NCBI GenBank assembly: GCA_039028615.1
Contig: JBCCHT010000001.1
Location: 384,001-448,000 of the forward strand
Length of the DNA stretch: 64,000 nt
Direction: 5' to 3'
Source of the DNA: Myxococcota bacterium
GTDB taxonomy: Bacteria; Myxococcota_A; Polyangia; Nannocystales; Nannocystaceae
Shown: piece after piece, positions 1 to 64,000 of the stretch
How positions within the stretch are numbered: position 1 is the first letter of the stretch
Layout: every line of letters begins with the position of its first letter
The notes under the pieces: model-generated
Databases searched by the model: none
The model's input: only the letters and a program-made list of their open reading frames with translations
Told to the model about the DNA's origin: nothing
Program-made: the position numbers and the translations under genes

Positions 1-256
1 CTTGGAAGGGCCGCTCGCTGATGTTCCAGAACGGCAGCGGGTCCTCGCTCGTCCACGGCCGCATGAAGGCCAGGTCGGGGACCACGTACACCGCAATGAG
101 GCACGCCAGCACGGTGAGCATGGCGGGGCCGATTTGTACGAGCATGGAGGCGTGCATGCGCGAGGACTCTTCGTGCTCGCCGAGGGTCACCGTGCCCTCG
201 CCGCGCCCGTCCTCGTCCATGAGCCCGGTGGGGCCCTTTGGTGCTTCGCTCGCCAT
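1..256 (-). CDS. 5' part of a membrane-anchored protein, probably an SGNH/GDSL acyltransferase partner of the MBOAT (runs off the window)
   Basis: ATG at 256, 2 nt after the MBOAT stop. Reads MASEAPKG...LVQIGPAMLTVLACLIAVYVVPDLAFMRPW, with one hydrophobic helix. Function inferred from context only. Confidence 0.6.
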   Translation of the reverse strand, partial: MASEAPKGPTGLMDEDGRGEGTVTLGEHEESSRMHASMLVQIGPAMLTVLACLIAVYVVPDLAFMRPWTSEDPLPFWNISERPFQ

Positions 257-258
257 GG

Positions 259-1905
259 TCAGAACTGGAAGTAGATGAAGGCCCGCGGCTCGTCCTTCAT
301 GAGGACCATCAGGCCGTAGATGATGGCGCAGAACACCAGCCCCGCGATGACGCCGGGGGTGCCGCGGAAGAGCCGACACGCGTAGTCATCGACCCACTTC
401 TTGGGGGTGAAGTGATAGGCGAGGCCCAGGACCAGGGTCAGCCACACCCAGGGCCCGATGAGCCCGTCGCGGATCCCCAGGTTGTCGAACGCGAGCAAGC
501 CCGAGATGTAGTCGCGCGAGGTCTGCAGGTCGGGCGCGCGGAAGAAGATCCGCGACAGCACCAGCAGGTGGAAGGTGAGCACCACGTGCGCCAGCGTGTT
601 CAGCGGACCGCCCTGCAGGGGGATGAGGCAGATGAGCAGGGCAAAGCCCACCACGAACGCCGCCAGGATGAGCGCGTAGTCGACGGGCAGGTCCAAGAAC
701 CGGTAGCCGATGCCGGCCACCACCGCGAAGGCCACCGCGCTGCCCAGCGTCCACAGAAGCAGCCGCTTGATCCACGGCGCCTCGCTGCGACGCATGCGGT
801 TCCAGCGATTGAAGACCATCGCCCCGGCGTGGATGTTGGCGTAGAACACGAAGTTCCAGCTCGCGCCGTGCCACATGCCGACGAGGAACATCGTCAGCCA
901 CACCGCGAAGTAGCCCCCCCGCGCGCCCAGGCGGGCCAGCACGGTGAAGAACAGGTAGTCCCGCAGCCAGGTGGACAGCGTCATGTGCCACCGTCGCCAG
1001 TACTCGGCGATGTCGCGGGACTGGTAGGGCCGGTCGAAGTTCTCGGGGATGGTGAAGCCCAGCATCAAGGCCAGGCCGATGGCGATGTCCGAGTAGCCGG
1101 AGAAGTCGGCGTAGATCTGCAGGGTGTAGGCGTACAGCGCCAGCAGCAGCTCGGCCGACGAGAACGTGCCCGGGGCGTCGAAGATGCGATCGGTGAGCTG
1201 GACCGCGATCCAGTCGCCGAGCACCACCTTCTTGGCCAGGCCTTTGACGATGCGGAAGGCGCCGACCTCGAGGTTGACCCGGGAAAACCGCGGCCCCGCG
1301 TGCAGCTGCGGCAGGAACTGCCGTGCGCGGACGATGGGCCCCGCCACCAGCTGCGGGAAGAACACCACGAACACGGCAAAGCGACGGAACGAGGGCTCCG
1401 GGTCGAGCTTGCCGCGCCAGACGTCGAGCGTGTAGCTGAGGCTCTGGAAGGTATAGAAGCTGATGCCCAGGGGCAGGACCACGTCGAGGTGGAAGCCCTG
1501 GACCTGGAAGCCCATGGTGCCGACGATGTCGGAGAAGGCCTCGATGAAGAAGTTGGCGTACTTGAAGTAGCCGAGCAGGCCGAGGTTGCCGACCAGGCTG
1601 GCCAACAGCCACAGGTTCTGGCGTCGCCGGGCGGGACCGCTGACCGCGGCGTCCTTGGACTTGCGCTGCTTGGCCACCGCGTGGATCTGCCGCGCCGCGA
1701 CGAAATCGAGGACGGTCGAGAACAGCAGCAGCCCGGCGAAGTACCAGGGCGCGGGTGGGGGCTCCGTCTTGGGGCCCGCCATGTAGAAGAAGTAGCTGGC
1801 CGCGAGCAGGAACAGGACCCGCGCCACGGGACGACCCGCGAGCGCCCAGAAGCCGACGAGGATCGGCAGGGCGAACAGCAGGAAGTCGAAGGTCGGGAAC
1901 AGCAT
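259..1905 (-). CDS. MBOAT family O-acyltransferase (AlgI/PatA/DltB-like)
   Basis: Motifs LPLGISFYTFQ, FFPQLVAGPI, IYADFSGYSDIAIG, ENFDRPY, WRRWHMTLSTWLRDY and GMWHGA; ends FIYFQF. Confidence 0.95.
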   Translation of the reverse strand: MLFPTFDFLLFALPILVGFWALAGRPVARVLFLLAASYFFYMAGPKTEPPPAPWYFAGLLLFSTVLDFVAARQIHAVAKQRKSKDAAVSGPARRRQNLWLLASLVGNLGLLGYFKYANFFIEAFSDIVGTMGFQVQGFHLDVVLPLGISFYTFQSLSYTLDVWRGKLDPEPSFRRFAVFVVFFPQLVAGPIVRARQFLPQLHAGPRFSRVNLEVGAFRIVKGLAKKVVLGDWIAVQLTDRIFDAPGTFSSAELLLALYAYTLQIYADFSGYSDIAIGLALMLGFTIPENFDRPYQSRDIAEYWRRWHMTLSTWLRDYLFFTVLARLGARGGYFAVWLTMFLVGMWHGASWNFVFYANIHAGAMVFNRWNRMRRSEAPWIKRLLLWTLGSAVAFAVVAGIGYRFLDLPVDYALILAAFVVGFALLICLIPLQGGPLNTLAHVVLTFHLLVLSRIFFRAPDLQTSRDYISGLLAFDNLGIRDGLIGPWVWLTLVLGLAYHFTPKKWVDDYACRLFRGTPGVIAGLVFCAIIYGLMVLMKDEPRAFIYFQF

Positions 1906-2210
1906 GCGCGGAGATCGACCAGGTGAGGACGAGCGGAGCGCAGCTTGTCGTGGTCAGCGAGGGGGTGCGGAGGGTCGACAGAGCCGATCCCGTCGACCCA
2001 CGCCTGCGCGCCATTCCCGGGGCCGGCGGACCATAAATTACCCGAGCGAGCGGGGTCAAATCGGCCCTGGGGGGCCGCCCGAGGGAGATCTCGGGCGGAC
2101 GGCGATGCCGCGTCCACGCCGCGGAAGCCAGCGGACGGGCTCCATTGTCCGGCCGGCCGTTGCGAGCGCAGAGCCGCTCACGGCAAAGTACCGCGGCCGG
2201 ACCCTCGCCC

Positions 2211-3638
2211 ATGTTGCTCGATCATTGGCCCCGACCCCGTGGATTGGCCCGCGGGATGCTGCTCGCCGCGTTCCTCGGTGGGATTGGATGCTCACCGAAC
2301 CCGGAGACCAGCGCCGAGCCCGAGGCGGCGCCGGCCGAAGCGGCCCAGGACGCCCCGGCCGCGAAGGCGGAGCCGGTCGGCGCGGTGGAGCCGGCCGAAG
2401 CCGAGCCCGCGGCGGAGCCCGAGCCCGAGCCCGAGCCCCCTGCCCCCGCCTGGACCCCCCGGCCCGAGGATGTGGTCACGCCGCACGAGCCGCTGGTCAA
2501 TCCCGAGGCCCTGGCCACCTTCTACGATCACCTCGCGGCCATCGACGACGGAGAAGCCAAGGACGTGGTCCGCGTGGTGCACCTGGGCGCATCGATGATC
2601 GGGGCCGACGACCTGCCCGCGATCTTGCGCGCCAAGTTCCAGACGCGCTTCGGCGACGGCGGGGCCGGCTTGGTGCTGCTGCACCGCTACATGGCCAACT
2701 ACCTGCATCGGTGGGTCAAGATCTCGTCGTCGGGTTGGGACTCCTGCTACATCGCCTACAAGTGCAAGAACGACGGCCACTACGGCCTCGGCGGCACCAC
2801 GTTTTGGGCCAAGGACGGCGCCACGTCGACCATCTCCACCCGCAAGGACAAGGAGCTGGGCACCACCGCGTCGCACATCGAGTTCTGGTACCTGGCCCAC
2901 CCCAAGGGCGGTCGCTTCGACTTCCGCGTCGACGGAGGGTCGGTCGAGCAGATCGACACCCGCTCCGACGTGCTCGAAGATCGCTATCACACCGTCGACG
3001 TCGAGCCGGGGCCGCACAAGGTCCGGGTGCGCGCGCTCAAGGGCTACGGCATCGCACGAGGCTACGGCGTGGTGCTCGAGACGGCGGGCCCCGGCCTCGT
3101 GTGGGACCAGTTCAGCATGCTGGGCGCGTTCACGCGGCGCATGCTGCTGTGGGACGAAGGGCACATCGCCGGGCACGTCAAACAGCGGGACCCCGACCTC
3201 TTGGTGTTCACCTACGGGGGCAACGACACGCGGCGGGTCTTCACGGGCAAGCTCACCGAAGAGGGCTACATCGAGGAGTACGTCTCGGCCATCCAGCGCG
3301 TGCGCGCGGGCAAGCCCGAGGCCTCCTGCCTGGTCACCGCGATGACCGACCGCGCCAAGTCGCTGGAGTACAAGCTCCGTAAAAACGAGGTCGAGACCAT
3401 CGCCCATGCCCAGCGCAAAGTGGCCGAGAAGGCCGGCTGTGCGTTCTTCGACTCGTTCGGGGCGATGGGCGGCGCGGGCTCGCTGAAGAAGTGGCGCGCC
3501 AAGGACCCGCCCTTGGCCTCGGCCGACCTCAAGCACCTCAACCACCGCGGGCGGCTGCTGCTCGGCGGCTGGATCTACGACGCGATCATCAACGGCTACG
3601 TGGAGTACCGCAAAGCCAAGGGAGCCCCGGGCCAATGA
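2211..3638 (+). CDS. SGNH/GDSL hydrolase-family lipoprotein (PatB/Ape-like)
   Basis: Lipobox-like GGIGC and a Pro/Glu linker. SGNH blocks HLGASM, MLGA, YGGND and DLKH. Start uncertain (2211 or 2256). Confidence 0.8.
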   Translation: MLLDHWPRPRGLARGMLLAAFLGGIGCSPNPETSAEPEAAPAEAAQDAPAAKAEPVGAVEPAEAEPAAEPEPEPEPPAPAWTPRPEDVVTPHEPLVNPEALATFYDHLAAIDDGEAKDVVRVVHLGASMIGADDLPAILRAKFQTRFGDGGAGLVLLHRYMANYLHRWVKISSSGWDSCYIAYKCKNDGHYGLGGTTFWAKDGATSTISTRKDKELGTTASHIEFWYLAHPKGGRFDFRVDGGSVEQIDTRSDVLEDRYHTVDVEPGPHKVRVRALKGYGIARGYGVVLETAGPGLVWDQFSMLGAFTRRMLLWDEGHIAGHVKQRDPDLLVFTYGGNDTRRVFTGKLTEEGYIEEYVSAIQRVRAGKPEASCLVTAMTDRAKSLEYKLRKNEVETIAHAQRKVAEKAGCAFFDSFGAMGGAGSLKKWRAKDPPLASADLKHLNHRGRLLLGGWIYDAIINGYVEYRKAKGAPGQ

Positions 3639-5788
3639 CCGACGAGCAAACGACCCAGCGACTCGGTCGCGTGACCCTGCACCCCGAAGGACCCGTGGTC
3701 GCGGGCGAAATCGGCGAGTGGACCCTGACCTATACGGTGGGCAGCTACGGCATCGACGAGGGCGGCACGCTGAAGATCGCCCGCCGCTTCGCCGGGGACT
3801 GGGAGCGTCCGCAGTTCGACCAGCCGCAGGCCCCCGCCTACTGCACGGTGAAGACCAACGGCGAGGCCAAGCTCGCCGCGCGCTACGACCCCAAGGCGCA
3901 CGTGCGACCGTGGATGAAGTGCATCGTCATCGACGTGTACGACGGGTGCCTCGCGCCCGGCGACGTGGTCACGATTACCCTGGGCGACCGCAGCCAGGGC
4001 TCCCCCGGCATCCGGGCGCAGACCTTCATCGAGTCGGCCCACGAGGTGCGCATGCTGGTCGATCCGACCAACGCCTGCCTCGTCCGCCGCCTGCCCACCT
4101 CTCCCGTCACCCAGATCGTGGCCGGGCCGGCCGTCGCCGTCGTGCCCATCGTGCCCACGCGCGCGGTGCAGGGCGACTCGATCGACGTATTCGTCAAGGG
4201 CGAGGACCGCTGGGGCAACCCCACCCCGCCGCCCGCAGACGTTCAGCTGCGCTGGGAGGGCGAGGGCACGGCGCAGGTCGACGGCACCACGCTGCGCGTC
4301 ACCGCCCCCGGCACGGGCCGCGTCGTCGCCACCTGGAACGGCCAGGCCTTCGAGAGCAACCCGCTGACCATCACCGCCGAGGCCGCCCAGCTCGGGCGCT
4401 ACTGGGCCGACCTGCACGCGCAGTCCGATGCGACCGTGGGCACGGGGACCGAGGTGGAGTACTTCGACTTCGGTCGTCGCCATGCCCATCTCGACGTGAT
4501 GTCGCACCAGGGCAACGACTTCCAGATGACCGACGAGGACTGGTCGCGCCTCAACGACGTGGTCCGCAAGTCGCACGAGGACGGGCGCTTCGTCGTGTTC
4601 CCCGGCTTCGAGTGGTCGGCCAACACCACCGCGGGAGGCGATCGCAACGTGGTGTATCTCGAGGAAGACCTGCCGATCATGCGATCGAGCCATTGGCAGA
4701 TTCCCGAGACCCCCGAGGACGAGCGCAGCCCGGCGCACCCCGCCAGCGACCTCTACGACAAGCTACGCGCCCACGTGGACCCGGCCAAGGTGCTCGTCGC
4801 CGCCCACTGCGGGGGTCGCTATGCCGACATCCGCAAGTACTTCGACCAGCAGCTCACCCCGCTGGTCGAGGTCTCGAGCTGCTGGGGCGTGTTCGAGTGG
4901 CTCCTGTGGGATGCCTACGAAAAGGGCTACCGCGTCGGCGTGATGTGCAACAGCGACGGCCACAAGGGTCGTCCGGGCGCCGAGGGGCCGGGCGCGGGTC
5001 AGTTCGGCATCTACGGCGGCCTCACCTGCATCCTCGCCGAGTCGCTCACCCGGGCCTCGGTGTTCCGCGCGCTCAAGGCCCGCCGCTGCTACGGGACCAC
5101 CGGACCGCGCATCGACCTCGACGTGCGCGTCGGCGACCACCCGATGGGCAGCGAGATTCGGGCCGAGGGCTCCGTGGTGGTGGACGCGAGCGTCCGCGGC
5201 ACCGGGCCCGTCGAAGCGCTGCATGTGTACCGAGGGCGCGACATCGTGCACACCGTGCGACCGCCCGCGTTCGACGACTGCGCCTCGTCGCCGAAGATCC
5301 GCTTGGTCTGGGGTGGAGCGCGGATCCGCGGCCGGGGACGGCGGGCGACCTGGGACGGCCGCATCGAGGTGCAGGGCGCGACGATCGAGCGGGCGGAGAC
5401 CTTCGCCTTCGACTCGCCCGCCGATGGCATCCGGCAGCGCGCCGCCGACTCGATCGAGTTCCGCTCGCGCACCACGGGGGACATCGATGGCATCGACGTG
5501 TGGCTCGACCAGGCGCAGACCGGACGCTTGGTGTTGCGCACGCAGACGGGCGACGTCGAGGTCGACCTCTCCACGCTCGACGCGACCGGGGTCACGCGCC
5601 AATTCGGCGGGCTCGACCTTCACGCCACCGTGGCGCGGTACCCCGCGCAGGTCGACGATCGAACGCTGCGCCTGCGCTACGCGCTGCCCGTGCAGCCCGG
5701 CGAGACCGCGGCGGTGATGGTCAAAGCGGTGCAATGCGACGGACACATGGCGTGGAGCAGCCCCGTGTACGTCGACGGCCCTGCGTAG
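3635..5788 (+). CDS. DUF3604 / PHP-fold metallohydrolase
   Basis: ATGA overlap with the upstream stop. Motifs YWADLHAQS, GFEWS, GGDRNV, NSDGHKGRPG, RRCYGTTG and AWSSPVYV. Confidence 0.8.
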   Translation: MTDEQTTQRLGRVTLHPEGPVVAGEIGEWTLTYTVGSYGIDEGGTLKIARRFAGDWERPQFDQPQAPAYCTVKTNGEAKLAARYDPKAHVRPWMKCIVIDVYDGCLAPGDVVTITLGDRSQGSPGIRAQTFIESAHEVRMLVDPTNACLVRRLPTSPVTQIVAGPAVAVVPIVPTRAVQGDSIDVFVKGEDRWGNPTPPPADVQLRWEGEGTAQVDGTTLRVTAPGTGRVVATWNGQAFESNPLTITAEAAQLGRYWADLHAQSDATVGTGTEVEYFDFGRRHAHLDVMSHQGNDFQMTDEDWSRLNDVVRKSHEDGRFVVFPGFEWSANTTAGGDRNVVYLEEDLPIMRSSHWQIPETPEDERSPAHPASDLYDKLRAHVDPAKVLVAAHCGGRYADIRKYFDQQLTPLVEVSSCWGVFEWLLWDAYEKGYRVGVMCNSDGHKGRPGAEGPGAGQFGIYGGLTCILAESLTRASVFRALKARRCYGTTGPRIDLDVRVGDHPMGSEIRAEGSVVVDASVRGTGPVEALHVYRGRDIVHTVRPPAFDDCASSPKIRLVWGGARIRGRGRRATWDGRIEVQGATIERAETFAFDSPADGIRQRAADSIEFRSRTTGDIDGIDVWLDQAQTGRLVLRTQTGDVEVDLSTLDATGVTRQFGGLDLHATVARYPAQVDDRTLRLRYALPVQPGETAAVMVKAVQCDGHMAWSSPVYVDGPA

Positions 5789-5906
5789 TCGGACGCGAGG
5801 TCGCGGCGCGCAGCGCTTGCACTACGTGCGCAGCATCGAGCCGGGCGAGACTGCACCGTCGCGGTGGAAGTGGCACGCGGCGGGTGCTGGGGTTAGTCTC
5901 CGCGCC

Positions 5907-6578
5907 ATGGCTTCCTTGAACGACCTCTACTCCCTGGGCACGGTCATCGCGGGCACGCTCTTGCTCGGCGCATGTTTCTCGGTGTCGCCCAGCGACGGTG
6001 AGGGCAGCTCGTCCTCCTCCGACTCGTCGGAGGGCTCGGCGGCGGTCTGCATTCCCGGCGAGACGCAGAACTGCCTGTGCCTCGGTGGCCAAGACGGCGT
6101 CCAGGCCTGCAACGCCAACGGTAGCGGCTTCGAAGCCTGCGAGTGCCCGGACGCGGGCACCACCACCGGTGTCGAGCCCACCACCAGCGATACGGGCGAC
6201 AGCTCCGACGGCGGCGACACGACGGGAAGCGTCGACGGCACGAGCACGGGCGCAGGCTCATCGACGGGCATGGGCCCCGATCACGAGGGACCCTACGGGC
6301 CCTGCCTCGAAGACAACACCTGCGTCTTCATGGGCGAAGGCTGCGCGACCACACCCGAGGGGAACATCTGCGTCTTCGTCGGCTGCCGGACGGACGCCGA
6401 CTGCCCGCCGGCCGAGCAAGGCATGACCGCCCCGCCGGTCTGCGTGGAGATCGACGGCATGGGCACCTTCGGCTGCGTGCTCCCGTGCGCCACCGCCGAA
6501 GACTGCCTGCCGGGTGCCGAGTGTTTTGGCGGAGGTCCAATGTCGCAGGGCATCTGCACGTGGCCCCACAACCGCTGA
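5907..6578 (+). CDS. Cys-rich lipoprotein (paralog 1)
   Basis: LLLGAC lipobox, CIPGETQNCLCLGGQDGVQAC module, Ser/Thr/Gly linker and a Cys-rich C-terminus. Confidence 0.8.
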   Translation: MASLNDLYSLGTVIAGTLLLGACFSVSPSDGEGSSSSSDSSEGSAAVCIPGETQNCLCLGGQDGVQACNANGSGFEACECPDAGTTTGVEPTTSDTGDSSDGGDTTGSVDGTSTGAGSSTGMGPDHEGPYGPCLEDNTCVFMGEGCATTPEGNICVFVGCRTDADCPPAEQGMTAPPVCVEIDGMGTFGCVLPCATAEDCLPGAECFGGGPMSQGICTWPHNR

Positions 6579-6736
6579 TCGAGACCACACAACTGCCAAC
6601 CGCAAACCACTGCGTGTGGAACGAGTAGTCCGGTCTACATCGGCATCGACGATCATGATCGCGATGCCGACCGGATCCGATCGGATCCGATCGTTCCCAT
6701 TGGCGCGGCCCGAACGACCCGGTTAGCCTGTTCTGC

Positions 6737-7441
6737 ATGATCTCGCTTAGCCGCCCCTACGCCATGGGAACAGCATTCGCCGGCCTGTTCCTGCTCGGTG
6801 CCTGCTTCTCGCCCGAGCCCATCGACAGCGACGACGGGTCGTCGTCCACGGCGTCGGCGGAGTCCTCCGGCAACCCGGCGCCGCCCGTGTGCATCCCCGG
6901 CGAGACCCAGACTTGCTTGTGCCTCGGCGGCCAAGATGGCGTGCAGGCCTGCAATGCCGGCGGCAACGGTTTCGATGCGTGCGAGTGCCCTGACGGCGGC
7001 AGCACCAGCGGCATCGACCCCGCGACCTCCAGCTCGGGCGGTGACGAAACGACGGGCGCGCTCGAAGGCACGGGCGACAGCAGCAGCGGCGGCGAGAGCT
7101 CGGGAGACACCGGACCCGTCGACGTTCCTCCGCACGAGGGGCCCTACGGCCACTGCTTCGACAGCCCCTGCGACCTCCCCGAAGAAGTCTGCGCGACCAC
7201 GCAGACGATGGACAACAACATCTGCATCCCCCTGGGATGCAAGAGCCCCGCAGACTGCCCACCCATCGAGCAGAACATCGGGGCTCAGATCCAGTGTGTG
7301 GATGTCACGGGCGACGGCACGGGTGACTGCACGCTCACCTGCACGGCCGAAGACGATTGCTTCGACGGTGCGATGTGCTTCGGCCTCAACGAGAAGACGG
7401 GCAAGGGCGGCATCTGTGTCTGGCCCAACCCTCCGGCCTGA
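6737..7441 (+). CDS. Cys-rich lipoprotein (paralog 2)
   Basis: Same architecture as 5907..6578: LLGACFS, CIPGETQTCLCLGGQDGVQACNA, HEGPYG, GICVWP. Confidence 0.8.
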   Translation: MISLSRPYAMGTAFAGLFLLGACFSPEPIDSDDGSSSTASAESSGNPAPPVCIPGETQTCLCLGGQDGVQACNAGGNGFDACECPDGGSTSGIDPATSSSGGDETTGALEGTGDSSSGGESSGDTGPVDVPPHEGPYGHCFDSPCDLPEEVCATTQTMDNNICIPLGCKSPADCPPIEQNIGAQIQCVDVTGDGTGDCTLTCTAEDDCFDGAMCFGLNEKTGKGGICVWPNPPA

Positions 7442-7489
7442 CCAGACGGCCCCTTCGAGCTCAGGCCGCGGCCGGGGTCGAGCGGCTGC

Positions 7490-8428
7490 TCAGTGCCCCG
7501 GGCCGGCGTAGCGCCCGACTTCGACCAGCGCCTGCTGCATCACCAGCACGTCCTGAAAACGATGCGCGGGGTCCTTGGCGCAGGCCTTGCTGAAGAACAT
7601 GTCGATCGCCATCGCCTTACGCGGCTCGGTGTTGACCGAAAGATGTCGGCTGGGCGCGTCGGGCTTGCGCTCGCGCTGGCAACGAAGCAGCTCGCGCGGG
7701 TGCTGACCAAACACGTCCTCGAAGGGGTGATGCCCGGTGACCGCCTCGTAAAAGCTCATGCCCAGGGCATAGATGTCGGAGCGAGCATCGACCACGCCTC
7801 GCGGGCGGCTCTGCTCGGGCGGCAAGTACCGTGGATCGCCCAAGATGAGCTTGGGATCCTCGGGGCTCTTGTCGTTGGCATCGAAGGCCACTCCGAAGTC
7901 GAGCAACTTGACGATCCGCAGATCGGGGTCGTGGCCATCCCGGGTGACGAACACGTTCGCCGGCTTGACGTCGCGATGCACGATGCCGCGAAGGTGGATG
8001 TAGCGCAGGGCATCGAGCACCTGCCGAAACACCTCGCACACCACGTGCAGGGGGACGGTGCGGCCCTTTTGCATGGCGCCCGCGATGTCTCGCCCCTCGA
8101 GGAAGTCCATCGCGAACCAGAACAAGCCGTGCTGCTTGGTCGTGCCCACGTCGAGCACCCGCACCAGGTTGGGGTGCGCGAACGAGCCGCAGAGTCGAGC
8201 CTCGCGACGGAAGCGGCGCTGCTCGCCTTCGGGCACATCGGCCTTCATCACCTTGAGGGCGACGTAGCGGTTCATGAGCGGATCGAAGGCCTTGTAGACC
8301 TTGCCCATCCCGCCCTCGCCCAGGTGCTGCAGCACCTGATACTGCTTGCTGAAGTTGAGCGCGGTCCCGGTGGGGATTTCGATGAGCTCGCGCTCATCGG
8401 TGACCAATCGGGGCGTGTCGTCGCTCAT
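7490..8428 (-). CDS. Hanks-type Ser/Thr protein kinase (stand-alone domain)
   Basis: Motifs LGEGGMGKVY, VALK, HRDVKPAN, DFG and SDIYALG. Confidence 0.9.
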   Translation of the reverse strand: MSDDTPRLVTDERELIEIPTGTALNFSKQYQVLQHLGEGGMGKVYKAFDPLMNRYVALKVMKADVPEGEQRRFRREARLCGSFAHPNLVRVLDVGTTKQHGLFWFAMDFLEGRDIAGAMQKGRTVPLHVVCEVFRQVLDALRYIHLRGIVHRDVKPANVFVTRDGHDPDLRIVKLLDFGVAFDANDKSPEDPKLILGDPRYLPPEQSRPRGVVDARSDIYALGMSFYEAVTGHHPFEDVFGQHPRELLRCQRERKPDAPSRHLSVNTEPRKAMAIDMFFSKACAKDPAHRFQDVLVMQQALVEVGRYAGPGH

Positions 8429-8706
8429 GCCGAAGCCGGACCCGACGGTACCCCAGCCCGCGACGCGGGACAAAGTCGCGCCCCCTCGCCACCGCAGGCG
8501 GATGGGGCGCGGCCCGACCCGGTTCACGCCCCGTGGGCAAGACCGAGCATGCGTTCGATCTCGTCCCCGGGACGGCGTTCACGGTCCGATCTGAGCCGAA
8601 CACGTAAGGCGCTGGTCTCAGTTTACAGGGTGCCCGGGCGACGTCCCGCCCGGGCCTCGCACGAGGGGTCGTAGCGACCCGTCCCCTGTGCGCCGATCAT
8701 CCCGCG

Positions 8707-9135
8707 CTAGCTCGGGCAAGAGCAGTCGTTGCACGACACGAGGCAGTTGGTCCGCCAGGTGTGATTGCAGCGATTGCGCTGCGTGTAGTCGTCGTACCAG
8801 CACGCTTGGTCCTCGCACCACGCGTCACACTCGGCGCCGCTCGAAAACCCAGTGCAGAAGGTCGTGCCCGTACACGTGTCGGGTGGCGGAGGAGGTGGCG
8901 GGGGCGGAGGCGGAGGTGGAGGCGGCGGCCCCGAGTGCCCTCCTCCCCCGCTGCAATCATCGCCTTCGTATTCCTCGTATCGAAATTCCGCGTCCTCGTC
9001 CTCGTCCGAGCCGTCGGAATCGACGGTGAAGGACTCGTCGTCGACGTCCTCCACCGTTACGCATGCGCCCATCGAAAGGCTCATGCTCAAGCCCAGCGCG
9101 AGCCCCATGCTCGCGCGAATTCTCGCCATCTTCAT
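8707..9135 (-). CDS. Small lipoprotein with a 16-Pro linker and a 10-Cys C-terminal domain
   Basis: GAGGAG RBS upstream, SMGAC lipobox, acidic region, poly-Pro at 8881-8928 and a Cys-rich tail. Confidence 0.7.
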   Translation of the reverse strand: MKMARIRASMGLALGLSMSLSMGACVTVEDVDDESFTVDSDGSDEDEDAEFRYEEYEGDDCSGGGGHSGPPPPPPPPPPPPPPPPDTCTGTTFCTGFSSGAECDAWCEDQACWYDDYTQRNRCNHTWRTNCLVSCNDCSCPS

Positions 9136-9495
9136 CGGTTCATTGCTCCTCTTGCTGCGTTGCTCATCCATGAAGGGCGCGCGCAATGACATCGAAGACC
9201 GACTCACCACATCCATCGAATGCGGTCTTCAGCCGTCATCGACACAACGACCGAAGACTATGAAACACCCACAATTTCATCTGTCGACGTCATAATCGAC
9301 ACCTACGGTAATTCTACCGATGGAACCGCCCGTCCCCCGGACGACGGAGTCATCCCAAACGGCCCCTGCTCGGGCGCTCGGCGGCCCGTTGCCCCGATGC
9401 GAGTGGGACCCGCACCTACGGGCAAATGACGGAAGGCAGGGCCAAAACCGCGCCGCAGAAATCCCCCCGGTACGCCGCCGCGCCGGGCGTCGCGC

Positions 9496-10395
9496 TCACT
9501 CGGAGCGTTGCAGCAACCCGCTACCCGCCACCACGCTCCACTTGCCGCCGGTCGACTCTACGCCGATCGTGCCAGCCTCGGACCCGCGCAGCATCGCTCG
9601 GGTGACGGTGATGGGATTGGGGTTGGTCGTCTTCACCACGATGGGATCGCCGAGCGCCGCTCTGCCCTCGTGCACCAATGTCGACGACACCGTCTGCGCG
9701 TCCTTGCGACGCGTGGGAGGGTTGATCACCAGCTCGAGATCCGGCCCGCTACCATCCGACGAAAGCGCGTAGACCCGCGACTGCACCGCCTTGCCCTTGG
9801 CCGGCTTGTCCGGGTCGGCCAGCACTTCTTCGTAGACGTCGTGCAGGTGGAACACGGTGCCGGGCGCCTCGGTCCGCACCATGCCCGCGGCTGCGATCAC
9901 GGTGTCGATGCGACGCGCGGCATGACTGCCTTCGGGAACCGGTCCGTTCAGGATTTCCACGTCGAGGATCTTGTCCGGCGACATCAACAAGGACACCAGC
10001 AGCCAGCGCTCCGCGGTTCGCGAGCTGAGCTCGGGGAGGTTGCCCTCTTGGTCGGGCAACCAGCGCACGAACACCACCTGGGCCGAGCGCCCGCCGGGGT
10101 CCACATCGACCAACGGCATCACCGCGTCGGTGCCGGGATCACCGACCTGGTGCATGCCCTGTTCGTAGGCCAGGACCAGCGCCCGCTCGAGCTGGTGCAG
10201 GCGCCGCCCTCGGTCGTGAACCTGCACCAGATCCTCGGGTGAGATTGGCCGCATCAGTCCGGGAGGAGGCTCGGAATTGGCATTGGCGATGCCCAGACCG
10301 ACGAATTCGTCCTCGTTGTTGGTCCCCGCACAGGCGGTTGCCACCAAAGACAACCCCAGGCAGAACTCCCGAAACCACCGCGCGCGCCGTCGCAT
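9496..10395 (-). CDS. Hypothetical lipoprotein
   Basis: Signal/lipobox MRRRARWFREFCLGLSLVATAC, GC3-rich codons and TGcTATCGT 8 nt upstream. Confidence 0.7.
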   Translation of the reverse strand: MRRRARWFREFCLGLSLVATACAGTNNEDEFVGLGIANANSEPPPGLMRPISPEDLVQVHDRGRRLHQLERALVLAYEQGMHQVGDPGTDAVMPLVDVDPGGRSAQVVFVRWLPDQEGNLPELSSRTAERWLLVSLLMSPDKILDVEILNGPVPEGSHAARRIDTVIAAAGMVRTEAPGTVFHLHDVYEEVLADPDKPAKGKAVQSRVYALSSDGSGPDLELVINPPTRRKDAQTVSSTLVHEGRAALGDPIVVKTTNPNPITVTRAMLRGSEAGTIGVESTGGKWSVVAGSGLLQRSE

Positions 10396-10455
10396 GAAGC
10401 GGCACGATAGCACCTCCCGGCCACCCCGCGCGGCCGGTGCTATGGTCTCGCCGCC

Positions 10456-11187
10456 ATGCGAATCCGTCAGGTCCTCGCCATCCTCGCTGTGGGCTCCGTG
10501 CTCGGCTGCCACGCCAAGACGGCCGACACCCAGGGTCAAGCCGACGCCAAGGCCAAGGGCGCCAACACGCCCGCTGCGGTGAGCCCGGGTGGTGTCCACC
10601 CCGGCCTCCTCGATCCCTCCCAGGCCAACGAGACCGCCCCCGCCACCTACAAGGTGAAGTTCGAGACCACTCAGGGCGACATCGTGATCGAGGTCGACCG
10701 CGCCACCGCCCCCAAGGGTGCCGACCGGTTCTACAACCTCGTCAAGATCGGCTTCCTCAACGACGTCGCCTTCTTCCGCGCCATCAAGGGCTTCATGGTC
10801 CAGTTCGGCCTCAACGGCGATCCCAAGGTCAACGCCGCCTGGAAGAACGCCGTCGTCCAGGACGACCCGGTCAAGGGCTCCAACTCCACCGGAGCCATCA
10901 CCTTCGCCATGCGGGGCCCCAACACCCGCACCACCCAGCTGTTCATCAACCTCGTCGACAACAACGGCAAGGGCACTCGCCCCGTCAACCTCGACAAGAT
11001 GAACTTCGCCTCCTTCGGCAAGGTCGTCGAAGGCATGGACGTCGTCGAGAAGCTCTACACCGGCTACGGCGAGGGCGCGCCCAAGGGCAAGGGCCCCGAC
11101 CAGCGTCGCGTGACCAACGAGGGCAACGCTTACCTCAAGGCCAGCTTCCCGAAGCTCGACTACATCAAGTCGGCCACGCTGCTGTAG
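10456..11187 (+). CDS. Cyclophilin-type peptidyl-prolyl cis-trans isomerase (lipoprotein)
   Basis: Motifs FETTQGDI, FFRAIKGFMVQFG, TRTTQLFIN and FGKVVEGMDVV; VLGC lipobox. Confidence 0.95.
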   Translation: MRIRQVLAILAVGSVLGCHAKTADTQGQADAKAKGANTPAAVSPGGVHPGLLDPSQANETAPATYKVKFETTQGDIVIEVDRATAPKGADRFYNLVKIGFLNDVAFFRAIKGFMVQFGLNGDPKVNAAWKNAVVQDDPVKGSNSTGAITFAMRGPNTRTTQLFINLVDNNGKGTRPVNLDKMNFASFGKVVEGMDVVEKLYTGYGEGAPKGKGPDQRRVTNEGNAYLKASFPKLDYIKSATLL

Positions 11188-11205
11188 AGCGCGGGCCTCG
11201 TGCCA

Positions 11206-11237
11206 CCCCGGCCCGTCGCTCGGGTCGGGGCGTTTTC
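11206..11237 (+). terminator. Intrinsic terminator after the cyclophilin gene
   Basis: CCCCGGCCCG-tcgct-CGGGTCGGGG followed by cgTTTT. Confidence 0.65.
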
Positions 11238-11250
11238 ATCGGCGCCCCCC

Positions 11251-11793
11251 TCAGGTACCGAACTTGCGGCCGCGGATTCGGACCCGCTTGAGGCCCTTCT
11301 TCAGCCGCACGTGCGCGGCCTCGAGCTCGGCGCTCTGCGCTTCGTCGTGGGCATCGAGCACGATGGACAGCGCCGCGAACGAGTCGTTGGCCTCGCGGTA
11401 CAGCTTGTCCCAGTCCTCTTTGGTGATGCGCTTGCGGCTGTTGGCGATGGCGTCGACGCGGTCCATCGCGTAGTCGAAGCTGGTGCGCACGCCCTCGATC
11501 TCGAGCTCGCCTCCGGCGTAGGGCACCTCGGGCACAGGCACGGCGGCGGCCGGATCGTCCTCGGGCATCGAGGCGTTCTTGCTGCGGTCGGGCGTCATCA
11601 TGCCGCGCGCGACCATCTCGAGTCGCTCGCGCCGCTCGTCGCGAGCTTCGATGGCCTCTTCATCGGTCCGCGCGTCGACGACGGCGTCCTCGACGACCTG
11701 GTTGACCTCGGCGTCGCCGAGCAGCAACACCCCCGCGTAGCCGACGAGGCCAACGGTGGTCAGGATGCCGAGCGTTCGAATGACTTGGGGCAT
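11251..11793 (-). CDS. Hypothetical membrane-anchored helical protein
   Basis: N-terminal hydrophobic segment and coding-like GC3 bias. Confidence 0.7.
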   Translation of the reverse strand: MPQVIRTLGILTTVGLVGYAGVLLLGDAEVNQVVEDAVVDARTDEEAIEARDERRERLEMVARGMMTPDRSKNASMPEDDPAAAVPVPEVPYAGGELEIEGVRTSFDYAMDRVDAIANSRKRITKEDWDKLYREANDSFAALSIVLDAHDEAQSAELEAAHVRLKKGLKRVRIRGRKFGT

Positions 11794-11867
11794 GGTGGCG
11801 CCTGGACCTCAACGTGCAGCGCACTCGGCGCCAACAGCGTGAACTTCAGCGAGTGTAGGATGAGGGC

Positions 11868-12824
11868 GTGACGACGGCCAATGGCGATGCCGCCGCCACC
11901 GCTGCGGACGAGGTGCAGTCCATCGTGGAGGCGCTGTTTCGAGGGCCTCGCGAGCGCTTCGTGACCGAACGCAATGCGGCTGCCAAGCGCCTCAAGGGCC
12001 TCGGGCGCTCCGAAGATGCGACCCGGGTCAAAGCGCTGAGCAAGCCCAGTGTCTCCGCCGCGGCGGTCAATCGGCTGTGGTGGGAGCGACGAGCGGAGTT
12101 CGAAGCGCTCCTGGATGGAGGCCGGCAGATGGCGGCGGCCATGAGTACGGGCGCGGGTCCGGCTCAGCAGGCCGCGGCCGCGCTCGGCAAGCGGCGAGCG
12201 CTGGAGCGGTTGATCGCACTCGCCGAGGACGATCTGCGAGCGGCGGGCAGCAGCGCGAGCATGGCGGTGATGCGGAAGATCAGCACCACGCTCGAAGCCC
12301 TGGCCGTGCACATCCTGCACGAGGGCGGTCCGCGACCCGGGTGCCTGAGCGCCGACCTGGAGCCACCGGGATTCGATCTGCTGCCGACCCTGGCCGCGGG
12401 CGCGTCGATGATCGCCCCGCCCCCGCCGAAGCCGACCGGCCCCGCGCTGGTCGAGCCCGATGCCCAGGCCGAAGCGGAGGCTCGCATCGCGACGGCCGAG
12501 CGCGCGGAGGCCAAGGCACGCGAGCACGCCCAGGCCGCGGCCCGCACCTTGGATCACCGCACGGCGGAAGCCTCGGAGGCCCAGCTGGCCTCTCGTCGGG
12601 CGGCGCAGATCTTCGAGGATGCCAAGGCGTCCCTGGCCGAGGCGCAGCGCGCTTGCGAGGCGGCGGAGCGCGGGGCCCATCGCACCCGTACCGAGGCCGA
12701 ACGACGGCAAACGCAGGTCGAGGACGCCCGGCGGGCCCTCCAGGGCCTGGGCGAAGCGCTGCAACAGCGGGAGGACGCCCTTCGTGAGGCCCGCGCGCAC
12801 TTGGCGTCGTTGCCCCAGAAGTGA
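11868..12824 (+). CDS. Hypothetical protein with a C-terminal coiled coil
   Basis: N-terminus LFRGPRERFVTERN...KPSVSAAAVN and Ala/Glu/Arg heptads. TAGGAT lies 6 nt before the GTG. Confidence 0.75.
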   Translation: MTTANGDAAATAADEVQSIVEALFRGPRERFVTERNAAAKRLKGLGRSEDATRVKALSKPSVSAAAVNRLWWERRAEFEALLDGGRQMAAAMSTGAGPAQQAAAALGKRRALERLIALAEDDLRAAGSSASMAVMRKISTTLEALAVHILHEGGPRPGCLSADLEPPGFDLLPTLAAGASMIAPPPPKPTGPALVEPDAQAEAEARIATAERAEAKAREHAQAAARTLDHRTAEASEAQLASRRAAQIFEDAKASLAEAQRACEAAERGAHRTRTEAERRQTQVEDARRALQGLGEALQQREDALREARAHLASLPQK

Positions 12825-12896
12825 GCCGAACGCCATCCTGACGGTGATCACGTGCAGAAACGGGGTCAGGGCTGCTAGAGTCCCGCCGCCGGAAAC

Positions 12897-15761
12897 GTGG
12901 GCGAACCAGCGAGAATTCCAAAGGTCCGATCGCAGGGCGGATGTCTTTCCCCGACGCACAAGCGCCGAGGATCGGGCCGAGCGTTGCACGTGTCGATGAT
13001 CGCCGCCGCGCTCGCCATCGGCGGGACGTCCAGCGCCGCCGCGGCCGAACTCGAGTTCGAGACCGGCCCGGCCGAGACTCAGGATGCGCCAGCCGAGGGC
13101 CTCGTCGCCCCCGTCCTGACCAACACCACGAGCCTCGACTATCCGCCCGAGCTGCTCGAGCAAGAGTCGCCGCCGGCCGGCGACGGGGTGGTCGAGCTGA
13201 CCGTCGGTACCGATGGCGTGCCCAAAGAGCTGAAGGTGGTGCGCGGAGTCGACCCCACGCTCGATGCCCTGGCGCTCGAGGCCGTAGGCCGCCTTCGCTA
13301 CACGCCCGCCACCTACAAGGGGCAGCCGGTCGAGGTCATCCAGCAGCTGACCATCCCCATCGCTCCGCCGCCGCCCGCCGAGCCGCCGCCCGCCGAGGAG
13401 CCCCCCGCTGAAGAGCCCGCGCCCGAGGAAGGCATCGACGAGCCCGAGCCCGCCGCCGAAGGCGACGTGGTCGAGGGCGAAGGCGAAGGTGAACAAGACC
13501 TCGATGCCCTCGAGGGTCCGGTGCGCATCTACGGCACCCTGCTCGAGGCTGGCCAGCGCACGCCGATCCAAGGCGCCCGCGTGGTGGCCGTGCCTGCGCC
13601 GCCCGACACCCCGGTCGGCGAGGTCAAGAAGACCAACTACGAGCAGCCCGGGGCGCCCGATTGGGAAGCCGGGACGCTGACCGACGAAGAGGGTCGCTTC
13701 GAGCTGCGTGGCATCGAGGGCGGCGGCAAGGTCCGCGTCATCGTGCTCGCGCAGGGCTACGACCGCATCGAGTTCGTCGAAGGCCTGGCCGCCGACCAGT
13801 CGATCTCGGTCAAGTACTTCGCGCCACGGCTCGAGACCAACCCCTACCGCACGGTGGTGGTCACCGAGGGCGCGGGCCGCGAAGAGGTCGCGCGCCGCAC
13901 CATCACCGCCGAAGAGATCAGCGTCCTGCCCGGCACCCAGGGCGACGCCCTCAAGGCGATCCAGAACTTCCCCGGCGTCGCCCGGGCGCCCTTCGGCATC
14001 GGCCTCCTGGCCATCCGCGGTACGGGCCCCAACGACTCGGCCGTGTACCTGGGGCACCACCAGATCCCCACCCTCTTCCACTTCGGCGGGCTCACCTCGG
14101 TCTTCAACAGCGACATCCTGTCGAAGATCGACTTCGTGCCCGGCAACTTCGATAGCCGCTACGGCGACGCCATCGGCGGCATCATCGACGTCACGCCGCG
14201 AGCGGGTCGCCGTGACGGCTACCACGGCTACATCGACTCCGACGTGTTCGACACCGGCGTGCTGGTGGAGGGCCCGGTGGGCAAGGGCTCGTTCGCGCTG
14301 TCCGGGCGGCGCTCGTACATCGACGTGCTGCTGCCGGCCTTCATCCCCGATGACGCCGGCCTCGACCTGACCATCGCGCCCCGCTACTACGACTACCAGG
14401 CGCTGTTCGACTACCCGATCGCGGGCGGCAACTTCACCTTCCGCGCCTTCGGGTCCGACGACCGCACCCGCGTGGTCGCGGCCGACCCCAACGAGGTCGA
14501 GCCCGACGACCGCGATGCCTTCGAGACCTCCCAGTTCTTCCACCGTGTCGACCTCGCCTACGAGAAGAAGGAAGGCCCCTGGCGCTTCCTCATCACCCCC
14601 TCGTACCGGCTCGAGTTCATCGAGTTCGGCATCGGCGAGTTCTTCAACTTCAACCTGCGTACCCACAACGTGTCGATGCGCTCCGAGGTCGAGCGCAAGA
14701 TCGGCAAGCGCAGCTCACTACGCGTGGGCACGGAGTACATCGGCGCATGGTTCGAGGTGGACGTGGAGGCCCCGCCCCTACCGACGGGCGACGGAGGCAG
14801 CGGAACCGGGGACATCACCTCGTCGATCGACGACGCCTTCGCCCTGCCCGCGGTCTACTCCACGCTCACCCTGGGCGTGACCGACAAGTTCACGCTCTTC
14901 CCCGGCGTGCGCCTCGGCTACTACACGCAGCCCGACCGCACGAGCTTCTTCGACCCGCGCATGAACTTCGCGTGGGACATCGCCGACAACACCACCATCA
15001 AGGGCGGCACTGGCCTGTACTCGCAGGCACCGCAGCCGGTGGAGACGAGCGAAGAGTTCGGCAACCCGGAGCTCGGCCTGCAGCGCGGCTGGCAGAACAG
15101 CCTCGGCGTCGCCCAGCAGTTCGACTACGGCATCAGCCTCGATGCCACCGGGTTCTTCAACTACATCTGGGATCAGCCCACCGCCTCCGAAAACCTCATC
15201 GTTCGCCAGGACGGCTCGGTGGGCCCGGAGCTGTTTGCCAACACCCAGACCGGGCGCGTCTACGGCCTCGAGCTGCTGCTGCGCAAGCAGCTCACCAATC
15301 GCTTCTTCGGATGGCTGGCCTACACGCTGTCGCGCAGCGAGCGGCGCCCGACCCCCTCCGAGGAGTACCGGGTCTTCGACTTCGACCAGACCCACATCCT
15401 CACCCTCATCGGGGTGGTCAAGCTCCCCAAGGGCTGGCAGGTGGGCGGGCGCTTCCGGCTCGTCTCGGGTAACCCCGATACGCCGGTCATCGGCGCCGTC
15501 TACGACAGCGCGGGCGACTTTTACCTACCGATCAACGGTACGACCAACTCCGACCGCTTCCCCGCCTTCCACCAGCTCGACGTTCGCGTCGACAAGAAGT
15601 GGACCTGGAAGCGGGCGAGCATGACGCTCTACTTGGACATCCAGAACCTCTACAATCGACAGAACACCGAGTTCTGGATCTACAGCTACGATTTCACCGA
15701 CCGCCGCCCCGTCGCCGGCCTCCCCATCATCCCCTCGCTGGGGACCAAGATCGAGTTCTAG
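12897..15761 (+). CDS. TonB-dependent receptor with N-terminal TonB C-terminal-like and carboxypeptidase-regulatory-like domains
   Basis: TonB_C-like YPPE...VELTVGTDG...YTPATYKGQPV; plug LPGTQGDALKAIQNFPGV...IRG; barrel ending in a terminal Phe (GTKIEF). Start uncertain. Confidence 0.9.
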   Translation: MGEPARIPKVRSQGGCLSPTHKRRGSGRALHVSMIAAALAIGGTSSAAAAELEFETGPAETQDAPAEGLVAPVLTNTTSLDYPPELLEQESPPAGDGVVELTVGTDGVPKELKVVRGVDPTLDALALEAVGRLRYTPATYKGQPVEVIQQLTIPIAPPPPAEPPPAEEPPAEEPAPEEGIDEPEPAAEGDVVEGEGEGEQDLDALEGPVRIYGTLLEAGQRTPIQGARVVAVPAPPDTPVGEVKKTNYEQPGAPDWEAGTLTDEEGRFELRGIEGGGKVRVIVLAQGYDRIEFVEGLAADQSISVKYFAPRLETNPYRTVVVTEGAGREEVARRTITAEEISVLPGTQGDALKAIQNFPGVARAPFGIGLLAIRGTGPNDSAVYLGHHQIPTLFHFGGLTSVFNSDILSKIDFVPGNFDSRYGDAIGGIIDVTPRAGRRDGYHGYIDSDVFDTGVLVEGPVGKGSFALSGRRSYIDVLLPAFIPDDAGLDLTIAPRYYDYQALFDYPIAGGNFTFRAFGSDDRTRVVAADPNEVEPDDRDAFETSQFFHRVDLAYEKKEGPWRFLITPSYRLEFIEFGIGEFFNFNLRTHNVSMRSEVERKIGKRSSLRVGTEYIGAWFEVDVEAPPLPTGDGGSGTGDITSSIDDAFALPAVYSTLTLGVTDKFTLFPGVRLGYYTQPDRTSFFDPRMNFAWDIADNTTIKGGTGLYSQAPQPVETSEEFGNPELGLQRGWQNSLGVAQQFDYGISLDATGFFNYIWDQPTASENLIVRQDGSVGPELFANTQTGRVYGLELLLRKQLTNRFFGWLAYTLSRSERRPTPSEEYRVFDFDQTHILTLIGVVKLPKGWQVGGRFRLVSGNPDTPVIGAVYDSAGDFYLPINGTTNSDRFPAFHQLDVRVDKKWTWKRASMTLYLDIQNLYNRQNTEFWIYSYDFTDRRPVAGLPIIPSLGTKIEF

Positions 15762-15765
15762 CGCC

Positions 15766-16932
15766 ATGCCGACCTCCCCTCGCCTCGCACTGCGATGTGC
15801 CCTGCCGCTGCTGGCCGGGTTGGGTTCGGCCTGCGCCATGGACCTGCCCATCTCCGAGCGCATCATCAACGAGCGCCCCTTGGCCATGCGGGTCGAGGTC
15901 GTCGACCCCTTCGCCGACCCCGATGCCGCCGTGCGGGCCGAGGCCCTGCCCGTCGAGAGCATCCGCGCGATTCCCTTCATCGTCGACGCCAGCGAGGTCC
16001 TCAGCCCCGAGCGCATCGAGAACGAGCTCGAGCCCGTCTGGCTCGCCTGCCCGCTCCAGCCGCTTCAGGGCATCTTCGCCTGCCTCAGCGCCCAGCTGCC
16101 GCTCACCCTCGACGAGATCGTCGAGTGCCCGCCGGTCGACTTCGCCGCGCTCGAGTCCGACGAGCCGCCGTCCATGCCCGCGCCGTGCCTCGTCACGGGA
16201 GGCACGCCGGCCGAGCCCTCGATGCAGGTGCCCATCGACTTCAACTTCTTCCTCGGTGGCGACATCGAGCTGACGATGATCGCCCACCGCCCCGATGCGG
16301 GCGACACCACACAGTGCGCCAACGACCTGCTCGGGCAGCGCGAGCTGTCGCCCGAGTGCATGTACGCGGTCCAGCGCGCTTCGATCGGACCGGACACGGC
16401 CATCCTGCGGCTCGCGGCCGAGAACGGGCTCGCCGACGAGGAGCTGCTGGGCACCATCCCGTCCGAGGACGAAGTCCCCGACGCCGACCGGCACCCGCGA
16501 ATCCAGACCTTCCGCGTGGTCATCACCGACGAAGTCGACGTGACCCGCGAAGACCTCGAGCGCGTGCTCTCCGAGGGAGAGTCGATCGAGGTCGCCCGAG
16601 GAGACACCGTGGCGGTGCGGGCGGGACAGACCCTGGTCATCGAGACGACGGCGCCCGAGGAGGACCTGCAGACGTATCTCATCCCGACGGACGACGATGC
16701 GTACGAGGAGCGGGACGAGGACTACTCCGGGGACTGGTACCGCACCTGGGGCACGCTGCTGTCCACGAGCAGCGACGACCCGGTCAGCTTCAACACCTGG
16801 ACGATGGTTCCGGGGGAGCAGGACGACTCGCTGACGGAGCTACCGCCCGAGGGGTTTGCGACGCTGTACTACGTGTTGGCGGATTCGCGGCAGGGTGTGG
16901 ACTGGTGGTGGTTCAACGTGCAGGTACAGTAG
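15766..16932 (+). CDS. Lipoprotein co-transcribed with the TonB-dependent receptor
   Basis: Starts 4 nt after the receptor stop. LGSAC lipobox; C-terminus YYVLADSRQGVDW. Confidence 0.8.
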   Translation: MPTSPRLALRCALPLLAGLGSACAMDLPISERIINERPLAMRVEVVDPFADPDAAVRAEALPVESIRAIPFIVDASEVLSPERIENELEPVWLACPLQPLQGIFACLSAQLPLTLDEIVECPPVDFAALESDEPPSMPAPCLVTGGTPAEPSMQVPIDFNFFLGGDIELTMIAHRPDAGDTTQCANDLLGQRELSPECMYAVQRASIGPDTAILRLAAENGLADEELLGTIPSEDEVPDADRHPRIQTFRVVITDEVDVTREDLERVLSEGESIEVARGDTVAVRAGQTLVIETTAPEEDLQTYLIPTDDDAYEERDEDYSGDWYRTWGTLLSTSSDDPVSFNTWTMVPGEQDDSLTELPPEGFATLYYVLADSRQGVDWWWFNVQVQ

Positions 16933-16935
16933 CGG

Positions 16936-17868
16936 GGTGAGGGTCGTATGAGTTGGTTCGTTGGCTGGCTTGCGTGGAGCTAGGGTGGCAAATGTTCGAG
17001 CAGGCGGCTTGCCTGTTTAACGGATGGAACCCTCCCCGGACGTGCTCGGCGGCCGTTAGAGCCGAGTGGTTCGCGTCGGCTGTCGGCGGCCGCCTCCGCG
17101 CGACCGGGCCCCCTCCATCCTACGCGGCTTCGCTTCAGCCCTCCCCGTGGCACCAGCTTCCGGGCGAACAGCCGTTGGGTATTGCGCCTGCGTCCGTAGG
17201 AGATGAGTTCCGTGGTCAGCGTTTGGGTGTCGTCGATGCAGGGAGCACGTTCACGCGGAGGCTCGTTGAGACTTCTTTTCTCTTCGAGTCAAAGACACCG
17301 AATCTCGAGAACGAACTCTCCCCGATGAACAAGAAATACCCGACGACTGCCCGCTCGGACGTCTGAGCCAAGTCGCAGATCAGCCAGCAGTCCCTTCCGA
17401 CACCAATGCAGAACCCGGCCACCGCCCGATCGGAAATCGAAGGCATTAGCAGGCCAGCCCCCGTTCGAAGATCCAGCAGCCCTACCCGGGCACTCCCCCT
17501 CGACACCAAAACGCAGAACCCGGCCGCTGTTCGCCCGGAAGTCTGAGCCAAGTCGCAGGCGACCCCCCATTCGAAGATCCAGCCGCCCTACCTCCAAGCA
17601 GTCCCTTCCAACGCCAATGCAGGACCCAACCACTGCTCGCCCGGAAGCTGGTGCCACGGGGAGGGCTGAAGCGAAGCCGCGTAGGATGGAGGGGGCCCGG
17701 TCGCGCGGAGGCGGTCGCCGCCAGCCGACGCGAACCACTCGGCTCCAACGGCCGCCGAGCACGTCCGGGGAGGGTTCCATCCGTTAAACAGGCAAGCCGC
17801 CTGCTCGAACATTCGCCACCCTAGCTCCAAGCAAGCCAGCCAACGAACCAACTCATACGGCCCTCACC
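16936..17868. repeat. 933-bp element with 245-bp inverted arms (16936-17180 and 17624-17868)
   Basis: Manual alignment of the left arm to the reverse complement of the right arm gives 9 mismatches and no indels (~96%). Confidence 0.9.
17344..17647 (+). repeat. Degenerate tandem repeat, ~105-bp unit, about 3 copies, inside the inverted-repeat element
   Basis: GTCTGAGCCAAGTCGCAG at 17361 and 17541; TTCGAAGATCCAGCNGCCCTACC at 17464 and 17570; GCAGTCCCTTCC..CCAATGCAG at 17387 and 17598. Confidence 0.75.
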
Positions 17869-18457
17869 GACGCCGCAAAAACGCGAAATCACGATCCATG
17901 ACCGTCTTACGCCCATCCGCCCGAGCATTGTCGACCGCCTGGCGGCACACATCACGAAGATGGTCCGACAACACCCCGAAGACTCCATCGGACGTGTTGA
18001 CCCCATAACGCTCGCGCACGTGGCTCTTGAAGCGAGAGACCACCACGAGGACTTCGTCGGACTTGGGGTCGTCGACGGCGGGTTTGGGGGCCGAACCCAC
18101 GCGGATGCGTCGGCGGGGAGCCGACGGGTCGCGCTCCTTGGCGCGTGGGCTGGCCGACATCGCGGAGACCTCGGCCGTTGGTCGCTGGGCGGGCTTGCGT
18201 GCGGGCGCTTGCGCCTGCGCCGGCGACTGTGCGTGCTTGGGGGACGTCTCTTCGACGGCCCAGGCCTCGCGGTGGCGCATCATCGGCAGGTGCTCCTCCC
18301 AGCAAGCCACCGAGCAAAAGCGATACGTGGTGCGCTTGCGGTTGCAGGTCGAAACGCTGCACACGTAGAACGTCGAAGCAAAGGCGATGGGGCCGCGGCA
18401 GGTGCTACATCGCTTCCAGGTGTTCTTCTCGTCGATCGAGCTTCCCGTGCTCGCCAT
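17864..18457 (-). CDS. Zinc-finger (ZZ-like) plus bacterial histone-fold protein
   Basis: N-terminal CxxC..Cx4C..Cx3C..H..H; basic Pro/Ala linker; C-terminal EVLVVVSRFK...NTS...ARADGRKTVMDRDF histone signature. TACCAT lies 7 nt before ATG 18457. Confidence 0.85.
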   Translation of the reverse strand: MASTGSSIDEKNTWKRCSTCRGPIAFASTFYVCSVSTCNRKRTTYRFCSVACWEEHLPMMRHREAWAVEETSPKHAQSPAQAQAPARKPAQRPTAEVSAMSASPRAKERDPSAPRRRIRVGSAPKPAVDDPKSDEVLVVVSRFKSHVRERYGVNTSDGVFGVLSDHLRDVCRQAVDNARADGRKTVMDRDFAFLRRR

Positions 18458-18564
18458 CGACTTCATGGTAGCGCGCCCAACGTCATCGGCGACGGAAATT
18501 CGCCTGAAGTCAGCGCCAATACGACCCGCGGACCGGCCTCCGTCGGCGTCGCCGGCTCGTTGGC

Positions 18565-18861
18565 CTACTCTTCGGCGCCGTCGTCGACGCAGGCCTCGGC
18601 GGCGCGGGCCGTCATCTCTTCGCGCGCCTGCGGGCTGCACTCGCCCACGAACTTGCCCTCGGGACCGTAGTCCTCGCAGGTGAACTCGAGCCAGCACTCG
18701 CCGGACTCGAGCACCTCGTCCTGGTTGCGGGAGTCGAAAACCTCGGGCTGCCAGTGGCCCAGGGCCTGGGGAGCCGCCTGATCGGCGATCGCCCGCGGGG
18801 CCTGGACGCCGGACGTCGACAGGAGCAGCACGGTGAACGCATGGAGCAGTGAGAAGGTCAT
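18565..18861 (-). CDS. Small secreted hypothetical protein (4 Cys)
   Basis: Signal peptide MTFSLLHAFTVLLLSTSG and an acidic body. Confidence 0.55.
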   Translation of the reverse strand: MTFSLLHAFTVLLLSTSGVQAPRAIADQAAPQALGHWQPEVFDSRNQDEVLESGECWLEFTCEDYGPEGKFVGECSPQAREEMTARAAEACVDDGAEE

Positions 18862-19105
18862 GGTCGGAGATCCGCCGTCGAGGTGGGCGCGGAACCTACT
18901 CACCTCGATCGATGGAATCAAGACGTGTTCGCTGCCTCGATCGGGGGTCGAACGATGACATCCCGCACGAGCCTAGATGGCTACAACTGTCGCCACAGGG
19001 CCGTTTACGGACAATTCGATGCACTTCGGTAACGCCGGCCACGAACTTCGGCGCGACCAAGAGGAACGCGGGCAACGGGGTCGAAACGGGCGCCCAAAAA
19101 TGAGC

Positions 19106-19131
19106 AAGGCGGCTCGAAGTCGAGCCGCCTT
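19106..19131 (-). terminator. Hairpin / probable terminator downstream of 19203..20531
   Basis: Perfect AAGGCGGCTCGA-ag-TCGAGCCGCCTT, with a T-run following on the minus strand. Confidence 0.55.
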
Positions 19132-19202
19132 CCGCGATCCCGAGGCGATCGCCTCAGGGCCGGAGCGAGGGCACATGGCCTCGCTCCCCTTCAACAGCCC
19201 GC

Positions 19203-20531
19203 TTACTTGCCGGCCGCCGCCTCGAGCTTGCGCTCCCGCCGACTCTTGGTCTTCTTGTTCCACGAGGCGGGGTCGGGCAGTAGATCGCCCTGGAAGCGGA
19301 AGCCGAGCACGATGTAGGGCACGGCCGCGCTGACGTCCTGGCCGCTACGGAAGCGGTGCTTGGCCCACCACTGCAGCAGCAGGATGAGGGTGGGCTTGTT
19401 GAAGCGCTTATCGGGGCGATCGAAGAAGGTGTAGAGCAACGCCGGACCCACACGATGGGTGGGCCCGTTCGGGCGCGACACGGGCTCCGTCGGCTGGAAG
19501 TGGCGCCCCTGGTAGAAGGCGTGGGTCAGCGTGTAGCGAACACCGAGCGTGAGGCCGAAGTCCAGCAGGTAGAGCAGGTCGGCGTCGTTGGTGAGCGTCC
19601 AGCCTCGGTTCGGCTGCGGCAAGTCGAGGGTCTGGTGGTAGTAGACCGTGTCGCCGTCGCGCAGGTCGAAGTCCGCCCAGTAGAACTTGAGGTTGTCGCG
19701 GACGGCGATGTTCTTGACCTTGGCCTGCAGCAGCGCGGACAGGGTCACGAAGTGGCCGGTGGTCGAGTAGTTGACCTCGTCGGGGTCGGTGGAGTCCGCA
19801 CGACGATTGAGTTCGGTGTCCGACCAGTCGTCGGTGGGGCTGCTGAACGACTGCATCAGGCCGAACGACGAGAAGTAGCCGGTGAAGTCGTAGGTGGCCG
19901 ACAGGTTGAGAATGGCCAGCGGCTGGAAGTCGATCTTGGGGCCGATGCGAGCGTAGGCCGGCGTGCCGTAGGTATGCAGCTGCACCGCGATGAAGCTGTC
20001 GTTGAACAGGGCCGAGTCCTTGTCGATCAGCTGGTAGCGGTAGCCGGTGGTGAATTCGTTGACGAGACCCAGGGGGTTGTACCGAGCGGCGGTGAGGTTG
20101 CTGTAGATCCAACGATGGCGCGGGCGCGGGCCGGGGGCTTCCGGCTCCGGCTCCTCGAGCACCTCCTCCGTTTGCACGGGCACGGCGACCGCTTCGGGCT
20201 CCGGCTCCGGCTCGGGTTCGGGCTCCGGCTCGGCTGCTTCCACGGGCGCAGGCTCGGCGGGCGGGTCGTCTTCGCTCCTGACGGGCAGGCCGCCCTCGGG
20301 CGGCTCTTCACCCGCCGGGGCCTCTGCGCCGCCTTCGGCTGGAACTTCGGCGGCCGCGGGTTCGTCCGCCGTCGGCGGGGCCGGGGTATCACCCGTTGCC
20401 TCGGCCGCGGGTTCCTCGGGTGCAAACCCGGAGACCTCGGCTCGAGCCGACCCGGAGGCGAGCCCCACGGCCACCATCAACGAACCAGAAACGATGAATG
20501 AGCTGACCTTCGAGCCTCGACGCGCCGTCAT
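19203..20531 (-). CDS. Putative outer-membrane beta-barrel protein with a Pro/Glu-rich N-terminus
   Basis: Signal peptide ending SARA, EPEPEP repeats and amphipathic beta-strand patterns (LTLGVRYT, YIVLGFRF). Confidence 0.7.
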   Translation of the reverse strand: MTARRGSKVSSFIVSGSLMVAVGLASGSARAEVSGFAPEEPAAEATGDTPAPPTADEPAAAEVPAEGGAEAPAGEEPPEGGLPVRSEDDPPAEPAPVEAAEPEPEPEPEPEPEAVAVPVQTEEVLEEPEPEAPGPRPRHRWIYSNLTAARYNPLGLVNEFTTGYRYQLIDKDSALFNDSFIAVQLHTYGTPAYARIGPKIDFQPLAILNLSATYDFTGYFSSFGLMQSFSSPTDDWSDTELNRRADSTDPDEVNYSTTGHFVTLSALLQAKVKNIAVRDNLKFYWADFDLRDGDTVYYHQTLDLPQPNRGWTLTNDADLLYLLDFGLTLGVRYTLTHAFYQGRHFQPTEPVSRPNGPTHRVGPALLYTFFDRPDKRFNKPTLILLLQWWAKHRFRSGQDVSAAVPYIVLGFRFQGDLLPDPASWNKKTKSRRERKLEAAAGK

Positions 20532-20576
20532 TGTGTTCGAGCACGATACACCGGGCTTCCGCGCGAGGGCCACCAC

Positions 20577-21368
20577 TTATTCGGTGACACCCACGCGGCG
20601 ACCGTACATGCGGAGGGCATGGGTCCCGATCGCGGTCGCTCGCATCTCGTCGACCAGCGAACGTAGCTCGGCAGACAGAAGGTTCAGCTCGGGCAAGACG
20701 GCACCGTAGCCTTCGTTCCGAGACGGTATGATGGCCGGAGCGAGCATGCACGCGGTGCTGAGGTCGGCTGCGGTAAAGCGATCGCCTACGAGATAGCGTC
20801 GGGAGCCCAGGTGCTCGTCGAGTCGGGCGATCTCCTCGCGGATGACCTGCATCGAGGATTCGACCCGACGCGGGTCGATGCGCAAGACGAGCTTGAGCGC
20901 CGCGGTGAGCAGAGGCCGCAGTACGCGAAACAAAGTGGCCTGGATCCGGCCGACGTTGTCGCGAGCCATGGCCACCATGAGATCGGAGCGCTGCAGTAAG
21001 TGAAAATACGCCACCCGTCGTGCATGCGGGCCGATGCGCTCGCTGACCCGCCGCTCGATCTCCACGATTTCCGCCTCGTGCTCGGGGGGATAGAGCGTGG
21101 TCTCGGCGGTGGAGAAGCGGTCGTCGAGGTAGCGCACGATGAGCGCCGAGTCGCGCAGGTGCTCCCCGTCGTCGGTGATGAGGATCGGGGTCGAGAACCG
21201 GGTGGACGCGCGATCGGCCCGCCCCCCGCCGAGCCCCACCGCCCGGATGACCCCGGGGACGTGGAACATCGGCATGTAGCCCGACTCGCGAAACTCGACG
21301 CCGAAGTGCTGCAGTGCCCAGCGAGCGCGATCGTTGTAGTGCGAAAAAGCGATGGTGACCAAATGCAT
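20577..21368 (-). CDS. Glutathione S-transferase family protein
   Basis: Motifs FSHYNDRARWAL, STPIL, DSALIVRYLD and YLVGDRFTAADL. Confidence 0.9.
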   Translation of the reverse strand: MHLVTIAFSHYNDRARWALQHFGVEFRESGYMPMFHVPGVIRAVGLGGGRADRASTRFSTPILITDDGEHLRDSALIVRYLDDRFSTAETTLYPPEHEAEIVEIERRVSERIGPHARRVAYFHLLQRSDLMVAMARDNVGRIQATLFRVLRPLLTAALKLVLRIDPRRVESSMQVIREEIARLDEHLGSRRYLVGDRFTAADLSTACMLAPAIIPSRNEGYGAVLPELNLLSAELRSLVDEMRATAIGTHALRMYGRRVGVTE

Positions 21369-21432
21369 CGGGGCGCGGAGCAAGCATGCGCCGCGCCCCC
21401 GGATGGCGCCACCCCGACGGAGCGAGCAACGA

Positions 21433-23046
21433 TCAGTCGGTGGGCCAGGGCTCGGGCGCGGGTGAGGGCGGAGGCACGGCCGCGCCGCGATTGATGAGGT
21501 TCTGGCCGAACATCTTCACGTAGCGCAGGTCGTCCTCGATGTCGGCGTCCTCGTTTTCGAGCAGCCACGCCTCGACGTTGTCCTCGATGATGTACAGCAG
21601 GTTGAGCGCCGCCGCGTCGTCGCCCACCTCGGCCCGCTCGGACGCGATGCGAAAGCCCATGTAGATGTTCAACGCCACGAAGGCCTTCTCCGTGCCCTCG
21701 GTCTCGAACACCCCCTGCTCGGGGGTCTCGCCCGGCTCGAGCTCGGAGATGACCTCGACCTGCTGGAAGACCTCCTCGTCGGTGCCGGGGACCGAGTACC
21801 GGATCGAGACCCGGCCCACCGAGCCCTCGCCCTGGCCTCCACCGCCGCTGGGCATCAGCTCGGCGATGATGGCCCCGCCGCCGCCGCGCCGGCCTCCGGC
21901 GTTGTCGCTGGTGCTCTCGCGGTGAGCGATGTGCAGGCTGGGAATCTCCATATGCGCCGAGGACAGCCCCACCGTGGCCAGCTTGGTGCCATAGAGCCCG
22001 CGCAGCTCGTAGCCCGCGCCCAGCTCGAGGTCGATCTCCACCTCGCTGGCGAGCGGCAAGAGCACGGCGTTGGCCTCTTCGACGAACACCTCCTCGACCG
22101 CGGCGTCGTCCTCGATGAAGTAAAACGCCCCGCCGCCGCGCTCCGAAAGCCCACGCATCAGCGCGGGATCGAAGTGCAGCCCCATGCCCACCGTCGACAA
22201 GCCGATCCCCTCGATGGCATGAGCCGAGCTCATCTCGAGCAAGCGAGCATCGTTGACGAGGCCGGTCGTCGCCTGCCCGTCCGACAGCAACATGACCCGG
22301 TTTTGCAGCTCGGGATCGGCGTGATCCTGCACGACTTCATACGCGGTGCGGAGCCCGTCGTAGATGTTGGTGGAGCCCTCGGCCTCGAGCGACGCGATGG
22401 CCAGCTGAAGCTCGGCCGAGTCCCCGGCCACCGCCTCGGCCATGACCGTCGCGCCGTCGGCAAAGGCCACGATGCTCACCCGGTCTTCGGGGCGTAGCTC
22501 GTCGGACATGCGGCGCAGGCCCTCTTGCACGTGACGCATGGGCTGGCCCGCCATCGAGCCGCTGGCATCGACCGCGATCGCCAGGTTGAGCGGCGGCCGG
22601 TCGATCTCCGCCGGATCGAGCGGCGTGTTCATGCCCAGCAATACCAGCGTGCAGTTGGAGCCGCTGATCATGTTGCCCATCACGCCCAGGGTTCCGTGCA
22701 CGCACAGGTCGTCGCCGCAGTCGGGCGCCCCGAAGCCGATCTTGTGCTCGTTGAAGAACCCGACGTCGTCGAGGGTCTCGGGCCCGGGGATGTCCCCTCG
22801 CTCGAGGATGGCGCGGAACTGGCCGAAGTCCTGGGCTCCGCCCTGCCCCACGCCGGGGCCGACGGGCGGAGCTCCACCGTCTCCATCGTCGCCGTCGCCT
22901 TCGCCGGGCGCGTCCATGTCCCAGCCGCCATCGGAGGCACCGGGGTCGCCCGCCGCTCCGCTCGAGTCGCCACAGGCTGGGGTGAGGGCCAAGCACGCGG
23001 CCATGGCCAGGCCGCGCGTCCACTGCTCGGAAAATGCAATCTTCAT
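21433..23046 (-). CDS. von Willebrand factor A domain lipoprotein (YfbK-like)
   Basis: LTPAC lipobox; RPPLNLAIAVDASGSM (MIDAS), GSTNIYDGL, LLSDG and GGGAFYFI. Confidence 0.9.
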   Translation of the reverse strand: MKIAFSEQWTRGLAMAACLALTPACGDSSGAAGDPGASDGGWDMDAPGEGDGDDGDGGAPPVGPGVGQGGAQDFGQFRAILERGDIPGPETLDDVGFFNEHKIGFGAPDCGDDLCVHGTLGVMGNMISGSNCTLVLLGMNTPLDPAEIDRPPLNLAIAVDASGSMAGQPMRHVQEGLRRMSDELRPEDRVSIVAFADGATVMAEAVAGDSAELQLAIASLEAEGSTNIYDGLRTAYEVVQDHADPELQNRVMLLSDGQATTGLVNDARLLEMSSAHAIEGIGLSTVGMGLHFDPALMRGLSERGGGAFYFIEDDAAVEEVFVEEANAVLLPLASEVEIDLELGAGYELRGLYGTKLATVGLSSAHMEIPSLHIAHRESTSDNAGGRRGGGGAIIAELMPSGGGGQGEGSVGRVSIRYSVPGTDEEVFQQVEVISELEPGETPEQGVFETEGTEKAFVALNIYMGFRIASERAEVGDDAAALNLLYIIEDNVEAWLLENEDADIEDDLRYVKMFGQNLINRGAAVPPPSPAPEPWPTD

Positions 23047-23074
23047 CGGTTCGTCTCCACGTAAGTCAGTCGGT

Positions 23075-24712
23075 TCAACCCTCGGTGGCCCACTGGGCGA
23101 CCGCCACCTCGACGTCCAGGCCCCGCGTGTCGGGACCGAGGGCGCAGCTCTGATCCACCAGCGCGCGCTCCTGGGCGTGCATGAGGTTCACTTCGAGGGT
23201 CCGCCCCCCGCCTTCGAGCCGCTGAGGGCCGTCTCCTGCCTGCAGCTCGGCGGCTCCCAGCTCGTCGTTGCCGAGCACGAGCGCCATCGGTCGCTCGACC
23301 GTGCCGCAGGTCGGTTCCGAGTGCATCTCGCAGTCGTACAGCGGCAAGACACCCAGCTCGAGCCCGTCGATCTCGGGCACCGCGGTACCCACCGAGACGG
23401 TGAGCGAAGGCAGCTCCATGGGCTCGCTGTGTTCGTCGAGCGCCACCACGGACACCCCGTCGACCGCTCCCAGCTCACCGGGTGCCGCCGAGATGCTCCG
23501 CAGATCCACGCGGTCACCGACCGCGAAGGGAAAGCTGGACGACGGCACGCACAGGTACCACGAAGGCAACCGCTCGCTGCCCTGCCGCAGGTCGATGGAC
23601 AGACAACCGTCGACGCCCTCGTCCACCGCGAGGATCTCCGAGTGGCCCCAGGGGATGGGTGAGCTGTAGCCGAGTCGATCTCCGTCGGGCTGCGTGGCGC
23701 ACTCGCCTTCACTCGGAGGATCGACCTCCTCGTAGGGATGCACGCTGTCGTCCTGCGCCGAAAGGTGCAGCCCCTCGTGCCCGCCGTCGCTCAGGAGGAC
23801 CTCGCCCTCGTGACCCCAGCGGCCCTGCGCGGGCACATCACGCACACGCACTTCATCGCTGCGCCACACCACGATCGAAGGCGGCAGGTCGTCGGCCTCG
23901 ATCCACGCCGCGAAGCACCAGCGGTCCTGGGTGGGATGGTCGATGAGCGGGACGTTGGTCCCCGGAGGCAGGGTCCAGCTGGTGGCGGGGGCGAACAAGG
24001 ACGAGCGCAGCAGGGTCCCCGGGGACTCCATGATGACCTCGCAGTCGACGCTCATCGGGAAGCGCAGCTCCCGAATGCGCACCACCTGGTCCCGGGTCGT
24101 CGCGTTGTTGAGGTAGTAGTCGGCCTCGATGGGCGGGAGCTCGCCCCAGCCATCATCGTCGGAGGGAACCTCGGGATCGGGCTCGAAGGTGGTCGAGCCC
24201 CAGTCGTCGTCCGGCGGCGGCTCCTCGTCATAGCTGGTGGCCACGCTGGCGGCGAGACCGATCACCGCGGCGCCGCACTGCGCACTGCGTCGGGCATTGG
24301 CGGCCGCGGAGCGCTGCATGGACGGCAACAAACCCCACAGGCTCAGCGCGAGCATGGGCAACGCGAGCAAGTCGGTGGCATCGCGCGTGATCACCCAAGG
24401 AAAACCCACGACGCCCATGGCCATGCTCCAGCCCTCCGCCAGGGGCGCAGACAGCTGGATCCCGGCGAAGACGGCCCCCACCGCGACATTGCAGCCGAGC
24501 CATCCGCGGAAGCCTCGGACGCGCAGCAGCGTCGCCAACAGCAGCGGCGCGACCACCATCCCGGCGAGATCGCTGAGCTTGCCCGTCACCGGGGCGGGCA
24601 GGATGTCGGCGCCCTTGAGGACGTGGTCGTTCAGCACGAGCACCCCCAGGCTGGCCAGCCACAGGGGGTGCAATAGACCCCGTGCAGGGTCGAGACGGTT
24701 CGATGAGGTCAT
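23075..24712 (-). CDS. Hypothetical membrane protein with a large Cys-containing extracytoplasmic region
   Basis: N-terminal TM bundle with NDHVLK and TGKLSD motifs; 28 nt upstream of the vWA gene. Confidence 0.75.
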   Translation of the reverse strand: MTSSNRLDPARGLLHPLWLASLGVLVLNDHVLKGADILPAPVTGKLSDLAGMVVAPLLLATLLRVRGFRGWLGCNVAVGAVFAGIQLSAPLAEGWSMAMGVVGFPWVITRDATDLLALPMLALSLWGLLPSMQRSAAANARRSAQCGAAVIGLAASVATSYDEEPPPDDDWGSTTFEPDPEVPSDDDGWGELPPIEADYYLNNATTRDQVVRIRELRFPMSVDCEVIMESPGTLLRSSLFAPATSWTLPPGTNVPLIDHPTQDRWCFAAWIEADDLPPSIVVWRSDEVRVRDVPAQGRWGHEGEVLLSDGGHEGLHLSAQDDSVHPYEEVDPPSEGECATQPDGDRLGYSSPIPWGHSEILAVDEGVDGCLSIDLRQGSERLPSWYLCVPSSSFPFAVGDRVDLRSISAAPGELGAVDGVSVVALDEHSEPMELPSLTVSVGTAVPEIDGLELGVLPLYDCEMHSEPTCGTVERPMALVLGNDELGAAELQAGDGPQRLEGGGRTLEVNLMHAQERALVDQSCALGPDTRGLDVEVAVAQWATEG

Positions 24713-24845
24713 GGGGGCGGTCTACTTTCCAAGTTCAGGTCGGTAGTGCCCACGGCCCCCTCAACGATCATGAACGGTAGGAATCGAACCAAAGTCGGCC
24801 TACCGGGCCTTCTCGGCGCGGTGTGGGCTCGCTACGCTGGGGTCG

Positions 24846-25130
24846 ATGACCGTGCGCGACAAGCTGAGCGAGGCCCTGCAGCGGGTCCCCATGACCACGC
24901 TCCAGCTGTCGGGGGAGGTCGGTATCCCGCAGGGCGAGGTCGGCAAGCACCTCGAGCACCTGGCGCGCTCGCTGCCTCATCGCGGGCTCGCGCTCGAGGT
25001 GGAGCCCGCGCGCTGCTTGAAGTGCGAGTTCATCTTTGGTGACCGAGCGCGCTTCAAGCGACCGAGCCGATGCCCCGAGTGTCGCTCCGAGCGGATCCAG
25101 CCCGCGCGGTTCTCCGTGCACGAGACGTGA
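24846..25130 (+). CDS. HTH plus Zn-ribbon transcriptional regulator (COG3357-like)
   Basis: Motifs LSGEVGIPQGEVGKHLEHLARS, PARCLKCEFIF and PSRCPECRSERI. Confidence 0.85.
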   Translation: MTVRDKLSEALQRVPMTTLQLSGEVGIPQGEVGKHLEHLARSLPHRGLALEVEPARCLKCEFIFGDRARFKRPSRCPECRSERIQPARFSVHET

Positions 25131-25145
25131 GCGAGCCCCGCTCGC

Positions 25146-26336
25146 TCAATTGTCGAACTGCGAGATGGCCAGGCGCAGGCCGTGCTCCGCTCGCTGGTAG
25201 TAGAGCACGAAGCTGGCGTCGTCGATGTCGCGCCAATTGGCGACCTGATAGGTCTGGCCATCGGTGGGACGCGTGAAGGCACCGACGCTGAGCACTCCGG
25301 CTCGGCTCGGACCCAGCTCCACCGGCTGCCCCGCGTGGCTCGAGTAGCGCAGCGGCATGTCCCAGAGATGATCGATGGCGGCCACCGCCAGCTCGCGAAG
25401 CTCGTCGCTCAGCTCGATTTCGGGGAGCTCGATCCGCCCCAGGCGATCGAGCACGGGGTACAGCAGCGTGCCATCGAGCACCGCCTCGCCCTCCCAGCGA
25501 TACGGGGGCTGTCCCGCGGCCGCCCGCTCATCGGCTTCGCTCAGGCCTTCTTCGAAGGTGACCCCCTCGATGGTGGTCAGCAGCGACGATAGCCGGACAC
25601 GACCGGGGAACTCGTCCCAACCGATGATCCGCCCCGCCAGCAGGCGTGCGCCGTCGAGGGTCGCTCCGCTTTCGTCGAGCACCTCGAGATACGCGTCGTC
25701 CCCATCGGTGGTCGCGTACACCACCCACACCGCCTGCTCGCCGATCGGGCCCTGGTGCAGGCTCACCGTGCCGATGTCTCGGGCCTCCACGCGGAAGAAG
25801 GCATCGAACACCGCCAACGCTGCCGCCGGCACGGAGGCACGCTCCGGCTGTCCCTCGCGAGCGTCGATGCGGCGCCCGCCCGGGAGGCTCTGCTGGTGCA
25901 GGCTGCGTCCGAAGTCGTAGTCGTCGAAGAACCCGCGAATGGTGACCGGAGCCTCGGCTGCCGCTCGCTCTGCCCGGGCCCGCTGTGCCGCCCGAGAGGT
26001 CAGATCGCCCAGCCCCCGGTCGATGCGCCGAATCGCCGCGATCTCGTCCAGCGCCAGCCAGCGATGGTCGAGCGACCACTTCGCCGGATTCACCTGCTCC
26101 CAAATCGCGAGCGCATCCGCCATCGCTCGCTCGACCAATGCGTCCACCCGGATCCGCGTGCCCGACCCGCCCTCTTCACGCATCGTCTGCTGCAGGGCGA
26201 ACAGCCACGGGTCCAGGTCACCCGCTTCGTCGAGCGCGATGAGCTGGTTGTCCTCCGCCGCTGCCTCGGCGTTCTCGGTCACGATGGCCCGCAGCGCAGC
26301 CGCCACGGCAGTGGTCTGGATCGGTCGACGTCGCAC
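25146..26336 (-). CDS. Hypothetical protein
   Basis: Long GC3-biased ORF; TATGCT lies 6 nt before GTG 26336. Confidence 0.7.
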   Translation of the reverse strand: MRRRPIQTTAVAAALRAIVTENAEAAAEDNQLIALDEAGDLDPWLFALQQTMREEGGSGTRIRVDALVERAMADALAIWEQVNPAKWSLDHRWLALDEIAAIRRIDRGLGDLTSRAAQRARAERAAAEAPVTIRGFFDDYDFGRSLHQQSLPGGRRIDAREGQPERASVPAAALAVFDAFFRVEARDIGTVSLHQGPIGEQAVWVVYATTDGDDAYLEVLDESGATLDGARLLAGRIIGWDEFPGRVRLSSLLTTIEGVTFEEGLSEADERAAAGQPPYRWEGEAVLDGTLLYPVLDRLGRIELPEIELSDELRELAVAAIDHLWDMPLRYSSHAGQPVELGPSRAGVLSVGAFTRPTDGQTYQVANWRDIDDASFVLYYQRAEHGLRLAISQFDN

Positions 26337-26414
26337 CCGTCCAGCATACGCCCCCGCACGCGACGACGGGCTCACGAAGGAGCCCGTCTCGTTCACATCC
26401 GCGCCGAGTGGTCG

Positions 26415-27728
26415 TCAGCGACGCCGACGAACCGCGCCCAACACCAACAGCAGCGCGAATGCGGACCCCGAGCCGACCGGAGCGCTGGTGCGACAGCCAC
26501 AGCCCTCGGCGTCCCCGTCCGCGCCAGCGGTATCGCCCTCGGTCTCGGCCTCCTCGCCGTCCGTACCGCCGATGGAGACGATGGTGATCGTGATGGGCGA
26601 GCTCGAGCCCTCGTTGCCGTGCTCGTCGACCGCGGTGACCGAGTACGTGTGGTCGCCAGGGGCCGCCCCCGTGATGGGGAAGCCCCAGGGCTCGGCCATG
26701 TCCGTAGCGACCGGGACCCCGTTGTCGAGCAACGTGGCCGACGCGATCAGGCTGTCGTCGTTGATCGTGGCGACCACGTTGAAGTCGGTGCCCTCGTCGT
26801 ACTCCATGCCGTTGAAGGGCGCGGTGATGAGGATCGACGGACCCTCCATGTCGACGATGGCGGGCCCGAACATGGCCAGCAGCTCCGAGTGCGCGTTCTG
26901 GGCCAGGTTGCCCTGGCAAAACTGCATGTGCTGCTCGGCACAGGTCGCCCCGCCCACGATCACGATGCACTCGTCGATGAAGGTCGGGTCACCCCCCGCG
27001 TTGAAGGGGTTCATGATGTCGTTGGGCTCGTCGACGTGCTCGAGCCCGAACGAGTGGGCGACCTCCTGCCCGATGGTGGTCGCGGTGATCGCCGCCGAGG
27101 TGCCGTCGTCGGCGCTGTGGAAGGCGAAGGTCACGTTGCTGTGCGTCTGCTGGTTCCAGCAGTCGACCGGTGCCACGCCCAAGACCCCGCCCCCGAAGGG
27201 GTTGGTGGGGCCGGTCATGTTCATGACGTACTCGCCCTTCTCGGGGCGCGTGTCGACGATGATGAAGTTGTACAGTTCCCAGTCCGCCCGCACCGCCTGC
27301 ATCACCGCGTCGCGCATGGGCCCCTCGCCGTACGCCGCGAAGGGTCCGTCGAGCCCCGGAATCTGGGTCACGTTGTTCTGCGCGCTGTCCATGCCTGCTG
27401 TCAGCGTCTCGCCGTCGAAGTTGACGAAGATGACCCACGGGTCGGGGATGGCCCCGTGCTGGACGGGCGGGTTCATGTTCAGCCGCGGGTACTCGGGCGG
27501 CACCGGGATCGGGTCGCCGCGATATTGACCGAGACCGATCTCGCGGAGCTCCTCCACCGACATGTCCCAAGTCGCCGGGCGCTGGTCGTCGGGCAGGCGC
27601 TCCCCCGCCGTCGCCACCGAGGGCGTCAGCACGCCGGCCGCCATCGCGACCATGCCCGTGGAGCCGACCAGACACAGCCAGGCAGAGGGTTGGGAGGTAC
27701 GGGGGGGACGACGACGAGGCATGGACAT
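26415..27728 (-). CDS. Matrixin/metzincin-like protein with an Ig-like domain and MYXO-CTERM anchor
   Basis: QEVAHSFGLEH...DIM zinc motif with Met-turn; Ig-like domain; C-terminal GCGCRT...hydrophobic stretch...RRRR. Confidence 0.85.
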   Translation of the reverse strand: MSMPRRRPPRTSQPSAWLCLVGSTGMVAMAAGVLTPSVATAGERLPDDQRPATWDMSVEELREIGLGQYRGDPIPVPPEYPRLNMNPPVQHGAIPDPWVIFVNFDGETLTAGMDSAQNNVTQIPGLDGPFAAYGEGPMRDAVMQAVRADWELYNFIIVDTRPEKGEYVMNMTGPTNPFGGGVLGVAPVDCWNQQTHSNVTFAFHSADDGTSAAITATTIGQEVAHSFGLEHVDEPNDIMNPFNAGGDPTFIDECIVIVGGATCAEQHMQFCQGNLAQNAHSELLAMFGPAIVDMEGPSILITAPFNGMEYDEGTDFNVVATINDDSLIASATLLDNGVPVATDMAEPWGFPITGAAPGDHTYSVTAVDEHGNEGSSSPITITIVSIGGTDGEEAETEGDTAGADGDAEGCGCRTSAPVGSGSAFALLLVLGAVRRRR

Positions 27729-27868
27729 GGGACGTTTTCGAGGCAAGCGCAGGCCCGCCGATGGTACCAGGTCGCCCTGCTCCGCTCGGTGGTCTCCGGG
27801 CTCCCCGCAGCACCTCTCCCTACAGCACAACAATCACGGAGATTCTGCACATGGGGTACCGTCCGGGC

Positions 27869-29077
27869 ATGCGTCGATTTGCTTGGTCTCTATGCCTCGC
27901 GGCCTGCACCACGACCCCGTCCAGCGATGATGGCGGCAGCGAGGGCACCACCGCGGCAGGCGGGGAAACCTCTACGAACGCGAGTACGAGCACCACTACC
28001 GCCGCCACCGGCCTCGACGAGACCAGCGACTCGTCCGACGGCACCACCGCGGAGCCGACCGAGCCCAACTACGAAGAGCGCGGGCCCTACGGGGTCGGGA
28101 TCCAGAGCTTCGACGTGCCGGGCGCCGACGATCGCATGGTGCGAGTGACGGTGTGGTACCCGAGCGACACCGAGGACGGGCCGATCGATCTGCACACGGT
28201 CGTGTCGGAGGCGAACGCACAGACGCTGCAGGAGCTCGTGGCCGCGGCGCCCCCCGAGTGCGTGCGATCGACCCTCATGGGGACCGCCGAGGCGCCGCTG
28301 GCCGAAGGCTCCTTCCCCGCCATCGTGTTCTCCCACTGCCTGTCCTGCCTCGGTGTCTCGTCGAGCTTCATCACCGAGCGCCTCGCCAGCCATGGCTCGA
28401 TCGTCATCGGCGTGACCCATACCGACGACACGCTCTTCGATCAGCTCGAGGGCACCGTCGCACCGCTGGACGGCGACTGGCTCGCGGTGCGGACCCTCGA
28501 CGCCTCGCTCGCGCTCGATGGCGTGCTCGCGATGGCGCCCTACGACACGGCCATCGACCAGAGCCGCCTGGGGATCTTCGGGCACAGCTATGGCGCCACC
28601 ACCACGGGCAAGGTCCTGCAGGACGACGATCGGTTCATCGCGGGCGTGGCCATGGCCGCTCCGGTCGAAAACCCCCTGCTGCCGGGCGTCACCGTCGACG
28701 GCATCGCGGAGCCGATGCTCATGCTGCTCGCCCAGGAGGACAACTCCATCACCGAGGTCGGGAACAACTTCATGCGCACCAACGCAATGACGTTGTCCGG
28801 CGGCAGCTGGCTGGTCGAGGTCGCGGATGCGGGCCATTGGAGCTTTTCCGACCTGTGCGGAATCATCGAGGCCTTCCAGCCCGGCTGCGGTGAGGGCATT
28901 CGACAGACCATGCCCGGAGAGGCGTTCACCTATCTCGACGCCGATCTCGGGCGGCAGATCGCGGCCTCGTACGTGACCGCGTTCTTTGCTCTGCACCTCC
29001 AAGACGATGCCGCGGCCGCCGACTATCTCGACGTGGGCACGCCGAGCGACGTGGTCACGGTCGAGCGCTTTCCCTGA
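27869..29077 (+). CDS. Alpha/beta-hydrolase lipoprotein (dienelactone hydrolase / PAF-AH-like)
   Basis: Motifs GPYGVG, VWYPS, ERLASHG, GHSYG nucleophile elbow and AGHWSFSD. Confidence 0.85.
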   Translation: MRRFAWSLCLAACTTTPSSDDGGSEGTTAAGGETSTNASTSTTTAATGLDETSDSSDGTTAEPTEPNYEERGPYGVGIQSFDVPGADDRMVRVTVWYPSDTEDGPIDLHTVVSEANAQTLQELVAAAPPECVRSTLMGTAEAPLAEGSFPAIVFSHCLSCLGVSSSFITERLASHGSIVIGVTHTDDTLFDQLEGTVAPLDGDWLAVRTLDASLALDGVLAMAPYDTAIDQSRLGIFGHSYGATTTGKVLQDDDRFIAGVAMAAPVENPLLPGVTVDGIAEPMLMLLAQEDNSITEVGNNFMRTNAMTLSGGSWLVEVADAGHWSFSDLCGIIEAFQPGCGEGIRQTMPGEAFTYLDADLGRQIAASYVTAFFALHLQDDAAAADYLDVGTPSDVVTVERFP

Positions 29078-29282
29078 TCGCGTATCGGGATTCGTCCTGC
29101 CCGGTCCAACGAGGGCCGGCAGATTTCTGTAGGGTCGGCAGCTCTCGCCGTGCGGGCACGGCAGCTATTGCCGTTCCGAATTTTGTTTCGATTTATTCGG
29201 TCGATCGACTCGAATTCGGCGAAGAAAAACGAAGACTGAACCGACTCCACGGAAGGCGGCCGCGAGGTCGGGAGGACCGGTG

Positions 29283-30491
29283 ATGAAAACAGAGATTCGA
29301 ATTGTACTAGCCAGCGGCTTGCTGCTGGCCGCATGTGGTGACGACGCAGCGAGTGACGACGGGAGCGAGGACACGGGGGCCACCACGGCCTCGACCCCTG
29401 CGACCGGAGACGACACGGACACCCCCGCGACCACGGATACACAGGACACGACGGGCGGAGAGGAAACCGCCGCGGACACGACCAGCGGCAACGACGACGA
29501 CACGGATTCGGAGTCCGAGTCCGACTCCGATACCGACACTGCAGAGGTCTGCGCAGAGGCCCTGGGCCTGTTTGCGGACGACACCTGCGAGACGCTGGCC
29601 GACGGCATCGTCCCCTTCGCCCCCCAGTACATCCTGTGGAGCGATGGCCTGGCCAAGGAGCGCTTCGTGTACCTGCCTCCGGACTCGACCATCGACGTCA
29701 GCGATGCAGACGTCTGGGACTTCCCCGTGGGCACCATCTTCTGGAAGCACTTCATCTCGCAAGAGGGCGTGTTCCTCGAGACCCGGCGCTTCGAGAAGAC
29801 CATCGACACCCGGGGCCCCGACGGCTGGACCTTCGCGACCTATGTGTGGAACGAGGAAGGCGACGACGTCGAGGCGGTGGTCAACGGGGCGGAGAACGTG
29901 CTCGGCTCGGATCACGACATCCCCTCGGTCGCCGACTGCACCCAGTGCCACAGCGGTGGCGCCAGCGGCATGACCATGGGCCCGGGACCCATGCAGGACG
30001 AGCTGACCGACGTCCCGCTGGGCTTCAGCGCGATCCAGCTCAACCACGACGGCAGCGACACCACGCTGAGCAGCCTCGACGCCGATGGCTGGCTCGACGG
30101 CACCGTGTCGACGACCGACGCCGTGATGCCCGGCGATGCCACGGCCACCGAGGCGCTCGGCTACCTGCACGCCAACTGTGGTCACTGCCACGGCGGGTCC
30201 TCGCCCGCGGGCGGCATGACGCTGTGGGTCGACGTCGGCACCGCGACCGTCGAGGAGAGCACGACCTACCAGAACACGGTCGACGTCCCCACCGGCGAAG
30301 CGCCGGGCATGGGGCTCGAGGACCTGCCCGACCTGCGGATCGCCCCGGGAGACCCGGAGAACAGCGCCCTGCCCTGGCGCATGAGCCGACGGACCATGGA
30401 CGATGCGCCCATGCCCCCGCTCGCCACCGAGGTGGTCGACGACGACGGCGTGGACGCGGTCGAGGCCTGGATTACTTCGCTGGGGGGCTAG
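29283..30491 (+). CDS. Diheme c-type cytochrome lipoprotein (SO2930-like)
   Basis: LAAC lipobox; LWSDGLAKER, FPVGT, CTQCH, YLHANCGHCH and MPPL. Confidence 0.8.
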   Translation: MKTEIRIVLASGLLLAACGDDAASDDGSEDTGATTASTPATGDDTDTPATTDTQDTTGGEETAADTTSGNDDDTDSESESDSDTDTAEVCAEALGLFADDTCETLADGIVPFAPQYILWSDGLAKERFVYLPPDSTIDVSDADVWDFPVGTIFWKHFISQEGVFLETRRFEKTIDTRGPDGWTFATYVWNEEGDDVEAVVNGAENVLGSDHDIPSVADCTQCHSGGASGMTMGPGPMQDELTDVPLGFSAIQLNHDGSDTTLSSLDADGWLDGTVSTTDAVMPGDATATEALGYLHANCGHCHGGSSPAGGMTLWVDVGTATVEESTTYQNTVDVPTGEAPGMGLEDLPDLRIAPGDPENSALPWRMSRRTMDDAPMPPLATEVVDDDGVDAVEAWITSLGG

Positions 30492-31539
30492 GCGAAGGCT
30501 CGACCGGACGTGGCCCTTGCAGAGCGAGGGCTGCGGCCGAGGTCGTCGCCCGTACCACGCGGGTGGCGAACTCGGTGTCGAGGCTCTCGATCGAGTCGCG
30601 GCCGCCGTAGCAGTGGTAACGATCGGAGCGAAAGTCCGCGGTGTCGGTGATCATGATCGCGGGATAGCCCTGGTCCCAAAACGGCGCGTGGTCGGAACGC
30701 TGCAGGTCGACCGCGACGTGGGACACCTGCACCAGCCTGGGGATCGCCAGCACGGCGTGCGGCAGGCCCTCGCGCTCGGCCGCCGCCGCCATCTCGCGCG
30801 CCCAGGGCTCCGACGCCGCGTCGGCCACGATGGCGATGAAGTCGGCCCGGAACTCCCGCTCGCGCAGTCGAGCGACCTCGGCGGGAAAGATGAGCGAGAA
30901 GCCGTCGGGGATCTCTTGCGTGCCCGGGCGCGGATCGACAAAGCCGATCGCGTCGAAGTTGAAGTAGACCGCGATGTCCAGCTCGCGCTCGCGGGCGCGG
31001 ACGGCCCATGCCCGCGAACCGATGAGGCCGCGTTCTTCTTCATCCCAACACCCGACCATCAACGAGCGGGGATGGTCGGCCGCCGACAGCACCCGCGCCA
31101 CCTCGAGGGCTCCGGCCACGCCCGTCGCGTTGTCGTCGGCCCCCGCACAGCCGGGGATGTGATCGTAGTGCGCCCCCACCATGACGTACTGGTCGGGCCA
31201 CTGCGTACCGAGACGAGTCCCCACCACGTTGACCCCCGTCTCGTAGACGTGGCGCTCGACCTCGAAGCCGAGCTCGGTGAGGCGGGTGTCGCAGAGGTTC
31301 TGGACCGCTTGCCACCGAGAAGAACCGGGCGGGCGCGGACCGGTGACCCGCACCAGATCGGCATCGAAGCGCTCGCGCTCCACACAGCCAGCGAGCACGG
31401 TGGGGTCGACGCTCTGGCATTCGTCCGACACCGCGGGCGGCCCCTGGGGCTCCACCACCGGGCTACCGCTGCCCGGGGGCGCACAGGCGATGGACAGCGC
31501 TACGAGACAACCGAGACCGCCCAGTCGATGACCCTGCAC
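30472..31539 (-). CDS. M28 family metallopeptidase (lipoprotein)
   Basis: Motifs GAHYDH, GADDNATG, EERGLIGS, NFDAIG, RSDHAPF and YH..D. Confidence 0.9.
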   Translation of the reverse strand: MQGHRLGGLGCLVALSIACAPPGSGSPVVEPQGPPAVSDECQSVDPTVLAGCVERERFDADLVRVTGPRPPGSSRWQAVQNLCDTRLTELGFEVERHVYETGVNVVGTRLGTQWPDQYVMVGAHYDHIPGCAGADDNATGVAGALEVARVLSAADHPRSLMVGCWDEEERGLIGSRAWAVRARERELDIAVYFNFDAIGFVDPRPGTQEIPDGFSLIFPAEVARLREREFRADFIAIVADAASEPWAREMAAAAEREGLPHAVLAIPRLVQVSHVAVDLQRSDHAPFWDQGYPAIMITDTADFRSDRYHCYGGRDSIESLDTEFATRVVRATTSAAALALQGPRPVEPSPSPPAK

Positions 31540-31590
31540 GCGTCGATGATGCCATGAACCGGGCGGCCCAGACCTGCTACCGTCGACCCG

Positions 31591-32463
31591 GTGGACGCCG
31601 AGCGCGAGTGGATCGCCGGGTACACCGAAGGACGTCCGGAGCTGGAGCCCGCGAGCAACCCCGACGGTGAGGCCGACGTGTGGCGCGTGTGCGTCGGTGG
31701 GCGGCCCGTCGCGTTCTTCAAGCGGCACCGAAGCTCGGACAAGTGGCATCGCGAGCGGTGGATGTTGCGACGACTCGCCGATCTGGACACTGCCGTCGCC
31801 ATCCCGACGGTGCTGGCCGATCGAGAGGCACCGCGCTGGCTGCTGCTGAGCGCTTTGCCGGGGGTCGTCGCGAGCACCGCGACCTTCGACCTCGACCAAC
31901 GACGGGCGCTGCACGAGGCGGCGGGTCGCTTCCGCCGTGACCTCGATCGACTGCCGATGGGTGAGCCCGATCCCCTGCCGCTGCCCGAAGCGCTGACCCG
32001 CCGATACCGATCATGGTCGAAGCAGGCTCGCTCCACGCTCGAGCCCGAGCTGCTGCAATCCCTCGAGCGGGCCTTCGATCCCACGGTCTTCGACCGCGAC
32101 GCTCGACGCTGGTGCCATCGCGATCTCGCCCCTCACAACTGGGTGGTCGCCGCGAGCGCCGATGGGATTCGACTCGGGGTGATCGACTTCGGCCAAGCCC
32201 GCCCGGACGCGTGGCTGGTCGATATCGTCAAGCTGTGGAGCGACGTGTGGGTCTCCGCCCCCGATCTCTCCGCATCGTTCTGGGCCGGGTACGGCCGTCG
32301 TCCCACCGACCACGAGCAAGCCCAGTTTCGCCAGCTAGCCCTGCTCCACGGCCTGGCAACGGCCACGTGGGGCGACCGACACACCCACACCCACTTCTCG
32401 CGCCACGGCCGAGCCACCCTTCGCCGTGCTCTCGATCCGCGCCCCCGCTCGCCGTGCGGGTGA
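31591..32463 (+). CDS. Aminoglycoside phosphotransferase (APH)-family kinase
   Basis: Motifs FFKRH, CHRDLAPHN, VIDFG and FWAGYG. Confidence 0.85.
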   Translation: MDAEREWIAGYTEGRPELEPASNPDGEADVWRVCVGGRPVAFFKRHRSSDKWHRERWMLRRLADLDTAVAIPTVLADREAPRWLLLSALPGVVASTATFDLDQRRALHEAAGRFRRDLDRLPMGEPDPLPLPEALTRRYRSWSKQARSTLEPELLQSLERAFDPTVFDRDARRWCHRDLAPHNWVVAASADGIRLGVIDFGQARPDAWLVDIVKLWSDVWVSAPDLSASFWAGYGRRPTDHEQAQFRQLALLHGLATATWGDRHTHTHFSRHGRATLRRALDPRPRSPCG

Positions 32464-32475
32464 TACGATGAGTCC

Positions 32476-32991
32476 ATGATTACGTGCTCTGGTTGTTCGC
32501 GTTTCGTTCGAACCGATGCGCGCCAGTGTCCTTTCTGCGAGACGCCCCTTCGCACCATGCCGGCCCCGATCACCGCGGGTCTGGCCAGCTTGCTGCTCGG
32601 CCTGACGCTGAGCGGATGCGGAGACGACTCCTCGACGGCAGACGACGGCGCCGCCGCGAGCACGACCGACGTCTCGGCAGCCACCGCAGCCGAGACCCAA
32701 AACCCGGGCATGACCACCACGCCCAACGCGACCTCGACCACCACCAACGAGCCCGACGCCGAAGCCAGCGTCGCGGCCTACGGTGGACCCGACGTCGACA
32801 CCACGCCCAACGACACCGACGAGACGGCCGACGACGGCACCACGAGCATGAGCGACGGCGGCACCACGGGCGACAGCGGAGGCACGACCGGCGAAGGCTC
32901 GGGCGACGGGATGGCGACCGACGGGATGGCGACCGAGGGCATGGCGACCGAAGGCATGCCCACCGGCGGCGGGATGCCGACCGGCGGCTAG
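32476..32991 (+). CDS. Zn-ribbon-leader lipoprotein-like protein with an AYGGP motif; candidate splicease substrate
   Basis: CSGC..CPFC at the N-terminus, LTLSGC48 lipobox, Thr/Asp-rich body, VAAY102GGP and C-terminal (D/E)GMAT repeats. Confidence 0.75.
   Translation: MITCSGCSRFVRTDARQCPFCETPLRTMPAPITAGLASLLLGLTLSGCGDDSSTADDGAAASTTDVSAATAAETQNPGMTTTPNATSTTTNEPDAEASVAAYGGPDVDTTPNDTDETADDGTTSMSDGGTTGDSGGTTGEGSGDGMATDGMATEGMATEGMPTGGGMPTGG
32905..32988 (+). repeat. 15-bp coding tandem repeat, (D/E)GM(A/P)T, about 5 copies
   Basis: gacgggatggcgacc gacgggatggcgacc gagggcatggcgacc gaaggcatgcccacc ... Confidence 0.8.
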
Positions 32992-33003
32992 CCCCGCCGC
33001 GAC

Positions 33004-34338
33004 TCAGTCCGTAGTTTCGATCGCCCGGCCGGCCCCGAAAGGCTCGGTCCGGCGGTCGACTCGTGGTTCGTCCACTCGTACCGGTCCCTCGCTTTCGCGC
33101 CGCTGCTCGTCCTTGGGCTCGCGAATCAGCCGAAACAGGCCGTTGGCGAAGGGCACGTCGGCCGCCCCGCGCACCGGCTCGATGCGCTCCCGCAGCCCCA
33201 TGCGATCCATCTCGAGCGCACGGTGGAGGCAATAGGGGTTGTTGCCCGGGCGCCCCATCAGCGGCTCGGAGGTCGCGGTGCAGCCCGACATGCAGGTCTC
33301 CGCGTAGTAGCACTCGCGGCAGTAGCCCCACAGGTCGTCGAGCGTGCGGTGCCGGGCGTAGCCGATCTCGGGCGAGCGCTCCCACAGCGCCCGCAAGCCG
33401 TGCTCGCGCCACGAGCCCCCGAGGTTGGTCGGACCACCGAGGCTCGGGCAGCTCTTGATCTGCCCGTTGCTCTCGATGCCCAGCGTGCGCACGCCCGCCT
33501 TGCACCCGGTGAAGAAGCGCCCGCCCGTCTGATGATGACGCAGGCGCTGCTCGATCGGGCCGAAGTACCCGACGTTGTTCGCCGGCCAAAGCTTGATGCC
33601 CAGCTCCTGGCAGCGGTCGACGACCGTCTCGATCTGCTCGTAGATCCCGATGAGCATGTGGGGCTGGACCAGCAGTTCCGCGTGGTCGGCCGCGTTGCCG
33701 TGCGCCATCGTGAACTGGATCTGCCACGCGTGAATGCCTTCGGCCGCCAACAGCTCCAGCAGCGGAACGAGCTCGGTCGCCGTGCGGCGATTGATCTGGG
33801 TATTGGACGCGACTGGTAGCCCTGCCGCCCGAGCGTTGCGCAACGCCGCGAACGCCCGTTGCCAGCTCCCTTCCCGGTTCCGCACGTGATCGTGGCTCGC
33901 CTCGAGCCCGTCGATCGACACCGAGACGCCCCGCAACCCCGCCTCTTTGGCCTGCTCGCAGCGCTCGGGGGTCAGCCCCCAGCCCCCCGTGGTCATGGTG
34001 ACCGACATGCCATGTTCCCGGCATGCCCGGACCACCTGCGGAAAGTCGTCGCGCAGGTAGGCTTCGCCGCCGATCAACACCACCTCGCGCACGCCCAGCT
34101 CCGCCATCTCGTCGACCAGGCGCAGACACTCGTCGGTATCGAGCTCATCCGGCCGGGCCCGCCCCGCCCGCGGACCACAGTGCAGGCACTTGTGATCGCA
34201 CAGCAGCGTGATCTCCCAGACCGCCAGCGTGGGCCGCGGTGCCTCGCCCTTGGCCAGCGGTAGCACCCGCCGGCTTCCCGGGTTCGGCAACGAAGACACG
34301 ACGGGCAGCCGTCGCCGTAGGTCGTCCTGCCCGCTCAT
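33004..34338 (-). CDS. Radical SAM/SPASM peptide maturase, PlpX/splicease-like
   Basis: AVWEITLLCDHKCLHCG.RAG, IGGEAYLR, GCKAG..LGIESNG.IK.CPSL and LWGYCRECYYAETC..GC...GNNPYC.HRALE. Confidence 0.9.
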   Translation of the reverse strand: MSGQDDLRRRLPVVSSLPNPGSRRVLPLAKGEAPRPTLAVWEITLLCDHKCLHCGPRAGRARPDELDTDECLRLVDEMAELGVREVVLIGGEAYLRDDFPQVVRACREHGMSVTMTTGGWGLTPERCEQAKEAGLRGVSVSIDGLEASHDHVRNREGSWQRAFAALRNARAAGLPVASNTQINRRTATELVPLLELLAAEGIHAWQIQFTMAHGNAADHAELLVQPHMLIGIYEQIETVVDRCQELGIKLWPANNVGYFGPIEQRLRHHQTGGRFFTGCKAGVRTLGIESNGQIKSCPSLGGPTNLGGSWREHGLRALWERSPEIGYARHRTLDDLWGYCRECYYAETCMSGCTATSEPLMGRPGNNPYCLHRALEMDRMGLRERIEPVRGAADVPFANGLFRLIREPKDEQRRESEGPVRVDEPRVDRRTEPFGAGRAIETTD

Positions 34339-34377
34339 CCCACCGATGATAGTACGGGCGAGCCGGCGCGTGACGAG

Positions 34378-35547
34378 CTACGCCGGTTGTTCGCCGGCCA
34401 GCAGCAGATCGGCCAGCCGCGCGAGCCCGGGCAGGTCCCGAACCTCTTCATCGAGGCGAGGCGCTCGCACCCGATGGCACTCGGCGGGCAGCTCGGCCAC
34501 CACCCCGTCGACGATCCGCTGGAAGCGCTGGTTGTCGGCCGCCGCTTCTTGTCGCAGCCCTCGCATGCGCTGTGCGACGTCGAGCAGCGCGGGGCTGGCC
34601 TCGACGCCCAGGGCCTGCACCCGGGCAGACACGTCGGTATCGTCGAGCGCGGTGCGCAGATCGTGCGGCTGGTCGGGCACGACGGGGACGAAGCTCTGGT
34701 TGAACACGACGGCGTGCACGGGCACGTCGCGACGCACGAGGTCGTCGCGTAGCCAGGCGGCATCGTCGGCGCTCGAGGGGCTGGCCGAGCTCACCAACAC
34801 GAAGGCGGTGTCCTTGGCGCGCAGGATCTGCCCCACGCGCTTGGCCCGGTCGATGAAGCCTTCCCGCAGCGAGGCGAACACGGTCAGGAAGGCGACGATC
34901 TCGTCGCGCAGCGTCGACCCGGTGACCTTGCCCAGCAGGCCCATCGCCATCTGTCCGCCCTTGGCGACCAAGCGCGCGCCGAGACCGGAGGGCTTGTCCA
35001 TGGAGGGGATGAACCAGTTGGCGATGCGACCGTCGAGGAAGGCCGCGAGGTGGTCGGGCGCGTCGAGGATGTCGAGCGCATTGCGGGCGGGCGGCGTGTC
35101 GAGCACGACGAGATCGTAGCCGCCGTGTTCGATCGCGTCGTAGAGCCGCTCCATCGCGATGTAGGCGTGCGAGCGCGACAAGGAGCGCGAGACGGCCCGG
35201 TAGACGCGGTTGTCGAGGACCCGGGCCTTGGTCTGCGCGTCGGGGGAGATTCGCTCGATGAGCGCGTCGAAGCTCGCCCCGGTGTCGACCATGGCCGCCC
35301 ACAGGCTTCCCGTGCCCGCGTCGTCCCCGAGCCTCTCCATGGGCACCCGAGCGACGGCGTCGTCGAGTCCATCGAGCGCGAGGGCGTCGGCGAGGCGACG
35401 CGCGGGGTCGATGGTGAGCACGAGCGTCTTGCGACCCGACCGCGCGGCGGCCAGGCCCAGCGCGGCGGAGACGGTCGTCTTGCCCACGCCACCGGGGCCC
35501 ACGCAGACCACCAGGGAACCGGAACCCACCAGCGCTTCGAGGCTCAT
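34378..35547 (-). CDS. ArsA/Get3-like ATPase (second of pair)
   Basis: Motifs CVGPGGVGKTT, LTIDPARRLADAL and YDLVVLDTPP; 4-nt overlap with its partner. Confidence 0.9.
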   Translation of the reverse strand: MSLEALVGSGSLVVCVGPGGVGKTTVSAALGLAAARSGRKTLVLTIDPARRLADALALDGLDDAVARVPMERLGDDAGTGSLWAAMVDTGASFDALIERISPDAQTKARVLDNRVYRAVSRSLSRSHAYIAMERLYDAIEHGGYDLVVLDTPPARNALDILDAPDHLAAFLDGRIANWFIPSMDKPSGLGARLVAKGGQMAMGLLGKVTGSTLRDEIVAFLTVFASLREGFIDRAKRVGQILRAKDTAFVLVSSASPSSADDAAWLRDDLVRRDVPVHAVVFNQSFVPVVPDQPHDLRTALDDTDVSARVQALGVEASPALLDVAQRMRGLRQEAAADNQRFQRIVDGVVAELPAECHRVRAPRLDEEVRDLPGLARLADLLLAGEQPA

Positions 35548-36530
35548 CGCGACTCCTCCACGGGGCCGAGCGCCGCGCGACCCAGGGTCTGGAGTTCTTC
35601 GACCTGCATGCGCGAGGCGGTCAGGCGGGGCAGCTCGACGACGGGTGCACAGATGGCCCCGAGCCGCTCGATCTGCCGTCGGGCGTGCTGCTCGGTGCGC
35701 ACCGACTGCTGGGCGAATACGGCGTCGGCGATGAGTTCCTCGTCGCCGCTGGCCTGGGCCGCCGCATGCAGCTGCTCGATGGCATCGGTCGCGTCGAGCA
35801 GGCCGGTGCGGGGCACCCGGTTGACGAACACGCGACCGAAGGTCACCGAGCCCGCGGACTTCAGCTTCTCGTGCAGCTCGAGCGTCTCGGTGACGGGCAG
35901 CTCGTCGGGCAGGGTCACCAAGTTGAGCCGCGTGCGCTTGGGGTCGGCAAACAGGTCGGCGACGTCGTCGAGCAGGGCTCGCATCGGGCCCGCGCCCATC
36001 AGGTGGGCAACGACGTCGCGAAGCTCGAGGAACATCAGCGCGTGTCCGGTGGCATCGAGGTCGACGAGGATCGGTCCCCATCGGTACCGGCCCGAGTCAT
36101 CGCGCTCGGACGCCAGCCGTCGCAGGGTGTTGACGGTGGCGATCTCGCCCACCGCTGGCATCGCCTTGAACAGACGATCGAGCACGGGGTTGCCCACGAT
36201 CGCCCGCGCGGTGCGACGCGACGGGATGTGCTGGACCATGTAGTCGACGACCGCCTTGTCGATCTCGACGCTCATGGCATGCACCCCGTGGCCGACCGGG
36301 CGTGGCGTGAAGCCGACCTCGTCGACGCGGAAGATGCTGCGCATCGTGGCGCGGTGGCCGAGCTCGACGACCAGCGGTCGCATGCCTCGCGACGCGGCCT
36401 CGATCGCCAACGCGGCCGTCACCGTCGACTTGCCTACCCCGCCCTTGCCCGTGAACAACAACAGGCGATGGGCAAGCAGCTCCGCCTCCGTCGCGGGAGG
36501 GGGCGTGGGGCTCGCGCTCGCGACCTGCAC
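35544..36530 (-). CDS. ArsA/Get3-like ATPase (first of pair)
   Basis: Motifs FTGKGGVGKST, DLDATGH, VTLPDELPVTET and VNR. Confidence 0.9.
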   Translation of the reverse strand: MQVASASPTPPPATEAELLAHRLLLFTGKGGVGKSTVTAALAIEAASRGMRPLVVELGHRATMRSIFRVDEVGFTPRPVGHGVHAMSVEIDKAVVDYMVQHIPSRRTARAIVGNPVLDRLFKAMPAVGEIATVNTLRRLASERDDSGRYRWGPILVDLDATGHALMFLELRDVVAHLMGAGPMRALLDDVADLFADPKRTRLNLVTLPDELPVTETLELHEKLKSAGSVTFGRVFVNRVPRTGLLDATDAIEQLHAAAQASGDEELIADAVFAQQSVRTEQHARRQIERLGAICAPVVELPRLTASRMQVEELQTLGRAALGPVEESR

Positions 36531-36792
36531 TGCGGTTGCCTAGCGCACCACCCGTCGAAACACAAACGAAGCGGCGCCGTACGGCGTTCATGGGCCCCGA
36601 GACTGGTCTGACCGGTCCCTGGCGCCTCGCCGCCGGATGCCCCCCGGACTGCTGGCCGCGCCGCGCCGCCGACGGAGCCCGCCGTTGCGAACCACGACAC
36701 CGGATCCTCACGCCGTGGCGGAACGCGGCATCCGCCACGATTTCAGCCGCCGAAACGCACGACTTCGGGCGAAATCGGCTTCGGAACGATCG

Positions 36793-37803
36793 ATGCAAAC
36801 CGTGGGACCCGTGCTCCGTCCCCGCCGCTCCGCCGCCCGCCGCTCCCCCTCCTCTACGGCCGCCCTGCGTCGAGTGGTCGCAATGAGCCTGGCCACATCG
36901 CTAGCCGTGCCGCTGTCGTTGCACGGCCGCGCGGCGCAGGCTCGGGATGCCGCGCCCGAACCGGCACCCGTCAACGCCACCGCGACGGCCGAGAGCCCCG
37001 CGATGGATCCCGATCTCGCTCGGTCTCGGGCACTGTACGACGAGGGCCGCGCCAGCTTCGATACCTTCGACTACGAAGGTGCCGCGAAGCTGTGGACCAA
37101 GGCCTACGCCTCCCTACCTCCCGACGCCGACGCCATTCGCAACAAGCTCGTCTACAACATCGCGACGGCCAAGCAGAAAGCGTACGACGTCGATCACGAT
37201 CTGACCCATCTGCGCCAGGCCGTCTTGCTGCTTCAGCAGTACGCCACCAGCTACGAGGCTCTGCACGAGCCCGGGCCCCAGACGGACGCCGAGGTCGACA
37301 AGGCCAACCAGCGCGTCGAGGCGATCCAGGCCCGGATTGCGCACGCCGAGCGGGGCGAAGACGAGACTGAGCAAGAGCCGGAAACCGAGGAGCCCGTGCC
37401 TCTCGACGCGCGCTACGGCTCCGGTCAGATCGACGGCATCGTGTGGACGACGCCCACGATGGGCCCGCCCGACATGGACAAGCTGCACAAGAACCGGCGG
37501 CTGGCCAACGAGGATCGCAAGACGGACCGGATCCTCATCGGCTCCTATGCCGCACTGGGCGTGGGTGGCTTCTTCACCCTCGGTGGAGTCAGCGCGGTCG
37601 TCGGCACCCGCAATGGCGAACAACAGGCCCAACGCGCCGCCTACAGCACCTTGGGGCTGGGCCTCGTCGGCCTCGCCACCGGTTTCACCCTATTGGCGAT
37701 CGGCCTCGAACGCCGCAAGCGAGCGCGTGCGGGAACCCTGGTCGCGGCGACGCCCGTGATCGGTCGGCAACACGCTGGCGCCGCCGTCTCCATTCGGTTC
37801 TGA
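36793..37803 (+). CDS. Secreted TPR-like protein with C-terminal membrane segments (paralog 1)
   Basis: SRALYDEG..FDTFDY..A..LWTKAY..LVYNIA, C-terminal hydrophobic hairpin, ends SIRF. Start uncertain. Confidence 0.75.
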   Translation: MQTVGPVLRPRRSAARRSPSSTAALRRVVAMSLATSLAVPLSLHGRAAQARDAAPEPAPVNATATAESPAMDPDLARSRALYDEGRASFDTFDYEGAAKLWTKAYASLPPDADAIRNKLVYNIATAKQKAYDVDHDLTHLRQAVLLLQQYATSYEALHEPGPQTDAEVDKANQRVEAIQARIAHAERGEDETEQEPETEEPVPLDARYGSGQIDGIVWTTPTMGPPDMDKLHKNRRLANEDRKTDRILIGSYAALGVGGFFTLGGVSAVVGTRNGEQQAQRAAYSTLGLGLVGLATGFTLLAIGLERRKRARAGTLVAATPVIGRQHAGAAVSIRF

Positions 37804-37958
37804 ACGCGCCGCCTCGGCCGCCCGGCGAGCAACATCGTCCACCATCGTTTCCGACCACTCCGACCCACCTTCTTCCCATGCCCGCGCCTCCCGACCTTCC
37901 CTCCTCCTCCGACCCCCCTGGGAGGCGCGGGCGTACCCAATCGGGGTATCGTTGGCAC

Positions 37959-38945
37959 GTGCCCCGCACTGCCCCCACCCCGTCCGTCTCCGGTCGCGTG
38001 ATCGCAGCGGGAGTGTCGTTGCTCCTGGCCATGCCGGCGGCCCTGGCTCCCTCCACGAGCCACGCCGCACTCGAGCCCGCCCCTGCCCCGGCCCCGTCGG
38101 CAGCCGATGACGCCGCCGTGCAGGAGTCGCGCGCGCTGTATGTGGAAGGCAAGGCTCGCTTCGATACCTTCGACTACAACGGCGCCGTCGACCTGTGGAC
38201 CAAGGCGTACGCCAAGCTGCCCCCCGACGCCGCGGGCGTGCGCAACGCGATGGTCTACAACATCGCGACCGCGCAGGAGAAGGCGTACGACCTCGACAAG
38301 GACCTCCAGCACCTGCGCCAGGCGGTGCTGCTGCTCGAGAGCTACATCAAGAACTACAAGGTCCTGTACAAGCGCACCCCAGAGACGGAGGCCGAGGTCA
38401 GCAAGGCCGAGGACCGCATCGCGCTGCTCAAGGAGCGCATCGCCGCCGCCGAGCGAGGCGAGCAGACGCCTCCGCCCGTCGTCGCGCCCACCGAGACGCC
38501 CCCCCCCACCGAGCCCGCGGGTGAGTTCGGCGGCGCCGGGGTCGATGGCATCCAGTGGAACACGGGCCACAACCCGCCCGTCGATCAGGACCTGCTGGCC
38601 AAGAACCGTCGCCTCGCCGCCGAAGAAAGGAAGACCGACGCCATGCTCGTGGGCTCCTACGTCGCGCTGAGCGTGGGCGGCCTGTTCACGCTCGCGGGCG
38701 TGAGTGCAATCGTGGCCGGCAACGTCGTCGACGACACCATGCCCACCGATCCCAACGCGGGCCGAGGCGCACGCGGGGCCGGCTACGGCACCCTGGCGTT
38801 CGGTCTCGCCGGTTTGGCCACGGGCGTCACGCTCATCGTCATCGGCTTCGATCGGCGCAAGAAAGCCCGCGAAGGCACGCTGGTCGCGGGCACGCCCGTG
38901 GTGGGACCGGGCTTCGCGGGCGCCAGCATGCGCGTCCGCTTCTAG
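37959..38945 (+). CDS. Secreted TPR-like protein with C-terminal membrane segments (paralog 2)
   Basis: Same motifs as the previous gene; ends RVRF; TATCGT lies 6 nt before the GTG. Confidence 0.75.
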   Translation: MPRTAPTPSVSGRVIAAGVSLLLAMPAALAPSTSHAALEPAPAPAPSAADDAAVQESRALYVEGKARFDTFDYNGAVDLWTKAYAKLPPDAAGVRNAMVYNIATAQEKAYDLDKDLQHLRQAVLLLESYIKNYKVLYKRTPETEAEVSKAEDRIALLKERIAAAERGEQTPPPVVAPTETPPPTEPAGEFGGAGVDGIQWNTGHNPPVDQDLLAKNRRLAAEERKTDAMLVGSYVALSVGGLFTLAGVSAIVAGNVVDDTMPTDPNAGRGARGAGYGTLAFGLAGLATGVTLIVIGFDRRKKAREGTLVAGTPVVGPGFAGASMRVRF

Positions 38946-38948
38946 CGT

Positions 38949-39518
38949 TCACGAAGAGCCCGCGCCCAGCGAGCGCGCCAAGGTGACCACGCTATAGGCG
39001 ACCACCTTGCCGCGCGTCGGGTTGCGGTAGCCGTGGTTCTGGTCGCCGCGAAACACCACCACGTCGCCCGGCTCGAGCCGCCAGCGCTCACCCGCCGCCG
39101 TCAGCTCGAGCACGCCCGACTCGCAGGTCAGGTACTCCCGCGTTCCCACCGTGTGCGGTACCCCGGCCATCGAAGCGCCCGCGGTCAGCTCCATGCGCTC
39201 GATCTCCATGCCCGCGATCGGGTCGGGCAGCAGCCGCCGGACTTCCACCTTGCCCCGCCGCCGCCGCGGGAGCTCGGCCGCCTTGTACAGCTGCGCCGTC
39301 GCGCGCGGTGGCCCCACCAGCTCCTCCAGCGTGACCGACAGCGCCGCCGCCACCTTCATGAGCACCGATAACGTGGGGTTGGCCGCGCCCGACTCGAGGT
39401 TCGCCCACGTCGGCCGAGGCAGCCCCGCCACCTTGGCGATCTGGTGCTGCGTGAGCCCCCGTGCCTCCCGGAGCTGCTTGATGTTGAGCGCGAGGTTGGC
39501 CGCCGGATCGTCGGACAT
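38949..39518 (-). CDS. XRE-family HTH regulator with a cupin domain
   Basis: HTH IKQLREARGLTQ...LESGAANPTL; cupin H..GTREY and GD...F.GDQ.HGYRN. Confidence 0.9.
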   Translation of the reverse strand: MSDDPAANLALNIKQLREARGLTQHQIAKVAGLPRPTWANLESGAANPTLSVLMKVAAALSVTLEELVGPPRATAQLYKAAELPRRRRGKVEVRRLLPDPIAGMEIERMELTAGASMAGVPHTVGTREYLTCESGVLELTAAGERWRLEPGDVVVFRGDQNHGYRNPTRGKVVAYSVVTLARSLGAGSS

Positions 39519-39536
39519 GACGACACGATGACATCC

Positions 39537-39555
39537 TGTCGACCTTATGTCGACA
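39537..39555. promoter_or_regulatory. Candidate XRE operator in the divergent promoter region
   Basis: Perfect 7-5-7 inverted repeat TGTCGAC-cttat-GTCGACA. Confidence 0.5.
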
Positions 39556-39624
39556 AATCATCATCACGGATGACACTTAGATATCAGGGCCGCATGCTGG
39601 GAATCGAAGCAAAGGAGACACCCA

Positions 39625-40350
39625 ATGAACGATCGACCCGCTGCACTCATCACTGGCGCCTCTCGAGGCCTGGGCCGCGCCCTTGCCCTCCGGCTGGCCG
39701 CCGAGGGTCATCCCGTCGTCCTCGTCGCCCGCGATCCGGGGCCCCTGCAGGCCGTGGTGGAGGCTATCGAAGCCCGCGGAGGCACGGCGCACGCCATCGT
39801 CGGCGACGTCGGCCGAGCCAAAGACGCTCGGGCCATCGCCGCCCAGGCCAGCGCGCTCGTCCCTCGCATCGGCCTGCTCGTCCACAACGCCAGCACGCTG
39901 GGCCCCCTGCCCATGCCCACGCTGGCCGACACCCGCCCCGAAGCGCTCGCACGCGTGCTCGAGGTCAATCTCGTCGGGCCCTTCCGCCTCACGCAGGCGC
40001 TGCTCGGCAGCCTCGCCCTCGGCCGCGGCGGCACCGTGGTGCACATCAGCTCGGACGCCGCCGTCGAGGCCTATCCCGGCTGGGGGGCGTACTCCGTGTC
40101 CAAGGCCGCCCTCGACCACCTCGGGCGCCTGTGGGCCTCCGAGCTCGGAGACGCGGGCGTGCGAGTCGTCAGCGTCGACCCCGGCGAGATGCGGACCCAG
40201 ATGCACGCCGACGCCCTGCCCGATGCCGACCCCGAAACCCTGACCGAACCCGCAACGGTGGCCGCCCGCATCGTCGCCATGCTGGGCGACCCGAGCGGAG
40301 CACCCAGCGGTTCCCGAGTCCAAGCCAGCCAGTGGGAGGTGCAGCCATGA
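39625..40350 (+). CDS. Short-chain dehydrogenase/reductase
   Basis: Motifs TGASRGLG, HNAS, YSVSK and VDPGEMRT; AGGAG RBS. Confidence 0.95.
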   Translation: MNDRPAALITGASRGLGRALALRLAAEGHPVVLVARDPGPLQAVVEAIEARGGTAHAIVGDVGRAKDARAIAAQASALVPRIGLLVHNASTLGPLPMPTLADTRPEALARVLEVNLVGPFRLTQALLGSLALGRGGTVVHISSDAAVEAYPGWGAYSVSKAALDHLGRLWASELGDAGVRVVSVDPGEMRTQMHADALPDADPETLTEPATVAARIVAMLGDPSGAPSGSRVQASQWEVQP

Positions 40351-41408
40351 ACCCCTGGCCCGCTGCCGATGCCCCCCGCGGACCGGAGCACCAACGCCTG
40401 CTCGCAGTCGATGCTCACGACGGCTCCGTCTTCGAAACCCGCGCCCGACAACTGCCCAACCTGCTGTGCCCCGGCGATCTGGTGGTACTCAACGACGCCG
40501 CCACGCTGCCCGCATCCCTCCGGGTCCGAAGCCCGCACGACCGAGACCACGAGCTGCGCATCGCCATCGCCGGAGGCCCGCAGGGCTGGTGGGGAGTGCT
40601 CATGGGCGAAGGCGACTGGCGTACACCGACCGAGGATCGCCCCGCGCCCGACGTCCTGCCCATCGGCGCTCGCCTCACTCTGCCCACGGGTGACCACGCC
40701 CGCATCGCCGCCGTCTCGCCGCTGGGCTCGCGCCTGGTCCAGCTCGACTGGGGTCGCCCGGATGCGGAGGTCCTGGCCCTGCTCTACGCCCATGCCCGAC
40801 CGATTCAGTACAGCTACACCCGGCGTGACCTCGAGCTGTCCGACGTGCAGACCCCCTTCGGGGTTCGTCCCTGGGCGGTCGAGATGCCCTCGGCCAGCCG
40901 CCCCCTCGACTGGGCCACACTCGGTCGGCTGCGCAGTCGCGGCGTCGAGCTGGCCACGCTGACCCACGCCGCGGGCCTGTCCGCGACCGGCGACGATGCC
41001 CTCGATGCTCGGCTCCCCTTGCCCGAGCGCTACGAGCTGCCTTCGAGCACGGTCGAGGCCATCGGTCGGGCACGCGCTGGCGGAGGCCGGGTCCTCGCGG
41101 TGGGCACCACCGTCGTCCGTGCCCTGGAGGGCAATGCCCAGACGCACGACGGGCAGCTCGTGCCCGGACCGGGCATCACCGACCTCGTCATCGCGGAGGG
41201 CTTCCGTCCGCAGATCGTCGACGGCCTCCTCAGCGGCGTGCATGAGCCGGGCACCAGCCATCACCAGGTGGTCTCCGCGTTCGCTCCCGCGGCCGCCATC
41301 GAAGCCGCCGACGATGCCATCGCCCGCAGTGGCTTGCTCATCCACGAGTTCGGCGATGCGACGCTGCTGCTTCCGAGGGTCGCGAGCCAACGCTGCATCG
41401 CAGCCTGA
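40347..41408 (+). CDS. QueA-like protein (SAM:tRNA ribosyltransferase-isomerase family, non-canonical)
   Basis: ATGA coupling to the SDR. Motifs PGDLVVLND, EMPSA, LTHAAG, AVGTTVVRALE and HEFGD; lacks the canonical FDY.LP..LIAQ N-terminus. Confidence 0.85.
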   Translation: MNPWPAADAPRGPEHQRLLAVDAHDGSVFETRARQLPNLLCPGDLVVLNDAATLPASLRVRSPHDRDHELRIAIAGGPQGWWGVLMGEGDWRTPTEDRPAPDVLPIGARLTLPTGDHARIAAVSPLGSRLVQLDWGRPDAEVLALLYAHARPIQYSYTRRDLELSDVQTPFGVRPWAVEMPSASRPLDWATLGRLRSRGVELATLTHAAGLSATGDDALDARLPLPERYELPSSTVEAIGRARAGGGRVLAVGTTVVRALEGNAQTHDGQLVPGPGITDLVIAEGFRPQIVDGLLSGVHEPGTSHHQVVSAFAPAAAIEAADDAIARSGLLIHEFGDATLLLPRVASQRCIAA

Positions 41409-41415
41409 TGCGAGG

Positions 41416-41455
41416 AGAGGGGCTCCGGGGTTCGCCCGGGGTCCCTCTGTTCTTT
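41416..41455 (+). terminator. Intrinsic terminator of the SDR/QueA-like operon
   Basis: AGAGGGGCTCCGGG-gttcg-CCCGGGGTCCCTCT then GTTCTTT. Confidence 0.6.
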
Positions 41456-41503
41456 GGGTTCGGCACCGCGGGCTCAAAGCGCAACCCGCCCCCCCCAAAC
41501 GCA

Positions 41504-41534
41504 ACGAGACCACCCTCGATGAGGGTGGTCTCGT
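41504..41534 (-). terminator. Intrinsic terminator of lon
   Basis: Perfect 14-bp stem ACGAGACCACCCTC-gat-GAGGGTGGTCTCGT, with TGCGTTT following on the minus strand. Confidence 0.7.
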
Positions 41535-41560
41535 CATTCAAACGGGCTGCGCCGAACGGC

Positions 41561-44029
<2,469 letters not shown>

Positions 44030-44351
44030 CGGGTGTTTCGCGCCGAATTCGGCGATTCGACGGCGCTGCAAAGCTAGCATCGAGGGTATGGGGGGTCAAA
44101 CGATCGAACCGTTCCTGTAAGGGCAAAACCTCCGAGATTTCTAGGGTTTACGGCGCATCGCCGGGACGCCCCGTCAACGCGAGCCGCCGCACGCAGATCG
44201 TTCAGCCCGGTCGATCGGCTAGGTGTCAGTGCGGTCGATCGGCTAGGTCCGTGCAATGGCGATCGCGGGGTGCCGACCTCGTTCACTGCCGGACACCGCC
44301 TCCCTGTGCATCCGACCCGCGACCACCTCCGACTGCTACCGTGAAGCTGCG

Positions 44352-44948
44352 ATGCCCTGGTCCGCGCCTACGCTCCCGACCGTCGTGCTCCAGGGCCTCG
44401 ACCGTGGCGAGAGTCGGGTCGGCCTCATCGCCTTCATCGTCACCGTGGTCTTCGCCGCCATCCTCGCGGTCCTCATGGTCGTGCTGCCCGATCCCAAAGG
44501 TGAAGTACCGGAGGTCGCTCCCGGCATGTTCGGCGGCTTGGGCGCTCTTGCGGCGTACTTCGGGTGGCTATCGCGCAAGTTCATGCGGGTGCATCGCTCC
44601 GGCCTCGGCCGTGTCTTGTTGCACCACCCCGACACCATCGTGTCCGTCCGCGAGCGCATCATGACCGCGGGCACCTCGAGCGTCAGCTCGACCGACGTCG
44701 CCTACGACGGCGAGCGAGAGTTCCAACCCCGCCGCGCTCCCGATGGCAACGTCCTCGGCGTCAAGATGCGCGCTCGCAGCTGGTTCCATCTGAAGCTGCG
44801 CGGCAAGTGGATCGCCCGCAAGTTGGTCGTGCCCTCCGAGCACGCGCCCGAGCTCGCGTCGTGGCTCTTCGCTCGCGTCGCCGAGCACAACAAAGAGTGC
44901 AGCTGGGGTGACCGAACCGTGGCGAGCTACGTCGGCGAAGAGCAATAG
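44352..44948 (+). CDS. Hypothetical two-TM membrane protein
   Basis: Two hydrophobic helices; TGcTACCGT lies 9 nt before the ATG. Confidence 0.7.
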   Translation: MPWSAPTLPTVVLQGLDRGESRVGLIAFIVTVVFAAILAVLMVVLPDPKGEVPEVAPGMFGGLGALAAYFGWLSRKFMRVHRSGLGRVLLHHPDTIVSVRERIMTAGTSSVSSTDVAYDGEREFQPRRAPDGNVLGVKMRARSWFHLKLRGKWIARKLVVPSEHAPELASWLFARVAEHNKECSWGDRTVASYVGEEQ

Positions 44949-45054
44949 ACCCACACGAACACAAGTCCGTGACGCCCGCGCGACCCGTCGTCACATGGTC
45001 CTTTTCTCTCACTGATATCCCTCGATCGAAGTCGCTACGACCCATGGGTCCGCC

Positions 45055-46059
45055 ATGGTCGATCGCAGCTACGACGAGCACATCGCTCACAATCCGCACG
45101 ATGGCCTGGCGCGTCGCATCTTCAGCAACCCCGAGGCCGCCGCGGCGGAGCTGCAGCTCGTCCTTCCGCAGGCGCTCACGTCTCGGCTCGATTGGCACAG
45201 CCTAAAAGTCGAGCCGACGTCATTCGTCGACGAACGGCTCCGATCGAAAACCAGCGACATCCTGTACTCCATCGAGCTGGCCGAGTCGGCTCGACCGGTC
45301 TCGGTCTACGTCGTCATGGAGCACCAAAGCAGCCCTGACGCTGCAATGACAGCTCGTTTCTTCGTCTACGTCGGGCGACTCTACGAGCGCTACCTCGACC
45401 AGCACGAGGGGACGAAGACCGTGCCCTTGGTCGTCCCCGTGCTGCTCTACCAAGGGCCTTCGGGGTGGGCCATGCCACAACGGCTCTCCGAGATGCTCGA
45501 TGTACCCCGGGTGCTACTGGAACGATTTCCCCCACCCATCGAGCTGGTGTTCGCCGTCGACGACATGAGCCAATCGATGCTCGGTGAGCAAGTCACCCAC
45601 GATCAGCTGCGACGCGATCACGGGGTCATGCTCGCTGAACTGGCACGCACATGGCTGTGGCTATACAACCACCCCGACGGCGCCACGGGCGAGCGCGCCG
45701 CGATGTTGGGGCGACTCACCCGTGCCCTCGTGGACGGTTGGGGACCGAGATCCATCGAACCATTCCTGACGTACTTCCTCTCGGCCTTTGGCGCCGACTC
45801 ACCGCTGCACGCTATACTCCTCGAGTCCGCCGAGCCGGAGACCCAGCACATGCACACCACCTTCCGCGACGATTACCTCGCCCAAGGCAAAGCCAAGGGT
45901 CTCGCCACGGCGTTGGATCGTTTGTTGACCGCACGGGGTGTCGAGCTGACCGAAGGCGCACGGGAACGCATCACCTCGTGCGAGGACGAGGCCGTGCTGC
46001 AGCGCTGGTTCGACCGAGCCGTGACGGCCGCTTCCGTGGCCGAAGTCTTCGACGACTAG
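45055..46059 (+). CDS. Rpn/YhgA-like PD-(D/E)XK nuclease (recombination-promoting nuclease / putative transposase family)
   Basis: Motifs PHDGLARRIF, SFVDERL, SDILYS, EHQS and VPVLLYQG; C-terminal QGKAKG...L.RWFDRA. Confidence 0.9.
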   Translation: MVDRSYDEHIAHNPHDGLARRIFSNPEAAAAELQLVLPQALTSRLDWHSLKVEPTSFVDERLRSKTSDILYSIELAESARPVSVYVVMEHQSSPDAAMTARFFVYVGRLYERYLDQHEGTKTVPLVVPVLLYQGPSGWAMPQRLSEMLDVPRVLLERFPPPIELVFAVDDMSQSMLGEQVTHDQLRRDHGVMLAELARTWLWLYNHPDGATGERAAMLGRLTRALVDGWGPRSIEPFLTYFLSAFGADSPLHAILLESAEPETQHMHTTFRDDYLAQGKAKGLATALDRLLTARGVELTEGARERITSCEDEAVLQRWFDRAVTAASVAEVFDD

Positions 46060-47264
46060 GTCGGGGCCGCGTCTTCGTCCATCAAGCCGGGACCCACGAA
46101 CCATCGCCACAACCGGGCCACCGCCACCGCGGCGAGCACGGACCAGGGGAAGCCGGCGAATCCAGACAGCGAGACGGTAAACACCAACAGCTCGATGAAG
46201 GGCGCCCCTTCGACCCAGCGGGGCAGCTTCACGCCCAAGCGATTGGCCAGGATATCGGGCTCCGGCACCGCAAACACTTCGGCCGGCTTGTCGCGCAAGA
46301 TCAAACGCGCCTGCACCAACGACAGCAATGCCGCCGCGCCGCCGGCCGCCAGCAAGACCACGGCGGCCACCGTAGAGCGGTGAGTCTGCGCCACCAAGAC
46401 ATACGTCAGCGCGACCATGATCGCCGCATGCGTCAGCGGCCGCGTCGCCCGAGCCACCCGCTCCCCGGGAGCAAAGGGCGACGCATCGGGTCGCGGGCCT
46501 CGCAGCATGCCCAGCGTGCGTAGATGCGTGCTGACCTGCACCCCCACCAACATCGCGAACGCCCCCATGATGAGCCCCGCGATGCCTCCGCCCAGGATCA
46601 ACGGCAGTGCGGCCAGCCCCACCGCGAGGGCGAGCAACTCGATCTGCGCCAACGGCCGCCTCGTATTGCTCAGCCAGCGCAACAGCGGAATCGTCACCCG
46701 CACATGCCAGGTCGAACGCCCCGGCAGATTCACCTGGTCACCACGCAAGACCAACGTCTCGGCCCGCGCCAAGTCCTCCGGGTACACCAATCGCACGACG
46801 TCGGCTGGCCCCATGTCTTCGGGCCAAGGCAGCTCCTCGGTGATCGGCATCGACGACGGCATCTGCGTCAACGAACCCGCGAACACGGCCGTCGGTCGTC
46901 CCACTTCATCGTAGAGGGTGTAGCGCTCGCCCGCCTCGAGCGGGTGCGCCACCATCAGACCGAGCAGATCGGGATGAACCCCGCTGCCCTCGTAGACCAC
47001 GAGCGCGGGCTGATCGAGCGGTTCTCCCGTGGCGAGTTCCTGCGCTCCGCTCGGCTCGGCTCGGGTACCGGCCCCCATCAACACTCCGCCGAAGCCGTTG
47101 TCGAGTGCAGCCCGAGACAAGCGCTCGACGAGCGAGCGCCCCAGCACCGGTCGCAGCACGTCGATCGTCGCCTCCGGGTCGGGCAAGATGACCAGGACGG
47201 GCGGCGGAACGTGGGCGTGGACCTCGGCTTCCGCCGTCTCGACGATCTCGAAGCCTTCGTGCAT
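46056..47264 (-). CDS. Hypothetical integral membrane protein
   Basis: Soluble N-terminal domain plus about 6 TM helices. Confidence 0.7.
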   Translation of the reverse strand: MHEGFEIVETAEAEVHAHVPPPVLVILPDPEATIDVLRPVLGRSLVERLSRAALDNGFGGVLMGAGTRAEPSGAQELATGEPLDQPALVVYEGSGVHPDLLGLMVAHPLEAGERYTLYDEVGRPTAVFAGSLTQMPSSMPITEELPWPEDMGPADVVRLVYPEDLARAETLVLRGDQVNLPGRSTWHVRVTIPLLRWLSNTRRPLAQIELLALAVGLAALPLILGGGIAGLIMGAFAMLVGVQVSTHLRTLGMLRGPRPDASPFAPGERVARATRPLTHAAIMVALTYVLVAQTHRSTVAAVVLLAAGGAAALLSLVQARLILRDKPAEVFAVPEPDILANRLGVKLPRWVEGAPFIELLVFTVSLSGFAGFPWSVLAAVAVARLWRWFVGPGLMDEDAAPT

Positions 47265-47356
47265 GGGCAGGGAGACCCCACCCTACCCGATCGGCGCCGC
47301 CTCGCCCATCCCGGCCCGTAGGCGGCATCGAGGGGCTCACCCCGGGCATACTCGGC

Positions 47357-48037
47357 TCAGTAGGAGCCAGTCCCGTCTGGGTCCCAGTCCTTGGGGACGG
47401 TGCGCCCCTTGTCGATGGTGAAGTCCCGCCGCGGCTCCAACCCCAGCACCGGGATGGCGTAGTCGAGCACCACCCGACGCCACAGCGCCTCACCTGGATC
47501 TGCGCGACGGCTCCCCGACGACTGCCGATGGGCGAAGATGTACTGGATCGGACAGCCGAGCTTCTTGCCCTCTTCGTACAGCAGCTTCACCCCGCGCTGC
47601 GCCGCCGTGACCACGGCATCGGTGACCTCCGTCGCCTCCTTGCCGTTGTTCGTCTGGCCCCCCACCAGGCCCGGGTAATTGCCGTCGATCTCGATCCCGA
47701 GCGAGCCGCCGTTGAGCTTGTTCGCGTGATAGATGTACCAGGAAAGCTCTGTCGGCCACGCCACGAAGCCGTCGTGGAACGCCATGACGTGGCACGCCAC
47801 CGTCAGCGAGCGCCGCGCCAAGGCGAGTTCTCGGTCCCCGCCCGCCGCATCGATCTGATACTGCGCAGCGCCGAACTTCACGCCCGTCTGGTGAATCACG
47901 ATCGAGTCGATTTTCGATACATCTCGCCGCGAGGTCTTGCCGTTGCGCTGCTTCGAGTCCCGGTGCGGGTCCTTTTGCTCGGATCGAAGGTCGTAGATCT
48001 TGACGGCATCGAGGGCGTCGGTCGAATCGGTGCTCAC
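47357..48037 (-). CDS. N-acetylmuramoyl-L-alanine amidase (Amidase_2), copy 2
   Basis: Zn-ligand pattern IVIHQTG, SLGIEIDG, AHRQ and DPG; GGGAG RBS. Confidence 0.85.
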   Translation of the reverse strand: MSTDSTDALDAVKIYDLRSEQKDPHRDSKQRNGKTSRRDVSKIDSIVIHQTGVKFGAAQYQIDAAGGDRELALARRSLTVACHVMAFHDGFVAWPTELSWYIYHANKLNGGSLGIEIDGNYPGLVGGQTNNGKEATEVTDAVVTAAQRGVKLLYEEGKKLGCPIQYIFAHRQSSGSRRADPGEALWRRVVLDYAIPVLGLEPRRDFTIDKGRTVPKDWDPDGTGSY

Positions 48038-48119
48038 GGCGGTACTCCCAGTCCACCGTCACCCTATGCAACCGACTGCCCTCCTCACACTCCCCGAAAG
48101 GGGGGCATCGGTTCACACG

Positions 48120-48788
48120 TCAATACGAACCGATTCCCTCCGGATCCCAGTTCGTGGGAATGGTGCGCCCCTTGTCGATGGTGAAGTCCCGCCGCGGCTT
48201 CAACCCCAGCACCGGGATGGCGTAGTCGAGCACTACGCGACGCCACAGCTCCTCACCCGGGTCGGCGCGACGACTCCCCGACAACTGCCGATGGGCGTAG
48301 ATGTACTCGATCGGACAGCCGAGCTTCTTGCCCTCCTCGTACAGCAGCTTCACCCCGCGCTGCGCCGCCGAGACCACGGCATCGGTGACGTAGGTCGCAT
48401 CCTTGCCGTTGTTCGTCTTGCCCCCCACGAGGCCCGGGTAGTTGCCGTCGATCTCGATCCCGAGTGAACCGCCGTCGAGCCTATTCGCGTGGTAGATGTG
48501 CCAGGATAGCTCCGTGGGCCACGCCAAGAAGCCGTCGTGGAACGCCATGACGTGGCACGCCACCGTCAACGAGCGCCGCGCCAGGGCGAGCTCTCGGTCC
48601 CCGCCCGCCATATCGATCTGATACTGCTCAGCGCCGAACTTCACGCCCGTCTGGTGAATCACGATCGAATCGATGGTCGAGACATCTCTCTGCAAAGTCC
48701 TGCCGTTGCTCTGCTTCGAGTCCCTGTGCGGGCTCGTTTGCTCGGATCGAAGGTCGTAGATCTTGACGGCATCGAGGTGGTCACTCAT
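48120..48788 (-). CDS. N-acetylmuramoyl-L-alanine amidase (Amidase_2), copy 1
   Basis: Near-identical to the downstream copy; AGGAG RBS. Confidence 0.85.
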   Translation of the reverse strand: MSDHLDAVKIYDLRSEQTSPHRDSKQSNGRTLQRDVSTIDSIVIHQTGVKFGAEQYQIDMAGGDRELALARRSLTVACHVMAFHDGFLAWPTELSWHIYHANRLDGGSLGIEIDGNYPGLVGGKTNNGKDATYVTDAVVSAAQRGVKLLYEEGKKLGCPIEYIYAHRQLSGSRRADPGEELWRRVVLDYAIPVLGLKPRRDFTIDKGRTIPTNWDPEGIGSY

Positions 48789-48843
48789 TGGCAATCTCCT
48801 ACCAATCGTCTCCAGGGGCGTCTATCGGGCCCCCACTCACCCC

Positions 48844-49788
48844 TCAGCCTTCGAGTCCGTCGCCGGCGTTTTCGAGGTCACCCATCGGGTCGGGCCATGG
48901 AGCTGCATTGGTGAAGTCATCGACATGCGACTTCATTGCATCTTCTATCGATCTGAAATCGCCGAAATGTCGAAGAAAACCCAACACTCGCACACTGGAC
49001 TTCGGGTCATCGGCCACCGCCCCCACATCGGCATACCGCGGCCGAGTGAGTAAGTCGCGACACCGCTGCCACCCTTCCACCATCCGTGGCGCCCGGTCGG
49101 CAAACACCACGAAATCCACCAGCCATGCCCGGTACTCGTCCATGAACGCGGCGTAGGTGGGCCCCACCGGCGTCGGATTGCAGAGGTGATTGGCCTCGTG
49201 CACCAGCGTGCAGCTCCCCACCCGGCGCTCCACCGAGGCCGCATTGTCGCCACCGAGGCGCTGCGCCTGTACGCCGATCGCTTGGCGGTTCAGCACGAGG
49301 GTCGACGGCAACCGCCGTAACCCCGCCACCAAGTCCTCGGTACCGTAGGGCAGGTCCTCGAAGGACAAGGACAGCACCGGTTTCGGCCCCAGCAGCAGCC
49401 CCAGCGTGTTGTCGACGATCCGACCGCGACACACCGGCCCCGGCTGCGGTCGAGCCCCTTCGGACGACGCGGCCAAATACGCCACGATCCGCATCGAACG
49501 GACTCGATCGGGCTCGGCCAGCCCAAGGAACCAAGGCGTCTCGACCAGCCGCCCCAGCGCTCGCCCGGTCTTGCGCGCGGGACACAGCTCGAAATGCTGA
49601 AGCACCGCCCGCCGCGTCGGGGCCGGCAGCCCGAAGAATCGCTCGGCATCGACGGCCAGCGCCAGCGCGGGCCAGAGCGGATGCTGCTGTTCTTCCACCA
49701 CGAGACGACCAACGCCGAGTCCGACCGGCGCCGCCCGCCTCCGTACGAACAGAGACGAGCGACGAGTCGCCGGATTTCGACCGCGCAA
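48844..49788 (-). CDS. Hypothetical protein with an HEXXH...E zincin-like motif
   Basis: TLVHEANH followed by FMDEYRAW; lies directly after the TGase-like gene. Start uncertain. Confidence 0.6.
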   Translation of the reverse strand: MRGRNPATRRSSLFVRRRAAPVGLGVGRLVVEEQQHPLWPALALAVDAERFFGLPAPTRRAVLQHFELCPARKTGRALGRLVETPWFLGLAEPDRVRSMRIVAYLAASSEGARPQPGPVCRGRIVDNTLGLLLGPKPVLSLSFEDLPYGTEDLVAGLRRLPSTLVLNRQAIGVQAQRLGGDNAASVERRVGSCTLVHEANHLCNPTPVGPTYAAFMDEYRAWLVDFVVFADRAPRMVEGWQRCRDLLTRPRYADVGAVADDPKSSVRVLGFLRHFGDFRSIEDAMKSHVDDFTNAAPWPDPMGDLENAGDGLEG

Positions 49789-49790
49789 CG

Positions 49791-51383
49791 TTAGAGCTGG
49801 CGAATCACCAGCGTGGCGTTGGAGCGATCCTCGTAGCCACGCATGGCCACGTGAACCTTGTCGCCCTTCTTGACCTTCAGGGTCGCCCGCTCGTTGCTGC
49901 CTTCGGCGTACATCAGCAGGTCGAAGTCGCCTTGGTCACCATCGCCACGAATCACCGGGTCGGCCCCGAACCGAGCGTAGGCGTCCATGTCTCCGCGACC
50001 GGACATCGCGAACTCGAGCACGCCGCCCTCGGCCACGTCGATGACCCCGAGCTGCTCGACCTCACCCGCATCGAGCCGGGCGGACCAGGTCACGTCGACC
50101 TTGTCGCTGCGGTCGGGCACGTCTTGGCGCGACTTCTCGAGCAGGGTCCGAACCTCGTCGAGGGAGACGTAGGGCGACAGCGGAGAGCCCGCGTGCAGCG
50201 GCAGCCACAGGAAGTCGGGGTGCTCGGTGCGGCTGGTGGCCAGCCACTCACCGCCGATGATGTTGCCTTCCGCGTCGAGCTCGAGGAGGTACTCGTAGGG
50301 GTCGGTACGCTCCCAGGTGTCGTCGTGAGCGTTGGGCTGCGTGCCCGCGTGAGACTCGGTGATGTAGTCCACCTCGCACCGCACGTGCTGAAACCGCGTC
50401 GCCTCCTTGTTGTACCGGTAGCGAAGGCCCGCCATGCGCACGAGGTTGATCGCCTGGCGCTTGTTGACCTCCTCGGAGAAGGTCACCCGGTACTCGCGAA
50501 TCGGCTGGTTCCAGACCTCGTAGTTCGCGGTCCGGTCCTCGCAGAAGGACCGCTTGTCGCGACCGATGAGGTTGGCCAAGCACAGGTGGAACGCGCCCGG
50601 GTTGATGTCGCGGGCATCGGCCTTCTCGGCGCGACCCCGGCCATCGAGGGCGATGTCCCGCTCTTCGTTGCGTCGACCGATGAGGATCGCCGCCACTTGG
50701 TTGTAGCAAGCGATGAGCAGCGCCTTGATGTCGCTGACCTCGAAGCGAATGCCGTTGTGCTCCACCGCCTTGAGCGGCTCCGGCTCGAGAATGGCGACCG
50801 GGGCCCACGCGTGACACAGGCCGAACCAGGTCTCGATGCCGCCGTAGTCTTCCTTGGAGTTCCCGCTCTTGGCGGTTCCATCGGGGCGCAGCAGGCCCGC
50901 CGCCGCCGCCTCGCGAGTCACTCGGTTGCCGTAGCGCATGCTGCAATCACGCGCGAAGGGCCCGAGCTTCCGATAGTAAGACTGATCGAAGTCTTTATCG
51001 AACGACCCGTGCTCCGCTTTGTAGGGCCGAAGTCCCTTGACCCGTTGCGGGTTCCAGCCATTGAATGCCGCATCGAACTTCTCGGCCGGCGACAGATCGG
51101 TGAGAAAGTCCCCCGTCTTCTGCCAACGAGCATTCACGCCATCTTGATAGGTCGGCCAGTAGGTGTCCGCCCACGGCCGAGGCTCGGCGATACCCGACGA
51201 TGCCAGCTTGTCGTAGCGCGTCTCGAGCGGGACGCGGAAGCGGGTGGGGTCGTTGGAAAATGCCCATTCATCGAGGGCGGCGTCGCGGGCCGACGGGGTC
51301 GTCGTCGGCTCGGCCTCCGGGGCCTGCGAGCCCGTGTCATCAGAGTGGGAAGTGTGAGGAGGAGCGGTTGGGGGGCATCTCAC
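49791..51383 (-). CDS. Transglutaminase-elicitor (GP42)-like protein with a C-terminal PPC-like domain
   Basis: PWADTYWP, SPAEKFD, WFGLCHAWA, DIKAL, NPGAFH, VWNQPI, YLLELD..G.IIGGEW and HPDFLW; PPC-like SGRGDMDAY. Start uncertain. Confidence 0.8.
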   Translation of the reverse strand: MRCPPTAPPHTSHSDDTGSQAPEAEPTTTPSARDAALDEWAFSNDPTRFRVPLETRYDKLASSGIAEPRPWADTYWPTYQDGVNARWQKTGDFLTDLSPAEKFDAAFNGWNPQRVKGLRPYKAEHGSFDKDFDQSYYRKLGPFARDCSMRYGNRVTREAAAAGLLRPDGTAKSGNSKEDYGGIETWFGLCHAWAPVAILEPEPLKAVEHNGIRFEVSDIKALLIACYNQVAAILIGRRNEERDIALDGRGRAEKADARDINPGAFHLCLANLIGRDKRSFCEDRTANYEVWNQPIREYRVTFSEEVNKRQAINLVRMAGLRYRYNKEATRFQHVRCEVDYITESHAGTQPNAHDDTWERTDPYEYLLELDAEGNIIGGEWLATSRTEHPDFLWLPLHAGSPLSPYVSLDEVRTLLEKSRQDVPDRSDKVDVTWSARLDAGEVEQLGVIDVAEGGVLEFAMSGRGDMDAYARFGADPVIRGDGDQGDFDLLMYAEGSNERATLKVKKGDKVHVAMRGYEDRSNATLVIRQL

Positions 51384-52446
51384 CGGGCAATTTATCTCCC
51401 GAGGAGCCGCCTGCCGTCGAGTCCGGGTTCCGGCCGCCGCTCGGTCTTGCGCCGGACCGCCGTTTGTCCTGAGAACCCGAACCGTTAGCTGCCGCCCGCG
51501 TGCATCGCACGGACCCCCGTGGGCCCCTCTTGGCGGTATCGCGCGGGGAAGACGAGGCGCAGCGACCCGTGCCGTCCCACTCTCGGCCGGCCGGCAGTTT
51601 CGATCCCGAGCGCCGCTCGAGGCCGGTTCGGCCACCCCGACCCTCGCGATCTTCGGCCCCGGCTCAGACCGTGCCGGTGCGCCCATCGTCGCCCGGGCCC
51701 CCACTGCAGGCGATGCTCCGTGCTCCCATTTTCCCGTAGTTTGCGTGGCCTACCACCAAACCTTTGCACCGGCACCACGCCACTGTCAGATTCTTTACGG
51801 CATCGTCCCGTCGTCGTGTAAATCGATTGACGTCCATGAGTTCATGGCCGTTTTTCGTGACACGGATCGAGACCTTCACAGAGATCCGGCACGCTTGTTT
51901 CCGCGTCTAGTGGGTTTTCTCGATGAACCCAAACTACCGCAGACTGAACACTATCTACCGTTTGCGGCACGAACCGTGGCCCGGACGTCATTGCGACAGT
52001 AACTGTATAGTCAGTCAAAGATGGACGAATTTTTTCGATTGTTGCACCAATTTACCTCGACTCCATTCGATGGCTCTGATACGGTCGAGAACATCATGAT
52101 TGCTGGTGTGCTTCTCCAAGCGAGGTCCTGGTTGGATAGCCTCGTGAGTTCCTCGGAGGTCGACTTCGAGGCTCGGGGAAGAACCCAATCGTAGGGCGCT
52201 CTCGCGTTTCGTACGTCCGTAGAGCGCCCGCCCCGACCCCACGCACCGCGTAGAGGGTCCATCGACGAATCGGAAGACTCCGTGTCTCCCGGCCCCTGTG
52301 CCGTGAGTCGGGGTGCTGGTTTCGTTTCGTCGATCCATTGATTTGCCACCGGAACAGAGTGTGGCTTCGATTCCCGCGATCTCCCATCGTGGCAATGCGA
52401 AGCCTTGGTTCGAATCGTCGACAACAAACCGAGAAGAAGAGATCCA

Positions 52447-53769
52447 ATGTACAAGTACGCAACGTGGTTACTAGCCGCGGCCGCTGCCGGCTATGCACTA
52501 GTCTCGTCGAGCCCCGCGGCTGCCGCCGAGGCTGAGGCTCTCACTACCGAACAGGTGCTCTTCGTCGCCAACAATGCATGGATGCTATTGGCGACCTTCC
52601 TCGTGTTCATCATGCACTTGGGCTTTTCCGCGCTGGAAATTGGCCTCACGCGCTCGAAGAACACGGTCAACATCCTGTTCAAGAACTTCCTGATCGTCGC
52701 CATTGGCCTGCTCACCTACGCAGGCATCGGCTTCAGCCTGATGTACCCCGGGGAGGACTTTGCGGGGCAGTTCTTCGGCTTTGCCGGGCTCGGCCTCACC
52801 GCTCCCGCCAACGGCATGACCCTCGAGTACGCCAGCGGCGGCTACACCTACTGGACCGACTTCCTGTTCCAGGGAATGTTCGCCGCCACCGCAGCCACCA
52901 TCGTTTCTGGAGCGGTGGCCGAGCGCATCAAGCTGTCGAGTTTCTTGGTCTTTTCCACGCTCTTCGTGTCGCTGGCCTACCCGATCGTCGGCATGTGGAA
53001 GTGGGGCGCGGGCTGGCTCGACGCGGCTGGATTCCACGACTTCGCCGGCTCGACCATCGTGCACTCGGTGGGCGGCTGGGGTGCCCTGGCCGGCATCATC
53101 GTGCTCGGTCCTCGGATCGGAAAGTACGTCGATGAGACCATTCGCCCGATCCCCGGTCACAGCATGCCCATGGCCACGCTGGGCGCATTCTTGTTGTGGT
53201 TCGGCTGGTTCGGCTTCAACGGTGGCTCGGTGCTCAGCGCCAGCCCGGCGGACATCTCGCTAGTCTGCGTGACCACCAGCCTCGCCGCCGCGGCGGGCGT
53301 CATGGGGGCCTCGGTGACCTCCTGGTTCATCCAGAAGCAGCCGGACCTCTCGATGGCGCTCAACGGCGCTCTGGCGGGCCTGGTGGGCATCACCGCGGGT
53401 GCCGACGTCGTCAGCCCGGGAGCTTCGGTCATCATCGGAGCGATCGCCGGCGTGGTGGTCGTATGCAGCGTCATCGGCCTCGACAAGGCCCGGCTCGACG
53501 ACCCGGTCGGTGCCGTCTCCGTGCACCTCGTCTGCGGTATCTGGGGCACCTTGGCCGTCGGCATCTTCGGCGAGGGCAAGGACTTCATCGCGCAGCTCAC
53601 CGGCGTCGCGGCGACCGGAGCGTTCTGCTTCCCCGTCGCCTACGCCCTCATGCGGGGCCTGAAGGCGACCATCGGCCTGCGCGTAAGCGAAGAGGAAGAG
53701 CGCCAGGGCCTCGATCACAGCGAGCATGGCATGGAGTCCTACGCGGGCTTCCAGATCATCAACCCCTGA
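52447..53769 (+). CDS. amt: Ammonium transporter
   Basis: Motifs FQGMFAAT, SGAVAER, DFAGSTIVH, LWFGWFGFNGGS and DDPVGAVSVH. Confidence 0.97.
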   Translation: MYKYATWLLAAAAAGYALVSSSPAAAAEAEALTTEQVLFVANNAWMLLATFLVFIMHLGFSALEIGLTRSKNTVNILFKNFLIVAIGLLTYAGIGFSLMYPGEDFAGQFFGFAGLGLTAPANGMTLEYASGGYTYWTDFLFQGMFAATAATIVSGAVAERIKLSSFLVFSTLFVSLAYPIVGMWKWGAGWLDAAGFHDFAGSTIVHSVGGWGALAGIIVLGPRIGKYVDETIRPIPGHSMPMATLGAFLLWFGWFGFNGGSVLSASPADISLVCVTTSLAAAAGVMGASVTSWFIQKQPDLSMALNGALAGLVGITAGADVVSPGASVIIGAIAGVVVVCSVIGLDKARLDDPVGAVSVHLVCGIWGTLAVGIFGEGKDFIAQLTGVAATGAFCFPVAYALMRGLKATIGLRVSEEEERQGLDHSEHGMESYAGFQIINP

Positions 53770-53805
53770 GACTCGAACCGAGCACGACGAAAGGGTTTAC
53801 AGGCC

Positions 53806-54147
53806 ATGAAACTCGTAATCGCATACATCCAGGAAGACCGGCTGGACCACGTCCTCGACGTACTCACGAAAGCCGAGCTCCACCGGGTGTCGGTCACCAA
53901 TGCCCTGGGCTGCGGGGCACAACTCGGCTACTCCGAGAGCTACCGCGGCGCTCGCAAGCGGGTGAATCTGCTGAAGAAGATTCGCTTGGAGATCGCAATC
54001 AACGACGACTTCGAAGAGCGCACCATAGACGCGATCAAAGAAGGCTGTCAGACGGGGAAGATCGGCGACGGCAAGATCTTCGTACTCGAGCTGCCCCGTT
54101 GTGTCCGTATCCGTACTGGTGAAGAGGGACCCGAGGCGATCGGATAG
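53806..54147 (+). CDS. glnK: P-II nitrogen regulatory protein
   Basis: MKLVIAYI, T-loop YRG, TGKIGDGKIFV and RIRTGE; directly downstream of amt. Confidence 0.9.
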   Translation: MKLVIAYIQEDRLDHVLDVLTKAELHRVSVTNALGCGAQLGYSESYRGARKRVNLLKKIRLEIAINDDFEERTIDAIKEGCQTGKIGDGKIFVLELPRCVRIRTGEEGPEAIG

Positions 54148-54253
54148 CTCGCTCTCCCATTGGATCCAATGGAGGCCGCGCCCTGCGGCCGGCCTCCCCT
54201 TGCCCTGCTGCTGAATCGGTCTCGCCACGAGGCCCTCCCGAGGAATTTGTCCG

Positions 54254-55747
54254 ATGAAAACGAAAACGCTGTGTTTGTCCCTCTTCCCGTCCCTTGCCGC
54301 CCTCACTGGTGCACTGTGCCCTCAGGTGGTCCACGCGTCCGTCCTCGGCGACGGCGAAGACTCGATGGCCGAGTCGAGCGAGTCGACGATCGCTCCGGAC
54401 CCATCGCCCGCACCGCCACCTGACCAGCCGCCGCCTACCTCTACGCCGACCGAGACCGTGGGAGCGCCCGACTCGGGCGCGGCCGAGGCCGACGAGGCGC
54501 CGGCGACCAGCGTGGCGACTGCAGAGCCTGCGGCCGAGCCAGTGGCCGAGCCGACCACGGCACCACCCGCGGCCACGGTGGCCACAACCGAGGATGAGCA
54601 GGGAGTAACCACCGCGGGTGCGGCTTCGGCTGCACCCGCGGTGGCCGGGGATTCCCCGGACGTCGCGTCCGAGGCTCCTCCCAAGTGGACCGACGACCTC
54701 TCCTTTGGCGCCTTCGTCGACGCCTACGTGGGTTTCAACACCAACATGCCGCGACCCCAGGGCGGCAACAATGCGCTGCGCGCCTTCGACTCGGCCAACG
54801 GCTTCTCGCTGGCGTGGGCGGGGCTCAACACCAGCTACGAGGGCGAGCGCGCGGGCGCGACGGTCGACCTTCGCTTCGGGCCCGCCACCAACGCGGGATG
54901 GTCCGACGACGCAATCCCCGGCATCCAGCACGTCAAGCAGGGCTACGCGACCTGGAACGCCCTGCCCGAGGGCAAGCTGACCTTCGACTTCGGTCGCTTC
55001 GACACCATCTACGGAGCCGAGGTCGCCGAGAGCTGGAACAACCACACCTACACCCGAGGCGCGCTGTACAACCTCGCACAGCCCTTCTGGCACACCGGTC
55101 TCCGCGTGAGCAGCCAGCTCAACGACACGGTGGCCATCAACGGGCTGCTGGTCAACGGCTGGGGGCACATCGTCGACAACAACGCGGCCAAGAGCGTGGG
55201 TCTGCAGCTCGGCCTGACCCCGGGCAAGGGCGTCTTCGGCCTCTATGTGGGCTACCTCGGCGGAGCCGAGAGCGACGACGTCGACGAGCTGGGGGTCTCG
55301 ATCGAGGGGGCCAACTGGGATCTGCGGCACCTCGCCGACGTGGTCATGACCGTCGACCTTCGCCGACTGTCGCTGGCGTTCAACGCCGACTACGTGTTCG
55401 ACGACACGCCCGCCGGGCCGCAGCAGTGGGCCGGCGCCATGGCCAGCGCGCGCTTCCAGGCCACCGATTGGCTCGGCCTGGCCGCGCGCGGCGAGTACCT
55501 GTTCGATCCGGACGGCTTCATGAGCGGAGCGCCCAGCAACACGCTGGCCACCGGCACCCTGACCGCCGACTTCAAGCCGGCCAAGATGCTGACCCTGCGC
55601 TTCGATGCCCGTGGTGATGCTTCCCAGGAGGCGATCTTCTCGACCGGCACCGCCACGCCCTCCGCCGACCCCGAGATGCCCACCCCGCCCGAGCTGCGTC
55701 AGTTCCAGCTGACCTTCACGCTGGGCATGGTCGTCCACAGCTTCTAG
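54254..55747 (+). CDS. Outer-membrane beta-barrel porin (BBP2/OmpL-like)
   Basis: Signal peptide, Pro/Ala/Thr spacer, FVDAY, DFGRFDTIYGAEV, PFWHTG, NGW and a terminal Phe. Confidence 0.85.
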   Translation: MKTKTLCLSLFPSLAALTGALCPQVVHASVLGDGEDSMAESSESTIAPDPSPAPPPDQPPPTSTPTETVGAPDSGAAEADEAPATSVATAEPAAEPVAEPTTAPPAATVATTEDEQGVTTAGAASAAPAVAGDSPDVASEAPPKWTDDLSFGAFVDAYVGFNTNMPRPQGGNNALRAFDSANGFSLAWAGLNTSYEGERAGATVDLRFGPATNAGWSDDAIPGIQHVKQGYATWNALPEGKLTFDFGRFDTIYGAEVAESWNNHTYTRGALYNLAQPFWHTGLRVSSQLNDTVAINGLLVNGWGHIVDNNAAKSVGLQLGLTPGKGVFGLYVGYLGGAESDDVDELGVSIEGANWDLRHLADVVMTVDLRRLSLAFNADYVFDDTPAGPQQWAGAMASARFQATDWLGLAARGEYLFDPDGFMSGAPSNTLATGTLTADFKPAKMLTLRFDARGDASQEAIFSTGTATPSADPEMPTPPELRQFQLTFTLGMVVHSF

Positions 55748-55877
55748 CCCTGTTCGCGGGACCGCGGCGCCGGACGCTTACTCGAATGGAGGCGACCGCG
55801 GCCCGCGAGCGGCGGCGAGAAAACGCATGGAGGCGGGCGGGGAATGAGCCGCGCCCGCCTTCGGTTGTGCCGGGCCA

Positions 55878-56867
55878 ATGACCCACGATTCGGCTGAGCG
55901 CTCCCGACGGTACTCCCCCGAGCTGGCCGCCCTCGCACTGCGACGGGCGGCTCGACTTCAGGTCGAGGCCCAGGAACGCGAGCCGGCCAGCGGCTCCGAG
56001 CGCGGGGCCGGCCCGGCTCAGGATCACCTCGACGGCTACGCGCACGAAGATCTCGTCCAGGCCGCGCGCGAGGTCGGCATCGAGGGCCAGCACCTCACCG
56101 TCGCCCTCGCCGAGCTGCAAGATCGCGATCGCAACGCCGCCCTCGTGCTCGAGGACCCCTCCGAGGAACGACTCGCGCAGCGGTGGCTCGGCACGCGCAA
56201 CCGCGCCTTGTCCGTCACCCAGGTCATCGAGGGTACGCCGGCCGAGGTCTGGCGGCTCCTGGGCGCGGTGTTCGAGGACTCGCGCGCCGGCCTCGAACTC
56301 CGTCGGGTCACCGGAGACATGGCCCACGGCGGCATGGCTCACTTCGCGATGATGCCCCTGAAGCACATGATGGGCGAGCGCGGGACCTATACGCCGCTGT
56401 GCTACCACATGGAGCAGCTCGAGCTGCGCGAGCTCGACGTGGAGCTCACCGACCTGGGGACCTCCACCCGCGTCACCGTGCATGCCGATCTACGCCCTGG
56501 GGCGCGTATCAACCTGCGGTGGGCTCGGCGCATCAGCGCGGGCTTGGGCGTGATGATGGGCGGCGCGGGCATCCTCGGCGGCGCCGCGCTCGGGGCCTTG
56601 GGTGTGCTGGGCTTTGGAGCAGCGGGCCTGGTGGGTGGCGCCGGCCTGGCGCTGAGCCTGTGGCGATGGTCCTACCCGCGAGCGGTCCGCAAGCTCCGCG
56701 AGGACCTGGTGGCCATGCTCGAGCGCATCGAGGGACGTCGCCTCCGGGAGACCGGGCACCGCATGCCCGCACCGCTCCCCGCACTCCCGCCCGCCACGTC
56801 GGCGCCGCACGGCGATCGTGCGCCTTCGGCCGAGCGCATGAGCCTCCAGCCCACCGCCGCCGGCTGA
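55878..56867 (+). CDS. Hypothetical membrane protein
   Basis: ALRRAARLQ and L.QAAREVGI helices plus a Gly-rich TM hairpin. Confidence 0.7.
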   Translation: MTHDSAERSRRYSPELAALALRRAARLQVEAQEREPASGSERGAGPAQDHLDGYAHEDLVQAAREVGIEGQHLTVALAELQDRDRNAALVLEDPSEERLAQRWLGTRNRALSVTQVIEGTPAEVWRLLGAVFEDSRAGLELRRVTGDMAHGGMAHFAMMPLKHMMGERGTYTPLCYHMEQLELRELDVELTDLGTSTRVTVHADLRPGARINLRWARRISAGLGVMMGGAGILGGAALGALGVLGFGAAGLVGGAGLALSLWRWSYPRAVRKLREDLVAMLERIEGRRLRETGHRMPAPLPALPPATSAPHGDRAPSAERMSLQPTAAG

Positions 56868-56873
56868 CGGGGT

Positions 56874-57941
56874 TCAGCGCTCGTCGGCCCACCCCGGGCG
56901 AGCGTCGTGCTCGGCCAACCGGTACACGCCCCGCGCCGCGGCCTGGACCAACACCGCCATGCGCTCGTAGTTCATCGTGTCCGCCTCGTCCTTGGGCGTG
57001 TGGTAGACGCCGTCCATCACCCGCCCGGTGGAGAGCGTGTGGGCCACGACGCCCGCTCGGGCGAACGGAGCGTTGTCGGAGGCGCCGAAGGCCTGGCCCT
57101 CGAAACGACCGATGGTGGCGGCATCGACGACGTCGACCCCTCGCTGCACGTTGGCGTCGATGAACCAGGAGCCGAAGTCCGAGCGCTCCATCCCCGTGAT
57201 CCAGATCGTCGGCGAGTTGTCCTCGAGCCCCCGCCCGAGCATCTCCAGGTTCACCACCGCGATGGTGTCCTCGAGCGGCCGGAGCGGATTTTCCACGTAG
57301 TGCTTCGAGCCGAGCAACCCGAGTTCCTCTCCGCAGAACGTGATGAACAGGACGCTGCGCCGCGGCCGTTGGGACGCGGCGACCAGGGCCCGAGCCACCG
57401 CCATGACGCCGGCCACCCCGCTGGCGTTGTCGTTGGCACCGTTGTAGATGCCGTCGCCGTCGGCATCCTCGTCCCGTCCCAGGTGATCGTAGTGAGCGCT
57501 CACCACCACCGTCTCGTGGGCCAAGTCGGGATCGCGACCAGGCAGCAGCGCCAGCACGTTGCTCGAGACACCCGGTCGACGCCGCCCGCCACACTCGAAG
57601 CGCTGCTGGTAGCCCGTGGCCCCTGGCACCGTCTCGAGGCCCTGGGCGACGAAGAACTCTTCGATGAACTTCGCCGCCTCGTCCAGCTGCGGCGTCGAAG
57701 TGCCGCGCCCCTCGAGACGATCATCGGCCAGGGTGCCGACCCAGCCCCGCAATGCGTCGGCGGTGATCGACTCGAGCGCGGCGTCGTCGATCGCGGCCGG
57801 CTCCGCCCCCGCGGGCCCCGGCCGGGGAGCGGCCTGCTCCACCGCGGGCACAGGCGATTCGGTGTCGGGTCCCGGCTCGGCGTGACACCCCGCCACCATG
57901 AGGACGACGCTTCCTACCACCAGTGCGAGCCGACTCCACAT
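56874..57941 (-). CDS. M28 family peptidase lipoprotein
   Basis: VAGC lipobox; LADDRLEGR, SAHYDHLG, NGANDNASG, GEELGLLGS, SDN and YHTPKD. Confidence 0.92.
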   Translation of the reverse strand: MWSRLALVVGSVVLMVAGCHAEPGPDTESPVPAVEQAAPRPGPAGAEPAAIDDAALESITADALRGWVGTLADDRLEGRGTSTPQLDEAAKFIEEFFVAQGLETVPGATGYQQRFECGGRRRPGVSSNVLALLPGRDPDLAHETVVVSAHYDHLGRDEDADGDGIYNGANDNASGVAGVMAVARALVAASQRPRRSVLFITFCGEELGLLGSKHYVENPLRPLEDTIAVVNLEMLGRGLEDNSPTIWITGMERSDFGSWFIDANVQRGVDVVDAATIGRFEGQAFGASDNAPFARAGVVAHTLSTGRVMDGVYHTPKDEADTMNYERMAVLVQAAARGVYRLAEHDARPGWADER

Positions 57942-57984
57942 GACAGCGGAGGTACCACACCTTGGCCGGAAGGCCGATGCTCAC

Positions 57985-60456
57985 TCATGAAGCCGCGTCG
58001 CGAGCCGCCTCGTCGTCGGCGATTCGCGCCAGGGCCTCCGCCGCCTCGGCCGCAGTGGGCCGTTGGGCGGGATCGAAGGACAGGCACTGATCGATGATCG
58101 GCTGCATCGCCTTGCACTGCGGGGGCAGCCGCGGGGCCTTGGGATGCCCCAATCGCTCGCCGCGCAGAAGACGGGTCGAGACCGCCTGCGCAAAGGGTCG
58201 CGTGCCGGTCAGGACTTCGTGGGCCATGACCCCGAAGCTGAACAAGTCGGCGCGAGGATCGGTACGCCCGCGACCGGTGGTGAGTTCGGGGGCGATGTAG
58301 TGCGGCGTGCCCATCAATAGGCCTTTACCCGTCAGCTCGAGGCCCGACGGCGTGCCCAGAGCCTCGAGCGGCGCGGGCTCGAGCATGCCCGCGGGCATCG
58401 CCGCGGCTTCACGCTCGTCGAGCGGCAGGGTGCGCGGACCGAAGACCTCACTCGCCGCGGGCTTGGGCGAAGCCTCGTCGACCGGCCCTGCTTCCACCGT
58501 GCGATCGCGATCGGAGTCGATGCCCACCGTTTCGCTGCCCATGGACGCGTCCCCGTCCGTGGAACTCGAGGGTTCCTCGGCGGGGCGCTCGATCGCGACG
58601 GTCGCCGAGAACTGGCTCGCCCGGGTCGGTTTCGCCGGAGACGGCACCTCGAGCACGATCCCGACCTCGCTGTCTTCGCCCGGATCGACCTTCGAGATCC
58701 CGAAGTCGGCGATCTTGGCGGTGACGTTGCCGTCCTCCTCCGCCAGCAGCACGTTATCCGGCTTGAGATCGCGGTGAGCGATGTTGACTTCGTGCAGCGC
58801 GGCCAGCCCTCGGGCGACCTGCTCGAGGATGCGTCGCGCCTCCTCGAAGGGCGGCGGCCCCTGCCGACGAAGGCGCTCCCCGAGGTTCCGCCCCTCGACC
58901 AGCTCGAGCACGATGTACATGAAGCCCATCGTCGACACGTCGATGTCGCGAATCTCCACCACGTTGTCGTGACGCAGCTTGCTGGCGATATGGGCCTCAC
59001 GCGCCAGCCGGGCCAGCGCCGCCCCCCGGACTTCGTTGGCGATCTTCATCGCCCAGCGGGAGCCGTCGCTGAGCTTCATGACCAGGTAGACCATGCCCAT
59101 CGCCCCCGAGCCGAGGACCCGCTCGACGCGATAGCGGCCGTTGATCTCCATGCCCGGGCGCAGGGCCCCCCGGTGGCCCCCGGGGTCGGACTCGATGAGT
59201 CCGAGCGCGGCAAAGAGCTGCGCCGAGCGATCGGCGATCTGCTCGCGGAGTTCCTCGTTGAGGTCCGCGGCGCGGGCTCGAGCCGCCTCGACCTCGTCGA
59301 CGCGGCGGGCGAGCTTGGTGTTGAGGTCGTCGGCGTTGGCCAACGAGCGAATGTGACTGCGGCTGAGCACCAACGACAGGAACAGGGCGAAGCACACCAA
59401 CCCGACGCAGGCTGGCCGGGGTCCCTCGTACAGCTCGATCGCCGCGATCCACCGCACCAAGTCCCCCCAGGTTCCCGCCCCCAAGGTGATCCACGCCGAC
59501 GCGAGCAGAGCCACGCTGATGCGCTCGTCGGCGCTCCGAAAGAACAGCCGCCCGAGGACCGCGAACTGATAGACGATGGTCATCGACACCGCGACGGCGA
59601 CGATGGGCGCCGCGTAGGTCGTCGCCTCGAAGGGACCGACGAAGATCAGCGAGATGCCCACGCCGAACCACAGCGGAGCATCGATCCAGCGCGGGACGGG
59701 GCCCAGGCCATAGAAGCTGTGGGTGAAGCGCAGCGACGCCAAGATCGCCCCACACAGGCCCAGCGCCACCACGGGTAGGTCCCAGGTGCCGAACAGGAAG
59801 GGGCTGAAGCCCGCCGCGAACGCGGGATAGGCCATCGCACAGATGGCCTGAATTCCGAACCACAGATAGGGTCGCCGCCGCCGGTCGAGGAAGAACACCA
59901 GCAGGCAGGTCGCCCCCACCTGGAAGAGCACGGCGAAGGCGGCCCAGCCCGAGTAGATGTTGAAGGCCAAGATGCCCTGCGCACGCGGATCGACCTCGCC
60001 CGCGGGCACGACATAGGGTGTCGTGGTCAGCCACGCGCCCTTGGTCCAGCGGTACTCCACGTCGATCGCCAAATCGAGCTGGCCGTCCTCGGTCGCGCTC
60101 GCGGGGATGGCCCAGCGTTGCGGCCGAACCTCGCGGTACCCCTCGTGGACCAGCGTCGGAATCGCAGGCTCGCCATCGGCCCACACCTTCGGATGCGCTT
60201 CGAAGAGGGGAATGCTCAGATCGACGGGTCGCCCGCGCAGCTGCTCGGGCAGCTCGACCGAAGCCTCGATGCGATAGGTCTGCCCTCGTTCGAGGCCGGC
60301 TCCGTCCAAGCGCCCGGGCACGGCCATCGTGTGTCCCTGCACTTCGACGCTGTTGATCGGTACGCCCGACGGCATGCCGCAGCCGGTCATCCACCCGCAC
60401 AAAAAGGCGAGCAACACCGCGAGCAGCAGCCTCGGCACCCCACCAGCAAATCGCAT
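57985..60456 (-). CDS. Membrane Ser/Thr kinase with an extracellular domain and 7TM(DISM)-like sensor
   Basis: N-terminal beta domain, about 7 TMs and a coiled coil, then LGSGAMG, HRDLKPDN, DFG and GTPHYIAPE. Confidence 0.9.
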   Translation of the reverse strand: MRFAGGVPRLLLAVLLAFLCGWMTGCGMPSGVPINSVEVQGHTMAVPGRLDGAGLERGQTYRIEASVELPEQLRGRPVDLSIPLFEAHPKVWADGEPAIPTLVHEGYREVRPQRWAIPASATEDGQLDLAIDVEYRWTKGAWLTTTPYVVPAGEVDPRAQGILAFNIYSGWAAFAVLFQVGATCLLVFFLDRRRRPYLWFGIQAICAMAYPAFAAGFSPFLFGTWDLPVVALGLCGAILASLRFTHSFYGLGPVPRWIDAPLWFGVGISLIFVGPFEATTYAAPIVAVAVSMTIVYQFAVLGRLFFRSADERISVALLASAWITLGAGTWGDLVRWIAAIELYEGPRPACVGLVCFALFLSLVLSRSHIRSLANADDLNTKLARRVDEVEAARARAADLNEELREQIADRSAQLFAALGLIESDPGGHRGALRPGMEINGRYRVERVLGSGAMGMVYLVMKLSDGSRWAMKIANEVRGAALARLAREAHIASKLRHDNVVEIRDIDVSTMGFMYIVLELVEGRNLGERLRRQGPPPFEEARRILEQVARGLAALHEVNIAHRDLKPDNVLLAEEDGNVTAKIADFGISKVDPGEDSEVGIVLEVPSPAKPTRASQFSATVAIERPAEEPSSSTDGDASMGSETVGIDSDRDRTVEAGPVDEASPKPAASEVFGPRTLPLDEREAAAMPAGMLEPAPLEALGTPSGLELTGKGLLMGTPHYIAPELTTGRGRTDPRADLFSFGVMAHEVLTGTRPFAQAVSTRLLRGERLGHPKAPRLPPQCKAMQPIIDQCLSFDPAQRPTAAEAAEALARIADDEAARDAAS

Positions 60457-60639
60457 TCGAGGGGGGCGGTACAACCCGTGGAGGCCCCTACCCGGCGTAT
60501 ATCGGTGGGAACGACGTTGGTGGCCCGAACTATCGACTTTTTCCCAATGGACCGAACCCGGCCGCGAAGAGACGACCGTATCGACGGGCCCTTCGACTGA
60601 TCGATCAGCGACGCCGAAGTGCCCTCGCTTGCGAGCCAA

Positions 60640-61452
60640 TCACGAAGAGGTCTCGGGTGCATCGAGGGGATGGAGGTCGACCAAGGTCGCGCCCCAACTT
60701 CCCGCACCGTGTCCTCCGAGCCGAAAGCTCGCCACTGCGGGGTGCCGCTCCAACAACGCGTGCACCGTGCGTCGCAGGTTGCCGATGCCCTTGCCGTGCA
60801 CGATGCGAAGCTCGTGAATGCCTCGCGCCCGACACTGCTCGATGTACTCCATGACGAGCGGCTTGACCTCCTTCGGCGAGAAGGGATGCAGGTCGAGCTC
60901 GCCGTCGACGGGCATGGGCTGGGGCGGCATGGCCGGCGTCGACGGGCCTCGAACCCCGGCCCACGGCGCGCCCGGTAGCGGTCGGAGCGCCTTCAACTTC
61001 ACCCCGCGAGGCGGTCGACCTTCGTTGATGCGGGTCTCCAATCGGGGCTTTCTCCACGGCGCGCGCAGGCCCCCGCCTACCCGGTCATGGGTCAGCCAAC
61101 GACCCGGCGCCCCAAAACAGACCGTCGTGCGCCAGGGTCGGTCGTCGAGGACCTCGACCCGCACTCGCGCCCGCCCCCACAACGCCGCCGCCACCAGATC
61201 GTGGGCCGAGGACAGGGTGTCCTGGTCGTCCTCGGGGTCTTCTTCGCGCTCGAAGCGGTGGCTCCATGGCCCCAGGGACACCACCACGGCGTCGTCCTGC
61301 CCCTGCACCCGTACGGCAAACCCGGTCTCCGACTCGGGTTCGATCTCCACGGTGGTGTCGTCGCTGCGCACGCGAAATGCCGCCCCGCACGCCCGTGCGG
61401 TCTCGGCTACGGCCTCGAGGAAGGCCTGCGCCGCGGCGTCCACCCCACCCAT
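60640..61452 (-). CDS. Smr/MutS2 domain protein
   Basis: Motifs ELDLH, RIVHGKGIG and GSWGATLV. Start 61452 or GTG 61443. Confidence 0.85.
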   Translation of the reverse strand: MGGVDAAAQAFLEAVAETARACGAAFRVRSDDTTVEIEPESETGFAVRVQGQDDAVVVSLGPWSHRFEREEDPEDDQDTLSSAHDLVAAALWGRARVRVEVLDDRPWRTTVCFGAPGRWLTHDRVGGGLRAPWRKPRLETRINEGRPPRGVKLKALRPLPGAPWAGVRGPSTPAMPPQPMPVDGELDLHPFSPKEVKPLVMEYIEQCRARGIHELRIVHGKGIGNLRRTVHALLERHPAVASFRLGGHGAGSWGATLVDLHPLDAPETSS

Positions 61453-61552
61453 GATGCCGGATTCGAGACCTTCCGGTGGCGCGAAATCGTTGCAAACCAA
61501 CCCCATTGAGCCGGGCTTCGTGGCTGAGGCATGCTTTGGGGGCACGCGCGTG

Positions 61553-64000
<2,448 letters not shown>

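Follow-up and report, generated by a model that had tools for sequence, protein, structure and literature searches.

Near the middle of the window, the 64,000-nucleotide stretch of a Myxococcota genome (12.3 Mb, 96.7% complete) analysed here, two genes lie tail to tail (Table 1). The first encodes a radical SAM/SPASM enzyme, in which the four sequence patterns named by the initial annotation were found as described, at residues 39-59, 278-300, 336-353, and 365-375 of the 444-residue reading frame. The second encodes a 171-residue protein, hereafter the precursor, with Cys4, Cys7, Cys18, and Cys21, an LSGC48 lipobox, and a sole tyrosine, Tyr102, in the motif VAAYGGP, again as first read. Its layout runs from a zinc ribbon through a hydrophobic helix and the lipobox cysteine into a disordered Thr/Ser/Asp/Gly stalk that holds a Y-[GA]-x-[PA] motif. 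The reported convergence of the two genes was also borne out, and no terminator-like site was found within the 12 nt between their stop codons. This arrangement is the commonest one in the family (38/70 precursor placements). An APH-like kinase, an M28 peptidase, and an ArsA/Get3 pair in the window were considered as accessory genes and set aside, as they matched only this genome's own loci.

Table 1. Features of the enzyme-precursor locus, in window coordinates.
Feature	Coordinates	Strand	Basis
Radical SAM/SPASM enzyme, splicease clade, 444 aa	33004..34338	-	Profiles, trees, homologue identity
Precursor (pre-lipoprotein), 171 aa, unannotated Myxococcota family	32476..32991	+	Family alignments and profiles
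Zinc ribbon, C4-x2-C7...C18-P-F-C21	32485..32538	+	Conservation, model pLDDT, interface, hhalign
Hydrophobic helix 32-46, signal-peptide h-region	32569..32613	+	Model helix; uncharged in homologues
Lipobox L45-S46-G47-C48	32608..32619	+	Consensus match; Cys invariant
Core residues 93-109 with A101-Y102-G103-G104-P105, predicted splice site	32752..32802	+	Core identity, motif statistics
Tyr102 codon	32779-32781	+	Inside precursor core
Gap between convergent stop codons, 12 nt	32992..33003		ORF ends
Radical SAM cluster motif C47-x3-C51-x2-C54	34162..34224	-	Invariant in 78/78 rows
GYFGPIEQ loop, enzyme residues 257-264, modelled ribbon-binding site	33547..33570	-	Complex model, conservation
SPASM domain, Cys 279, 297, 340, 343, 349, 353, 370	33214..33507	-	Seven invariant Cys

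Family placement of the enzyme

The pattern of cysteines had been likened to that of PlpX, and a profile comparison with TIGR04103 and TIGR03913 was proposed. In the NCBIfam search these are by far the top two families: TIGR03913 scores best, with 414.6 bits over model positions 18-393 of 477, and TIGR04103 follows with 408.1 bits, while AhbD comes next with 141 bits, and TIGR04133 (136.1 bits) and PqqE (87 bits) score lower. That part of the expectation stood; membership in either family did not, the enzyme lying under both curated cut-offs (591.75 bits for TIGR03913 and 725 bits for TIGR04103; that of TIGR04133 is 425 bits). In a quick tree of 72 rows, where outgroup branches are long, the enzyme forms one clade with the cyanobacterial and GDL-type enzymes (SH-aLRT 97), and the same clade recurs in a second quick tree of 39 rows (SH-aLRT 99); PlpX itself is represented in these trees by TIGR04103-named homologues. 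Scores and trees agree with the suggested placement in the splicease clade rather than with enzymes of the NirJ, Ahb, PqqE, or MftC type, which reach at most 141 bits. The subclade of the enzyme is long-branched, with support of 100. A derivation of the PlpX-type and GDL enzymes from within the ribbon-lipoprotein enzymes had quick-tree support of 87-89 and was discarded, myxobacterial monophyly not being rejected (p-AU 0.239).

The three radical SAM cysteines and the seven SPASM cysteines are invariant in the 78 aligned rows, which include 5 TIGR04103 proteins. Over 378 aa the enzyme shares 44% identity with a Nostoc TIGR04103 protein encoded in a precursor-enzyme-Y (A-X-Y) cluster, and by eye the proteins of this Nostoc cluster closely resemble PlpX and PlpY in the available part of the PMC11414181 supplement. 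The closest named homologues come from Nannocystaceae and Paraliomyxa miuraensis (77-82%). A PDB sequence search found no close solved structure, the nearest being SkfB (E 1e-18) and PqqE (E 7e-16). The enzyme has no signal peptide. This genome holds six full-length enzyme paralogues and one broken copy, and homologues occur in 31 of 41 relatives and 78 of 301 genomes of the phylum.

The precursor as a lipoprotein

The precursor matches no NCBIfam family at E ≤ 0.01, draws only weak zinc-ribbon matches from Pfam, and has no match of at least 0.9 in the ESM Atlas. Beyond residue 26 its sequence contains neither Lys nor Arg. The genome scan for further ribbon proteins of this kind, suggested at the outset, returned nine strong precursor ORFs with a ribbon-to-lipobox profile (E ≤ 7.6e-9; the next hit is at 0.007), all with a tyrosine followed by two Gly/Ala residues. 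The ribbon start is genuine: 86 of 92 homologues have a methionine no more than nine residues before the first cysteine. A shorter start at Met28, the ESM Atlas version, was rejected, only 4/92 homologues having a methionine after the ribbon.

Across 94 distinct homologous ORFs, 92 have a cysteine after a nearly uncharged hydrophobic stretch. The residue at -1 is Ala, Gly, or Ser in 91 of these 92 and that at -3 is Leu in 47, while 76 have no charged residue at all among the 14 preceding the lipobox cysteine, which is invariant in the family alignment. LSGC48 fits the L-[AST]-[GA]-C consensus given in the available text of PMC3222651. Residues 32-46 are helical in the structure model, and the host genome carries five Lgt and four LspA genes. 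Judged from its sequence, the precursor would be a bacterial lipoprotein, as the initial annotation had proposed, with lipidation suggested by the h-region, the lipobox, and the host Lgt/LspA genes. Sec substrates do not usually carry a folded ribbon where the n-region would be, and this counts against such a route. Five members at one locus (L155) lack the cysteine and look like plain secreted proteins that keep a signal-peptidase-like end; many other homologues carry C-terminal Cys-rich domains. In Myxococcus, Lys at +2 sorts lipoproteins to the inner membrane and Ala at +7 to the matrix (PMC3222651, in the part available). With Gly+2 and Thr+7, the precursor would by analogy go to the outer membrane, a rule extrapolated here across classes; among homologues Lys+2 is found in 3/92 and Ala+7 in 8/92.

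Conservation of the tyrosine motif

The motif to be conserved had been given as AYG. This was too narrow: the consensus is Y-[GA]-x-[PA], the X residue before the tyrosine varies freely (Asp 47, Thr 34, Ala 24, and Glu 8 of 147 sites), and position +3 is Pro or Ala in 142/147 sites. Since 22 seed sequences had been chosen for Y[GA], the motif was counted in the remaining 70 homologues, where it is present in 67 (shuffled sequences: mean 4.3, maximum 13); 42 of the 70 have YG only, 23 have YA only, three have both, and two have neither. It recurs in 37 of 41 further independent representatives (shuffles 3.05, maximum 9). To obtain these, the best 150 matches from 1.84 billion representatives were narrowed to the 51 that were single and full-length, and 10 duplicates were removed; generic multi-ribbon proteins crowded this profile search. 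As a control, lipoprotein-like ORFs of the same genome that are rich in Thr/Ser/Asp/Gly but lack a ribbon were counted, and only 5 of 229 contain the motif. The tyrosine motif is selected, against a low-complexity background.

The second residue of the motif is less uniform. Nearest orthologues exchange YGGP and YAGP, six loci combine YG-type and YA-type precursors with a single enzyme, and none of the conserved enzyme columns tells the 35 YG-only loci from the 16 YA-only ones, so that a specificity switch was rejected. The splice site is defined as XYG, and YA is undescribed in the available text of the spliceotide papers. These features, with the YA-only third of the homologues and the strong +3 preference, would suit a system in which the same pair and export route serve another tyrosine chemistry, with the chain cut, the side chain lost, or a cross-link formed instead of the ends being rejoined, if only at YA, DY, and TY sites, as would the long-branched, sub-cut-off position of the enzyme and the DYG site of RcsA, reported as unmodified in the accessible part of PMC11626197. 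We regard this as unlikely: the motif cysteines and loops are common to the TIGR04103 rows, plain YG is found in 31 of 33 precursors outside Nannocystaceae and YA in none, and splicing accepts many X residues (PMC9811515, available text).

In the closest homologue (P0197), core residues 93-109 are identical, all 17 of them, at 56% overall identity, and many homologues repeat the core two to four times. The identity of the core between drifting flanks, its repetition as in multi-core precursors, and the cysteine-less members at L155 could all mean that the lipoprotein is a carrier only, from which a protease frees a short diffusible ketoamide peptide after splicing and export. Against this stand the lack of any protease or transporter recurring in the loci (the M28 peptidase and the kinase of the window are not conserved), the C-terminal Cys-rich domains of many members, and the 12 of 33 precursors outside Nannocystaceae in which YG directly follows the lipobox cysteine, so that the anchor itself is X; two such ORFs are present in this genome. 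A carrier role seems to us improbable.

Pairing of enzyme and precursor

In 67 Myxococcota loci fetched by enzyme, a precursor lies within the 3 kb flank in 56 (52 plus 4 duplicates restored); of the others, one has a ribbon ORF without the cysteine and 10 have no precursor in the flank. Across 300 genomes of the phylum, the enzyme is present in 36 of 37 genomes with a precursor at E ≤ 1e-7, and in the remaining one it is split over two frames. Relaxing the threshold to E ≤ 1e-5 admits generic ribbons and brings the count to 58/73; kin in these counts are not independent. At one locus of the same genus (L146), two precursors converge on the orthologous enzyme, and the pairing is likewise seen in Plesiocystis pacifica, Nannocystis, Enhygromyxa, and Paraliomyxa.

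Partners are at times missing: in this genome five of the nine precursors sit beside a paralogous enzyme, four are orphans, and one of the six enzymes has no adjacent partner. More than 200 similar acidic lipoprotein-like ORFs are also present, so one might suppose that the two genes are chance neighbours and the small ORF an ordinary lipoprotein. This is barely credible given the co-location, the co-occurrence, the motif enrichment, and the docking model described below. The enzyme-precursor pair is a genuine and conserved system that would act as a binary splicease does, yet it fits no curated family.

Docking and mobility of the zinc ribbon

We modelled the enzyme with precursor residues 1-48 and zinc. 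The complex scores 0.83, with the best of three controls at 0.00; 116 of 157 solved pairs reach the mark used, as do 2 of 215 mismatched ones, the counts being approximate here, where own alignments and zinc were used. At least 74% of contacts are shared between runs, with a partner pLDDT of at least 61 and a ribbon pLDDT of 91-92 in the precursor model. Confident contacts join precursor residues 1, 3, 7-10, and 19 with enzyme residues 259-264, 275, 344-345, 348, and 372. On the enzyme side, Gly257 and Gly260 are conserved in 78/78 rows, Pro261 in 76/78, and Glu263 in 75/78. On the ribbon, the four cysteines and Pro19 are invariant (70/70), Arg9 is kept in 52/70, and position 10 is His, Phe, or Tyr in 55/70. 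The model supports docking of the ribbon on the conserved GYFGPxE loop and SPASM surface. Here, Tyr344 of the enzyme touches Pro19 of the ribbon. Of 89 enzymes that have a ribbon close by, 85 carry Tyr at the equivalent position, and of 120 ribbon-less TIGR04103-like proteins, 118 carry Glu or Lys; the contrast is between two clades and thus counts as one observation, not many.

The same ribbon appears in other positions. In 13 Sphingomonas-type and Thermoanaerobaculia loci, a free-standing ribbon-helix ORF of 65-68 aa begins at the enzyme stop, the position of PlpY; the loci that were checked have a short YG peptide upstream. GDL-type enzymes from Azospirillum and Aureibacter end in the ribbon as a C-terminal tail, and one Tropicibacter enzyme carries it at the N-terminus. 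An hhalign comparison matches the ribbon of the precursor to the free-standing one over 31 columns (94.5%). TIGR03913 positions 420-473, a C-terminal part that is absent from our enzyme, correspond to this zinc ribbon: all three of the free-standing ribbon proteins tested match there (E 3e-9 to 6e-8), as does one of four precursors at positions 426-459 (E 4e-4), though not the 171-aa precursor itself. The ribbon profile reaches 15 bits or more at only 12 places in this genome, generic zinc ribbons also scoring, and a ribbon at the enzyme end is therefore not a matter of chance. A natural enzyme-ribbon fusion is modelled with a pTM of 0.81, a ribbon pLDDT of 88-92, and a long helix after the ribbon. 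In a fold search, ribbon residues 1-26 are closest to RanBP2/NZF fingers (rmsd 0.9-1.4 Å over 26-27 residues), with Z of only 2.1-2.8 and no hit with Z of 5 or more. By these sequence comparisons, the ribbon is a movable module, carried on the substrate, on the enzyme, or by a separate gene in different bacteria, an arrangement new here.

Neither the ribbon leader nor the free-standing ribbon protein resembles PlpY-type proteins (probabilities 0.04% and 0.2%), and a helix likeness seen by eye was dropped when profile comparison gave it no support. The absence of a PlpY or PqqD/RRE partner, first noted for the neighbourhood, extends to the 96.7%-complete genome, as judged for PlpY with a narrow profile (13 Nostocales rows) that had no positive control. 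The initial annotation had also proposed that the ribbon may replace the Nif11 leader. In the model the ribbon does act as a docking leader, which fits that proposal in part; since other bacteria have it as an enzyme fusion or as a protein of its own, we see it instead as a stand-in for the Y protein or activator.

It could be argued that the hydrophobic helix is itself an enzyme-binding activator like that of PlpY/RhaA, that the lipobox is incidental, and that the protein, once spliced, is retained in the cytoplasm. The binary systems studied rely on a helix in the leader (PMC11414181, available text), and a long helix comes after the ribbon in both its free-standing and its fused form. However, the h-region helix makes no confident contact in the complex model, and no PlpY-like profile match was obtained. 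The invariant cysteine, the lipobox statistics, the uncharged h-region, and the signal-peptidase-like end of the cysteine-less members likewise speak for export, which leaves a cytoplasmic fate very improbable.

Proposed pathway and its implications

We consider it probable, with a good share of doubt, that the locus encodes a two-gene system of the spliceotide type whose substrate is an exported lipoprotein. In the cytoplasm, the zinc ribbon of the precursor would dock on the GYFGPxE loop and SPASM surface as modelled, taking the role of PlpY or of the RhaA leader. The enzyme would then excise a tyramine equivalent (C8H9NO, -135.06 Da) at A101-Y102-G103, as expected from the chemistry of the family, leaving an alanine-derived alpha-keto-beta-amide. 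Excision is placed before export, since the enzyme lacks a signal peptide and the core would come to lie outside the cell. Given the lipobox and the Lgt/LspA genes, the unfolded chain would be exported and lipidated at Cys48, with the ribbon and h-region cut off. The product would be a 123-residue, lipid-anchored, disordered acidic stalk bearing one ketoamide in the cell envelope. Its most likely role may be that of a tethered inhibitor of, or bait for, Ser and Cys proteases, since the ketoamides of tested spliceotides inhibit such proteases (PMC11626197, in the text available); a reactive cross-linking handle would be an alternative role. Paralogous enzymes probably also serve the orphan precursors in trans.

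Several observations count against the splicing reading: the sub-cut-off enzyme scores, the YA-only homologues and the two with neither motif, the 10 of 67 loci without a precursor, and the unmodified DYG site of RcsA, Asp being the commonest X residue here. The ribbon leader, moreover, has no PlpY likeness, and its modelled contacts lie in the ribbon, whereas the activator known from earlier work is helical; the precursor has no TIGR03913 match, the ribbon profile picks up generic zinc ribbons too, and no accessory gene is conserved. More tentatively, and with less than even confidence, Myxococcota may use spliceases to build such ribosomally made, lipid-anchored ketoamide displays, in families that number as many as a dozen or more members in one genome, with the lipidated Cys(+1) serving as X in a widespread subgroup, with many enzymes accepting Tyr-Ala, and with a portable ribbon unrelated to PlpY or PqqD that sits on the substrate, on either enzyme end, or in a separate gene. 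Under that extension, Cys(+1)-YG sites would give a diacylglyceryl-cysteine-derived ketoamide at the membrane surface.

If the splicing of an exported lipoprotein is correct, tyramine splicing would reach envelope lipoproteins, beyond free peptides, and YA and Cys-YG sites would be added to its substrate range. At the time of the review PMC9811515, in its available part, neither a native product nor a role was known for any spliceotide; the lipobox points the search to membrane fractions of the culturable hosts Plesiocystis pacifica, Nannocystis, Enhygromyxa, and Paraliomyxa. Ribbon fusions would be natural counterparts of the enzyme-activator and activator-substrate (X-Y and Y-A) fusions engineered by Richter et al. 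(PMC11414181, available text). The same text says that non-cyanobacterial systems lack Y proteins (PMC11414181); the Sphingomonas-type enzyme with its ribbon ORF is a candidate three-gene system outside cyanobacteria. A docking tag of 25 residues would help protein labelling.

Comparison with known systems

Spliceotides are recorded from 189 genera with 27 confirmed pairs, and myxobacterial lipoproteins are not named in the accessible parts of PMC10849128, PMC9811515, PMC11002830, and PMC10533398. Our literature search found no paper joining spliceotides or tyramine excision with a lipoprotein, nor a ribosomal beta-amino acid with Plesiocystis; the Scott 2022 type survey lay beyond its reach. 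Scott 2022 reportedly defines spliceotide types, and the precursor family may already be catalogued among them.

Another radical SAM/SPASM family, the Bacteroidota TIGR04133 enzyme, pairs with a putative lipoprotein, TIGR04134. The enzyme described here scores below the TIGR04133 cut-off, and the precursor has no TIGR04134 match. The best-scoring family, the GDL-motif maturases (TIGR03913, with DUF1843 precursors), has Tyr at the equivalent of position 344, as here. GDL systems act on short helical DUF1843 peptides and have their ribbon either as part of the enzyme or as a separate protein, whereas here the ribbon is carried by the lipoprotein substrate.

The type I systems PlpX/PlpY/PlpA and PcpXYA (Pleurocapsa, TIGR04103) share with this locus the radical SAM/SPASM motifs, the GY[YF]GPxE loop (PlpX and PcpX compared by eye), and the Tyr-Gly target. 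In contrast, type I spliceotides have a Nif11 leader and PlpY, neither of which was found here (the precursor has no Nif11 match), while our precursor has a ribbon, a signal peptide, and a lipobox, and the enzyme carries Tyr rather than Glu or Lys at position 344.

Similar in organization are the type II pairs RhaX/RhaA, RcsX/RcsA, and RasX/RasA of Rheinheimera, which, in the available text of PMC11414181 and PMC11626197, consist as here of two genes without a Y protein and have a leader with an enzyme-binding element. The Y protein is an activator, and in binary systems the leader replaces it (PMC11414181, same portion). No lipoprotein signal is reported for type II spliceotides in those portions of PMC11414181 and PMC11626197. 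The type II element is a PlpY-like helix, whereas the leader described here is a ribbon without PlpY likeness, which, if the docking model is right, would represent a second, non-helical solution to splicease recognition.

In five of the 13 members of the L155 array, the h-region ends without the lipobox Cys, and these five look, from their sequences, like plain secreted forms. In other precursors Tyr-Gly directly follows the lipobox Cys, such that the residue predicted to be lipidated would itself be X of the XYG motif. The ribbon-less lipoprotein-like ORFs at L025 and L026 carry repeated YG/YA/YM motifs. A Cys-rich 179-codon ORF with two YG motifs lies between the two fragments of the broken paralogue.

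Features at the window and related loci (G000, the window's own genome; G089, another genome; C, contig; L, homologous locus)
Feature	Location	Strand	Remarks
ArsA/Get3-type ATPases	window 34378-36530	-	tandem; BagA/BagB-like, below cut-off
APH-family kinase	window 31591-32463	+	ends 12 nt ahead of Thr/Ser-rich precursor
Ribbon-leader YG precursors	L155 (G089:C128:71000-79000)		13 in tandem array
Precursors with Tyr-Gly immediately after lipobox Cys	G000:C8:122970; G000:C26:121496; L124, L125, L127-L132, L144, L145
Splicease paralogue	G000:C80:11312-12851		broken, two fragments
Deeper-branching radical SAM relatives, ribbon-less lipoprotein-like ORFs alongside	L025 2605-3855; L026 2721-3029
Nif11-like double-glycine precursor, cytochrome-P450-like ORF directly downstream	G000:C30:84716-86447		P450 likeness read by eye
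Zinc-ribbon-helix gene, 65-68 aa	about 4120-4390 in L096-L099, L101-L108, L110		separate; overlaps splicease stop
Tropicibacter plasmid enzyme	L114:2680-4302		zinc ribbon fused at N-terminus

The tandem ATPases lie immediately upstream of the enzyme on its strand; the pair was not found next to homologous enzymes in the loci compared, and the kinase beside the precursor is not conserved across the other loci. Elsewhere in the genome, an orphan ribbon precursor lies 1.7 kb from the Nif11-like precursor and P450-like ORF, a pair that may form a RiPP cluster of its own.

Next to the Tropicibacter enzyme lie two peptidases, a phosphotransferase and another radical SAM gene. The free-standing ribbon-helix gene of the Sphingomonas-type and Thermoanaerobaculia loci is accompanied, where checked, by a short YG peptide upstream of the splicease, making these three genes a candidate three-gene splicease system outside cyanobacteria.
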